DNA of 63,962 bases, the filler included, from Reticulomyxa filosa (taxonomy: Eukaryota > Protista > Foraminifera), in the NCBI GenBank assembly GCA_000512085.1. It is 12 parts of 12 records of this genome, joined end to end, with 100 filler letters (N's around TTAATTAATTAA, not from the genome) between each part and the next. Parts side by side here need not be neighbours in the genome. Positions count along the whole stretch, not along the records: positions 49,415 to 51,727 come from ASPP01026728.1; 11 more parts are not named here. One strand, written 5' to 3'. Shown in pieces: positions 1 to 63,962 of this stretch. The notes beneath the pieces were generated by a model. That model searched no databases and was not told the origin of the DNA. It saw nothing but the letters and a program-made list of their open reading frames with translations. A program made the translations under genes and the position numbers. Every line of letters starts with the position of its first letter. The stretch's first letter is position 1.

Positions 1-1075
1 TTTTTTTTTAAAAATGAGTAAGAAGTAATAACAAACAAATTAATGACATGAAAACTTGGAATGACAAGTATTGACCAAAGGAACAAAATTCATAAATACA
101 AACTAAACTAAAGACTTCAAATCAGGATATTTGAAAAAAAATAAAAGAAAACAGCACACAAACACTTTTTTTAGAGGTATGTTGAAGTTCTATAATTAAA
201 AAGTCATTGACAAATCAAAAGTATTTATTAAGATAGCAGCTTGCTGTTTAAATTTGCAATAGATTAAATCTTATCATTTTATAAATTCAATACATTCCTA
301 TTTTTATTTACATCTGTGCTCATGAAATGTCCTACTTAATAAATTCATTCCAATTTTGGGTCTATAATATATTTTATCTTTGGTACTTCAAAGTTATGCA
401 TTATCCTTTTGAAAGGGTCAATAGTTTGCGAAACATACCTTTGGCACTTTTTGTGAAAAGAAAAATTCTGTCCATAAAAACCATCATAACAAAAAAATTA
501 AATAAATCAAAAAATTCATCACCCTTTAGAACGTTTGTCAGAATCTGATGAACTCGTGCCAGAGTTGGAAAGAACCAATAACTTACAAAAATTTTTTCGG
601 TGCTGCCTCAACCAGGCAAAGGAGGTGGTATGTAGTGATACTACTTACGTTACAATGTGATCAGAATGACTCCAAATGTGTCACTTTTCATTTTAATCTA
701 AACCAACAAAATCATTTTCACTTTCATCATAGCTTTCAACTATAAAATTCATTTAATTATTGCTCACATTTATTGGTAGTGAAATAACTTTTTAATTTTT
801 AACAAAATAAAAGCAACAAGTGCTTTGACTTGTTAATCTTCAATGTAATGGGTCATATTCAAGATTGTTTGTTTTTGTATATTAATCAAATTGAACATTT
901 AAAGTTAGATTTACAAAATTTTTTATTAACATGGTATAATCACTTTTTGTGCACAGTCTTTAAAAATATGAAAAACAAATAAATAAAGTTATCTGAAGAA
1001 ATAAACTTTCCGTTTGGGGTTGTGATTTGTGGTTCAGAGGGACGAGAATATTTCAGAAAAAGCAAAAAAAACTTG

Positions 1076-2301
1076 ATGATGAGGATTAAAAAAAATGTGT
1101 GGAATATCCAATTCAGCCAAAAAAAGTTGCAAATACCGATGAATATGCTGGTATGGAAACGCAATTACCTAGGGATAGGCTCGCAGTCCTCGAATATCGA
1201 TCCATGGAAAGACTGGGACGCAAAAAAGCGTCCTCGAGGGGATCCTTCACGTCGACACGTGTCCCCGTACGACAGTGAGAGAGATCTGTCGAAATTGTTG
1301 CATGAAAAGGAAGAAGCGGAGGAAAGCAAAACAGATAGTGGAGAGAAAGAGACATCGTCCAATCCTCTAGCAAACTATCCCCCTCCTCCAGTAGAAAAAA
1401 GAACAAAAGAAAATACGCAATGGCAAAAGTCCGAAGCAAGACAATCCACATCGACCGACGATAGCACATCCAAATCAAAATTGACAGAAGAGCAAAGACA
1501 AGAAGTTCGTGAAACTATGCGAAAAGAAATGGATTTGGGACACGTTCAAATTGATCCATTGACCTTTCGAAAACTGATTCCTCATGGCACTGCCTCACAA
1601 AGTGAAATCGAAGAGACAATAATTGCAGAAAATATCGAATGGAAAGGCGTCCATTGGAGCGAACGACATTATCCGGCGAAACAAGGAGAAATGGTCATTC
1701 GCGCACGACCACCCGAAGTCAAACGTTTGTTGGAACAAAGCAAACCCCCACCAAAGCCACATCTTCGTCAAATGTATGAAGTTCGACCTGGAGGCAAGGC
1801 TTATCCCTATTTCTACGATCCAAAACAAGGTAGGTGTAATGCTATGTATATACATATATATATATATATATGTATATATTATCTATTTTCTTTTTTTTTT
1901 TTTTTTTAGTTAGCAGCTAGTTGGTTGTGCATATTGAAAGGAAAGTATAACATAACATATATGCTGGTTTATGTTTTGAATTGGGACTATACCACTTGAA
2001 TCAAGGCATAGACCGTTCACACTTGAATGTGCCTCAAGACCATGATAGTAGAGTCGCGAGGGTTCAACATATTCATAGCTTGCATAAACAAACGGGATTG
2101 GATTACAGCGAATGTGCACTAGCTTATGACAGATGCCAAGGCCAATATATGATGGCTTTAGACTCCTTGAGAGAAGATCAAGTCCAAAAATTAGTTAAAT
2201 TATCTGGTAAATCCAAGGATATTTGTAAAAAAGTTTTCGATCAGTGTTTGGGTGACTTCAACAAAACTTTAAGAAAATTAGAATTTTACAAAGGGGGCTA
2301 G
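1076..2301 (+). CDS. Putative mitochondrion-targeted protein with two C-terminal UBA-like (EF-Ts N-terminal-type) repeats
   Basis: Exon 1 is 1076-1829. A phase-1 GT-AG intron (1830-2005, or to 2011) joins it in frame to ORF 1981..2301. The C-terminus has IHSLHKQTGLDYSECALAYDRCQGQYMMALDSLRE and VQKLVKLSGKSKDICKKVFDQCLGDFNKTLRKL. The N-terminus is basic and acid-free, ending ...WKRNY|L. Confidence 0.6.
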
Positions 2302-2862
2302 TCTACTTTTTTCTCACTAAAAAATAAAATAACTTTAAAAAATTGAATAATTATTTCAATTAAATATCTTCAAATCTAACAAATTTCGATCACAACAACG
2401 TTAAAAATGTTATCAATGTACAATTTGTTAAGTATATAGACGATGAATTAAATTACTGTCACATACCATGACATACTGCAGACCTAAACTGATTGATTAC
2501 CGCATTATTACTCTACTTATGCTTAAAAATACAACTAGTCCTTATGATGGACAGCGTTAATACGTCCAAAAAAATTAAAACAAGCGTTTCGTTTAAATTT
2601 TATAATTTTTTGAATGGATAAGTAATGACGCACTTTCGCAAGAAAAACTATATTTTTCGCTTCCGTCAGACTAATTAAAGCAGAAGTTATATTGTTTTTC
2701 AGATCTTAATACAGAATTTTTAACAGACATGGATGCTCATTTTATCAAATAATTGTTTGGTTTGGCTGTATCAAGAAAATGTCCAATGTCAAAGACAATC
2801 ATTTGTTTATAAAGATCAATTACGACAATTATAGTGAGATAAAACGATTTGATTTTAGTACG

Positions 2863-3321
2863 TGTAGTACTAATCATTGTCAGAAATCCAAGTAAACATC
2901 AGAACTTTCTTTATTCTGGTTCAAACTCACTTCACTAATCAGTTTTTTGTTCTTCGTACTTTTGCTTGTTTGTTTTGGATTATTATTTTCTCTTTATTTA
3001 ACAAATTTCGTTTTGTTGAAAGTTTGCTCATGATAGCTACTTAACCTTGTAGGGAGTCTACAGTGAAGAGCTTCACTAAATGTAATACGAAATAGTGTTA
3101 CTCTCAATGAGAGTGACTTTCAGTAAACAAAAGTAAATTAAAGAATAAATCAAAGACAAAAGAAGCAAGAGAGAAAACAAGTAAGAGGTAGTTTGTTGAT
3201 GAGGTTTAACACAAAGTGAGCTCATCAGTTCCATAAGCGTTCAGCCATGTGTGATAAGGGCTTGCCCTACAACATTCATATTACACTTTGCACAGTTCTT
3301 TTCAATAACAGACATTCCCCA
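2863..3321 (+). mobile_element. Older diverged copy of the same LTR-like family, interrupted by the 3048-3271 copy
   Basis: 2863 begins TGTAG. 2921-3030 resembles the T-rich middle of 44712-44938. 3272-3321 (ATTCATATTACAC...GACATTCCCCA) resembles its 3' end. Confidence 0.5.
3048..3271 (-). mobile_element. Solo-LTR-like element, 224 bp, TGTAGGG...CCCTACA termini
   Basis: 7-bp terminal inverted repeat. Flanks ACCT/ACAT look like a decayed 4-bp TSD. The reverse complement aligns end to end with 44712-44938 (shared TGTAGGGCAAG, CTGAACG, CTCATCAAC, TTTAATTTACTTTTGTTT, TTTCGTATTACATTTAGT). Confidence 0.8.
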
Positions 3322-4214
3322 ATAATATGCGCTAATATAATACATCTTCGTGTCTTCATCATGATGTTGCAAACATTAGCACCTTTTGCATTTCTAATAC
3401 ATAACAATTTTATTAGTAGTTTTAAAAGAAAAATTCTTTAATTAAATCAAATAAAGATTACAACATATATATGCAAAGTATGTAAATATAATAATTAGCC
3501 TTTTTATTTATTCATGTATGTATATTGAGATAACTATTGGTTTTAACTCACGTGAATATATTTAACATTGAAATAAAAGAGAAAATCAAATTATTGAACA
3601 ATTAGCCAAATATAAACAAACAACATTAACCTTTAATCAATTAGTTCAACTTATTTATGTTGATACTCCTTTACATTTATATTATGCTGCTGAAAAAAAT
3701 GTTTTAAATAAGGTACAAAAATTATCTAATTATAAATGTATTCTTATTCCAACATTTCAAAATAAAAATTATTGATCAAATAAAAAAATATTCTTGTAAA
3801 CAAAAAAGATTTTTGACCATATAATCAAAGCATTTATTAAAATCAATATAAACTCAATCTTAAGAATAGTAATTGTTTTGAAATTTGATAATATAAAGTA
3901 TTACTTTATTCATAAATCTAACAATTGCTAAGCTATTATAATATTTCTTGGAGATTCTATACAAAATTTCAGATTTGACTGATCCAATTTTATTTGTTAA
4001 AAGACCATGTGAATTTTTGTAAAAAAAAAGGATTTACATAAATCAATTCGGTGGTTTCTTTGATTGCTTTTTCAATTTTTGAACGATCTGTTTCTTTCAT
4101 TTGATTTTTGAATTTATGATATATAATTTTATATAGAAAGTAACTTGAACAAAGTAAAATAAACACACTTTAATTTCTTGTTCCATAAAAAAATAAGTTA
4201 ACACCACGAACAAA

Positions 4215-4460
4215 TCAATTGACAATAATCAAATATTTTATAATCAATACTTTGCAAAGCTCCAGTATGTCCGGCCAATGTATTGCATAATTTGAATGAT
4301 TATCAAAATATATTGAACAGAAACATAGTAGATTGTATAATAAATATTTTATATTTTGATTTGTATTTAAAAAAAAAAACACAAATAAATTAATATAATT
4401 GATAACAAGTTTATCAAACTCATTGATCCATCCAAATTTAATTTGTAATATACGAATCAA
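4215..4460 (-). pseudogene. Remnant of the expanded WD40/Kelch family N-terminal module
   Basis: IRILQIKFGWINEFDKLVINY motif. The flanking frames are broken by stops. Confidence 0.55.
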
Positions 4461-6213
4461 ATATCGTATTATTAATGTAATCTTTTCTTCTTTAATAAAG
4501 CTTATTAATGATAACTGTTTTGAAATTTAGTTCTTATTGTTAATACTTATCTTTTTTTGGTTTATAATCGCCATTTTGAAATATTTATTATAATTATCAG
4601 TCCTATTCTTATCTGCTTCAAATCCAATAAATGATTTTATTTCATGTATGATTTTATCATTTCTAATTTTCAATTTTTTTTCATCTTCAGTATAATCTTC
4701 ACTAAAAAATATTCATAATCATATTCTTTATCTTCATAATATTAATTATAGTAATTATCATTATTGTAATTATTTTATTATTTTATTATTTTCATAATCT
4801 TCGTCACTTTCATCATCTTCATAATCTTCGGCATCGATCTGTGATGTCGAATTTTTCAAATATTGATTACATTCGCTACATAACATACTGTTATATCCAT
4901 ATTAGAAAACAACAAAAAAAATTTGCCAAATATATTGTCAATTTAATCACAAATGAAGATTCAAACAAATTTTGCTTTGTTCAAAAGTTATCAAAAATAA
5001 AAAAAGTAATTCGCATTGTTATCTCTATGTTATATAAATTCTAAACTCGATGTTAATTGTAACATTTTTATTATATTTGAAGCTTTTTTTCATATATGTA
5101 TATCACACTTTTTAAACAAAAAAATTATTATTTTCATTTATTAACCTTTACACACATGAATTCGGACACAAATTTTTGCAATATTCCAATATATCCTCCA
5201 ACATATATTTATGCAAATCATTGTTATTCTGTTGTTTACTAATGCATAACATATTTTTTAAAAATCTTGACATAATTTGATTTGATACAGTTATCTCCAT
5301 TTTACAATCATTCAGCTGACAAGACGATTGATGACAAATTCGTCTTTGTACATATTTATTTTTTACAAGAATAAGTACAAATTTCATATTTGTTCTAATA
5401 TTATCATTTGTTAATAATTCATCCTTTGTTTTATATTACATATTTCTATTTTCAACACAAAATTCCAAAACAATTTCACTACAATTTCTTTTTTTCATGT
5501 TTTCAACATACAAAATACTCTTAACAATATTTCGTTATCATTTAATACAAACTTTTATTTTATTGCTAAACATAAAGCTTTGAAGAATCAAAACATTACA
5601 GATATTCGTTCCCTAAAAACACAAAATCAACACATGTCAAAAGATTAGATAAACTCATTTCTTAGATTGTCTATTATAATTATTGCAAGGACAACTTAGT
5701 AATAATTTTTTTTTGGAGTCAGCTAGAGTTTTTTTACTTTCCATTTAATGAACACTTTTTTTTGAGAAAAAAATGAAACTTTTAGCAGTAATATTTATAC
5801 AAAATAGTATTTTCAAATTTCTTGAGTAAGAGAACATTTTCAATGTGGCATAATGTGTATTTTGCAGTCTCGGCTACAGTAACCTTTTTTTTTTTTGTGT
5901 AACTTTGATACATTTAATATTTAGCAAAGCTGTCACTGTAAAAGTACAATCTTAAAAATTTCAAAATTCAACTCATAATTCAAGTATTATGACATTTTCT
6001 TAGTGTCTGCGTTACGTGTAAAAGGTGGTCCGAGTACAGTATAGAATCATATTAAACTCCAAAACTCAATGTGTCTTTAAATATAGCGGAATAAAGGCCC
6101 AAAAACCAAAAAAATTTCAGTAACTAATACCATATGTCACGAACATACAACAAACCTTCCGAGTTTGCACTCAAAAACCCAAATACACAAAAATATGTTT
6201 GAATTTTACAAAA

Positions 6214-9200
6214 TTAATCTTCTTCCAATAACGCGTCAACAATCTTATCCCATTCCATTCTCATTTTCTCTGATTGCATTTTTTTCATATGACCTTCAAT
6301 TAGTTTGTCCTATTTACCATTATTTGATATTGTTGGTTATAATCGAACAAAATGAGTACACTTAATACACACGTAACATCAATGAATGGTGAATTCAATT
6401 CATCCTTGAGTAGCTTTTTGACAGTTGAGGAATCGTGGAATAGGCTATTTATGTCATTGGACTTCGTTGCCTCTGGTGTTTGATATTTTGAATTTAAATC
6501 TTTTTTTTTGAGAACCGCTTTTGCGTTAGGACGCAAATAGGCATTCGATCCCACACTTTTTTGTCTAGAATTTTCATGTTTCTTATTATTCTCATTTTCG
6601 GATAAAACCTCATCATCAGCAATTTGACGATGTTTTGCAGAGTTTGTTTCTGAAACGACACAGCCAAGCAGACAAAATGCATTGAAATGTTTGATCAGTG
6701 AACAAATAAAAAAGTGACACACCATGCATATCCTCATCACTTTGTTCTCTGCTATTCCCCTTTGCAGACTGAGGAGCATGTCGTAGTGGGATGGCTTCTG
6801 TCTCCTCTTTTTTGCTTTTTTTTTTTTTTTTTGGGTTGATTTTCTTTGTCGTCGATCTGATGTCTATCTATCATTTCGATATCCGACGATACTTTTTCGT
6901 CATTATCATAGCCGTTACGTTTGTTGGGCTTATTGTTCGATGTCTCAGTCTTTCTTTTTTTGCGTACGCCTTCGTCCTCTGATCCGCGTGAGCGCGCGCG
7001 TCTATGTCCAACATCATACAGTTTTGCTTACCATAAGGATAACTTTTGATAAAGCAAAACAAAGAATGCATAAAATAATTTTAAAAAAAAGAGCAACAAA
7101 CTTTTTTGCTTTGTTTTGTTTGGAGACAGGCGCTTGGTTTTTTGCTTGGCGCTTTTGCCAGTGGAGGCCTTGGACTGTTTACCATCATTTGGATTTGTAG
7201 CTTTGCGTTGCTTTTTTTGGTGTGACGAGCCCGAGTTTGCTGTTCCTCGTTGCCGAGCTGATTTTGATTTGCTTGTGTGGCTATCGGAGCAGACTTTTTT
7301 TTTAATGTTTGGTTGAATATACTTTTCAACAAAGGAAAAATACAGTGTGAACACATTACAATAGAATCACAAAGTTGCCATACTTGATGAGTTGTCATCA
7401 ATTGGTTCGAGATCATCTTCGGCGTTATTGTTAGTGTCAATTGTCTGCGGACGCATCTTTGCTTCGTTGACGCTATTTTCATAGTCGGATAACGATAGAT
7501 CCGCCTCCCTCGATTGCCTTTCTCGTATGAATGCCAATCGTTCGTCTTCGTCGTCCATGAATTCCAAGTGCTGGGTTACAATGTGTTGAATACGTTGTTG
7601 TCTCAAAGTATTCAACGGCCCCAGTTCGTCTTGGTTCAATTTTATATCTGGTTTGTCGTCTGCCGCGTCTAATTTCTCCTTAAATTTATCCATCCATTTT
7701 TTGGCGACTTTGTCATGATTTGTCGCGAGTGCCGACTGTGCTTGCCATGTCAATATTTTGTACTTTTTAATGTTGTCGCCTTTTTTCCCGTTCAACTCTA
7801 GTTTTGCGAGTAACTTTGCCAAGGCTCTCACGCTCTCGCAGAGTGGATTCGCTTCGATCTCGAACAACGTCTCAAGTGCCAACTGTTCGTGGAGAGTCAA
7901 GGACGTACCTTTGACAACAACACCAATTTTTTTTTTTTTTTTTTTCGACACAAGTCAACAACGACAACAATAACAATAACAACAAAAACAAACTGTCTTG
8001 GACTGGCATGCAAGAGTCGGCGCCGGCGCCCAATAGCCATAAGAAATGATCGACAACATTCGACAACGACACTCCACGCAAAGGAGAGTCTTTGGCAGCG
8101 TATGCAATGCTTCGAATGCATGGCATCAAACACGAGACGATGAGCTGTCTATTTGCAGGGAAGATGTTGTAATCACAAAATTTGCTCCAAAATACACTCA
8201 ATGTCTGACAGATTTGATCTGTTTCGTCACTTTTTATTGCAGGATTGTGAAACAATAAGAACAGCTGGGTTAATATTTCTGTCGAGTAATATTTTAAACG
8301 ATTCAAAAAGAGCAATTTGCAAAACCCCTCTGTGGCACAATTCAGCAAATTTTGGTCACTGCTTTGCAAATAATCTTTCAATATTTCGACAATCTGGAGT
8401 ATGCACATGCACACATGCAAAACTGTTGTCAATGAGGGTAATACATATTTATATATCGGAGTGTCAAAAAAAAAAAAAATAATAATAATAATAAGAAGAA
8501 AACTTCTTTAGCAGAATTGATGGTATTTGGTGGCTGTGATTTTTCATCTCCCGATCCATCATTATGTTCGTCTAGTTTCATGTCGTGCTCATGTTCGTGT
8601 TTGTCGATTTGCATCTCCTGTTCCGAGAACAGGTCATAGATCAATAAAAAGTCAAACAGCGCTTTCATAGCAATCAAGCTCTCTTGTGGGAAGTCGTCAT
8701 TGCGCAAGGCCTGTGGTCGCGTGCACCAAACAAGACAAGCGATACGTTTGAAATCAAACAAATCGAAGAGAAGAGAATAGAAGAGAGTGCACATAACATT
8801 AAAAAACAATTGAATGTTCTTCTCAGCGATGCGTTTGTCCAGACAGCAAAATAACGTAAAGGCTTTAATGGCTGACACACGAACGACTTCGAGATCATGG
8901 AACAGCGCTTGAGCGACAACACTATTGCACAACGGCTGAATCAAATGATGCTTCCAGTCTTTTCGAGTGAACTCAAACAAATCGCTGGCAATGCATATAA
9001 CCCGTTGCCAAATGGCAACGTCTTTTTCTTCCTTCCGTGTCAACTGCTCGTTGACTTGTTGGATCTGTTCTTCTGTCTCTTGGAGCTTGGCATTGAGTTG
9101 CGACCATTGACTACCTGTGACAGTTATGTGTGTGTATGTGTGTGTGTTGGATTGTTGTATCGTTGACACAAAGTGCAAAAAAAAAAAAGCGAGACGCGAT

Positions 9201-9695
9201 AATACCTTTGTGATTTTTAATTCTTTGCAACGACTGTTCCAAATGCTGCTTGTCATTTGTCAGCTGTTCCAACTGTTCCATCAATCGATCGCGTTGACGC
9301 ATGTCCTCCTCCATCTCTGCAGCTTCGCCCAAAGGGTCGCGAATGTCGTCCACGGTTTCGACGACGAGTCGAATAAACTCGTCTTCGTCCGATTCCCCGT
9401 GGATTTGTGCGCGCAGCAATTTCATGACCACGGGTACCAAGTCGTCGCTCACGCTGACATTCTTCAATAGCTCGATGCAGCAATTGGACAAGCTGCTGCG
9501 ACTGAACTCGTCCTGTAAGTTCAGGTAGGACGCTACTTGCAGCAGTTGCTTGCAAATGAAGCCACGGCGCAACGAGTGCTCCACGATCTTCACAAAGTCC
9601 ACCGCGTCGCACAGTATATTTTCCAGCATTTCCGTTTGCTTCTTTCGTCTGAGATGTTGGCACAGCACACGCCAATACAATGTCTGTTTCCACAC
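6214..9695 (-). CDS. NCAPG: Condensin complex subunit 3 (CAP-G/Ycg1/Cnd3), multi-exon, 5'-truncated at contig end
   Basis: Motifs FICKQLLQVASYLNLQDEFSR, VRVSAIKAFTLFC, AMKALFDFLLIY, ATEGFCKLL and LFLLFHNP...QICQTLSVFW are typical of the CAP-G HEAT region. GT-AG introns (e.g. 8711-8797) join the ORFs. The low-complexity tail probably ends ...VDALLEED* at 6214; the tail assignment is less certain. Confidence 0.88.
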
Positions 9696-9741
9696 ATTCG
9701 TATGTCACCTTTGTTTTGTGTTTGGTTTTTTTTTTATTTTT

Positions 9742-9841
9742 NNNNNNNNNNNNNNNNNNNNNNNNNNNNNNNNNNNNNNNNNNNNTTAATTAATTAANNN
9801 NNNNNNNNNNNNNNNNNNNNNNNNNNNNNNNNNNNNNNNNN
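9742..9841. other. Artificial contig-joining spacer (N44-TTAATTAATTAA-N44)
   Basis: The identical 100-bp spacer, with stops in all six frames, also occurs at 17980-18079, 22714-22813, 24119-24218, 25909-26008, 29737-29836, 33395-33494, 49315-49414, 51728-51827, 60008-60107 and 62398-62497. Many contigs end in intronic homopolymers or microsatellites. Confidence 0.99.
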
Positions 9842-9859
9842 AAAAAAAAAAAAAAAAAT

Positions 9860-11513
9860 GTGACGGGTGAAAAGGTACAATCAATGTATGAAGAGATAAC
9901 AGCCTCACAAAATGACAAAAAGAATGAAAGGAAACGAAAAGAAAAATATGAAGAATACATGAGATATCGACAAGAGTTGATCGAACTCTTTGTCCAATTT
10001 GAATCATTGCAGAAAGAGTGTCTGCGCCAATGTGATGTAGTTGTTGCACATGTGTCTGACACAACCACTCCCGTTGGCAATGACTTAACTTGCAAAAGTC
10101 CTTCTCCACTTCAAATGCAAGACCACATTGCTAGCTCCGTTAATCAGGTATTTTTTTTTTTTTTTTTTTGTTAGACATATTATACATTTGTGTATGCATA
10201 CATACGTAAATAAACGCCTTCAAAAAAAAAAAAAAATGAAAAGAATGGAGATACTGTAAGCGTTTCCCAAATCCAACAACATCTCAATGTTGACGAAAAT
10301 GCAACTGTGCAACCAATACAAATGCTGACATGCGAAACAACGATACAAACAAAAAACGAAGAAAAGACGAATAATATGGACGCAATGTGTGTAGCAGAAG
10401 CCGATGAAATAGCTGAGGGCTGCGTGGCTGCTGCAGTATGCGATGCAGCTGCTGCGATACAAACGCAGATGGAATCTGCAAGTTTTTATTTAAAATAAAA
10501 ATTGTTGTTGTTTATCGGCAAGAGCAAATGTATAATTGTCTAATTGTGTTATTTTTGAAATTGGAAAGCAAAAACAAGTCCAGAAAAAAATCAAGAAGGA
10601 CAATTTGAAACGGTTGGATTGACAACGGACAAAGATGTAAACGAATCCTATGAAGCAATAAAGAGAGTACATAGCGATCGAAACACGCTGGAAGAGGATA
10701 GAAACACAACTGCTCGCAAAGAAGCGAGTGCGAACAACACAGAACCGTCCAGCACTTGTTCTAGTACGTTTGATCATACCAGTGTAAACGCGCAGTCACC
10801 GCTTTTGGATAGTTTGACAACTCAAGGAGAAAATGGTATGAATGATTTTTTTTGCTTCTTGCTGAATTGAAAAATCCTGACATGGTATAGAAAACAAATA
10901 ATAGATTTTGAGTCTAACCAAACCATTGAACCGGGTCCATTTCATAGAACAACACAAAGTTGGGCGAAGTATCAGATATCTTATGTAAAAAAACAAGCAG
11001 ATACCAAGGGATGACATAGTTTCAACTTTGAGGTTGTTTTGAATCACACTTTTTGTTGGGAGGGGAGGGGGGGACAATTGCGAAAACAGATCAAAAGGAT
11101 ATTCGTGCTGAAAAACCACAGACTCCATTGAGAAATCAATCCATCGAAGTTAAAAAAAAAAGTAAAGGATGAAACACATTAAAAATACATAACACTCTTT
11201 CATAGTTTGAAAAACAATGTCTGAACAAATAACTAAACCGACACAGGCCGATTGCAACATGAGTTTGTCTCAGTCGAATGTAGAAGAAAAGGAACATGAC
11301 AAGGTAACTCCTGAAATGCATTGCGGTCAAATAAATAAAAGTGCCAACTTCAATGCGAAGCACCAAAAGATCGATCATGGCTTAGCAAGGCTGCCTGGCA
11401 AAAGACTGTTAGAGATACAAGAACTTTTCTCACCAACAACAACCAGTTGTCATACTCAGTTCCAAACACAGTTTTCTTGTAGCAAGTTTAGTGCACACAA
11501 TTCTGTTTCTTAA
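9860..11513 (+). CDS. Uncharacterised multi-exon coiled-coil/low-complexity protein (partial)
   Basis: ORFs 9860, 10307, 10619 and 11217 have coding-like composition. A phase-0 intron 10148-10243 joins the first two in frame. Confidence 0.5.
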
Positions 11514-12033
11514 CAGTACAATAATTTATTACTAATAAAATAGGGTTCCCTTAAAACGAGCGTTCACTTGCTTGGATACTGACCCCGGTAATCAAACCCA
11601 ACGAAAGCGAAGACGAATTATTGATTAAAATATTTTTCGAGTATTTATGACAAAATTGATTAAACAGTGTAAGAATTTTGTTTGAAGTGAAGTGCCCACT
11701 CAAACAAATTATTTAATTTATTTCTGGTTAGTAAAGTTCCTCTTTTTCATCAGCAAACTGCTTTGCTTCCAATTAAAATTAATTGAGTGCAAGAAATTTG
11801 AGCCACCAACTTTTTTCTATGATCGAAGTCCGAAGAGTGTAAAAATCCCCCTTATTTATTTGTCCCTTCGTTATCCGTACTGAGAAACACTTTTCCACCC
11901 CACAAAATCGACAATCCGTGATCGCCGAAAGAAATTTTGTCAGCATTATTTTGCAAAGTCCTTTTTTGCGAGTTGGGTTCCAAAAAACATGAAATTTGCC
12001 AACAATGAAAAAAAAAACATTTGTGTAATTTTA

Positions 12034-12771
12034 TTATTGAATTTTGGTCTTGTCTGCCCATCCATTTGGGGCAGCATCTTGACTCCACAAACTGTCACAT
12101 TTTCCAAGAAGTTTTTCAAAATTTTCTTTTGAATAAGGTCCGCTGCCAAATTCTTTGGAAAAATCACTAGATTTCTTTTTATCAGCTTTTTCAACGTCAT
12201 CCAAGAGCCTTTCAGTTAGTGCTTGGTATGCGAATTTTTCATTTACGAAAACTCCTAATACATCGGCACTGGAATCTTTTTTTTAAAAAATCACAACCAA
12301 TCAAAATGTATTCGTAAAAATCCGATTATTACGTACACTACCTCAAAAAACCTCAGCAACATAAAAATATTTTCTGTTATTACCTGCGCTGGATTTATCA
12401 GCAGGTCCGAGGTACATTGCAACCCAAACAACTACACCAGTTGCACGAGTTTTTTTTTCACCTCTTTTTTTACTTTTTCTTTGGTGGGGCAGCTATTTCA
12501 CCACGAAGGCGTTGCAGTAAAACATCTTTTTTGCATTGGTGTTGTCAAGGTTTCGCAGTTTTAATTCCGCCATTAGTTGTTTTCCAGTCATTTCTTCTTT
12601 GTATTCAACTTCAACATCTTTTGTTTTCAAAAGTTCTTCCAGTTGCTCTCGCTTTGGCGGCAAGTCAACAGCCCCTCTTGTTTGTAGCAATGTACGAATA
12701 TCCTTTGCATTTAATCTTGCAAAATTTACCTCTGACCAGTCATTTCCTTCTGCCTTTTTTCTTTTTGACAT
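12034..12771 (-). CDS. Small protein with tandem SAP/HeH-like motifs (needs two compensating 1-nt indels in A-runs)
   Basis: LNAKDIRTLLQTRGAVDLPPKREQLEELL, and MTGKQLMAELKLRNLDNTNAKK[+A]DVLLQRLRG which fits the SAP consensus. A GT-AG intron (~12276-12383) leads to a last exon DSSADVLGVF...WADKTKIQ*. Confidence 0.65.
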
Positions 12772-14130
12772 CCCTTTTTTGTTGTTATTGTTGCGTTTTT
12801 TCGTTAGTTATTGAGTTTTTTTTAGATACGACTTTTCAGTAGTTGACAAAAAAACACCAGATAATAAACAGTATCAAGGAAGCCTTTACCTTATAAACTA
12901 AATTCTACTTTCTACTTAAGCTTAGACACCAAAATAAGACTCTTTAGCAGCGTAAGTTGCTCAAATCAAGCGTTTAAAAAGTACGAACTTTTTTTTTAAC
13001 AGGGAAAACTACGAATGAACCTTGTTCATTATTCGATATCTAAAATAATCTTGACCGTTTTGTGATGAAATAAGGATGGTTTAACAGGGCCTAGGTGTAG
13101 CCTCAACTAAAACAGAAAGAAGTTGCTCGAAAAAAGCAGCGAAACTGGATTTGGACTGCAAAAACTAAAGGGAGGCACGAGAGAAAGGGGAAAGAAAAGA
13201 AGGAAGTTTTTTTTAAAAAACGCCAAGAAATATACATATTAATGACAATTTTGATAAATTCAGCCTTTGTCATAGCTCAAATATAACGATATATAAGAAA
13301 TATACGTAAACAGCAGTTTTCAAGCTTTCCAGTCTATGCGTTTTCATGATAACGAAGAAAACTATGAAAATATGCGAATGTTTTCTGTACTGTCGGCGTT
13401 TTTTGATAAAAATTCGAAGCTAATATTTTTGCCAAAAAACTTTGCTGAGAATTCACTTTTGCTAGAAAACAGGCTAGTCAGAAAGAAAGCAAGTTAACTA
13501 GAAAAAAAACAAGTGTAAATCAACAAAAAATTTGCCTCAAAAATCCTTAGAATATTGACTTAGATTTATCAACCAAACACCACACCCACATTATCTGACA
13601 TGATAGTTTTTTTTTCTTCAAAATTACTTGCTTGCTACCTTAGCAATTGTGCATTTTGACAAGAAATTTTGCAGAAGCTCTGAAACCTGTGAAAAATTTT
13701 TCATTAGAAAAGCAACAAAATACTATTTATTTAAGTTTTAACTTGTAATACCTATTTTGTTATTTGACTTTTTTCAGATACTTACTGGTTTTCACAAGCC
13801 AAATGCTACAGGTGCCCTAAGTGTCATATTCTTTCAATCTTGGAAGCATAGGCCAAAAAAGATTATTTAACTAAACATTTATTTGTTACAATCCAGCCCT
13901 TTGAATTTTTTTCTTTACAAACCAGATTACAATTCAAAAAAAGCCTTCGAAGCGTCTTTTTTACGTTTTGTAAAACCCAAAGTTCACTGAATCTCTTTCT
14001 TTCTCAGGTATTGTGATAAATACCAGGCATTTCCGAAATATCTAATTTTCTTTGCGTTGTGTTCGCTTTTTCCGGAATTGCACGAAAATGTTTGTGCTTT
14101 AAAAAATAAAACAAAAAAAAAGAACACACT

Positions 14131-15548
14131 ATGAATTTGGAGTCCGCATTATCACAACCAGAGAGAGTTCGCCATGATCTTTACTCAAACAATGCAATAC
14201 TAAAAAAATCGGAAGCGCTGATACCACGTGAAATTTCGGGACCAGCAATAGGAACAGCTGCGGCTGGCACAATCTCTGGAGTGCTGACGAAAGTGACCAC
14301 ACAGCCTCTGGGTAAAACTGTTCGCTAACAATAAGTCACGAAATTTCCATAATTTTTGGGTTTTTGTGTTTTTGTTTAGGTATTTATGGCATTTTCTGAA
14401 CCCCCAAAAAAAATTTTTTTTTTTGTCACTCGCCATTCCCCACTGAGTCAATCTGCAAGTCAATTCACTCTAAATTTTTTGGGATGATGTCTTGAAAGGA
14501 GGGGGGGGGAAGAGCAAGAGGGAATAATTTAAAGAAAAAAAAAAATTTCACTGAATAAAAATAATAAAAAAGATTTTATTCGTACGCGTTTACAAGTACA
14601 TGATTCCGGAAACGCTCGGTTTTTAGCTACAGTAAAGACCATTTGGAAAACAGAGGGGTATATTTCATTTTATCGTGGGATTAATGCAAATTTGCTTGGA
14701 AGTGGCGTAAATTGGGGAGTGTATTTTTTCACATATGAATTTTGCAAGTCCAATTTGCCTCGCTTGTTCACTAACAGTAATGATATAATTCTTATGTTTG
14801 AGGATAACAATAATAATAGTACAATCACAAGTTCCAAAAAAAACGCAAATGCACAAGCAAACTCATTTTTTCACTTTGTGAGCGGGTACATTGCGGGAGC
14901 TGTTTCGGTGATCATGACCAATCCCATTTGGATGATTAAAACTAGACTACAAATACAAAATGAATACAAAGGATTCGCTAACTGCGCCATTCGAGTGTAC
15001 AGGGAAGAAGGTATTAGCAAATTTTACCGCGGAATTCTTCCTGGCCTCGCTCTTTGTACCAATAAGGCCATACAATTCACTGTTTATGAAAAATTAAAGT
15101 ATTTCGCGAACTTATATTATAGACACCAGAATGAGTTCATTTACACGCACAAAATTTGTTCTTTTTTTTTTTTTTTTTTGGAAGAGTATACATACGTATA
15201 TATCAAAAAAAAATTGGAACAATAAATTACAGCTACTCAAAAAAAGAGGTACCTCTACCATCTCATTGTCTTTTGCTGATGGGTGCTAGTTCAAAAGTAA
15301 TATCAGCCACGATGACATATCCTATGCATTTGTTCCGCTCAAGATTGTTTCAAAATGTTGCCGGCTCCAATAATAGCAAATACGCTGGCATCTGTGACTG
15401 TGCAAAGCGGACTTACAAACTTGAAGGCCTTCCTGGTTTTTACAAAGGATTATCAGCAGGCCTGTTGAAAACAGTCCCCAGCAGCGCTCTTACTTTTTTC
15501 TTTTATGAGAATATCATATTTACTTTAAATCAACTGCACATCACATAA
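14131..15548 (+). CDS. Mitochondrial carrier (SLC25), folate/FAD or NAD+ carrier-like
   Basis: Three carrier repeats after splicing: QPL|DFIRTRLQV, TNPIWMIKTRLQ and TYPMHLFRSRL. Also EG..FYRG/FYKG motifs and NWGVYFFTYE, resembling SLC25A32/Flx1/Ndt1. Confidence 0.9.
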
Positions 15549-16413
15549 CAGTATGATTATAATAGGATTGTTTTATGTTGTTTTTTCTAATGCTAACATC
15601 GATCATTCATTTCTTAATGCATTAAAACACATAACTCACAAGTACTTTATTTTCTAATGGGGGACAGAGGAGGCTTCTTCTGTGTTTCTGGGCCATAGAA
15701 TGGAAAATAATTGCTCCTCTGAGCTTTTTTCAGTAAGTGAAACATGTTACAGTTGTTTGATTTTTTTTTATTGGTCAAGTGTTTGTGAGTGATTGTGCTG
15801 TTGGCATTGGCATTGTTTACACGGAGTAATGTTTTCGTTTCAATTTATTCTATTCTATCTTCTATCTCATATTTTTCGTCAATGCAAATTTGCAGACGAT
15901 CAAGAGGCAATCTTTTGCTTATGATAAACTTTATAGATCATAATTAAATGTAATTTTTTGAACTAACTCTGTTAGTTATGTATTGATACGAGTAATCGTT
16001 TTGTAAAAAAAAATGCAATGCTAAGTGTTTTTTTCCAAATTGCAATGAAATATCTTTGTATCGATAAAAAACTTAGTTACCACTACAAATCAGTAGTTGC
16101 TAGTTTATTTAATATTTGGAGTGGGTACATCACTTGACATATTTGTTTTAGTTCCAAAAAATTTGGATGCTAAACTGGAGGATAGTGATAAAATGCGAAA
16201 CTTGTTATGTTATTTTAGGTAACAGAAAAGAGAAGAGTATCACTCAGAGGAAAAGAAAGATAAGTAAGGATATAAAAAATAAACATGCAAAGTTGGTCAG
16301 GAAAATGATGTGGTCGAATAATACATCAGATTGGCGATGATCTCAAAAAAAAAAGAAACAATAAGCTCCCAAAAATGAACCTAATTCACTAACTACCCTC
16401 ATAAAAGAAAATT

Positions 16414-17897
16414 TTAGACATGTTCTAAAGCTTTAAGCACCGCTTTGATGACTTTCTTATCCAAATTGGAGACATAATCTGGCAATTTTCCGGAAAATAG
16501 ACTTAATTTAGTTTGGAATCTTTCCAAAATCTTTTTCAAATCAGACGCCAAGACATAACTATATTTTTTTTGACGGATTTCTTCGTCCAAATATTCCAGG
16601 AGCCCATTACCACTAAGTAATAGATCCAGCAGAACTCTCAGCTGTTTGAATGCGCTATCCAAATCAGTAACTCCTGTTTCCCTGCTGAAATCTTCAAATG
16701 CCTTCACATCCAAATGTAAATTATAAACACCTTATTGTGATATATATTCCAAACAAATGACAACAACAACAACAACAACAACAAAACTGCAAGCCATACT
16801 ATACAACAAAAGAACAAAGGAAAGTAGAACAAGCAAAAACTTTACCAATAATGTTGATTTTCTTATTAATATTACTATATTCTTCACTAATTAAGCTGCT
16901 CAACAAATACTGGTTAATTCGAGTGCAAGCCAAGAAATAGGCCGATTTCTGATAGGAATAAGGCAAATAAGTCAGTTTGGCAACAATGATGCCTTTGACA
17001 AATCCAATTAACTCATTGACATATGACTGTGGTTTTTCATTAATGCTCGTGCTTCGTTCGGGATGATAGGAAATATTCTTCATGTTCTTTTCCAAATGGG
17101 CTTCGATTTCCGCTGTCAGCGAAACCAGCAAGGCATGTCCACACGCGGACGCAACGTGGATCAGACTTTGTCTGGCTTCGTGCATTTTCGGCGCGGGCTC
17201 TTCATAAAACAAGCGATGGCGAGTGGAAGGACTTAGCACACTGGTTTTGTTGTTTCGAATGCTGATGCCTTCGCCGGCAATCACAATCCGTTCTTCAAAA
17301 TAGTTGCATGCCTTTTCCAAATAATGCGCATTCACCGCCAATTGTGCAAGCTCACTTATGCCTAAAGACGAGCGTGTTTGTCCACTATTTTTTCCCGTTT
17401 TGTCCTTGTCTTTCCTGCTCCCACTGGCATCTGCTGTGGGCGAAAGCTCGCCACTGTTTGGTCTCATTTCACTTCGTTGTTGCTGAGATGACATTGCTTG
17501 CATTTCCGCACTTATCTCTTTGATTACCTATTTTATAAATATATACATATATGTATATGTATATGCATATGTACATATATGTTACTTATATATATACATA
17601 TATATAGATATATTTTTTTAAAAATTTAATATAATGCCTTCCATTTGTAAACAACAACGCCAACAAACAAAACTCTTTGCACAGCATTTCGAATGAAACT
17701 GGTCATTTCGGTCAAATATTTGGCAAACTCGCCGTAGCGCTCGATAAAGCCGGAAAGCTCGATACAAAACTTGGGGACAGCATTGCTGAACGGCACTGTA
17801 ATTGGAAATTTGCTTGGCATTTCCAATACGTGTCCCGGCCGGTTAAAGCTAATTTCTTTCTGGTCGCCCAATGCTTGCTCATCCTCGTTTAATCCAT
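16414..17897 (-). CDS. SEC15: Exocyst subunit Sec15/EXOC6 (3' part)
   Basis: FPITVPFSNAVP, ELAQLAVNAHYLEKAC.YFEE, YVNELIGF, AYFLAC and AFKQLRVLLDLLLS..EYLD...RQKKYSYV match the Sec15 C-terminal domain. Confidence 0.85.
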
Positions 17898-18079
17898 CTG
17901 CATTGTAGAAACATATTGGTACATAGTGCACATATGCATATGATAACATATACATATATATACATATGTATATGCATATNNNNNNNNNNNNNNNNNNNNN
18001 NNNNNNNNNNNNNNNNNNNNNNNTTAATTAATTAANNNNNNNNNNNNNNNNNNNNNNNNNNNNNNNNNNNNNNNNNNNN

Positions 18080-18110
<31 letters not shown>

Positions 18111-18111
<1 letters not shown>

Positions 18112-18757
18112 TGGGTAAAAGTGCAACAAGAAACGCTAAAAGATCGAAATGTGATAGTGAGATATGTATTTGTGGACGATGTGAAGAAGTGCTATTTGTA
18201 TCGCAACAAATGGAATGACCAGTTTCTGCCGCACGTGCGCGTGAAGAACGTGTACGGGGGACACCACTTTCTGCGCGGCGTGAATGTGGAAGTCGTAGAC
18301 CACACGACGCGACTGCCCGGCGGCAAGGCGCCACGAGGGGCGAGGCAGTCCTCGTCGAAGAAGACGCCAGTTGATAACGACGGAAGCAAGAACAAGACCA
18401 GCGGCGGAGGAGGAGGAGGAGGGACCGCACGTCAGCGTCCACAGACCAACACGGCAACAAAGACCAAAGATAAAAAAGACGGGGCTGACAAGACAGCCAC
18501 TAAAACCAAAGATAAGGATAAGGATAAGGATAAGAAGACGCAAGCAAATAACAAGAAAAACACACCTACCACGTCTCCTACCGCTGTCGATAATGAAGAT
18601 GGTGACGACAGTGCGTCTCAAAAAGCAAAATCGCCAAGTGCAAATGCAAATGCAAATGCAAATGCAGACGCAGATGCAAATGTAAATACACCGAAAAAGA
18701 GTCCCAGAAGTCCTATTGATGGAGGTGATGGTGGTAACGATGGAGGTGATGACAATG

Positions 18758-18800
<43 letters not shown>

Positions 18801-20507
18801 CGCCGAAACAGGAAAAGAAGAAGACGATGTGGAAATTGAAACGGAAGAGGATGAGACGGACAAGTATTTACTCCAACTGTTTGGAGATCTCGAGAAGAAA
18901 TATGCGAGCGAATTAGACAAGAGCGGCGTCGAGACGATGAACTTGGACCTGTTGAGCGAGGATGAGGAAGAGGACGACAACGAGGACGACGACAATGGAG
19001 ATGGCGTGAACAACGACAACAAAGACGCCAACGAGGCGGAACAGGAAGACCAGGCCAGTCGATTGGAGATGGAAGCGGCCCTCGCCGTGGATGAAATTAC
19101 GCCCAAGGAGGAAAGCGAAAAGGAAAAGGAAAAAGAATGGTGGAAGGAAGATGGCATGGGCGACATGGAGTCGATGCTGTCGGAACTCAACAAAGACATG
19201 GCCAGTCACGCTGACGAAAATGACAACAAGGCCATGCGAAAAGAATCCAAGATCGCTGTAACGACTTGTTCCAATTGCTGTCGCTCTTTAACACCAATCT
19301 TAATCCCATACGCTTCCATAGTATCTCCATTTCACGTGACAAGTTGTTGGACGATACCGACAATAATAATAATAATAATAATAATAACAATAATAATAAT
19401 GACGAAAATGGCAATGACAATAAAAATGAGGATAACAAAGACGACATCAATGGTGATGCTGATGCTGATGCTGATGTTGATGATAATAAAGCTGACAATA
19501 ACAAGAATGAGACTGAATTAAAGTGCGACGAACTAATGCAACAAATACAAGAAAGACAAAGTTTATTTGCTCCTGCAATATTAGAAAGAAGTTTTCTACT
19601 ATATACGTACATATATGTTTATGTGCATGTATACATTTGTCTATTCGTTTATTTATCTGTTTATATATTTATCTATTAATTAGAACACAACTTGTACGTA
19701 TACGCATTGACGACAGGACCGAGCATTAAACTGGACGACAATGGAAACGCAGTAGCCACAAATGAAAGTGAAAGTGGCACAGCAAGTCCCAAAAAAAAAG
19801 AGCCAGCGTCGAACAGCAAAGCTATGGAGACTTGATTTTGAATTTGAGTCGTCTCTTGTTGAAGGACCAAAAAACAAATAAATGCTTTCATCCATGCTTT
19901 GGACAAGGAACTGCAAGGGCGCTTGCAAGATTTGAAGCTTTTGAATGAAGTTTATTTCAACGTGGATCACGCTCGCGTCAACAGCAGTCATGGCAACAAT
20001 TTGAATCATTTGGCCACTGGCGTTCAATCCAGACACGATTCCATTCAAGATGATATGAACCATTTGCAAACGGTGCTCGCTGATCCTTCTTTCGCTTACT
20101 TTGCCAACCTTTTGGAGGTGCAAAACACACTTTGGAGTGAGTCGATCATACAAACATCGACTTCTTATGATCAATGGTGTCTTGTTCAGGTACTTATGTC
20201 TTATATGCTCTCTCTCTCTTATGTTATGTCGCTTGTTTTATTGTTATGACTATACTTCATACAAATGATCATAAACCCAAAGCAAACGTTGGTCCGAAAA
20301 TTGACAAAGTTGGTGTCATTAATTGCCGAGTCTCCAATGACACAAATTCTAAAGGTGGAAAAGTCCTCTAGTGAACATCACCACGTCCAGGAGGAAAAGC
20401 AGTCTATACAACAAGAGGAAAAGCAGTCTGTGCAACAAGAGGAAAAGCAGTCTGTGCAACAGGAGCAAAATCAAGAAGAGAGTAACGTTGTAACCGAGTC
20501 AACCTAA
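18111..20507 (+). CDS. Large low-complexity acidic protein (partial) with a C-terminal segment resembling dynein heavy chain N2/linker
   Basis: Long ORF 18121-19257 plus spliced exons, with poly-N/D/E tracts. Contains IQDDMNHLQTVLADPSFAYF...W...YDQWCLVQ. Ends in QEEKQS(I/V)Q x3 and a stop at 20507. Confidence 0.5.
20388..20468 (+). repeat. 24-bp coding tandem repeat (QEEKQS[I/V]Q x3)
   Basis: CA(G/A)GAGGAAAAGCAGTCT(A/G)T(A/G)CAA repeated three times. Confidence 0.9.
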
Positions 20508-21225
20508 TTCTATTGTATTAGGTTGTCTTTTTTTTTTTATGTTTCGGTTCTTTTTTTTTCCCTCAAAATAAAAGAAAAAAAAATCTACGTATAGTTTAAT
20601 AATCAGATTTTTTTTTTTTTAAAGGAAGAACACTTTGTTCAAAGTTTGTTGACAATGCTTTCATTTCTATTCGTTTTGTTACCATTTTTGTGGATTGAAT
20701 TCTATTGAAGCTTTTGTAATCATATATGCATATATCTTATATCATATACACAATCACTACATCCATCACTGGGTAGAATAATAATTTTATTTCTGACGTA
20801 TCTTACTATCGGCATATTCATCTTTTATTTAAAAAAATGAATTGACATTGAAAAGGATCTAACATCTCTAATACTAAAAGAACTAAACAAGATTAAATGA
20901 AAAAGTTTTGTAAATAGGGAGGGGGCATCACAACTCGTCAAACAAATTCTTCCAACGGAACCAAGGGGACAACTTCAAAAAAAAAAGAGACACAAACACA
21001 ACAACGATGTTCGTACATTGTTCTCGTATTTTAGTGGCTGAACCCTCAGCAACCGAACAAAAAAAAATTGGATTTAATTTTTAAAAATTTGAAAGAGAAA
21101 CGCAACTACTTGAAAGTTTTTTTTTTAAATTGTGTCAATCAATTAAAAAAAAAAATGGCTAGTTAAAAAAGATACACCAATACTGTGGCCTTTTTTTTTA
21201 AAAAACAAAAAAAAAGACAACACAA

Positions 21226-21837
21226 TTACTTCTTTTGAAGCTGTTGAATCGTTTGCAAGACTTGCTCGACATGCTTTTTCATGTCTCTGTCTTTGCCCAA
21301 AGGCCAAATGTGGGCAATTCTGCCTTCTGGTGAGATCAGAAAAGTGGTTCTTCTTCCAAAGCCTTCATCTGTGGCCCCATAATTTTTCACCAGCTTTTGG
21401 GATGGGTCAGACAACAATGACACCGTATATTTCTTCTTGCAACTAAATTCTTTGTGCGATTGTTCGTTGTCTTCACTCGCGCCAAGTATGACCGAGTTTG
21501 CTTTTTCAAAGTCTTTCAATGACTTGCTAAACTCGTCTCCTTGGACACTACAGACTATGCACACCCACAGTTCCCCCCACAAATGACACGTACACGTCAT
21601 CAAACTATTGTTCTGCTTTTTTTTTCTTAAACATTAAGAACACATTAGAAGAAAAACTAATGCTCACAAAAAAAAACCTGGAGTGTCATCTTTTGGATAG
21701 AAGTAAAGCACTACATATTTCCCTTTGAAATCACCCAACGACACGTTTTTGGTCTTGTCTTGAACAACCGCGGCAACATCTTTAAAGTCTGGAGCGTTGT
21801 CTCCAACTTTCAAACTAGTTTTAGAGGCTTGTGCCAT
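21226..21837 (-). CDS. Peroxiredoxin, BCP/PrxQ-like
   Basis: MAQASKTSLKVGDNAPDF...KGKYVVLYFYPKDDTP|VCSVQ, with the peroxidatic Cys just after a phase-1 intron. Also SLLSDP and RTTFLISPEGRIAHIW. Confidence 0.9.
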
Positions 21838-22189
21838 GATTTACTTTTTAAGAGTTATAATTTGTTGTGAAAAAAACTAAACCACACCAAGGAAATTAAG
21901 GGGCATCGAACTGAACCTTGGGTACCTTTGGCGTATAAAAAATGTTAGTTACAATAAACTGTCTCACTTTTAATAGGAATATAAATAAAGTTTAATTTTA
22001 CGCGGACTAGCTTATATTCTTGCAGACACATTTATTGTTACATTTATATTGTTCGTATTTGCGGTTGCCAGTGGCAAAATGAAATACAAAACAATGGAGC
22101 AGCAAGATTGATAAATTTAAAACAAGTTACCAAAGTTTCAAGGAAGAAAAGGCTTTTTTTGAAAGGATTGTTGCCTTCTCAGAATCAAA

Positions 22190-22640
22190 ATGTCAGATCT
22201 GAACAAGAGTTTGTTAGAAGCCACAAAACATGACAGTTTCAACGTGAATGAAATAATCCGTCTCATAAATGAAGGAGCTAACGTGAACTTCCACGAGGCA
22301 ATCAGCGGGACTTGGGGAGAACGCAGCGAGATATCACCAATTCACGGAGTGATAGAAAAGTTGATGCACATGAAACGGGATTCTGAAGACGCGAAAAGTC
22401 TCCTCAGTTTGGTCACCCTAATGATAGACAAAGGAGCTGACCTGAACGCCGTACGTGCAGGTTTGTATACATACGTATACACATATATATGTATGTATAT
22501 ACATATATACATAAATAAGTTATGTTGAAAGTGCATAGTTTGAAATAGACACTTGTTCACAATAGACTATAATTGGAAAGGATCCGGTTCAGAGACGAGT
22601 GCATTCGAAATGATTTTAAGATACAACCGCGCATATGCGC
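22190..22640 (+). CDS. Ankyrin-repeat-like protein (5' part, truncated by contig end)
   Basis: IIRLINEGANVN, SPIH and VTLMIDKGADLNA motifs. Divergent from the peroxiredoxin gene across ~350 bp. Confidence 0.6.
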
Positions 22641-22867
22641 ATGTTTTTATTTTTTTATTTTTTAAAGTACTTATCTTCGTTCACACTTAATGCAAGAACA
22701 AAAAAAAAAAAAANNNNNNNNNNNNNNNNNNNNNNNNNNNNNNNNNNNNNNNNNNNNTTAATTAATTAANNNNNNNNNNNNNNNNNNNNNNNNNNNNNNN
22801 NNNNNNNNNNNNNGGGGTTTTTGTTGGTTCTAAGGGTTTGAATTCCGGGTTTTTAAGAACCCGGAAT

Positions 22868-24118
22868 TCAAACCCTAGGGAATAATTCGGCATGCTTCAA
22901 AAACTTTGCCTCTCGAGAGGGAATATCTTGTTTCGGCGTTATGTCGGGTGTCTTTGATTCGGTTTGGGCGAGCGCAGCTTCCACATCTTTTCTATTAACA
23001 TCCTTCAACATGTTATCGATACCAAAGCTCGAGTCAATGGTGGGGTTGATGATATCCGGTTTTGATTGCAGCGCATTCAAGAGAGTAGATTCAAGTCTGC
23101 CGGCCAATTGATCCAACTCGCAGAACAGCAAGCGACAATCTTCGAGCACATCTTGCGACTGTTGCGAAATTCGAACATATGATTCTTTTCGCATATTTTC
23201 GACAGCCACACTGCCTGTCAAATAGCACATGGCATCTCTGGTGATTAACGCCTTCGGCCAAAAGTGTTCATTATCGGCATCCTGATCATTTGGAGCATGG
23301 ACAGGCAAGAACCCATATGCAATCGACATATCTTTGAGAGGCGAGTCGGGTGTGAAGAATCTTGCCTGAGCCAAGCACTCATTCACAGTTGTGCCTTGCG
23401 GAATAATCATGGCAAAGCGACAATAGATTGCATCATTCGAAGATATTCGTGAATTTATGATGTGTAAGTCGTTTTGCCAAATCTCCGCCACCTCTTTAAT
23501 TCTATGTTTCAGATGGCCCGGCAAGTCCTTCTTCTTCCCGTCCAACAATTGCGACACGTACTCTTCGCATACGTGAGCATTTGCGAAGCGTTGCTCAACA
23601 AACATAATTTCGTCATTCTCGATAACAGGCCATTCTTTTTGGAGGGTCTGCTCGCTTGCAAAGCGGGTCAGGTTTTGGATCTTGCTTCCTTCCAACAGAC
23701 TGGTTGTCATCTTTTGCGGGAGCAGCTTATTGCTGTGGTCAAACTGGCTCAAATCTGTCATTTGTGGCGAACTCACCAAGGTCTGCCATTGTTTGTCGTC
23801 ATAACACCACTCTGGATTGGTTTGGCAAGTCGTCAAGTTTTTATCATGCGACTTTTGCAGCTTTCTTGGAATCGCCAACGATTTTATTGGCTCTTCTTTT
23901 GTTTGTCCACCTGAAGATGGCAATGGCCTTGGTTGGAAAGTCTTGGATGGCTCGGATTTTTTGGGTGGTTCTGATTTTTTGGTTGTCTCTGGTTTTTTTG
24001 GAGGCTCTGATTTTTCGAATCGCTCTAATTTTTTGGTGGCTGCATGGAAATTGATGGTTTTCGATCAAGGATTGGTTTTGGTTCTGAGATTGTTGGCTCT
24101 GGGATCTTTGTCGCTTCT
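22868..24118 (-). CDS. Uncharacterised protein (partial) with KKSEPP-type repeats and a globular C-terminal region
   Basis: Continuous 351-aa ORF (22868-23923) whose frame continues upstream through KSEPPKKPETTKKSEPPKKSEPSK toward the contig end. Confidence 0.6.
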
Positions 24119-24218
24119 NNNNNNNNNNNNNNNNNNNNNNNNNNNNNNNNNNNNNNNNNNNNTTAATTAATTAANNNNNNNNNNNNNNNNNNNNNNNNNN
24201 NNNNNNNNNNNNNNNNNN

Positions 24219-24254
<36 letters not shown>

Positions 24255-24270
24255 GAATGACAATGAGAAT

Positions 24271-25812
24271 GTGTTGGAAGAGAAGACGAATATGAAGGAA
24301 GAGTATTTGGAGCCAATGACGGAGGAGTATATAAAAAAAGTGTTGATAGGAGCGGAAGAGGTGAAAGAGGAGAGTTGCATCGTGGCATCGAATTTGAGAC
24401 GTGCGATATCGACGGCGATGATATCACTATGGTATCGATTGGAGAAGAAGAAGACGGAGCCAATAAAGGTGCTATCGAGTTTGCAGGAGCTCGGATTCAA
24501 CGCGGACACACGTTCGAGTGTGAGCAAGGATAAGAAAGTGTCGGCGTCGAGACACGAGACGGAGTCGGGACTGTTGGATGACTTGCATATAAATATCAAA
24601 GAGTGTTACGAAAAGAGATTGGATATGACATATTGCGAAGTGGATCCATCCAGTACGAACAATAAAACTCCGCAGCAAAGAATGCATGACTTTGTATCTT
24701 TTTTGTTTGCAAACACCACTCCTCATGTTGTCATTGCCGTCGGACATAGCTTTTGGTTTCAAACTTTTTTCAAGACATTCCTTCCATCCCATGTCAAAGA
24801 GCATTCTCTCCCTTTGCCTCTTCGCGAACATAAAATCAAAAATAGTCGCGTCGTCGCCTTTCGCATTTGCAAACTTTTCCCTCTTTGCACTGACGTCGCT
24901 GCATATACTCTCCCGAATAATTGCAATGACCGTTTCGTCATTGCACTCCAAACTATTTCCTCTTTGGGTAGAGATATCATGGAAGTCGCGAATGCTCATC
25001 ATAAAGAAACCAATGCTCCAGCATCAAAGTCTTCTTCTCTTATTTTTGGTACTACTCGTAGAAAACCTTCCAGTCCTGTTGGACTGAAACAATCGGAGAC
25101 TATTCTTGCCTCCACGCCTGTGGATTCGTCCCCTTCCGAAACCAATCTCCCTGCAAATGGATTCGCCACTCAAGACGTTTCTGATATCGATATTGAAACT
25201 GACACCGAACACAATTCTAGACTCCCGCATTCGCACCCACTCCATTTTTCGCGATCCAACTCCAATTTCCGAACGCTTAGTCTGCATCAACGTGCCGACC
25301 CCAATTTGGTCGGCAGGTATAAAAGTGCTAGCGAGATTGTCGTTCGGCCTCCGGTTCCTGCGTATAACCCTCCACCTGTTCCTTTGCAAACCCCGGTGAG
25401 ACAGATCTCCAATCAGGACTCTGAACAAAGTGAAAGTGATCAAGATGCCGCTGTCCCTACCCCTGTCTCTGCTCCTGCTCCTGTCCCTATCCCTGTCCCT
25501 ATCCCTGTCCCTGTTTCTGCTCCTGCTCCTGTCCCTGTCTCTGTTCTAAATCCAAAGCCTCCCCAATCCAATATCAAAAAGAGACTGGTCCAATTCTTTG
25601 GACCTAGTAGGGATGTCCCTCCTCTTCCCACTGCGATGCAAATTGTTCCGCAAGAGGCTGTCAACACTGCAAAAACAGAGCCAGCGCAAGAAACCGCCGG
25701 CATTGCAAAAACAGAGCCAGTGCAAGAAATCATCAACACTGCAAACACGGAGCCAGCGCAAGAAACTGCAACTGAACAGCCACCCCCAAACAACGAAAAC
25801 AAACCGGAATAA
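24271..25812 (+). CDS. Histidine phosphatase (PGAM-like) C-terminal half plus Pro-rich tail
   Basis: QRMHDFVSFL...VVIAVGHSFWFQTFF...KIKNSRVVAF matches the second catalytic His region. The RHG motif is not seen (5'-truncated). Tail has PVPIPVP and 11-aa TAKTEPAQE repeats. Confidence 0.6.
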   Translation: MLEEKTNMKEEYLEPMTEEYIKKVLIGAEEVKEESCIVASNLRRAISTAMISLWYRLEKKKTEPIKVLSSLQELGFNADTRSSVSKDKKVSASRHETESGLLDDLHINIKECYEKRLDMTYCEVDPSSTNNKTPQQRMHDFVSFLFANTTPHVVIAVGHSFWFQTFFKTFLPSHVKEHSLPLPLREHKIKNSRVVAFRICKLFPLCTDVAAYTLPNNCNDRFVIALQTISSLGRDIMEVANAHHKETNAPASKSSSLIFGTTRRKPSSPVGLKQSETILASTPVDSSPSETNLPANGFATQDVSDIDIETDTEHNSRLPHSHPLHFSRSNSNFRTLSLHQRADPNLVGRYKSASEIVVRPPVPAYNPPPVPLQTPVRQISNQDSEQSESDQDAAVPTPVSAPAPVPIPVPIPVPVSAPAPVPVSVLNPKPPQSNIKKRLVQFFGPSRDVPPLPTAMQIVPQEAVNTAKTEPAQETAGIAKTEPVQEIINTANTEPAQETATEQPPPNNENKPE

Positions 25813-27151
25813 TACAAATATTGCAAATATTACAATATTTCTGGACAAATGAATCATCATATTATTTTTAAAAAAAAAAAAAAATTTTATCACTTTTTTT
25901 TTTTTTTTNNNNNNNNNNNNNNNNNNNNNNNNNNNNNNNNNNNNNNNNNNNNTTAATTAATTAANNNNNNNNNNNNNNNNNNNNNNNNNNNNNNNNNNNN
26001 NNNNNNNNATATTTTTTTTAAAAAATTTTGATTAAATGTAGAGTGTCAGTATTTTGGACTATTAATTGCTCCATCACTTACACGACGCTTATTTTTGCAC
26101 TAACTTTCTGTTATCAATACAAACAAAATCAAGCTACACATAACCGGTCTACGATATATAATGGCAAAAATCAAATGAAACAAAGAGTTTATAATTTTGA
26201 GCGCAAAATGTTTGTAAAAAAAATTTCAAACAAAAAATGAAAAAAGGAATGAAACTGGAATTGTGCCATCTCAACAATAAAACGTTTGAATTTCTGAATG
26301 GAGCGCTAGTTGACGAACTTCACCACATTTTTCTACGAAATTCGATATCTTTAGTTATGGTTGTGACATGGTAAGCTGGAGATGTTTCGTGCTAATCATA
26401 TATAGTAAGATTTCGAACGGAATAACACTCTACAACTGGGCGTATTAAGTATAAGCAGGAAGAAAACAGGTCCCGACTGTTTGTTGGCAAAAAATAACAA
26501 TTCGTTCAGAGTATTGTGTAAATCAAGAAACCGGAATGCTGTTTTTTGTACGCCGTCCAATATTGATTACAAATATGCAAATAACACTTAAATATTACCT
26601 TCAATATGACACTTTACGTGCAATTTAGATTTTTCCATTACAACACATAGCCGCAAAAAGATGTTAGATCATATCGTTACTCACACAAATCGTTTATAAT
26701 TACGTACCACTTCTCTCAGTAACTGGATTATGCTACCTTTTTAATGTTTTTTTTCAGTTTTTAACAGTCAGTACAAATTTTTTATTTTCAGATTGTATAA
26801 CTTTTGGTTTGTAATATTTGAAAAGAATAATTATAAAATAAAGACATTTCATTTGCATTAATGGATTTCATTTAACATAATTTTAACTATCACACAATTT
26901 ACACAAAAAGACAAATTAATGAAATTTAAAAGGATGATCATATATGGTATTTGTCAAAATTGTTAAGTTCAAGAACAAGTAATAAAGAGAATGATTACAA
27001 TATTTTTTTATCTGAAGAACTATATATGTGAAAAAATTGAGTCTTGTAAAAAGCATCCGAACAGATGCAATAAAAAAAAAAAAGTATCAGTTCAAAACGA
27101 AATAAGTCACAAATCTTGATTACAACACTGACATTTAAGCGTATGGAATGT

Positions 27152-29680
27152 TTATCCCAGCAATTGGCGACTGACTAATTTAGCATAAGCGCCATTGGCC
27201 TCAATAAGACTTTCATGAGTCCCCTCCTCTATGATTTGTCCTTGATCAACGACCAGGACTTGGTTTGCTTGTCGAACGGTCGATAACCGATGTGCAATGA
27301 CAATAACCGTGCGGCCGACCATAACACGATCTAGAGCTTGTTGGACGAGATACTCGGATTCACTGTCCAATGCACTAGTAGCTTCATCTAACAGTAATAT
27401 TTTGGGATTTATCAATATAGCACGAGCAATGGCAACGCGTTGTTTTTGGCCTCCTGACAAACGAATGCCACGTTCTCCCTGTTTTGAGTTCAATTGTTTT
27501 CAAAACAAACAAACAAACAAACAAACAAAAATGTTAACAAGAATAAGTCGGTATGACATAAATATGCTCTCTTAACTACAAGGGTGTCATATCGATCAGG
27601 AAAAGACATAATGAACTCATGTGCATTTGCTGTTTTGGCAGCAGCAATTACTTGCTCTATACTTACTTCATGACGCAAGCCATAGGTGATATTTTCGTAA
27701 ATAGTGCGTGCAAATAACACCGGCTCTTGGCTCACTGAGCCTATTTGCGCGTGCAATTTTCTTAAGTCATATTCTTTCAAGTCTTTGCCATCAATGCGTA
27801 CAATTCCTTTTTTTTTTCCAGCAAACAAACAAACAAACAAACAAACAATGATAAAAGACGTAAAGAAAACATAAAACAAACGTATATACACACCACTATC
27901 AGGATCATAAAGGCGCAAGCATAAGCCGACAATTGTCGATTTACCACCTCCTGAGGGCCCGACCAGTGCACATATGGTTCCTGGTTTGGCACTCCATGAC
28001 AAGTTTTCTAAAACGACACGTTCTGGACGTGAAGGATATCGAAAGCAGATATTTTCAAACTCAACACTTCCTTTGATCTCTTTCTCCACATCCACTTCGG
28101 TGTCAGAACTGGACAGAATTTGACTCATATACTCCTCGTTGTACGCAGTGTTTTTTTTGCTGCTTTTCAAAAGTCTCATTTGTTTTGCCATATATGATTT
28201 GTCTGGAGGAATAGCTGTCTGGCGGTCCAACAATTGGAACATTCTCTCAGATGCTCCTAATGCCTTTTTTTTTTTTTTTTTTTTTTTAATTTTGTTATTT
28301 GCACTGACAAAACTTGCGCATGTGCAGCTGTTTTGCTCCTTGCAACTTGTTATATACGTATATGAAATATGTATATACGTTATATCAAAGCAGATTAACT
28401 CGCATCATATCTGAATACAGGTTGACAAAAGCAGCAAAAGAAAAACCAATTTGAATTGTCAATATCACATAGGTTGTCAATGACCCACTATTCATTTCCC
28501 CCTTGATCACACGTGTGGCACCATACCACAATACCCCACCAACACTGACATTGCTTAACACAACAAAAAATGACATAAATCCGCCCGTGGCGAAAGCCAT
28601 TCTTTACTTCCTTTTTTTTTATTTTTTATTTTTTTATTTTTTATTTTGTTTTCTCTTTTTAACATTTGAATGATCATTATCCTTGCACAAAGAAATATTA
28701 TGTCGGAAAGAGATATATTATAGTGTGATGTTTTTAGAACAGTAATTAATAGTCTAATTTAATTTTTTTCCCTTTGTTTTCTGTTTTTCCCTCCCTCTCC
28801 CCTCCTCCCCTCCTCCCCCCCCCCCCCCTCTTGTTATTATGGAGACAAGACCTTGTTTGTATGTTTGATCGATAGCGGAAAAAAAATGCTTTTCTTGTTC
28901 GTCTTCTTTGCTAAAACTTTTGACAGTACGCACTAATGTAATTGATTCGGTGGCGATATCGGTGGCGTGTGCCAAAATATCTTGACTAATTCGAGACAGC
29001 TTACGAAAATAAAAGCCATACCACTTGCCCACAATTGTCAACACTGGAACAATGGAAAGCATGACCAATGTCAAACTCCAAGATAAGTAAAACACATACA
29101 AGATTGACAGTACTACTTGAACCAAGCTATTTTTTGTTGTTGTTGTTCATTAAAATCTAATTATAGCATTGCGCTACAAATATCTTTTTTTTTTTGTTTT
29201 TTTTTTTTTTTTTTTAGTCCATACATTGCATCACAATTATGTACTTATTGTTTGAAATCTATATACATATATAGTGTTGTGGGTTACGTAAATGTGACCT
29301 TTGCAAAGCTTGTGCGATTTGCGTAGTGCATGCCGTTTTCAAAACGGTGGTATCTGCAGAAATGCGATTGACTAATTCGCCTGTTTTGTTCGAGTCAAAC
29401 ATGGCCAGTTCTTGCGACAAAATCGCACAAAACAATTGCTTCCGTAATCGTGCCACTAATCTCTCGCCTGCAATTTCCATGCACACCCATTTCCCAAAGC
29501 TACAAAGTCCACCGATCATACTTATTACAAATAACATCAACACCGACGTTTGCAAGAGCTCCATTGAATTGTCACACCCAATCGCGCTTATTCGACACAA
29601 TGCACGTACAGGAGGATCTAACTCGTTCTTATTTATGTCATGTGTACCTTGAGATATACTTTCTATTATTGCACCGATCA
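27152..29680 (-). CDS. ABC transporter subfamily B half-transporter (ABCB10/TAP/Mdl-like), multi-exon, 5'-truncated
   Basis: TMD motifs [13 protein letters not shown]...FD...TGELVNR and VRTVKSF. Walker [11 protein letters not shown]-loop VSQEPVLF, signature LSGGQKQR, Walker [13 protein letters not shown]-loop IAHRLST. Confidence 0.95.
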
Positions 29681-29697
29681 TCACTGTTTTTTTTCCC

Positions 29698-29736
<39 letters not shown>

Positions 29737-29836
29737 NNNNNNNNNNNNNNNNNNNNNNNNNNNNNNNNNNNNNNNNNNNNTTAATTAATTAANNNNNNNN
29801 NNNNNNNNNNNNNNNNNNNNNNNNNNNNNNNNNNNN

Positions 29837-31460
29837 ACACATATCTCTTTATCTTTGGGACAAAGTTTGTTAAATTTAAAAAAAAAGACAAAACTTTGAC
29901 TTTGGAAGTACTTTCATTGGTAACTCTCAACAAATAGGCCTCTGCGAATTTTGTCAGATTGAATCTTTTGTATTGTAGAAACATAACACATAGTAGATGC
30001 ATAAAGGAGGAGACATGTAGATCCGAACAAAACTTTTTTGCGGTGATCATTTTCTGCAATCCCAACTTCACCGTCGGTCTATGTGCTAAAATAAATAAAT
30101 AAACATTTACATTTACATTTATATATACACATACATACATATACACATATATGTATATGTAATGTGTACACTAAAAATAGAAAAAAATTAGATGAAAAAA
30201 AAAAAACCCAACTGTGGACCTCCATAGCAACAGCCATGGCAGCTCCTAACAGATAGGAAGGACAGAATTTGTATTCGTGCTCATGACTCCAGTTGTCATT
30301 GGCATTGGGTGTGATTGAAACAATCAAGTCGATCATGTTGTTGTATTTGACGACCTCAGAGGGCTTCACATTTAGCAAAAAATCCCAACTGTGTTGATAA
30401 AACAAGGGTTGTCTTTTGAACAAGAGGCCAAGCAATGCGCGAGCATGAGAGCGAATTGATGTTGGATAGTTTAATTGAAGTAATTTTTCAAACAGTTCCT
30501 GTCATTGATATTTATTATTATCGATGTACATATATGTATGTATGCATGTATGCATGTACGTACACATGCGATTGTAACGGAGAAAACAAACTGTAAACTT
30601 TATGACAAGGGGTAAATTGGAGGTAATTCAAAATCACTTGCAATGCATTGACTTGCAAATTTTGATCGATTTTGGGATGGTGAAACCACTTCAATAGATT
30701 GTTTTTCAAGTCGTTTTGAATCCACTCCAGCTCGATAAAGTCCAACGCCAAACGAAACTGGGTGAGTTCATCCGTTTGCACACTTTGATAGCGAAAGATG
30801 CATTCTTTTTCAATTTTGTCCAAGCAGTGTGCAAATGGGTTTTTTTCAATGTTTTTTATCGCCGCTTTGTCGGATGGGTTGGGTTTCAGAAAGCACTGTT
30901 TGATCACATCTGTCAATGGTCGACACTCCTCATTGTCACACCAATGGCGATCATAGATTTTGTCCCACAAATATGCTTGGATTATTTCAAAAGGCCATTC
31001 TGCTACCTCTTTGTAGCTGTGATACAATACATTGGGGATCACACTTAGTATGTGTTTCTTCACATTCATTCCTATGCAAACAAACACAATATATACATAT
31101 ATTTATGTATATATTCTCTCTCTCTCTCTCTCTCTCCCAACCATGAGGCAGTCCTTCTCCTCGAAGCCATCTAAGGAGCAATTGCAATACATCCTTTTCT
31201 CGTATCAATGCTGGACATGATTGTACTGCTGTGGACTCAGCTGATGCTTCATCGCTACGTCCACTTATTAAATTCAATAACACTGTTATTTTTTGATGAC
31301 GCACCGAATGGTGCTGCGGTCCGATCAATGGTGTTTTCAACTCATGGAGAAATTGCTGCACTGCTTGCTCTCTTGTTGTCGTGTGTCCACTGTTGTAGGC
31401 TGAGGTTATCTCATTCGCTCGCTCTTCTATTGTCACTGTATCCAAATCATTGTCTTTCAT
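29837..31460 (-). CDS. Integrator complex subunit 1-like (N-terminal part)
   Basis: NVLYHSYKEVAEWPFEIIQAYLWDKIYDRHWCDNEECRPLTDVIKQCF parallels my recollection of INTS1 (NLLMAAY...WPE.FVKVY.EDSLGER.WVD...CK.FVDNI..AF). LLKWFHHPK parallels LEMWLQNPK. Confidence 0.55.
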
Positions 31461-32065
31461 TTTTGTTTTCTTTCTCCTTGTTGTTTTCACTCTACACAAC
31501 TTTTGTCTGACGATCCTTGCAGACCATGCCCTGCAAATTTTGTTGTTAGCATTTAGCCTCTTCAAATCAATTTACGTCTGATTCAATCCACAGACTATTG
31601 CTTTATATTATTATTATTATTTTTAAAAATGTGGGTGGTTCAATCACGTGCAGTTCAACTAGCAAAGCCAAGTGTAAGTGTCAATCTTTTTTGCCATGGA
31701 TTTTTGTTCGTTGAACAATAAGGAAGCTAAATTGACGTTCATTTTGACAAAAATCTGCTCAATTACTTATTTGTCATTTCATTACTTTACGCCTTTTTTT
31801 CCTAATGCCAGTGGGAACATTTTCGTACTGTACATAGTCACTCCTTAATTAGTGAGGCGTCACTGCATCCGTTGTGCAAAGTATTTAAAAAAACCTTGCT
31901 TTGGAAACAGTAAAGCGCCGTCTTGTACTTTAAGTGCTTTGAAAAGACCAAAAAATATTGTGGCGTCACGTTCTAAAAACTGCAAAGGTTTTAAAAATAT
32001 CCTTTGTGCGCTTTCCCTCATCAAGAAAAGGATTGTTAAATTGATTTGTCAAAGATTGTAACACT

Positions 32066-33310
32066 ATGGCAAATCTAACAACCACAGGTTTGCTGAACGA
32101 GTGTTTTACATGTTTGTCGCACAGAAAGTGGCAAAAGCAAGAGACTAAAATGAGCCACATATGTTGTGAACAATATGACAAAGCAAATTTGAAATGTTTG
32201 TGGGATGGTTGATGAGTAGGTAGTAATAACGAAGATGGCAGCTTTTCGTATCAACTGATAAGTTTCTTACCGGACAATCCGCATATGAAATGGGAAACTT
32301 TGTCAACGCTGCGTGCAATAAGCGCGGGTATAGTGTTGGTGGTATTGTTTATTGGAGCGGGATTTTGCTATGTGATGGTGGCAAAGAATCGTCACATCAC
32401 ATACGCAGTGAATCGTTGGATATTTGTACATCTGTTCTTCTGTATGTTTTCAGCGTTGGCATTGTCGTGTTGGGTTTGGTTGACCGCATTTACCAAGTCC
32501 AGTTCGTTACAGAGATTTATATTTGAGATATGCGCAATATTGCTCTTTGTGTCGAACATTTGTTTGTTCGTGTCGTTGGTGAGTATGGTGTTGCATAGTG
32601 AATATGACATGAAGTATACGGCTTTGTGTAGATCACGTAGCAAGCAAAAAAAATCCCAAGAAAGAAAGCGTCGACGTATTCTAAGAAAGATCGAACAGCA
32701 CAATGAAGATGAAGATAGTTTTGTTCTTTTTTTTTTTTTTTTGATTATATTATTTTATTTACACGTTTTTTATTACATTTATGTATATATTATTTCAAAA
32801 ATAATAGCGGATGAAATTTATGAGCTACCATTCTGGGAACGCTACTCAAACGATCAAAAAACATTTGTGCTCGGCATTGCCACGATCCCCTTTGTTTTGC
32901 TCGCCGTGTTTGGCTTTTCCATAATGGATAAAAATAGCTATGGCATCATTTTGATGTGTATCTGTGGATTGTTCTGCTTGCCGTTTTTGCTCTGGGCCAT
33001 ATATGTCATCGTCTTCTCCAAATTTGTGTTTCTCATTCTCATTTACGTCGGATGCATGTTCGCCTTGTTCGCCTTCAAGCACGGCGTTAGTTGGGTATCG
33101 ATCATCTTTTGGACACAGATCTATTACATTCTTATACCTACCCTGTGTGTCTTTGCACTGGGAGGCAAAATTAATTTGATCAGGTTTGTCTTTTGCTATC
33201 TTTTTTTTTTGCTCTTGCACAGTGCAGTTTTGTTGTTGTTATCATTGCAAATTTAGGATGGCCCTTATCATGTTGGGCGTTTATTTCGTGGTAATGGACT
33301 TGGTTACTAG
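32066..33310 (+). CDS. Multi-pass membrane protein of unknown function (partial)
   Basis: Short first exon MANLTTT, with intron 32088-32219 joining it in frame to ORF 32285. At least 7 hydrophobic segments and a basic cytoplasmic loop. Confidence 0.65.
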
Positions 33311-34888
33311 TTGAGTACTACAAGGACACACAATACAGCACAACATATATCATTATTTTTGATGTGCGGTCTTAAAAAAAAAAAAAAAAAAAAANNNNNN
33401 NNNNNNNNNNNNNNNNNNNNNNNNNNNNNNNNNNNNNNTTAATTAATTAANNNNNNNNNNNNNNNNNNNNNNNNNNNNNNNNNNNNNNNNNNNNTATTTT
33501 CACCAAAATAAATTTTAAAGTAAAATTATTACTTCAATGTTGATGTTATTTGTTAGTTACTCTTTGTAACGTATTGTATTATTTAGTACTGTATTCAATT
33601 TTGAGTGAGGTGCTTGTTTTACAATATTTTGCCTTTGTGTCAATTTAACAAATTACACTCTTTCCACCTAAAAAAAAAAAAAAAAAGAAACAGTACTCTA
33701 ATAAAAACAAACAAAAAAAGGAAAGGACCAATAAAACATATCAAAAACTCACACACAATCAACAACAAGTGAAAAAAAAAATTTTAAGTTTTAATTTAAT
33801 CTAAAAAAAAACAAATAAATCTCAAAAATTGTACGGCGAGATCAATCAACTGTTGTGAAAACAAATTTGGTTCTTCCCTGTGGAATGATTAGGAGCAATG
33901 CTAATGCTCAACTGAATCCTCTGAGCCTTGTTTTCGAAGTCCTCTTTTAACAAATTAAAGCAAACTAAAACAAAAAATAAAATTTAAATACTTGCCATCT
34001 TGGCTTATTTAATAGAAAAATTACTCACTTTTGTTCGACATTCTTTCTTGTTAATATTATTTTGTTTGTTTCGTTTGTTATCTTGTATATATCTGATCTC
34101 GCAATATCAGATATCTGACTAGTAAAAAAAATTTCTTTTTTAGTAGTTTGAAAGTATTTTCTTTGTATCTTTATCTTTGTTTCTGTTTTCGCTACGATCT
34201 TGTTGACGACGAAAATCGTTGTTAATAATCGAAGATTAACTTCTTTCAGATACTGCTAGATGTTGCAGTAGCTAGTCTTCCTCAAAAGCTTATCTCGATG
34301 ATTATGGATGTTTAAATTAATTTTTTTTTCAATAATATGAATTTTCAATTTCTTTCTTTCGTATTGCTCTTTTCTGCGACATAACCGGATCTGAAGATAG
34401 ATTGCTATGTTTTTTGTCACTTCTTATATCTTGTGACCCTTGCTGTTGTTGCATTTTACCAATGACTTATTCGGCAATGAAGTCATCTTTCACCAAACTC
34501 CAAACACTTTAATACTCGGTGCAAAATTTTTGCAAGTGGATGTCGTTATTCCTTAAATAAAACTTTGGATCGCTGTTTTTGCGTCCTGGCTGATCGTGCC
34601 TGAATCCCCAAGTAATTAAAGTGATTAAATAACCTTTAAATTACAATTTCTTAATACCAACAATAAAAATTTCCAAATAATTTCCAATAAAAGATTCCAA
34701 TGAGAAAATTTCAAATTTCAATCAAATTTCAATTAAAATCCAATCAACAAATCTTCAAAATAACAAATTTGTGATCTCTTTGTAATATCCCAAAGGCCCT
34801 CTTCAAGGGTTTCAAATAAATCCTCCAATTAATTAATACAAATAATCTTTCAATAACAACCAAGGAAATTTCCTAAAGAAATTTTTTT

Positions 34889-35650
34889 TCAAAATTTCAA
34901 ATAATATTTCAAAATCAACTTCAAATTTTGAAAGATCTTGGTGCTTGTAATGTATTTATAATCTTTGGAAATATATTCTTTCCAATGAGAAGCATTTTTA
35001 TACATATCAATACGATCTTGTTTACTCAATGATTGTATGAATATCATTGTGTTTCGTAAATGATCTTGGAATGTTAATCTATCTAATTTTATTGCTGTAT
35101 TTGGGTCCAAAATTTCATTTTTGTGTTGTTTCTAATCAACAACATTTTAAGATTGTTGTTCTTTATTATTTATAATAGTCACATGGATGAAACTAATATG
35201 CAATTTCGCATGTTTCTTCACTTGCTTTGCTTAATCTATAGACTTGTAATGTATGAATGACTGTTCGCGATTTCTTCGAACGATAAACTGTTCTAATCTC
35301 ATGACCTTCATTCTCCAATTCTGAGCAATATCTTCTTCAGGATAAATTCCTTTCAAAACAATTTCTTTAGTCTTGAATTCGCTATCTGACACATGACAAA
35401 TGATGTATTTGCCTGATACTGCTACATTAATATCATTCACAATGTCTTGAACATTATCCACATTACTATTTCTGTTAATGCGTAACACTAATTGTTAGCC
35501 TTTGTAATTGTTCATATGGTTTCCCAATATTTTTTCAAAGATCTCGTGACAATCTGATTGTAGTTTTTTGATTTACGACAATGTTCGATGGATCTGCAAA
35601 TGTGAATACTACTGTTGGAAGCTTTTCTAGTTGACACTTTTTTTTGCTTG
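34889..35650 (-). mobile_element. Decayed ORF1/gag-like remnant, probably non-LTR retrotransposon
   Basis: Broken frames including KEIVLKGIYPEEDI, reminiscent of LINE ORF1. Intron-less coding-like sequence with many stops. Confidence 0.35.
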
Positions 35651-35880
35651 GTTGGTTCAGTTGTCATCTTAAGATAACTTGATCTTGATATCTCGATATC
35701 GAGTTTGATCTTTTTAAAGTACTGAAGTATCTTGAAGTTTTACACCTGTTCCAACGAGTTTTTACTTAGAATGTGTCAGATCGTCACGATGATCTGATAT
35801 ATGATTTATTTTTTTGCATTTCATTAAGATACGAGGAAAGCACTCGCGCCAGCAACGTGCTAGGAGCCTCAGGCTCCGAT

Positions 35881-36010
35881 CAAAAAAAGGCCACTGAATG
35901 CTAAAAACTAAAGAAAAGGCCACTGAAGGTCTGGAAACCAAAGAAAAAGGTTCTGAAGGCCCGATATCAAAGGAAAGGCCCCGAGGCCGAGAAACAACTG
36001 GAAAGGTCCG
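35881..36010. repeat. Degenerate ~30-bp tandem repeat (AAAGAAAAGGCCACTGAAGG-like, 4-5 units)
   Basis: AAAAAAAGGCCACTGAA / AAGAAAAGGCCACTGAAGG / AAGAAAAAGGTTCTGAAGG / AAGGAAAGGCCCCGAGG at ~30-bp spacing. Confidence 0.7.
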
Positions 36011-36778
36011 ACACAAGCAACGATCAAAGAAGCAGTAGTTTGCACCTCGGTACTCTTAAAGCAACTTAGTACAAGATACGCTTGAAGTTTAAAATACACT
36101 TCCACATCTCAAACCATACAACACACTAGATGCTGATCCAATAACAACTCCCGAAAATGAATTGCAATGAAAAACTTTGCCAAAAACAATAACAAAAGGT
36201 AAGAAGTCAATAAATATTAATTTTTTTTTATAAAATGGAATTAATCCATTGAAAGAGCATTTGAAGTTGGTGTACCATAAGGATTATCTTGTCCCCTTTG
36301 TTATTCTATTTCACATCAATGTTTTGCAAAAGCAATTCAATAACCAATTTAATGTGGGATTTTTGTAGATGACATGCCAGTACATACATCCATATACAAG
36401 TGATGAAAAAAAAGGAATTACAATTGAACCAATTATAAAAGAGTTTGGATAATGCGAATTGTTACTATCAAGATGGAGGTTATTACAAGACTCATCCATA
36501 CATCCAAGATTGAGAATACCCAAAGATGAATATTCATTAAACAATATTTTAATTCAAGAACAGACAATGTGAAATATGTGGGACTAATCACATCCATAAT
36601 TAATTAAATTGGAATTTGTTTAGTAGATCAGACCTTACAACTCCTTTCTGAATTTCAATGTACTGAACTCATTTTTCACAGAAGAGTTGAAATATTTAAA
36701 AAATTACAAAAAATTTACACAAAACACTAGTCCAAACTTTTTTATAAAGTGGTGCCCCTTCTTCTAACGAATATTACC

Positions 36779-37420
36779 ATGAATCTTATTCCTTGGGTGT
36801 TGGGATATTTATTTGTTACTCTCTACCATAATTCATGTTCCCTTGGAAAGCCGTTATACGTAGAAGTTGGACCTGGCAAGGAAGAATGCTTTTACGAACG
36901 CTACGAAGTTGCGGAGGCAATCGAGTTTTTGTACATTGTCCGTCGTGGAGGCCAACATGATATTGAAATAAAGCTTTACGATCCAGCAGACCGAGTAATG
37001 GAAGTCAAGAAAACTAGTAAATACGATCGGTTTCGATATCCCTCGGCACCAACTACTGGAGTGTACAAGATATGTTTTAACAACGGGATGAGCCGATGGA
37101 CGAGTAAATTGGCAGGAATTGAATTACTTGGCAATCATAAAGTTGACAGTGAGCACTACACCAATTTGGCCAAACAGTCAAATGTTGGAAAAATTGTAGA
37201 TGATATAGTGAATGTTGGGAGAAAAATTGAGGAAATTGAGGAAATGCAAGAAGTAAGCATAGATATGGAAGAAGCATTTTGGGAAGCTGTCATGGCAGGG
37301 AACTCAACAATAGCGTACATGACTATGATTGAAGCGACCATTTTAATTTTTATTTCAATTTTTCAAATCCGCCAAATTAGGATGTGGTTCAAAGGTGGAA
37401 AAGAAGGTTTTGGTGTTTAA
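36779..37420 (+). CDS. p24/emp24/TMED cargo receptor (GOLD domain)
   Basis: Signal peptide, VGPGKEECFYE, GVYKICFNN.MSRWTSK, coiled coil, TM segment and FQIRQIRMWF tail. Intron-less. Confidence 0.93.
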   Translation: MNLIPWVLGYLFVTLYHNSCSLGKPLYVEVGPGKEECFYERYEVAEAIEFLYIVRRGGQHDIEIKLYDPADRVMEVKKTSKYDRFRYPSAPTTGVYKICFNNGMSRWTSKLAGIELLGNHKVDSEHYTNLAKQSNVGKIVDDIVNVGRKIEEIEEMQEVSIDMEEAFWEAVMAGNSTIAYMTMIEATILIFISIFQIRQIRMWFKGGKEGFGV

Positions 37421-37713
37421 AGTTTCTCGAGCTAAATTTTGTTGCTAAAGTATATCATCTTTCTGAGTTGTCACAAGATATAATTTTATACAAAAAAAGC
37501 CTTGGCCTGAGTTTTGCAATAAAACAGAATTTTTTTATTCGATGAAGAGGCTTGTTTGATATTTACGTTATCTCAAAATCACAACATCTAAGAATTTTAA
37601 TAAATCATGAGTCTACAATTTTCAAAGTGTACATAAAAAAGTTGTGTCGTGTGACTTGTGACGATAACAAAGTCTGAAAAGATACCACTTAAATTGGGAG
37701 AGTAAAATTGTAG

Positions 37714-39028
37714 TCAATGCCTATAAGCAATGCTTCCTTCAATGCACACTTTCAACTCCCTACTTTTTTTATCTTCGCACTGAATGACAAACTGATCCAC
37801 GTTTTCGTAACGTGTAATATCGACGTGCGCAATCGCAGGTAGAAACAAAGGTCGTACAAATACACTATGGACCTCCACCCAGGCTTTTTCATCAGTTTTC
37901 ATGAGTTCCTGAAATGTGACAAATGTGCACTTGTCACTAAGTTTTGCAATGTTATTTGCAAATCGACTCGTCAGCAAATGATCGACAACCTTTCCAACTG
38001 ACCACATCCCATGCATTACGTTCGATTTCATGCCAAACAGCTTGGCAGTACAAGGATACAAATGAATAGGGTTCATATCACCACTTAAATAAGCAAAGTC
38101 ACGTGATGTGTGGGATTTGATAGTCCATTGCAACTTTTCCTGTGACAACTGATCTCCCAATTTCATATCTTTGTTTTCAATTTCGTGTTCATTGCTTTCC
38201 TTTTCTAATCTCCATTTGGATGGAGCTTTGATTAAGTAGGTATTCACACTTTCGTGTAGTGGTGTTGTCTCTTTGGAATTCGTTGGATTTTGAGAGGGCA
38301 ACAGAGAGGTATTTTGGCATTGAAATGTAATGTCTTTTTTGGGGGTGTATTCCCATTTTGGCAAGATTTCGCTTTTTAAAATTATTTCCTTTTCATTTAT
38401 GCTTGCATCTTTCCTTTTCAAAGGACTCGTCAACAATCCGTATACTTTCGTCTTACTTTTCCAATGAACGGCACCTAATAGCCTTTTCTTCCACCACAAA
38501 ACATAGTTTTTTATTTCGAACGCATTTTCGAGTTTTTTGAATTCAATGCAAAAAGTCTGTAAATTTCGACTTTTAACAGGCACAACAAGCCGAACATAAA
38601 AAACAAAAGCACCTAAATGGAAATTCTGGACGAGTTAATACATAAATTTGAGCACGAACTGATTGACAATCAAAAAAAGAATAAGGAACGAGCTGGTCCT
38701 GCTTACTTGTATTAATATTCAAGCATTTCAAATATTTCTTCAATGCCTGCTTGTCAATAGTTTGTGGTTTGATTAATACCAATAGCGCTGGCATTCGATT
38801 ATCTTTGTAATATGACACAGGTTTCAATTCCGTGACAAAGGATTTGTAGTTGTACTTGCATAATTGAGAAATTAGGGCTTCAGGAACAAATACCCCCAAC
38901 GACGGCACTTTGTCAAGCTGAAATAAAATTTTTGTTGTATCTGAGCTAAGACGGAATTTGAAGCGTTTATTATACAATCTGGAGACACATAAGCACAAAA
39001 TTGCCACTATTAAACCATATAGCCACAT
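37714..39028 (-). CDS. MaoC/HTD2-like hot-dog (R)-hydratase/dehydratase with N-terminal hydrophobic anchor
   Basis: FAYLSGDMNPIH...AKLFGMKSNVMHGMW catalytic motif and FVRPLFLP. Short intron near 38580-38611. Confidence 0.85.
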
Positions 39029-39331
39029 TCGCAAGTTTCGAATAGAAAGAAAAAACTCGAAAAGCGTAAAACAGTTTGTATTAAATACGAACATTAAAAG
39101 AATGTTATGTTCAGGTTTTAAAAAATAGTTTTGTTAATCTAGAAAATTAGCAGTTTGTGTTAGAAATGCAACAGTCTCCAGGAATCATATCCTTGGTTTT
39201 CAGAAGAAAAGATTACTTGTACATTTGGCATAAAAAGTAAACTAATATTTAGTGTTTTCGTTTGCACAGTGTTCCTAAAAAGGCTACATGATTGTTTTGA
39301 AGCCCCTTCCCAAACAAAATTCGATATCGGA

Positions 39332-39628
39332 ATGGGGTGCGCTTCTTCTCAGAATAATAAAGTTGAATTTGTGGAATTTGCCAGTAATGAAGAATGGCCT
39401 CTTTACTCCTTAACAGTATCTCAACTAGAGAAGCAACCATGGGAGTCGGTCAAAGAGACGTGTGCTCAGAAAGACTACGCTGTCTTTGGGCTAGTGAAAG
39501 AAAACGTAAAAATCGAGATATGGGATATTAAGAACCGTTGTCAAGTTGAAAATATGCAAAAATTACTTGCTGAAGTAAAAACAGGAAATCACAAATTTGA
39601 GGTTCGTTTTGCAAAAGAGAATTTATGA
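39332..39628 (+). CDS. Small predicted dually acylated protein (MGCASS N-terminus)
   Basis: 98-aa ORF starting with an MGCxxS myristoylation/palmitoylation motif. Divergent from the MaoC gene. Confidence 0.65.
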   Translation: MGCASSQNNKVEFVEFASNEEWPLYSLTVSQLEKQPWESVKETCAQKDYAVFGLVKENVKIEIWDIKNRCQVENMQKLLAEVKTGNHKFEVRFAKENL

Positions 39629-40139
39629 TCAGCAAGATGACTTCAATTGCTTGGAATTGAAGCTAAAACAACGTGAAAGAGTAGATGTGTTCGTTTTATG
39701 TTTTTGTTTTTGTTGTTTGTGGTATTGAAGAGTGGGCAAGTACAAATAGCTTGAAGCTCTCAAATTTTTAAAAGATGGTTTTAAGTCGTGTTTATAGTTT
39801 CAGTATAACATGCAATGCCTCATATGTTCGTTGTTTGTTGAAGGAAGTTAAATTTTCGATATCTACGTTTTGCATATTTTTTCTGCAAACTTTACCAATA
39901 GCTCTTTTTAATGTTTTTTTCTTTGACTATGGTAGATACCAACCAGTTTTTTATTGCTTGATCTGGAAGTAATTGAATAGGGTCACCAAAAAACTTCTTT
40001 AAAGTTTGGTGGTTCATTGGGTTTTAAATTTACAAAATGAATTAGTTTTGGTTATCGAACACAAAAGTAGATAGAAGATTATGGTTCAAAACAAACTGCT
40101 CAAGTTTACAAACTGAAACAAAGAAAAGGTGTGCATTCA

Positions 40140-43100
40140 TTATTCTGAAAGTTGTCGGTCTTTCAATTTTGACATCTGTTGTTCATTTAAGCCGCTCTTT
40201 TGCAGCTTAACGCACATCTCTTCGATCAACAGTTTCAGGCGATCATCAATTTTCGGAGTTTGATATTTTACTTTTGGTTTTCTGAGTATTTTTCAAAAGC
40301 AATATTTGTGATTTTGTAAGTATGTTGAAAATAAAGAAGAAAGGGAAAAAATAAGATATCTAACTTCTTGAACATTTCTTGTGCTAAGTTTTCCAATGCC
40401 TTTAAAAACAACTCAAAATCTAGCTCGTGTTTCAACTCCTGTTCCGAACCAAAACAAAAAAAATATTTAGCGATTTTTATTAAAACAAGTCAGAGAAAAA
40501 AGATACAAAACTGGCAATGTCAGGTAAAAGGCAGCACTAATTTGCGATGATGTGGGTTTTCCACCATCTTTGAATCGATTATTTCCACTGAAAACATCGG
40601 TACAAAACAACTGCCATTCTGCAATTCCTAATCCATAATCATTGCGGTCTGTATTTCCATCGTTGTCTGATTTGGCATAAACAAAAAATAAATTCTCCAA
40701 GACAGTCTTATTTTTGTGAATAATGGATCGTTTAGTTCTTTCGTCCAACTTTTCGATCGCATCCCATACGTATGGAATTAAATATTCTGAACAAACACAT
40801 TGATGGCAGCGAATCTTGGCAAATCGGGCCATCGCATTTTTGCCAATAAACTGACTGCATCCCAAAATTCGTAGCGAGCTAATCCTTGAGTGTTTGGTAA
40901 TCCTTCCTCATTGTCTAATTCTGTCAATTGTATAAATCACAAACAATTTATTTATATATGTATATGTGTATACATATATTTTTTTTTTTGTAGGTCCTCC
41001 TTTTTGTGCACCAAGCATTAAAAAAAGTCAAAAATGATATATTTGTGTTCTATTGCCTTGTCTATTGAATTTATTTCTGCCCTTCGTTATTACCGTTAAC
41101 TTTATATAAGATCATAGTTTTTGATGCACGTGATGTATTGTCTTCAATATTTGTCCATGTAACTTCCATTTTTGGCAATTGTTGTGGATGATCGGATAAC
41201 TTCAATTTACATTCCATTTTTTTAATTTGTCCCAATTGGTCTCCTTGATGCCATTGAATGACAAGATGAGCGATCGTGTGATCCAATTGACCAAGTACCC
41301 CAGTGATTTCACAGTACTCTGCAGTTTTGATGCAACCCACAACTCTGCTATCGCCGATTTGTTTCAAGCGATATCGCTCTACCACGTCAGAGTCGTTCTT
41401 TCTGTCTTCTTCCCAGATCCCTGTCCATGGATCATCATCCTCTAATCTCACCAAACACAATGCAATACTAAAGCAGACAAGATAAAACAAGGCAAATGGG
41501 CATACATTGCACACACACAACAAAAGCAATTGTTTATAAAAAAACAAAGTAATGATATATACAAAACTCAATGATTCACCCAAATTGCCAAAGGCAGTGG
41601 TAATGAATCTTTCATGTTGTTGTTGTTGCTTTGCATTTTCTTTCTTTTTTTTTTTTTTTTTTTCGTGACTCGAAAACACGCGTCCAAACAATTCTTGGAA
41701 TCCATTTTTATCGCAATTGTCAATGCTTTTTGTTGACACATAGCAATCCAATAGCATTTGCACCCATCCTGATGCCGTAATCCAATGAGGATCACCTCCA
41801 ATCTTGCTGGATGATTAAATTATTTAAATATTGTAATTATCATTGGGACACGCATGCATGTAAATATGAAAAAAAAAAAAAAAAAAAAAAAGGGGGAAAT
41901 ACCAATAGCGTCGAAATGTTTTGTGGAGTAGATCAGAGTGTTTGATGAAGATCAATTTGGTATATTTCCTTTCATCTGTAGAGAGTCCTTCGAGTCCTCT
42001 TTCAAATTTACGCAAGTCTCTTTCAAGTTTTTTCAGTTCGGTGGCCTTTTGCGGCAATTGTAACTCTTGCAACTTTCCGATAATGTGTTCCACGTCCTTT
42101 TCACAAAAGCCAACAATCCAAAAAAGAGGACGTACACAGAGACACTCCAAAGACAAAAACATAAAAAGACTCATACTGAAGGGAGGATGTCCATTGAAAG
42201 TAATTTGGCAGTCTATTTCGTTATATTGCACAAAAGTGATGTGTTATTGAATACACGAATACAAATACAAAAGCAAAGACAAAAAAAAAATTCGTTGGTC
42301 AAAACTGTTTCTTCCGCTTGAAGCTTTCGCAACTCTTCCGAGCCAATGAGAGCTTCATCCGTGTCCGTGTCATCATCATCACTTTCAAACTCTGTCTTCA
42401 TCGCATCGGCCTCTGCGTCGCTGTCCGAGTGTTCGACGGCGTCGTTTTCAACATTTTCTGTCTTTGCATTGGTGGTTTGCTGCGACTGCGCCACCAATCG
42501 TCTCACTTTTTCCAATAATTGCTGCGAGACTTCACTTGGGACAAACGGGCTCAATCGTATTGGCTTTCTTGCCTCTGGGAGAGTTGGCACTTGCAACTGC
42601 GGCATGTCCATTGCAGATACACTTTCATTTACTGTTGCAAGGGACTTGATTGGCTTCTCTTTGTCCTCTGTTCCATTGTTATCAAAGGTCGAATGTCCGA
42701 TTTCGGACACTATTCCGTGCTCTGACATTGTCGTCGTCGTAATGTCGTGACTGGACAATTCTGCGATCAACGAGCGACCGTCTTCTGTTTGCTCCACTTT
42801 TGGCGTGCTCGCTTCTCTTTCTTCGCCATTTCCACTCTTTAGCGACACCAATCGATCTGTTATGTCTTTGAACTTATTCTTTTCTGTTCCTATCATCTTT
42901 TGTTGCATTGCATTTATCATTGCTCTTTTTTGTCATATCACTTCTCACACACACACAATCTGTTTCGCAACTTGATGCAGTTGGCGGAAACCTTGACTAA
43001 TACTTTCGCTATGACTGCCCAAATCATTTAAGAGGTCTTCTAATCCCATTCGTATTTCTTTAATATGATTTAGACGGTCCACATATTGGCCGATCAATTG

Positions 43101-43346
43101 TTCTTCTATCGATTCTAGAGGTGCCTTCAAAACAACAACCAATTATATTTTCTCGCAAGCACGAGAAAAAAACGCTTTAACTTGAGAATTGTCCGGTGCA
43201 ATACCTAAGCCCTCAGGGTTGTCGGTTATCACGCTTGTGAGTCGAGGTTCATCAGCTCCCTTATCTTCACTATCAACAACATCCCCCCGGATGTGTTCTT
43301 CTGCTTCAACTTCTTCTGCAATGTGATCCAGTCGATTTTCGGTCAT
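40140..43346 (-). CDS. Multi-exon protein with coiled coil and C-terminal EF-hand/p25-alpha-like helical region
   Basis: Chain of coding exons (ORFs 43143, 42945, 42213, 41824, 41071, 40467). C-terminal LENLFFVYA...LGIAEWQLFC...LDFELFLKALENLA. Confidence 0.55.
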
Positions 43347-43686
43347 GACAAGAGTTATTAACTGCCCCCCAGCAAAAACAAACTTTAACAAAGCAAAAGA
43401 CTGTAATATGAACACAGATTTTTCATTATTTTTAGTGTTATTTGAAGCCACAAAATTACTGACCTTTTTAAATACTTCAAAAAAAAGATATTAGGGATTT
43501 TAGCCCCATACATGATGAAAAATATAAATGCAAAAGCGCAAAACAGTACAAAAACTTTCAGATATGAACCATCAAACTAATAAAAATGAACCCATAATAT
43601 TTCAAAAAAAGTAAAAGGTCTGTCCCCAAATCGCCGCTAACAGAACGGCTTGTGATCACGCAAAAAAAAGGCGGTGATAAAGCTAT

Positions 43687-44409
43687 TTAACGAAGAATTG
43701 AAGCGAGTATTTCACCATCGACTGATCGGATTATAGTTTGGAACTCTCTAGTGATTATAAAGCTATAAACTAAAAATGCAATCCAGACAATCGGAAGTAC
43801 AATAAATGTGGTTTGTTCCATTTTTAAAAGCCAAACAATGAAATAAATGTCCACCGCTAAAGTAGCCGCTAAGTAAAATAGGAACCACGCTAACAATGAA
43901 CTGTTTAGATGTTCGGCTCCTGTAAATAATTGTAGAAAGCCGCACAAGGAATTTCCTCAAACGTTATAGACAGAAAAGGAGATATGTCTATACTTTTTTT
44001 TTACGCACACTAAGTACCTTGAAAGCCAAGTACGCACAATATCAATGCCACCGCCACAAACAGCAAAAACCACCACACTTGAAAAACTAAAAATAAGACT
44101 CCTACTAATATCCAGCAGCAAATATTAACGCTGGTAATAATCTCTGTGAGAAGAACCAAATATAAAACGTCATTAACACGCTTTTTTTTACTTCCTTCTC
44201 TTATATTTTGTTACTTAACGTACTCCAATTTGATGGGAAAAACAAAAACAACAAGTACGAGCGACCAATTTATGCATTATTCTTGAACGGCGGTCATCAG
44301 CAACGGGATGCACCGGCACTACCACTACGTTCGTAATAGGTTGTTGAACCGGAACAACGGTCGTAACTGGCACTGAAGGCTGAGTTGCTGTTCCTTCCCC
44401 TATTTGCAT
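43687..44409 (-). CDS. Small four-TM membrane protein (LAPTM/tetraspanin-like)
   Basis: CCFCFSHQIGV before TM1. Three exons with hydrophobic helices. Confidence 0.5.
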
Positions 44410-44711
44410 CTTACTTACTCAAGCACAATAACAAAAATGTTCAAGAAATCTCAGTGATTATTTACCACTGTCCTTTTTTGAATTTCCTAAAAAACGAGTT
44501 TTGCTACACGAAACGTTTAACTTTAGATTATTTGCAAGAAGTTCCTCATATCGATGTGATTTCAGAAAAATTTTACTGATTTGATTGATTTCAAAATTAT
44601 TTATTTTTTGTAACATAATAAAAATCCAGTTTTACATACGTTGAAATTTGATTCTTCAGATATTGAACAAACCTGAGATTAATTTATTAATTAAGAAATT
44701 ATTACAATATT

Positions 44712-44938
44712 TGTAGGGCAAGGCCCTATAAATATCTGAACGTTGAAGGAACCTGGGAGTCCCCAGTGGGCTAAAACTCATCAACCAACTTCACTTACTC
44801 TTTTGCTTTGTTTTCTTCTTTGGTGCGTTATTTATCTTTCTTTTATTTAATTTACTTTTGTTTTATCGAACATTGGTTTCTTGAGCAAAACCATTTTCGT
44901 ATTACATTTAGTACACCTCTTCCAGCTGACGTCCCACA
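44712..44938 (+). mobile_element. Solo-LTR-like element, 227 bp, with perfect 4-bp TSD (TATT)
   Basis: TATT|TGTAGGG...GTCCCACA|TATT. Homologous to 3048-3271. Confidence 0.82.
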
Positions 44939-45379
44939 TATTTTTTTTTCAAAATTGCTTGCACGGGTGGCGTGTAATGTGTAACTTACTAACTCAATGC
45001 GTTAGTCAGCTACCATTACAAACTGACCCTCCCCGCTGCTGAACAAAAGCAAGTTAATCGTACCTGGCACCCAAAAAACGAAAAAGACAAAACAAAACGG
45101 TTTCACAACAGAAAAAAGTTTTAGACAGGTTTTTCAAAAAAGATTTTTGATTTCACAAGTTTTTTCTTGCATGCCAACGGCATTTCACGTTTGCAGAGCA
45201 GGCACTCGTTGACTGTCCTCGTTCCACTGAACTCTGATGTGTCCCTGGTAACAATAACTTCGTCATTGACTTTTTGCCGACTTGCGTTGGTTTTTTGCGG
45301 ATTTGTCACTAATAATGCTGTCTCATCTTTTCCCATCTTCAATCACTGGTATTTCTCATTTTCACAAATCTTTCTCAAA

Positions 45380-46950
45380 CGTACTTCACGTTGTTCAGAA
45401 GTACGTCCATGCTTTTACTTTTTCAATCAAACTTTCCTTCTTGTCAATTCTTTTATGATCTTGATTCTTGTGGCATGTGACAATTTTTTGTCACTAGTAA
45501 GTAAATGCTTCAGATCCATTATTTTTCCATTTAATTCTGGAAGCAAGTCGTCAAAGCAGTAAACCATTTCATACTTATATCATTGTAATGTGGACACTTC
45601 ATTAAAAAATGATCCACAGTTTCTCGTTTTTGCATCAATTACACTCTGGTGAATGTGCAATGCTGATTTTGTTGATGTAATAATTTAACACTACTTTACC
45701 TTTAATAATTCTGCATATGATTCTTCGCTAATGTATATCTAAACTATGAAGTATAATTTTTTTAAATGGTTGTCCTTCAACTAGATTAAGTATTTATTTC
45801 TTGGGATGCTTGTGATTATGTCTTTCATTCACTTCATTGATCCAATGTCTATTACACAATAATGTAAAATAGTGATCCAGTCAATGTGCATTTAAGAAAG
45901 ATGCACTTTTAGAAATATTTCATGATGTGTTTTTTGTCACTTTATCGTGTACGCTTTGCAACTTGATATAGACTTTCATTTCCTAAAATACCTGAATGCT
46001 CTTTGACCAATAAATTTCATGCATATTTTCAGCATCAATCTGTGACATAATTCTCTGACAGTCACTAACTTGAGATTTAAAATTTATGCATCACATTTAT
46101 TCATGATTGTGTTTAATGCAAATTTACGCTCATTCAAAATTATACTAGCTCTGCTTTATGCTTGTAATATTCGTTCACGTATTCTGATGTAATTTTTATT
46201 GCTTCAATTTCTTGTAGTAATTTCTTGTAGTAATTTCTTTTCAAATATCACAAATTCCAGGATTTTGCACTGTACTTGAATGTGTAAATATTACAATACA
46301 ATTGCTGTCTAATAATGTTAGTATTTGACTTGATGTTAGTTCAATCCATTTTTGAAACGGTGATTTAATTGAATATGTAATATTGGACAAATGGTTTCAT
46401 ATTAGAAATTATATCAATACAATGCAATTCGGCCAATGAAATATTAATGCAATCACGTGACAGTGTCGAAAGTTTATTAACAAGCAAAAATATTCTACTG
46501 GTTGAAATCATGATCACTTTTCATAATTAGTATGCTTGACTGATATTGTGATTTGGAAATTTTTCTGAGCATAGTTTAAATCGTTGAAATAACTTTACAT
46601 CTTCTTACTGTCTTCTAAATTATAAAGGATACATTTGGGAAATAATGTTGATGCATCATAAGCATTACTTTGCATTAATCCCAATATTCTGCAAACAACT
46701 ATTTTTTAAATTTTTTCAAATTTATTCTTATGTGATTAAGGGGCATCATTCTAGAATGTGCATGCATATCCAAATTCGGTCTGATTATTGTTTTATATAA
46801 AAAATTGTAAACACTTAAGCTGGGTATAATTCCTTTATAGGAACAAAGGGAAGTCAAAAGACGATAATTTAATTTTAATTTCTGGAATTTTTGCATCCCT
46901 AAGATAGACTGATAATGGTGGAAACTTCCTTTTATTTATGCGACAAAACG
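45380..46950 (-). mobile_element. Decayed non-LTR (LINE) retrotransposon ORF2 3' portion
   Basis: RT thumb-like LYKTIIRPNL (~46770-46800) and C-terminal zinc-knuckle HSPECN*CK..ETVDHFLMKCPHY (~45585-45660). Many stops and frameshifts. Confidence 0.75.
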
Positions 46951-47482
46951 TAATACATTGAGATTTTTCTTATGACAACACAATCTTCGATTTTGATGGT
47001 TGAAATCATATATTGATAAACTAATATGATATATCATCATTATACACTTTCAATCGAAAAAAATAAATAAAAGTTTCTCTAATCATGCAAATTTCATTTT
47101 TTTATGTATTTATATATATGGGGGATCCCGAAAAATCACACATGCATAACACTTTTTGAAATAATTATCATCTTATTTATAATTTCAAAATTATTATATT
47201 ATTCTTTTTTCATTATATATTTTCATATTTCAAAAAAGAAATGTCAATTTTTTTATTTCGTAGAATTTCGTAGAATCATAATGCATAAATTTAAAACTAT
47301 TGCCGAACTCAGAAAGAAAATAAAGAGCAACCCCTTTATAATGCAATGAAGAAACTTCAAAGTTTATATTAACAAGTTTGATGAGGAGCAATACATTTAA
47401 GAGTGCCCAAAGTCAGAAAGGTTAGAGTAGTCAAGCGTTGCAGAAAGTTTTCTTACCAGCAATTGTCGAACGCAGCAAATCC

Positions 47483-47592
47483 AAAAATACGAAAAAATAA
47501 AAAAATAAAAAAAAAGTTAAACTATGTGCCATGCGGCACTTCGTGCCGCCTGGCTCATAGTTTTACTTTTTTTTTATTTTTTCGTTATTTTT
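47483..47592. repeat. ~110-bp imperfect palindrome with GC-rich apex
   Basis: ACGAAAAAATAAAA...AAAGT-T-AAACTATG-T-GCCA-T-GCGGCAC [TTC] GTGCCGC-C-TGGC-T-CATAGTTT-T-ACTTT...TTTTATTTTTTCGT. Confidence 0.9.
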
Positions 47593-48155
47593 TTTTTTAA
47601 TTTGTTGAATTTGGTTGGTGATATGATTATTTCATTCGTTTAAGTTTATGTAAAAGATTAGAATTTGTTTTATTGATAGTAAATAATCGATTTATGAAAA
47701 CAATTTTATTTAATGCACCTTATTTAAATAACGAAATTTATTTGATACATTTATATTTAGTTGCATATTTTTAATGGAATGGTTTAAATGCTTATCCAAA
47801 TAAAGAACGGTTAAAAGGATATATTAAAAGTATAACCAAATTAGAAACAGTAATTGCAAAGAAAGTATGAAACATTTATATTGCATTGATAATAATAAAT
47901 CATTTTTTTTTTTAGAGCAATTTGTTACCGATTGTAAAACAAACATACAATGCGTAGAAGTACAAACAAAGTGAAAGGTGATAATAGATTAAATGCATTG
48001 ATTGAATAATCACAACATATTCTCAGTCACTCAGAATTGATGAACTTATTTTCGAAACAATTGAAAGTTTCATATGAAGACGTATAAATTGAATACACAA
48101 GCGCTTATTACAAAAGAAAATATATACAATATTCAAACATGATCATTTCATCGTC

Positions 48156-48470
48156 GTGATGCATCCACTAATCAAACGTATTTTCAATTGTATCTTAATT
48201 CAACAAAACGAGTCCATTTTTATCGATTTTATAAGTCCAAATTTTCAAAACTTATTAATGATTTCAAAGAAATTGATAAGAAATAGTATATTTTATTTTG
48301 ACACTAATGTATTATTCATTATTATTATTGCTTTGTAATATTGAAATATCAACACACCAAATGCCATCTTCATGCCCATTGAAAACATGTAATGATTTTG
48401 ATGTTTCAATATCACATAAACGAATAGTACTATCACCAGATTCAGAACACAAATATACTAAAATTTTCGT
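48156..48470 (-). pseudogene. WD40-family pseudogene fragment
   Basis: CSESGDSTIRLCDIETSKSLHVFNGHEDGIWCVDIS. The surrounding frames are broken. Confidence 0.7.
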
Positions 48471-49050
48471 TAGAAACACAAAAAGTTCATATTTTAGTGT
48501 TGGCTAATTTTTTTTGTCTCAACTGTATTTTTTCCATTAATTTGGCTAATTTCTACGATCTATCCAAAATTCCAATGTTTTTTTTTGCATGTGAAGCGAA
48601 GAAAAAAATGGTGCTGTGACCATGATAACAACTATTTGAATATAATACTTGGTGTTAAGCTTTTGTTAGTATACGTTTTTGGTAATGTTCGTGCTAACAT
48701 CAATATTTTTTGATCTTTTTTGTTTATCTTTTAACAAATACACTCAACGGATTTTGTAAATATAAGCTACTTCAATTTGAATACTTAAAAAATTACACCC
48801 AAATGAGTTTGTATTTAATTTGTTTTGCATTTGCTTATTTAATTGCTGAAGTCGACAATAACACTAGAAATCATTTTAAAAGTAAAGTGAGAGCGCTTGA
48901 GAAACAACAAGAATGACGAAAAAATTAGTCAACTAGTTTCACAATCCTAGCCAAAAGCTTTTTTGCCGAATAAATGTTAAAAACAAGTGCTCAAATCTTT
49001 CAAGTACTCAAATTTTTTGCTAGTATTCGCTCATTTTTAGTTTTTGCTCA

Positions 49051-49227
<177 letters not shown>

Positions 49228-49700
49228 TCACAACGATGGCAATATCCATTCAATGAAAGGAATATTAATTGTTATACGTACATGTATTTTGAGGAAAAGA
49301 AAAAGTACTGTATTNNNNNNNNNNNNNNNNNNNNNNNNNNNNNNNNNNNNNNNNNNNNTTAATTAATTAANNNNNNNNNNNNNNNNNNNNNNNNNNNNNN
49401 NNNNNNNNNNNNNNTTTGCTATATCACTCTAATTTTGGCTTGATGAAAGAAAAAAAAAGCATAAATATGCACACTGTCGGAAACTTATCAAAAAAAAAAT
49501 GGTTTGCTCCTTTTTGATATTTACACTTTTGAACTTTTTTTCTTTTTGCTTCCAACCTCGACCTTGAAAGTAATCTTGGGTTCAACACCAACACTGACAA
49601 TTTTCAAAAATACAATGTTTTGTACAACAATGTGCTTTCGACGAGTTTGTCCGGAGACTGTAGCTGCAAAAAGGAACACATAGTATTGATAATAACATAA

Positions 49701-50332
49701 AACCTAGGTGTGACCTCTTTTCGGATAGCTTTCCCCCTCATGAATCATTTTTTAGGTAGGGGACCCTAAGGTTATTAAATCTCGCAAGTGCGAAAGTGCG
49801 CGCTTGTGATGACCAAGCAATACTTTGAGCTCAGAAACACTTAACTCGGATAACATTAAAGGTTAAGTCTGACTATGAAAGTCTGGAAGATAGAGAAACC
49901 CTTATATCTAAGGTTCTCTTATGAAAGATATAGGTCTATATGGTCTATATCATTCATACATTATCTTCCCCTGTTTCGGAGTAGACCTTGGCATAACCGA
50001 TCATGCCTTCCTTGTCTATTCAAAGGACTTAATATGAAGGTAATAAGTTGAATGAAGAATGATCTTTGGTATAATTTTCACTTAGTGAAAGGTGATCTGT
50101 CACGCAGAATAGAATGCTCTTCATTAGGAAGCAGTATGTGTATGATATGGGTGCGCATGATGTACTAGAACATCAGTCAAAATTGCTGCTGCTATTTAGT
50201 AGCATACTGACATCAGATGTCTAAGTTGACTTGATTGATCAACATGTCAAAAACAGCAGGAGCTTTGCTTTGTTGAATAGTGGTACATTGTGACACACCC
50301 GATCCAATGGAAGGTAAATTGAAAAATTTTGC
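49701..50332 (+). ncRNA. Putative large (~630 nt) highly structured non-coding RNA, class unassigned
   Basis: No ORF >=60 aa. Visibly more GC-rich than the flanks. About ten consecutive or nested helices, including multi-way junctions, and the non-Watson-Crick pairs are predominantly G-U on the + strand (details under findings). Confidence 0.7.
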
Positions 50333-50879
50333 ATTAATAAATCAGTTACATAAAAAATAATGTATATTATTATATTATATTACATTCAAGAATATATAAG
50401 ATTAATAGAACGTCGTTTAAAAAAGGCTTTCAATTAAACACAAAGACAGTATATAAACGCAATATCGAAAGATTTACAAGAAGCCATAATTTATAACTAT
50501 TTTTATTTATTAAAAAATATATTCCCAAGAAATCAATTCTTTAAAAAAAATATATGTTAGGATTTTCCTATTGACTCGTGCAAAGACATCGAAGAATTAA
50601 AAATAAATGAAACAATGTCATATTCGGTTGGCAAAAGAAAATATAAAATTAAAAAGATTAATGATAACAAATTTATCCAATTTAACATTAAAGCAAACAA
50701 GACAATTGCAGTTCGAAAAATTGAAAAAAAAAATAATATTAAGAAAGAAAAAGAAATTACTGATTGCATAATATGTAAAAATGATAAACGAACTAATATT
50801 TTATAGCGTGTACTGTATATCGACTTGCAGTCACAAGTTTTAACAAATTTTCATTACATGAATTTTACAAAATATAAAT

Positions 50880-51580
50880 CAAAAAGGGGCCACTTGCATA
50901 GTAGCACTAGTAGTATTATTATCACTTTTTGCATCAGCAGACGCAGCTGTATGCTGAGCTCTTTGTTGTAAATATACTCTTCTTTCTGAGTGTCGTTGTG
51001 AGTAACTCATTACAGACCGCACATATATGACTTGGAATGTTCTTCCTTGACAATCTATCTTCAACAAAAAATCCGCTATTTCCTTCGTGCATAGTTGTGC
51101 TGTGTCACAAGATAATACAAGCCATAAAATATCAGCATTAAACCCAGTTCTACTGCACTTTGCTCGATTATCACCAACAGGACACCTTGAAAAGGAAAGA
51201 GGAAAGATGAGATTGAAAAAAAAAGGACTTTTTTTTGTGTGTTCAGTTCAAAGATGATCACCCCTTTTTTTTTAATCACAAAAAAAAAAAACCGAAAAGC
51301 TCCAAAACCAAAAGAATATACTCACTGATTGTGAGAATATTACATATTTTATAACACGAATAAAACCACTGATACACGTAGCGCGGTGTTTTACTCCCCA
51401 TCGATATGCTATTGACCAACCGATACAAGAAATACTCGATGAGAATTATACCAAACAAATATCATTCGATAGAATATTGAATATACACTCCACAAGAACG
51501 GAAACAGCCATAATCCGATCAACGTCACCACAAAATACGATTGCCTGTGTTTTCTTTTCCAATACACAATACTCGCCTAA
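50880..51580 (-). pseudogene. RNF121/RNF175-like TM-RING E3 ligase, disrupted
   Basis: YWKRKHRQSYFVVTLIGLWLFP, KTPRYVYQWF, GLMLIFYGLYY and ICAVC match RNF121. A frameshift, an in-frame stop and a degenerate RING follow. Confidence 0.7.
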
Positions 51581-51827
51581 CATTTTTGATTTTTTTACGT
51601 TTTCAAAAAGGTTGGACTATGACATTGTTTTCTTTTTAAAAAGACGAAAAAGGCAAGTGAGAACATAGATTTCAAAAGTGAGGATTTGCGAAGTTTTTTT
51701 TTTAAGAAAAAAAAAATTAAAGGTGGTNNNNNNNNNNNNNNNNNNNNNNNNNNNNNNNNNNNNNNNNNNNNTTAATTAATTAANNNNNNNNNNNNNNNNN
51801 NNNNNNNNNNNNNNNNNNNNNNNNNNN

Positions 51828-54130
51828 TTGCACTTGCACTTGCACTTGCACTTACACTTACACTTGCACTTACACTTACACTTGCACTTGCACTTGCACT
51901 TACACTTGCACTTGCGTTGGAGTTATGTTCCACCGGTCTAAAAGGATTGGGTCTGGCTTGGTAATCCACGGACAAGAAATTGCTGGAAGGAATGGTAGTC
52001 CCATTGGGTGTTTTGGATCCATTGTCCGTAGTGGTAGTTGCTGTTGTCGTTGTTATTGCTGTTGTTGTTGCAATGGCAGTGGCAGTGGCAGTGGCAGTGG
52101 CATTATTTACATTGTTACTATTACCACGACCATTGCCACTTGCTTTTGCTCCTTTCTTCGTATCTGTTCTTTGTTGCTCCTTTGCCGAAGGCTTCAACTC
52201 CTTTCGTTTGAAACTGTTTTTTGATGGAATTAGGTTCTGTCTTTTATCAATGTCCGCAACTACAATGTTGTACTTCTTGGCTTTCGCTTTTCCCTTATCA
52301 TTGCCATGTCCATTTCTATGTCCGTTTCGCTTTGCTGTCGCTGCTTTGTTCCCACTGTCTTTGCCCTTACTTTTCTCCGATACTTTTGTTGTCTTGCTCT
52401 TACTTTTCTCGTTTATACCTTCTTTTTCTTCGCTTTCAAATCTATTCCAATTTCTCTGAGTTATTTGAGACCCCATTTTATTATTGTTGTTATTATTTTT
52501 TAAAAAAAGTTTTAAACGTGCAATATTACGTATACACACATATATATATATATATAACAGATGGAGAAGAAGGAACATCGGGCGTTTCTCCTTGCACGAC
52601 GGGTGCAACAGAAGGCTTGGTTTGCGACTGTTTCAACGGCATGTCAAAAACCAAAGGCTTGGCCATATCGTCTTGAGTCTCTTTTTTGTCTTGGGCAAAC
52701 AGACTGAGGTCACTCGATTTCCTAGGTCTCGGAGTCAATGAATATACGCGACGACGCTCTTGCAGAAAATTGCCAGTCGTTTCTTGCGCTTCGTTGTCCT
52801 GACTAGGTGGTGGATTAAAGTTTTCGTTTCTTCCAATTTCTCGAGGTCCCTTTATAATATACATGTATATATATATATTTATGTTTATATGTACACGTTA
52901 TTATTATTTTGTTTTGTTTTAAACTTTTAGTGGATGGCTCCCTATTGGATATCGAGCGTCTGTCTGGTCGCAACTCCAATTGAGCCAAGACCTCATTTAC
53001 TTGGACCTGTGTCAAATGGGGGTATCTTGACTTTCTGGGCTCACTATTTGCCACAGGCACCTCCGCTTCTCTTCGCTATACTCAAGTCTATCATTTGTCT
53101 GGCATCACAAACAAACAAAAAAATACGATTTGTAATTATTTCCATTTTTTTTTTTTTTTATACATGTTTTGAAACAAAGTTTCGAGTTTTATTGATTGTC
53201 AGGCTACTGACAGTTTGTGAGTAAAGCACATCAGCAAAAGATAGAAGCGATTCTTGCTGGGGATTGACACCTAGACCGATAGTAATCTGGCACAAGTTTT
53301 CAGCTCGTATATCAGCGACGTTGGCGTGGGTTGCGTATTCATGATATTGTTTATCATTATTATTATTATTATTATTGCTATTATTATGTATTATCCCTTC
53401 TTCATCATTTGGAAACAGGTGCAACGGGAAGTCGGTAAATCCTTATGTCCGGCCATCACCGCGTTGGTACTTCATCATCCATAGTTGTAATAGCATCTCT
53501 TTGAATATATCTTCTCGTCCCTGTACTTGTCCCTCTTCGACGTAATCGACATCGTCACCTACGTCTTTCTGGCTGCCCTCCCCATTATCATTGTCATTGT
53601 CATCGCTGTCCTCATTTCTTGCATTTTTTATTTTTTTTCTCTCAAAGACAATTATTTATAAATACATACATAATAAACATATACATATATATATATTATT
53701 TTTTTTTTGTATACATTTATTTTTTTTTTCTCATCACTCTTTGCAAAAAAAAAAAAAAAAAAGCCAAACTTTTTGGAGGAAAAATCGACGCCTTTTCGCT
53801 TGTTTGAAATGTCCCACACGGACCAGAGATCAGTGTTGGCTTGCATACTTGCACCATTGTACTCGTTGAAACATTGCCTCTCTTTAATATTTGTGTTTTG
53901 TAGATAGTGCTCATGGTGCATGTTGCTCCAGTGATATGTAATAGAGCTTTTTGCATCTCTGCACACACACACAAATACCACAATATGAAATATCCAAGTC
54001 ACTAACACTTTTTTCTCAGACACAAACCAAACACTGATTATTCCCCTTTCCGCTTTTTTATTTGCTCACCTACCATCTTCATATGGAATCTCTTCGTCGT
54101 TCACATTTTCATAGTCAGTTTCTTTTTCCT
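51828..54130 (-). CDS. Uncharacterised low-complexity multi-exon protein (partial)
   Basis: Coding-like exons (ORFs 53158, 52815, 52526, 51772) with K/T/A/S-rich tracts. Ends in a TGCACT hexamer repeat (ASASVS) at the contig end. Confidence 0.45.
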
Positions 54131-55085
54131 GTGCAGGGAAAAAAAAAAATTTGTCAAAAAAACTAGCACAATCGGTAAAACCTCTTTCGTCTCAAAAAAA
54201 AAAAAATTGTGAAACAAACAAAAAAACGAACAAACAAAAGGATATTACAAGTTGATTGTGCATTTTCAATACACTGGCTATTTCTCCTCACGCTGGCTGG
54301 AGTTGAAGCAGAGTTTTAAAGTTTTTTTTTAGATTATCTACTCCCTTGTAACACAACACAGACCATCCCGTTGGCAACAAATTCGCTAGTAATCAAATAA
54401 ATTATATACATCTTATTGTCTTACATTATCTTGGTTTTTCAGAGCCGTTATATGTTTTTCCCTCCCCTCCTCAAAGATTTTGAAATTTTAAAAGATGAAG
54501 TTTGTAAAGTAGCAAATTACAGAGGTAAGATACAATAAAAGATAACAGGAATGAGTGAAGGATTGTTCTTGCACATATTTGAGTTGATATCTTTTTATCA
54601 TTTAACCAAGTGTATTTTCTAGTGTTATTGCCTTTTACCAGGAGTTTTTTTAAACCTTGCTTTTTAGTCTTGTGGTATTGGATAGTGGTAGTGCGGCCCA
54701 TTGTTAAAATTTTTTTTAGATTGATAAGTGGAGAACAAGTGCAATCAAAACTGCGTTTATTACGAAATGGCTCCATTTTAATTTTTTTCTATTTTATTTT
54801 GTGCTTGCATTCATCTACACCGCCAACAAAAATTTTCTAGCCTTGAAAAGACAGTTTATAACAGAAAAATCAAATAAGTCATGTCATCAGAAGAGAATTC
54901 CAACATACGGGGACAGCAACTTTGAAATCGAGCAAAGATTTTTCAGATTTGAGTTATTTAACTACGCACTTTCGGCACAATAAAAAGACGAGTTGCCTAA
55001 TAGTAAGTTGGTAATCAGACCTGGTTTTCAAAAACTTTAAAAAGTTCAGTACTTGAGCATCCTCCTAGATTGATAATCAATAATA

Positions 55086-57630
55086 ATGGCAGAGGGAAAG
55101 CAGATCCCATCTGTGGGTGATGTTGTTTTGGTAAATGACCGAGTGGGTATAGTACGGTACGTCGGTCCTTTAGCAGAGGACAAGGGCACATACTTTGGGC
55201 TGGAGATGAAAGGAGAGGCATTGAAAGATGGGCACGACGGGACATTAGACAATAAGAAGTATTTCAACGCGAAGATTGGGCTGGAATATTTACAAAACAA
55301 ATTCAAAGGTAAAAAAAAATATTTTTTTTTTTTTGTATATCAACAAAAGAGAAATTTGACCAATCAAACAAAAAAAAAAAAAAAAAAAGAGTGATCCCTC
55401 CGGAAGAATTATTGGAGAAAGTGGCATCACTGTATGACATAATAAAAAATAACAAAGGGACCGGTATGAAGAGAGAAGGTACAAAAGAAGACATAAAAGA
55501 TCGTTACTTTGTGGACAAAAAGCGACACGAAGAGTTGTCACGCAAATACGAGTCGGTTCAACTAGCATACGAAAGCCTGATGGAAAAATGCGAGAAACTG
55601 GAGCTTCAAAACCAAACGCTGCGATCGCAATCCGCGCACAAAGTGAACGACTTGTCCAAGTTGCATGACAAGGTCAACTCTTGGGCGAATCGCTTTGGGA
55701 TGCGAAGGCCCACGCTCTCTTCCCTCGACGACAACACTATTTGCGAAATCAGCGCCTTAGTTCAGGCTAAAGAGCGACATAAAACCCTCGCAGTTACCAC
55801 AGCATCGACAACAGTCATTTACTTGCCACCGATGAACTCCTATCTTCTTCCGAAAAACTTTTAATCACCGATTTTCCATCATGTGTGTGAAATAAATATT
55901 TTCAAAAAAAAAAAAAAAAAAACAACATATTTGTATACGTATACATCATTTCAATTCCACTTGTTTCCTTTTTTAAAAAAAAAAAAAAAAAAATTGTATA
56001 TGTGATATAGTATATACCAAAAAAAAAAAAAAAAAGTTTGTTTGTTTATTTGATGCAGCTGGGAGAATTTCACACAAAAGGGATCGTGACAGCCGCACAT
56101 TGGATGAAAGTGAAGTTGCGGAGCACGCCGATGGAGGACAAGGCCGTGAGACGATGATACTGAATAACATGCATTCGAACAGAGTAAGTGGCATCGGATC
56201 GGCTCTTCGTGTGGCACGCGAAAGCATTGAAGTGTCGGCAACGACAGTGCAAACGGACATACTGGACCCTGCACAGGTCATGACCGGGGAAGAATTTGAA
56301 CAAGACCAAGAAGAAGAGGAAGAGGAAGAAAAACAAGACAATGGAGATCGAAATCATGATTATTCTCAATCCACATCCATCGTGGATCGAAAGCAACGTA
56401 CACAGTCAACAGATACAAATGTAAAAGGTTAGGTAAGAGTTTGTTGTTTTTTGTTTGTTTTTTGCTTCGTCATTAAAAAAAAAATTAATAAAAAAAATGA
56501 CGTATATATTGGATGCTGCAGGGAATGAAAAAACAGCACCAAAAGCCCGGGCGTCGATGCAGCTTGTGGATATGCAGAATATCGACACTACAGTGGTGAC
56601 TGAGGTGAATCAAAATAGCGTTCCTATGTCCAGCCACCGTGCCAAAGAGTCAAAGATTTTGGACAATGTCGGGTCCAAAGATATTGATGTTGCGAGTGAG
56701 GAACATCCTTCCAATGAAAATGAACATGAGCATGAGCGTGAACATGAAAACGAACGTGAACGTGCACGCGAGCATGACGGAGACGCAAAGCATGACCGCA
56801 CACCTTCCGACATTGCTATTGATAATATGGGCTCGCGCTGGGAAAACAATCTCGCTTTTAAAAATTCGACCGAACATCAACAATCGGCCAAAGATACTTC
56901 CGATCATAGCAATAAGACCTCCGTTTATAAACCGCAAAAAAAAAAAAGCTGGAGCATGGCCAAAAATAGTTTTGCTTTTTTTGGGGGGGGGGGGAATCTC
57001 CTTTCTCTTCCTCCTTCACTTCTTTCGATGTAAAATCAAATATGTGCATGCCGTTGTCTTGCTTTAGATGGAGGTGGTGACAATTTAATGACTGAAAAAG
57101 ATTTGAACGATCTTGCGACTGAACAAAGCGAAGAAGAAGATGAAGAAGAAGAGGAAGAAGAGGAAGAAGAAGAGGAACGAGAAAATGAACATCCGAGCGA
57201 ATTCGTAGATTTGAACAAAAAAAACAATGCCGGCCTGACTACTGGTAATTTGTCCACCCATGATAAAAATCAATCCAGCATTGACGTTCTCAATACACCA
57301 GACATCTTTGGAGAAGCCATTGCCTTGTCTGTGCCCAGTTCCAATCCAAAGGCAGACTCAGAACCTGAAAGTGATGTCACAAAATCTAGTCTCATTGTTT
57401 TTCGGATACCTTTTTTTTTTTGTAAAAATTGATATTGTTATTCTAAAGGATATGGACCGATGTCGCTTTTTTTTTTTTTTTTGCAAATAGACGACGAAAT
57501 GACCGGTACAAAAAAAAGAGGAAGTATCAAAGCACTGAAAGATGAGGAAGATTCCGCTTCTAAACATCAAAAAGGTCTCTCTGTAAATTCGAATTTGAGT
57601 GAAACCAATTATTTCAATCAAGTGGACTAA
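55086..57630 (+). CDS. CAP-Gly domain protein with coiled coil and acidic tail
   Basis: VGDVVLV..RVGIVRYVG...GTYFGLE...GHDGTLDNKKYF. Several spliced exons follow. Probable stop ...NYFNQVD* at 57630. Confidence 0.85.
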
Positions 57631-58566
57631 GAGGATCTCATTGTTCCATTTTTTTCTCTTCCTTTCTCCCATGTCGATTGTTTTGGTCATGTAAAGAAAC
57701 TGTTGAACGTTTTTTTAGTTTTTTTGTTGTGGTTTTCTTTTCCTCTTTTTTTTTCCCTTTTTATGCAAAGAGAGGAGAACGAAAAAATTTCTTGTCTTTT
57801 AAGCTTCAATTGTATTGAAAAAGTGAGTGTCCAATTGAATAAAAAAAGGCCTCAAAATGGCCGCATGCAAACTAGTGACGCTTTTAATTGCTTTTTTGAG
57901 TGAAAAATTTAATGTTTTGTGTTGTAAAGAAAGCCGTTTATTTCGAAACCTTCCAATCCAATCACATTCAACTTCATAATTTTTTTCAGAAAAAGGTTGT
58001 CAAGTGCCTCCTCATCTCAAGTCCTATCACCAACAAAAATATGCAAACGAATACTAAGAAATGGCTATTCACTTGTAAGGTCGTTCTTTGGCCACATTTT
58101 CATGTGCGAAGGAGGGAGGCATATTAACAACTATTTTCCAAGAGAGGAAAAAAACAAAACAAACAAAAACATAAAGTATTGGTTCGTGGACACAAGAAAC
58201 AGGGAAAAAAAATTAAAATAAAAACAAGAGAAGAGAAATAAAAAAATAAAAAAATAAAAATCAATAAAAAAATAAAAAAATAACCAATAAAAAAATAAAA
58301 AATAGAAAAAAAAAATTTTGCTGAGTTAAGAAAGAAAATATGCTCCTCTTCAAAAAAAACACCCCAGCAAATGTCAGACGCAGTTCAAGAAGAGGAAAAA
58401 AAAGAATAATTTTTCCCCTTCTTATCCAGCTTTTAAGTAATTTAAGTAGAATGAAAAAATGAAAACAAATCAAGTACAACTTTTGTTGTATTGGGTAAAC
58501 TAGTATGGTGTTTAATAAAAACACTTTATAAGTTTGATGGCAATCAAAAGAGATGAAAAACCCTTG

Positions 58567-59950
58567 TCAAACATTATTGGTGATGGAGCTATGTTTGGTT
58601 GACAATTTATTTGGTGGAAGACGAGGCAGAGAAGAGAAGGAGTGATGAAAGCCTTTGACAAAGTTGGCCCTATTGTCAATCATAGTTGTTGGCAATGCCA
58701 AATCGTACATGGATTGGTGGCGTTGTGGCAACTTTCGCTTTTTCAAATGAGAAATATCAGTATCTCGTGTCGTTCGCTTTACAATGATATTTATTAACAA
58801 TTATGTTGTGCTTGTGAAAAAATAAAACAAAGCAAAAAAGAACATGGAAGCCTGTTGGAAAATAAATAATCAAATCGAAACTTGTACTTGAAGTGATGAA
58901 CTGGAAGTATGTCCATTTCTTTTCTTATAATCGGATGCAATGTCTGAATGCAAACGACCCTCTCGAAATTCTCGTAGGTTAATGGAACTTCTTGAGCCTT
59001 GCCTGTATGTATATGTACATATATATATGCATATACATATAATTTATGTATTTATTTACGTTATGTAATAAGTGAAGTGCGATTGTGAGTCCTGTTCGAA
59101 CAACAAGAAAGCATACTTACCATGCGTGATGATGGTCAGCGATGTTAGTCTGAGCATTTGTGTCAATGTCAAAGGTGCTAATTTGCTTAGCATAGACAGC
59201 GGCCTTCGGGATTGAAGAGAAATTGGGACTGAACCGCGACGAATGGTGTGTGCGAGAAGTAGTATCAGTTTCGAAAGCAACGAAATCAACATCACTGGGC
59301 TCATCTTTTTTGTTGACAATTAACCTGTCAATTTCATTCAAACGTGCGGAAGTGGTCGTGACATGGCTGTTTGCATCGTTGTCGTCTTTGTCCTCATCAT
59401 CCGAATCGAAAGCTTGCATTTGTTCTTCCTCTACCTCTTTTTCCTCTCCTTCTTCTTTTACTGTTATAACTTTGTTTTTTGGTATGTCGATATTCCATTG
59501 GAAGGAAGAAGATTGATAGTGATGATGCCCGTTTCTCGCAGCTTTCATTGTTTTGTCCCTGTCTTCAGGTTGTTCGTCCATTGTCGTCTGTCGGTCTAAG
59601 CCCATCATTTCGATTAGTGTTACTTCCATTTCGCTTGTGCTTTTTTCTCTTTGTTTGTCTTCAGCAACGGGCATTCGCATTTCTCCTTTTTTTTTTTTTC
59701 CATGCATAAATTTTTTTTTTTTTTTTTTGTAATGTCCCTTTTTCACTCTACAAACCAGCATTAGACGAAAATGGTTCATTTTTGTCATTGGAAATGGTCA
59801 GGGGGTTGGCAGCACTTTTAAGTATTTTATCGGCGGTACCGAACCAGGATGCGAGTTTGGAGTTGTTGTCAGCATGTTTGGGTCGGGATATGCTTGAGGT
59901 CGTCCTCACTACCATTTTGTTTTGGTAAGCTGCAACTGCTGCTGGCACTA
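58567..59950 (-). CDS. Uncharacterised low-complexity protein (3' part)
   Basis: Coding-like ORFs 59748, 59117 and 58567 separated by GT-AG introns. Confidence 0.45.
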
Positions 59951-61197
59951 AATCAGCTTTTTTTTTTTTTTTTTTTTTTTTTTTGGAAACAAAAAAAAAA
60001 AAAAAAANNNNNNNNNNNNNNNNNNNNNNNNNNNNNNNNNNNNNNNNNNNNTTAATTAATTAANNNNNNNNNNNNNNNNNNNNNNNNNNNNNNNNNNNNN
60101 NNNNNNNTGATTAAAAATGGCTAAGATACAACAATGTTAATTTCCATAAATATCCCTAAGCAAGCATTGCAATCAGATGGACATGTAGTGAACGTACAAA
60201 TTGTACAAACGTCAAAATATACTTTTTGCAACAAAGTAATAGATATTGACATCTCTATCCAAAATTAAAAATAATAAAAAAGGTTTTATCAAAATAATTT
60301 TTAATTGTGTATTAAACTCAATTTTAAACAATTACAGATATTGTTATCCAATTGCTCATGAAAGGAAAGAGTATTTTTGTGATTAAAGTAATTCATTGAA
60401 TTTTTTGCAAAATATTTGAAACTTAAGATAAAAAACAACAAAAGTCTCAAATGGTCAAAAATCTATGTCATTATGTCCATATAATAACATATTTTTGTTT
60501 ATATTTGTTCCTCTCGTTGTTGGAATGTTTTCAACACGATAATAAATATTTTTGGAAAATTTTTCAAGGAAGTACTTACGAATAATTAATTTGAATATCT
60601 ATTAATAATTGACAATAGTTTACGCTTGTGTTTTGTATCAAGTATAATAATCTTTTTGCTTATTGAATATCATAAATGATTTAATCTCGTATTTGATAAC
60701 TTATTCAAATTAAAATATTTTTAATTACTGTTAAAAACTTCTACAATTTTTTAACATAAAAGTGAATTGATTGTCGATAATCAAGATTACTTGTTTTCAA
60801 ACGTAAAAGCTGTTAAGGTAATTTTCAATTTAAGAAAAAAATGATGATTTATCCCAAACATGTTAACGTAAAATCGGTAAAATATTTATCCATATACGTT
60901 ATGCGCTGATATTTACTGAATTTTTGGTTTCTCAATTGATGTAAATTCCAGATCATTTTGTCTCGTTTTAAGGAAATGATGTATTTATATAGCAGGTAGC
61001 TATTTGTACTCATTTTTTGGAATGTCTAATCATACAAAAAAAAAAAGAGATTGATAAAGATGGAGGATAAATAACAGCTCATAATAATTTTGCCTTTCTA
61101 AGGTTCACCCCCAAAAAGTTGCAGTTTTTTTCATTTTTTCCAAAGAGAACAACTTTTTTTCTTTTTAAAAACATTTAACTTACATAATTTCAATAAC

Positions 61198-61965
61198 ATG
61201 GGAAACCAAATCTTTCAAACTTTGAAGAATTTGCCAACTCCATTTTTTCAACCTCAATGTGTTACACAAACATGAAGTCCTCATTTGTGGAGGTGCACAT
61301 AACCGTCGTTGTTTTTCTTATCATGCACTAAAAAACGAATACAAGTTTATCTGTAAGTATCCAAGTGATGTTAGATTACTTGGACACTGTGTAGTGAAAC
61401 TGATAGATAACAACAATAAAGACAGTAATGAAATCACTTTATTGTCTTTTGGCGGGGAACACAAACACACATTGATGATGAAATATGTAAGTGTTTGGAG
61501 TAATGACAATAATAACAATGACAATGAAATGGATAAATCAAAGGACATAAAGATTGGGTAAGTGGTGTAAAATATGGATCAAATGAACTAGTAAATACAA
61601 TATTGTCTGGATCATCCGATAAAAGTGTTCGTTTGTGGGATATTCGATCTGGTCAACAAATTCAAGTTTTCAATGGACATACAAATTGGGTTTGGGCTGT
61701 TGCATATTCACCATTTGTACTAAATAATGATGATGAGGTTGTTGGTGGTAATTCAAATGTGATATGTTCTGGATCAATGGATAGAATAATTCGTTTTTGG
61801 GATATTCGATCAAATAAGAATGAATTGTATGTTATCAATGGAGATAATAAACATGGTGGAATATATTGCCTCACATTTTTACAACTAAAGGGTATCAACA
61901 GCAATGATGATCTTGTTAGTTTGTGTTATGGTTTATATAAAGGTACTATTCACATTTGGGGGTAA
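61198..61965 (+). pseudogene. Kelch-family/WD40-family chimeric pseudogene
   Basis: MGNQIFQTLKNLPTPFFQPQC, then a frameshift, then LHKHEVLICGG...LLSFGG (Kelch). This is immediately followed by SGSSDKSVRLWDIRSGQQIQVFNGH...SGSMDRIIRFWD (WD40 C-terminus). Confidence 0.8.
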
Positions 61966-63962
61966 TATCATTTTTTACTAACAAAAATTTTTGAATGATT
62001 TAATTTTTCTTTTGAACGAACTAAATGAAATAAATTTTTCAACGTGTTTCATCACTCAGTGATGTGCAATACTGAATCATTTTCCACAAATGAAATAATT
62101 CAACTCTTTGGATTATCACAAGAGCACATTAAAAAAAATAATTATATGATCGTTTTATTGCATCTCTTTGGAGACTAAATCAAATGATTTATATACAATC
62201 GAATTATACAAATCCTTTATTATTGAAAGGTAATTGTATATTTAATTGTGCTTCTTTATCAAAAAATTATACATTAACTTTATTTCATTCTACTATATTT
62301 TAAAATAATTTTATCAAAATCGTCGATTCATCCTAATTCTATCTTTAAAGTTTGAATCCAATATTGAATAATAAATTTTATATCATCTTTTGACTGTNNN
62401 NNNNNNNNNNNNNNNNNNNNNNNNNNNNNNNNNNNNNNNNNTTAATTAATTAANNNNNNNNNNNNNNNNNNNNNNNNNNNNNNNNNNNNNNNNNNNNGAT
62501 ATAACTAAAATATTCCACTGTTAGAATCTGTAGTACAAAAAGATGTAAATTACATACTTTGATCTTAAAATGCGTTATTATATATACTTTAGAATGGTGA
62601 GCACAAATACATTTATAGCTGGTTCTAATGTCATTGTAAGTTTTTTTAAATTCAAAATGTGAAAAAATATGTTTCAAATAAAAATATTTTGGTATTTTAA
62701 AAATCTTACTAATTTGCCTTAAAATAACACCAAAAAGTGTGCATTTAATATTTTTAAACAAAACATAGCCAATCACTTTAAACCTAATAAACATTTTCAA
62801 AAATCATTTAAAAAATTATAAGTAATTTTGTTGATCAAACTTTTTTTTCAAGGAAAACTTGTTCAACTTTTTAAAATGTGTGCTGAACTCAGCGGTTTCT
62901 CAATGCAGAATATCTTCTTCTATTCACAGTGCATGCAATCCGTTATCATGCTGTCCTCCATCGCGACTTGCATTCAAAGCCATCAGGTCAACTAGCAAAG
63001 AGTTGTCGGATGGAATCACCGCAGTGAATTGCAAAAAATGCAGGAAATTGGATTTGTGTTGCGATTGTATCAATGAACAACAACAACACAAATGCTATCA
63101 ACTAAAAATGACGCATATAGGGGATTGAGACTCTAGTCATCATTGTTTTGTTTCACTAGATCTAATGAAATTGAGTTTTTTTTTAGAAACATGCGTGTAA
63201 AATTAAAAAAAGATTGTAGTGAGGAAGTTTTTAAAAACATTTTTTTTTTTTTATTGCTTACAAAATGTCAGATAACAGTGTTTTTATCTAGTTGTGGACA
63301 AGTTACACTATTCCATGTCTGAATTAGGACTTGTCACATTTTTCTGATGATAAAAAAAATTTTTTTTAGATGGAACATCGAACTTTTTCAGTTACAGAGC
63401 GGAATGGATCAAATGAGTCTTTTTATTTTGGAACACCAAAGACATGATATCTATATTGTCAAATGTTATTATGAAATGCAAAATTTGCAGCTGATGTTAT
63501 TTCGCTTTATTTTATGATTATTTGAAGTGTAGTAGTGACCATAATATTATTTTTAAATTCATTAATTTTGACTTTTTGTTATTATTATTATTTTTTGTAT
63601 TTGTTAAAAAACACTTTCTTTTCTTACCCCGGTTTCACAAAATCTTTAATTACTTATTCAATATTTCCATTATGAAGTTCCATTTTTTGTCACAAATACT
63701 CTTTGTTAATGGTACTGCCAAACAATCAAAGTAATGTGCAAGCGTGACACACTATTCGACTTTGACTGCATTATCAATTTCAAGACATTCAAAAACAACA
63801 TTTTTTTTTAAAATTCGTGCATAATCCGAGTGCGCGATGCCGTGCTACTCCACACGCTTTTTTTTGCAATAAATAAACAAGTACAAAACACACTCTGCTA
63901 ACACTTTGTTGTGCAAACGAAAAGGTAAAGCTCTAATGAATTCATAAGCCGAAGCTCGGTTG

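What the first reader, a model, noticed from the sequence alone, without database searches (positions are those of the whole stretch)
49701..50332. Unassigned ~630-nt multi-junction structured RNA with + strand G-U bias
Seen: an ORF-free island in which most bases can be assigned to helices. (1) AACCTAGG 49701-08 / CCTAAGGTT 49765-73, enclosing TCCCC/GGGGA. (2) TCGCAAGTGCG 49782-92 / CGCGCTTGTGA 49799-809: 11 bp, 2 G-U. (3) ACTTT..TCAG..ACTTAAC / GTTAAGT-CTGA..AAAGT, 49822-82. (4) A three-way junction closed by GGAAGATA 49885-92 / TATCTTCC 49962-69, containing GAGAA-CCTTA/TAAGG-TTCTC and TATGAA-GATATAGGTC/GGTCTATATC-TTCATA (16 bp, 2 G-U). (5) GAGTAGAC/GTCTATTC around GGCAT/ATGCC, 49979-50021. 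(6) ACTTA/TAAGT. (7) TTTCAC/GTGAAA. (8) GTCA-CGCA..TGTG-TGAT. (9) A large domain closed by GAT-TGGGTG 50144-53 / CACCCG-ATC 50296-304 and ATGTACTA/TGGTACAT, holding TAGA-CATC/GATGTCTA, TGCTGCTA/TAGTAGCA and TTGAC/GTCAA. (10) A terminal AAATT-GAAA-AATTT GNRA hairpin overlapping an Sm-site-like AATTTTG. The wobbles would be A-C mismatches on the minus strand. Inference: selection on an RNA fold rather than DNA palindromy. A loop-loop contact (UCGG 49846 with CCGA 49997) is possible. An internal T6 run argues against Pol III. I see no convincing RNase P/MRP, SRP, spliceosomal snRNA or rRNA signature. Candidates are a divergent telomerase RNA, an snR30/U17-type or other large snoRNA, a mobile-element RNA, or a new ncRNA class.
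Basis: partly seen in the sequence, partly recalled or inferred. Interest (0 to 1): 0.9.

Follow-up and report, generated by a model that had tools for sequence, protein, structure and literature searches.

The report
Unassigned hairpin-rich non-coding island, foraminiferan DNA
A roughly 530-630-base stretch without genes in a Reticulomyxa-like foraminiferan scaffold folds into hairpins far more stably than chance, but it matches no known RNA family, has no detectable relatives, and could not be shown to be transcribed, so what it is remains open.

Summary
The island 49701-50332 folds far better than dinucleotide shuffles: z = -5.7 on +, -3.8 on -. Nine 632-nt control windows from this piece and two related contigs give z between -1.0 and +1.1.

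The signal comes from a few very stable modules:
- hairpin 49782-49809
- three-way junction 49885-49969
- hairpin or long-range helices around 49975-50021
- long stem 50144-50304

The global fold is not unusually well defined. The two largest modules fold equally well on both strands, so the + strand G-U bias is modest.

Rfam gives nothing. rRNA similarity is at chance level. There is no coding signal. Metagenome, prokaryote, viral, phage and plasmid collections hold no copy.

The right flank is a frameshifted, truncated copy (82% identical) of a Reticulomyxa filosa transmembrane RING-finger gene, so this is rearranged nuclear foraminiferan DNA.

Best guess (about 0.3): an orphan + strand structured RNA. 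A mobile-element RNA or a purely DNA-level cluster of inverted repeats is nearly as likely. Telomerase, snoRNA and RNase P/MRP readings have no support.

The parts
49778..49813 (+). Hairpin of 11 bp with 2 G-U pairs (49782-49792 / 49799-49809), followed by a C-box-like GTGATGA at 49806-49812
   Evidence: z -4.2 on +, -2.5 on - with 150 shuffles. Pair probability 0.96. Box positions.
49810..49993 (+). Multi-branch domain favoured by the + strand ensemble. Long-range helices 49810-17/49987-93, 49821-29/49975-83 (3 G-U) and 49832-34/49971-73 enclose hairpins 49839-46/49861-68 and 49871-74/49880-83 and the three-way junction.
Evidence: Pair probabilities 0.88-0.96.
49885..49969 (.). Three-way junction: closing helix of 8 bp, an arm of 5+5 bp, and an arm of 16 bp with 2 G-U. 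The long arm overlaps a 9-10-nt tandem repeat at 49928-49950.
   Evidence: z -4.4 on +, -4.5 on -, so it is strand-symmetric. Tandem repeat. Probabilities 0.90-0.95.
49975..50025 (+).
   Evidence: z -3.2 on +, -1.8 on -. It is mutually exclusive with the long-range helices.
50144..50304 (.). Long-stem domain. The closing stem 50144-50167 / 50281-50304 has 22 bp with 4 G-U on +. The interior is poorly defined on + and better defined on -.
   Evidence: z -3.4 on +, -3.2 on -. Stem p 0.93 on +. On the - strand, helix 50263-50251/50197-50185 has p 0.97.
49701..49773 (+). Not significantly structured.
   Evidence: z +0.65 on +, +1.0 on -.
50026..50143 (+). Small hairpins, not better than chance.
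   Evidence: z -0.3 on +.
50296..50345 (+). Terminal GAAA hairpin with the Sm-like AATTTTG. Not better than chance.
   Evidence: z +0.6 on +. Only one AT(3-6)G site is found.
50363..50386 (.). AT-only microsatellite (period 5 and 8) about 30 nt past the island
   Evidence: Tandem Repeats Finder.
50889..51691 (-). Context: truncated, frameshifted copy of a multi-pass transmembrane RING-finger gene. It keeps the N-terminal membrane part and the first C-x2-C and lacks the C-terminal RING exon.
   Evidence: 82% identity over 894 columns to R. filosa contig ASPP01019851.1. Deletions of 23, 10 and 10 nt fall inside what is one open frame in that contig. The frames switch 1 to 0 to 2, and the C-terminal exon is not found by tblastn.

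Best explanation
The core of the island (about 49778-50304) is an orphan, lineage-specific structured non-coding RNA locus read from the + strand.

It has two independently stable modules. One is a multi-branch domain, 49810-49993, built around a three-way junction. The other is a long-stem domain, 50144-50304. A 5' hairpin at 49782-49809 precedes them.

Such an RNA would most plausibly act as a protein-binding scaffold of an RNP. That part is inferred, not shown.

What is shown: the excess folding energy, its concentration in these modules, the absence of coding signal, and a modest + strand advantage. What is inferred: transcription, the strand, and any function.
For: - Whole-island z is -5.7 on + against -3.8 on -. 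Nine control windows of the same length give z between -1.0 and +1.1.
- Four modules are each significant on their own.
- The helices are nested: three inside a closed junction, which sits inside further long-range helices with p about 0.9. One inverted duplication or a pair of transposon terminal repeats would not produce that.
- The + strand holds more G-U pairs (26 against 14). Helices 49782-49809, 49821-29/49975-83 and the 22-bp stem carry 2, 3 and 4 G-U pairs that would be A-C mismatches on the other strand.
- The island has 35-42% G+C, the level of exons here, against 19-25% in the AT-rich spacer to its right. It has no ORF above 63 codons and no Pfam hit. That points to constraint or to recent origin.
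Against: - No homologue was found, so there is no covariation and no sign of conservation.
- The two largest modules fold equally well on both strands.
- The global fold is not better defined than in shuffles.
- The 26:14 G-U excess is only nominally significant. It partly reflects the G>C skew of the + strand.
- The domain boundaries were chosen after seeing the hairpins, which inflates the per-domain z-scores.
- The setting is a short scaffold beside a broken gene copy, in a genome with 30.5% repeats. Junk and mobile DNA are common in such places.
- No promoter or terminator can be named.
Confidence: 0.3

Rival explanations
1. Mobile-element RNA. The island is the structured non-coding part of a retroelement or other mobile element read from the + strand, for example the 3' UTR of a 5'-truncated non-LTR element. 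Its stem-loops would serve recognition by the element's own enzyme.
For: - The fold is stable and better on +.
- An open + frame ends with TAA at 49698-49700, immediately before the island.
- An AT microsatellite lies about 30 nt after it. From general knowledge, non-LTR elements often end in simple repeats.
- The scaffold is short and lies in duplicated DNA of a genome with 30.5% repeats.
- G+C is above the neutral level with no ORF, which fits a young insertion.
Against: - There is no reverse-transcriptase, endonuclease or transposase signal in any frame of the piece. The one RVT_N hit, at E = 0.05, is in an AT-rich low-complexity ORF.
- No second copy was found anywhere searchable, although the R. 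filosa genome itself could not be searched.
- No target-site duplication or terminal repeats are seen at the island's edges.
Confidence: 0.25
2. DNA-level cluster of short inverted repeats with no RNA function. The hairpins would be by-products of local inverted or tandem duplications in rearranged, decaying DNA next to a pseudogene.
For: - Both strands fold significantly (z -3.8 on -).
- The three-way junction and the 161-nt domain are strand-symmetric.
- The longest hairpin overlaps a tandem repeat of a self-complementary AT-rich unit.
- The global fold is not better defined than in shuffles.
- The neighbouring gene copy is broken by 10-23-nt deletions, and its homology ends abruptly at 50889. 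Together these show local rearrangement.
Against: - Nested junction architecture needs several independent events.
- The + strand keeps an advantage of about 2 z units after correction for composition.
- G+C is well above that of the AT-rich spacer to the right of the island.
Confidence: 0.25
3. Part of a messenger RNA. On the - strand it would be an intron or UTR, running downstream of the broken RING gene or upstream of a possible terminal exon with a good acceptor at about 49675. On the + strand it would be a 3' UTR.
For: - The - strand has a pyrimidine tract plus CAG just before an open frame at 49674-49523.
- A + frame stops at 49698-49700.
Against: - None of the flanking frames has any family or homologue.
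- The mean intron in R. filosa is 87 nt, so a 650-nt or longer intron would be unusual.
- The fold is better on +, which is antisense to the - strand reading.
Confidence: 0.1
4. Fragment of a very divergent organellar ribosomal RNA, either in mitochondrial DNA or as a nuclear insertion of it. Foraminiferan mitochondrial rRNAs are truncated and hard to recognise.
For: - Retarian mitochondrial genomes are very AT-rich, with large spacers and truncated, divergent rRNA genes that standard tools miss (bioRxiv 10.1101/2023.02.03.527036).
- By eye, several short strings resemble conserved 16S and 23S motifs.
Against: - The best blastn score against E. coli 16S/23S is 21.1 bits, and 82% of dinucleotide shuffles reach that score.
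- Rfam finds no rRNA match at E <= 10, even on the island alone.
- The flank is a nuclear-type gene copy.
- The authors of that paper found no mitochondrial genes in the R. filosa contigs.
Confidence: 0.03
5. Telomerase RNA, with 49698-49706 as the template.
For: - A three-way junction and a 9-nt string could in principle template a 7-nt repeat.
- A related rhizarian, Plasmodiophora, uses T4AG3.
Against: - The string gives only 2 nt of redundancy. It does not fit T4AG3.
- It lies in the part of the island that is not significantly structured.
- Foraminiferan telomeres are undescribed, so nothing can be matched.
- There is no Rfam telomerase hit.
- The Sm-like 3' element is no better than chance.
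Confidence: 0.02

Closest known systems
Large scaffold RNAs of RNPs with three-way junctions (for example the CR4/5 / TWJ region of telomerase RNA); comparison from general knowledge
   Same: Several hundred nucleotides long, modular, with independently stable stem-junction modules, no coding capacity, and G+C above that of the AT-rich spacer.
   Different: There is no credible template, no pseudoknot, no supported 3'-end element and no match to any Rfam telomerase model. Transcription is not shown.
Structured 3' UTRs of non-LTR retrotransposons and their SINE partners (general knowledge)
   Same: Sense-strand stem-loops follow the end of an open frame and precede a simple AT repeat.
   Different: No reverse-transcriptase remnant, no demonstrated multiple copies and no target-site duplication.
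Foldback / MITE-type inverted-repeat elements (general knowledge)
   Same: Both strands fold much better than shuffles.
   Different: There is no pair of terminal inverted repeats spanning the element. The structure is a set of nested short helices, and the + strand is favoured.
Truncated, divergent mitochondrial rRNA fragments of Retaria (bioRxiv 10.1101/2023.02.03.527036)
   Same: A structured, ORF-free island richer in G+C within AT-rich DNA of a foraminifer. It is invisible to standard RNA family models.
   Different: Similarity to bacterial rRNA is at chance level. The flank is a nuclear gene copy.

Membership tests
Any Rfam 15 family | Covariance-model score at or near the family's gathering threshold | tested here: not met
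   On the whole piece the best hit is 22.8 bits against a threshold of 50 (snR57, outside the island). On the island alone the only hit is snoR125, at 19.1 bits against 100.
Telomerase RNA | Template complementary to more than one telomere repeat of the organism | not testable with these tools
   Foraminiferan telomere repeats are undescribed. The proposed 9-mer has only 2 nt of redundancy.
Telomerase RNA | Match to known telomerase RNA models or structured core | tested here: not met
   No Rfam telomerase hit. The template region folds no better than chance.
RNase P / MRP RNA | CR-I and CR-V strands forming P4 | tested here: not met
   A GAAAGTC string at 49877-49883 resembles CR-I. Downstream partners pair over 6 bp at most, at three unrelated sites. 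No Rfam RNase P or MRP hit.
C/D box snoRNA | C box (RUGAUGA) and D box (CUGA) brought together by a terminal stem | tested here: not met
   One exact C box at 49806, with CTGA at 49869 and 50207. The flanks are not complementary (read). In the ensemble the C-box bases pair elsewhere.
H/ACA snoRNA (snR30/U17 type) | Hairpin - H box - hairpin - ACA, with pseudouridylation-type internal loops | tested here: inconclusive
   The stable hairpins lack large internal loops. The ends of any transcript are unknown, so the ACA position cannot be judged. No Rfam hit.
Sm-class snRNA | Sm site flanked by stable stems, plus conserved snRNA sequence | tested here: not met
   There is a single AATTTTG at 50325, in a segment with z +0.6. 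No U1, U2, U4, U5, U11 or U12 hit.
Ribosomal RNA (including organellar) | Significant collinear similarity to SSU or LSU rRNA | tested here: not met
   The best blastn score against E. coli rRNA is reached by 82% of shuffles. No Rfam rRNA hit. Curated foraminiferan mitochondrial profiles were not available.
MITE / foldback transposon | Terminal inverted repeats at the element's ends, target-site duplication, many copies | tested here: inconclusive
   No terminal inverted repeats or flanking direct repeats at the island's edges. Copy number in the R. filosa genome could not be tested.
Non-LTR retroelement 3' end | Upstream RT/ORF2 remnant, 3' simple repeat or poly(A), multiple 5'-truncated copies | tested here: inconclusive
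   A 3' AT microsatellite is present, and an open frame ends at 49700. There is no RT signal. Copies could not be tested.

The most novel reading that the evidence does not exclude
A foraminifer-specific structured non-coding RNA of about 530-630 nt from a family not yet described. It would be transcribed from the + strand and would serve as the scaffold of an RNP. This could be a very divergent form of a universal RNA that standard models cannot recognise in Foraminifera.
Probability: 0.2. Interest if true: 0.6.

Novelty: new member of a known kind. Interest (0 to 1): 0.3.

Why it matters
Almost nothing is known about non-coding RNAs of Foraminifera. Their telomeres, telomerase RNA and several universal RNAs are undescribed.

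A confirmed large structured RNA in R. filosa would be a first handle on that biology. It might also reveal a strongly diverged form of a universal RNP RNA.

As it stands, the evidence is a single-sequence thermodynamic signal in a repeat-rich, rearranged region. The finding is a reasonable candidate to check against RNA-seq, not a discovery.

Tried and rejected
**Known RNA families**
- Rfam at E <= 10, on the piece and on the island alone, gave nothing real.
- No tRNA or tmRNA.

**Ribosomal RNA**
- By eye, several strings looked like conserved 16S and 23S motifs.
- blastn against E. coli rRNA (L003) gave a best E of 2.2.
- 82% of shuffles score as well. Rejected.

**Coding sequence or pseudogene in the island**
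- All stop-to-stop frames of 36 aa or more gave no Pfam hit.
- The 63-aa frame had no look-alike among 5.8 billion proteins in its length range.
- A ciliate-code reading was considered. It was dropped because the neighbouring exon uses only CAA/CAG for its seven Gln codons.
- The missing C-terminal RING exon of the neighbouring gene is not hidden in the island (tblastn, all E > 1.9).

**Homologues of the island by exact DNA pattern**
- Two metagenome scans, two prokaryote-genome scans and two viral scans all gave zero.
- blastn against phages and plasmids gave no match.

**Source contig by exact ORF look-ups**
- Not on record.

**Flanking gene**
- The exons were searched one at a time by reference.

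**Motif checks**
- P4 partner of the GAAAGTC string, C/D boxes and Sm site gave nothing convincing.
- Group II intron: 5' GTGTG at 49707, and domain-V likeness of hairpin 49782-49809. Rejected by eye, and by the absence of Rfam Intron_gpII and group-II-D1D4 hits.

Their questions were answered by later calls.
- The Reticulomyxa genome paper is not held.

Full report
**What is in the sequence**

The piece (49415-51727, 2313 nt) is AT-rich. G+C is 19-31% in most 150-nt windows and 35-42% between about 49565 and 50314.

The island has no ORF longer than 63 codons between stops, in any frame. None of its nine frames of 36 aa or more hits Pfam at E < 0.01. ARAGORN finds no tRNA.

**Is the structure more than chance?**

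For 49701-50332 the minimum free energy is:
- + strand: -185.3 kcal/mol against -152.3 +/- 5.8 for 100 dinucleotide-preserving shuffles, z = -5.7.
- - strand: -161.0 against -137.1 +/- 6.3, z = -3.8. The tool's 20-shuffle runs gave -5.1 and -3.7.

Nine control windows of the same length give z between -1.0 and +1.1. Two come from this piece, five from the R. filosa contig L001 and two from L002. The excess is real and local to the island.

In 150-nt sliding windows only 49865-50014 (z -4.5 on +, -4.9 on -) and 49940-50089 (-2.5, -2.2) stand out.

|---|---|---|
| 49778-49813 | 2 | -4.2 / -2.5 |
| 49885-49969 | 4 (three-way junction) | -4.4 / -4.5 |
| 49975-50025 | 5 | -3.2 / -1.8 |
| 50144-50304 | 9 | -3.4 / -3.2 |
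| 49818-49884 | 3 | -1.6 / -0.7 |
| 49701-49773 | 1 | +0.65 / +1.0 |
| 50026-50143 | 6-8 | -0.3 / -1.6 |
| 50296-50345 | 10 (GAAA hairpin with 'Sm-like' site) | +0.6 / +0.4 |

These boundaries were chosen after the hairpins had been seen, which inflates the per-segment values. The whole-island value does not have that problem.

Four of the ten elements carry the signal, one is marginal, and the rest are what any sequence of this composition would offer.

**Architecture**

Base-pair probabilities on the + strand support these helices with p of 0.9 or more:
- the 11-bp hairpin 49782-92/49799-809
- the three helices of the junction at 49885-49969
- the hairpin 49839-46/49861-68
- the 22-bp stem 50144-67/50281-304

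They also support long-range helices 49810-17/49987-93, 49821-29/49975-83 and 49832-34/49971-73.

The interior of the 50144-50304 domain is poorly defined on +. It is better defined on the - strand, where a 12-bp helix has p 0.97.

Overall the fold is not unusually well defined. It has 81 pairs with p >= 0.9 against 45 +/- 26 in shuffles (maximum 83). Mean positional entropy is 0.95 against 1.18 +/- 0.28.

The statement 'most bases can be assigned to helices in a multi-junction RNA' therefore goes beyond the evidence. 'A handful of unusually stable hairpins and one clean junction' is what is shown.

**Strand**

The + MFE holds 26 G-U pairs and the - MFE 14. Among pairs with p >= 0.5 the counts are 20 and 12.

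The + strand is G-rich relative to C in its 3' half. That alone favours G-U pairs, and the shuffles correct for it. A difference of about 2 z units remains.

The 5' hairpin, the helix 49821-29/49975-83 (3 G-U) and the 22-bp stem (4 G-U, one C-A) favour +. The junction and the 161-nt domain are symmetric. I read this as a modest, not decisive, preference for +.

**What it is not**

- **Rfam 15.** At E <= 10, with lax filters, nothing real comes up on the piece or on the island alone. The only island hit is snoR125, at 19 bits against a gathering score of 100.
- **Ribosomal RNA.** I was briefly persuaded by eye that conserved 16S and 23S strings were present. Against the E. coli operon (L003) the best blastn hit has E = 2.2. 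82% of dinucleotide shuffles do as well. The idea is rejected.
- **Divergent mitochondrial rRNA.** Foraminiferan mitochondrial rRNAs are truncated and divergent (bioRxiv 10.1101/2023.02.03.527036). I could not test against curated profiles, so a small residual probability remains.
- **RNase P/MRP.** A GAAAGTC string resembles CR-I, but no convincing P4 partner exists.
- **C/D snoRNA.** One exact C box and two CTGA boxes exist, without a terminal stem.
- **Telomerase RNA.** The proposed template is a 9-mer with 2 nt of redundancy in a non-significant segment. Foraminiferan telomeres are undescribed, and Plasmodiophora uses T4AG3, which it does not fit.

**Context and organism**

A full HMMER scan with the 101-aa open stretch 50882-51184 (- strand) found one real relative. 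This is P0001, 'putative RING finger protein [Reticulomyxa filosa]', on contig ASPP01019851.1 of GCA_000512085.1.

At the DNA level, 50889-51691 is 82% identical over 894 columns to that contig. The homology stops at 50889.

Two sequences show the true gene is a multi-pass membrane protein with a split RING finger (from memory it resembles RNF121; not tested):
- an intact relative from an ENA metagenome, P0003
- the ORF at L001 3020-3331, which holds the CGH-FH-C...CP-C half of a RING

In our piece the copy lacks 23, 10 and 10 nt inside what is a single open frame in L001. As a result the frame switches 1 to 0 to 2. The C-terminal RING exon is absent from the piece (tblastn E > 1.9). It is therefore a truncated pseudogene.

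The piece is nuclear DNA of R. filosa or a very close relative, in a duplicated and rearranged region. That assembly has 50,809 scaffolds with N50 of 3.6 kb, 30.5% repeats and a mean intron of 87 nt (PMC13746701).

The exons of this gene were searched one at a time by reference.

**Search for relatives of the island**

- Exact-pattern scans with 21-25-mers from four modules found nothing in JGI metagenomes, GTDB genomes or IMG/VR.
- blastn against phage and plasmid collections found nothing.
- The 63-aa frame has no protein look-alike.
- Exact look-ups of twelve ORFs of the piece are not on record.
- The tools gave no way to search the R. filosa genome itself at the DNA level.

So copy number, conservation, covariation and transcription are all untested.

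**Weighing the explanations**

The energy signal needs a cause.

Nested helices are hard to get from a single inverted duplication or from transposon terminal repeats. Here a closed junction sits inside further long-range helices. Together with the + strand advantage and exon-level G+C without an ORF, this tilts me to RNA-level structure, at about 0.55 in total. I split that into:
- an orphan cellular structured RNA, 0.3
- the structured non-coding part of a mobile element's transcript, 0.25

For the mobile-element reading, an open + frame stops at 49698-49700 and an AT microsatellite follows at 50363-50386. No RT or transposase remnant exists.

Against RNA-level structure:
- The largest modules are strand-symmetric.
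- The longest hairpin overlaps a self-complementary tandem repeat.
- The fold as a whole is not well defined.
- The neighbourhood is visibly decaying.

A DNA-level cluster of inverted repeats without RNA function gets 0.25. The remaining readings are:
- mRNA intron or UTR, 0.1
- organellar rRNA fragment, 0.03
- telomerase RNA, 0.02

**Verdict**

This is a real but partly over-read observation. It belongs to no known family, and the decisive data could not be reached here. It is a fair candidate for a quick RNA-seq and copy-number check in R. filosa, and no more than that at present.

Noticed in passing
window 50889-51691 (- strand); L001 2024-2914: Truncated, frameshifted paralogue of an R. 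filosa transmembrane RING-finger gene, 82% identical at the DNA level. Deletions of 23, 10 and 10 nt break a frame that is open in L001. The C-terminal RING exon is missing, and homology ends abruptly at 50889.
   Followed up: yes
L001 2049-3331 (R. filosa ASPP01019851.1): The deposited model P0001 ('putative RING finger protein') stops at 3023. It omits the adjacent ORF 3020-3331, which holds the second half of the RING (CGHHFHDFCIRGW...CPVC) and a C-terminal membrane segment. Its N-terminal part also seems to read through non-coding stretches. The gene model looks wrong.
   Followed up: partly
window 49523-49674 (- strand): An open frame of about 50 codons ends in a Lys-rich tail and TAA. 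It is preceded on the - strand by a pyrimidine tract plus CAG, which looks like a splice acceptor. It could be the last exon of an unannotated gene. No Pfam hit.
   Followed up: partly
No Pfam hit.
   Followed up: partly
window 50615-50806 (+ strand): A 63-aa Lys/Asn/Ile-rich ORF in the 21% G+C spacer gives a weak RVT_N (reverse transcriptase N-terminal) Pfam hit: E = 0.05, 14 bits against a cut-off of 28. Probably a low-complexity artefact.
   Followed up: no
window 49440-49500, 51215-51295, 51690-51720: Many A or T homopolymer runs of 9-12 nt lie in the spacers, several arranged as A-run/T-run inverted pairs (repeat finder I2-I9).
   Followed up: no
L002 (ENA ERZ893790 k147_2560359, 3222 nt, 24% G+C): A metagenome contig from an unidentified AT-rich eukaryote carries an intact, intron-less relative of the same transmembrane RING gene (P0003, 33% identity). 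Next to it are a second weak RING protein and an ATP-synthase epsilon gene.
   Followed up: no
P0002 (632 aa, from the representative library): The second hit of the HMMER scan is a protein made of about 10 tandem repeats of some 60 aa. It matched a 40-aa stretch of the query seven times at 31% identity. I judge it a spurious repeat-driven hit.
   Followed up: no
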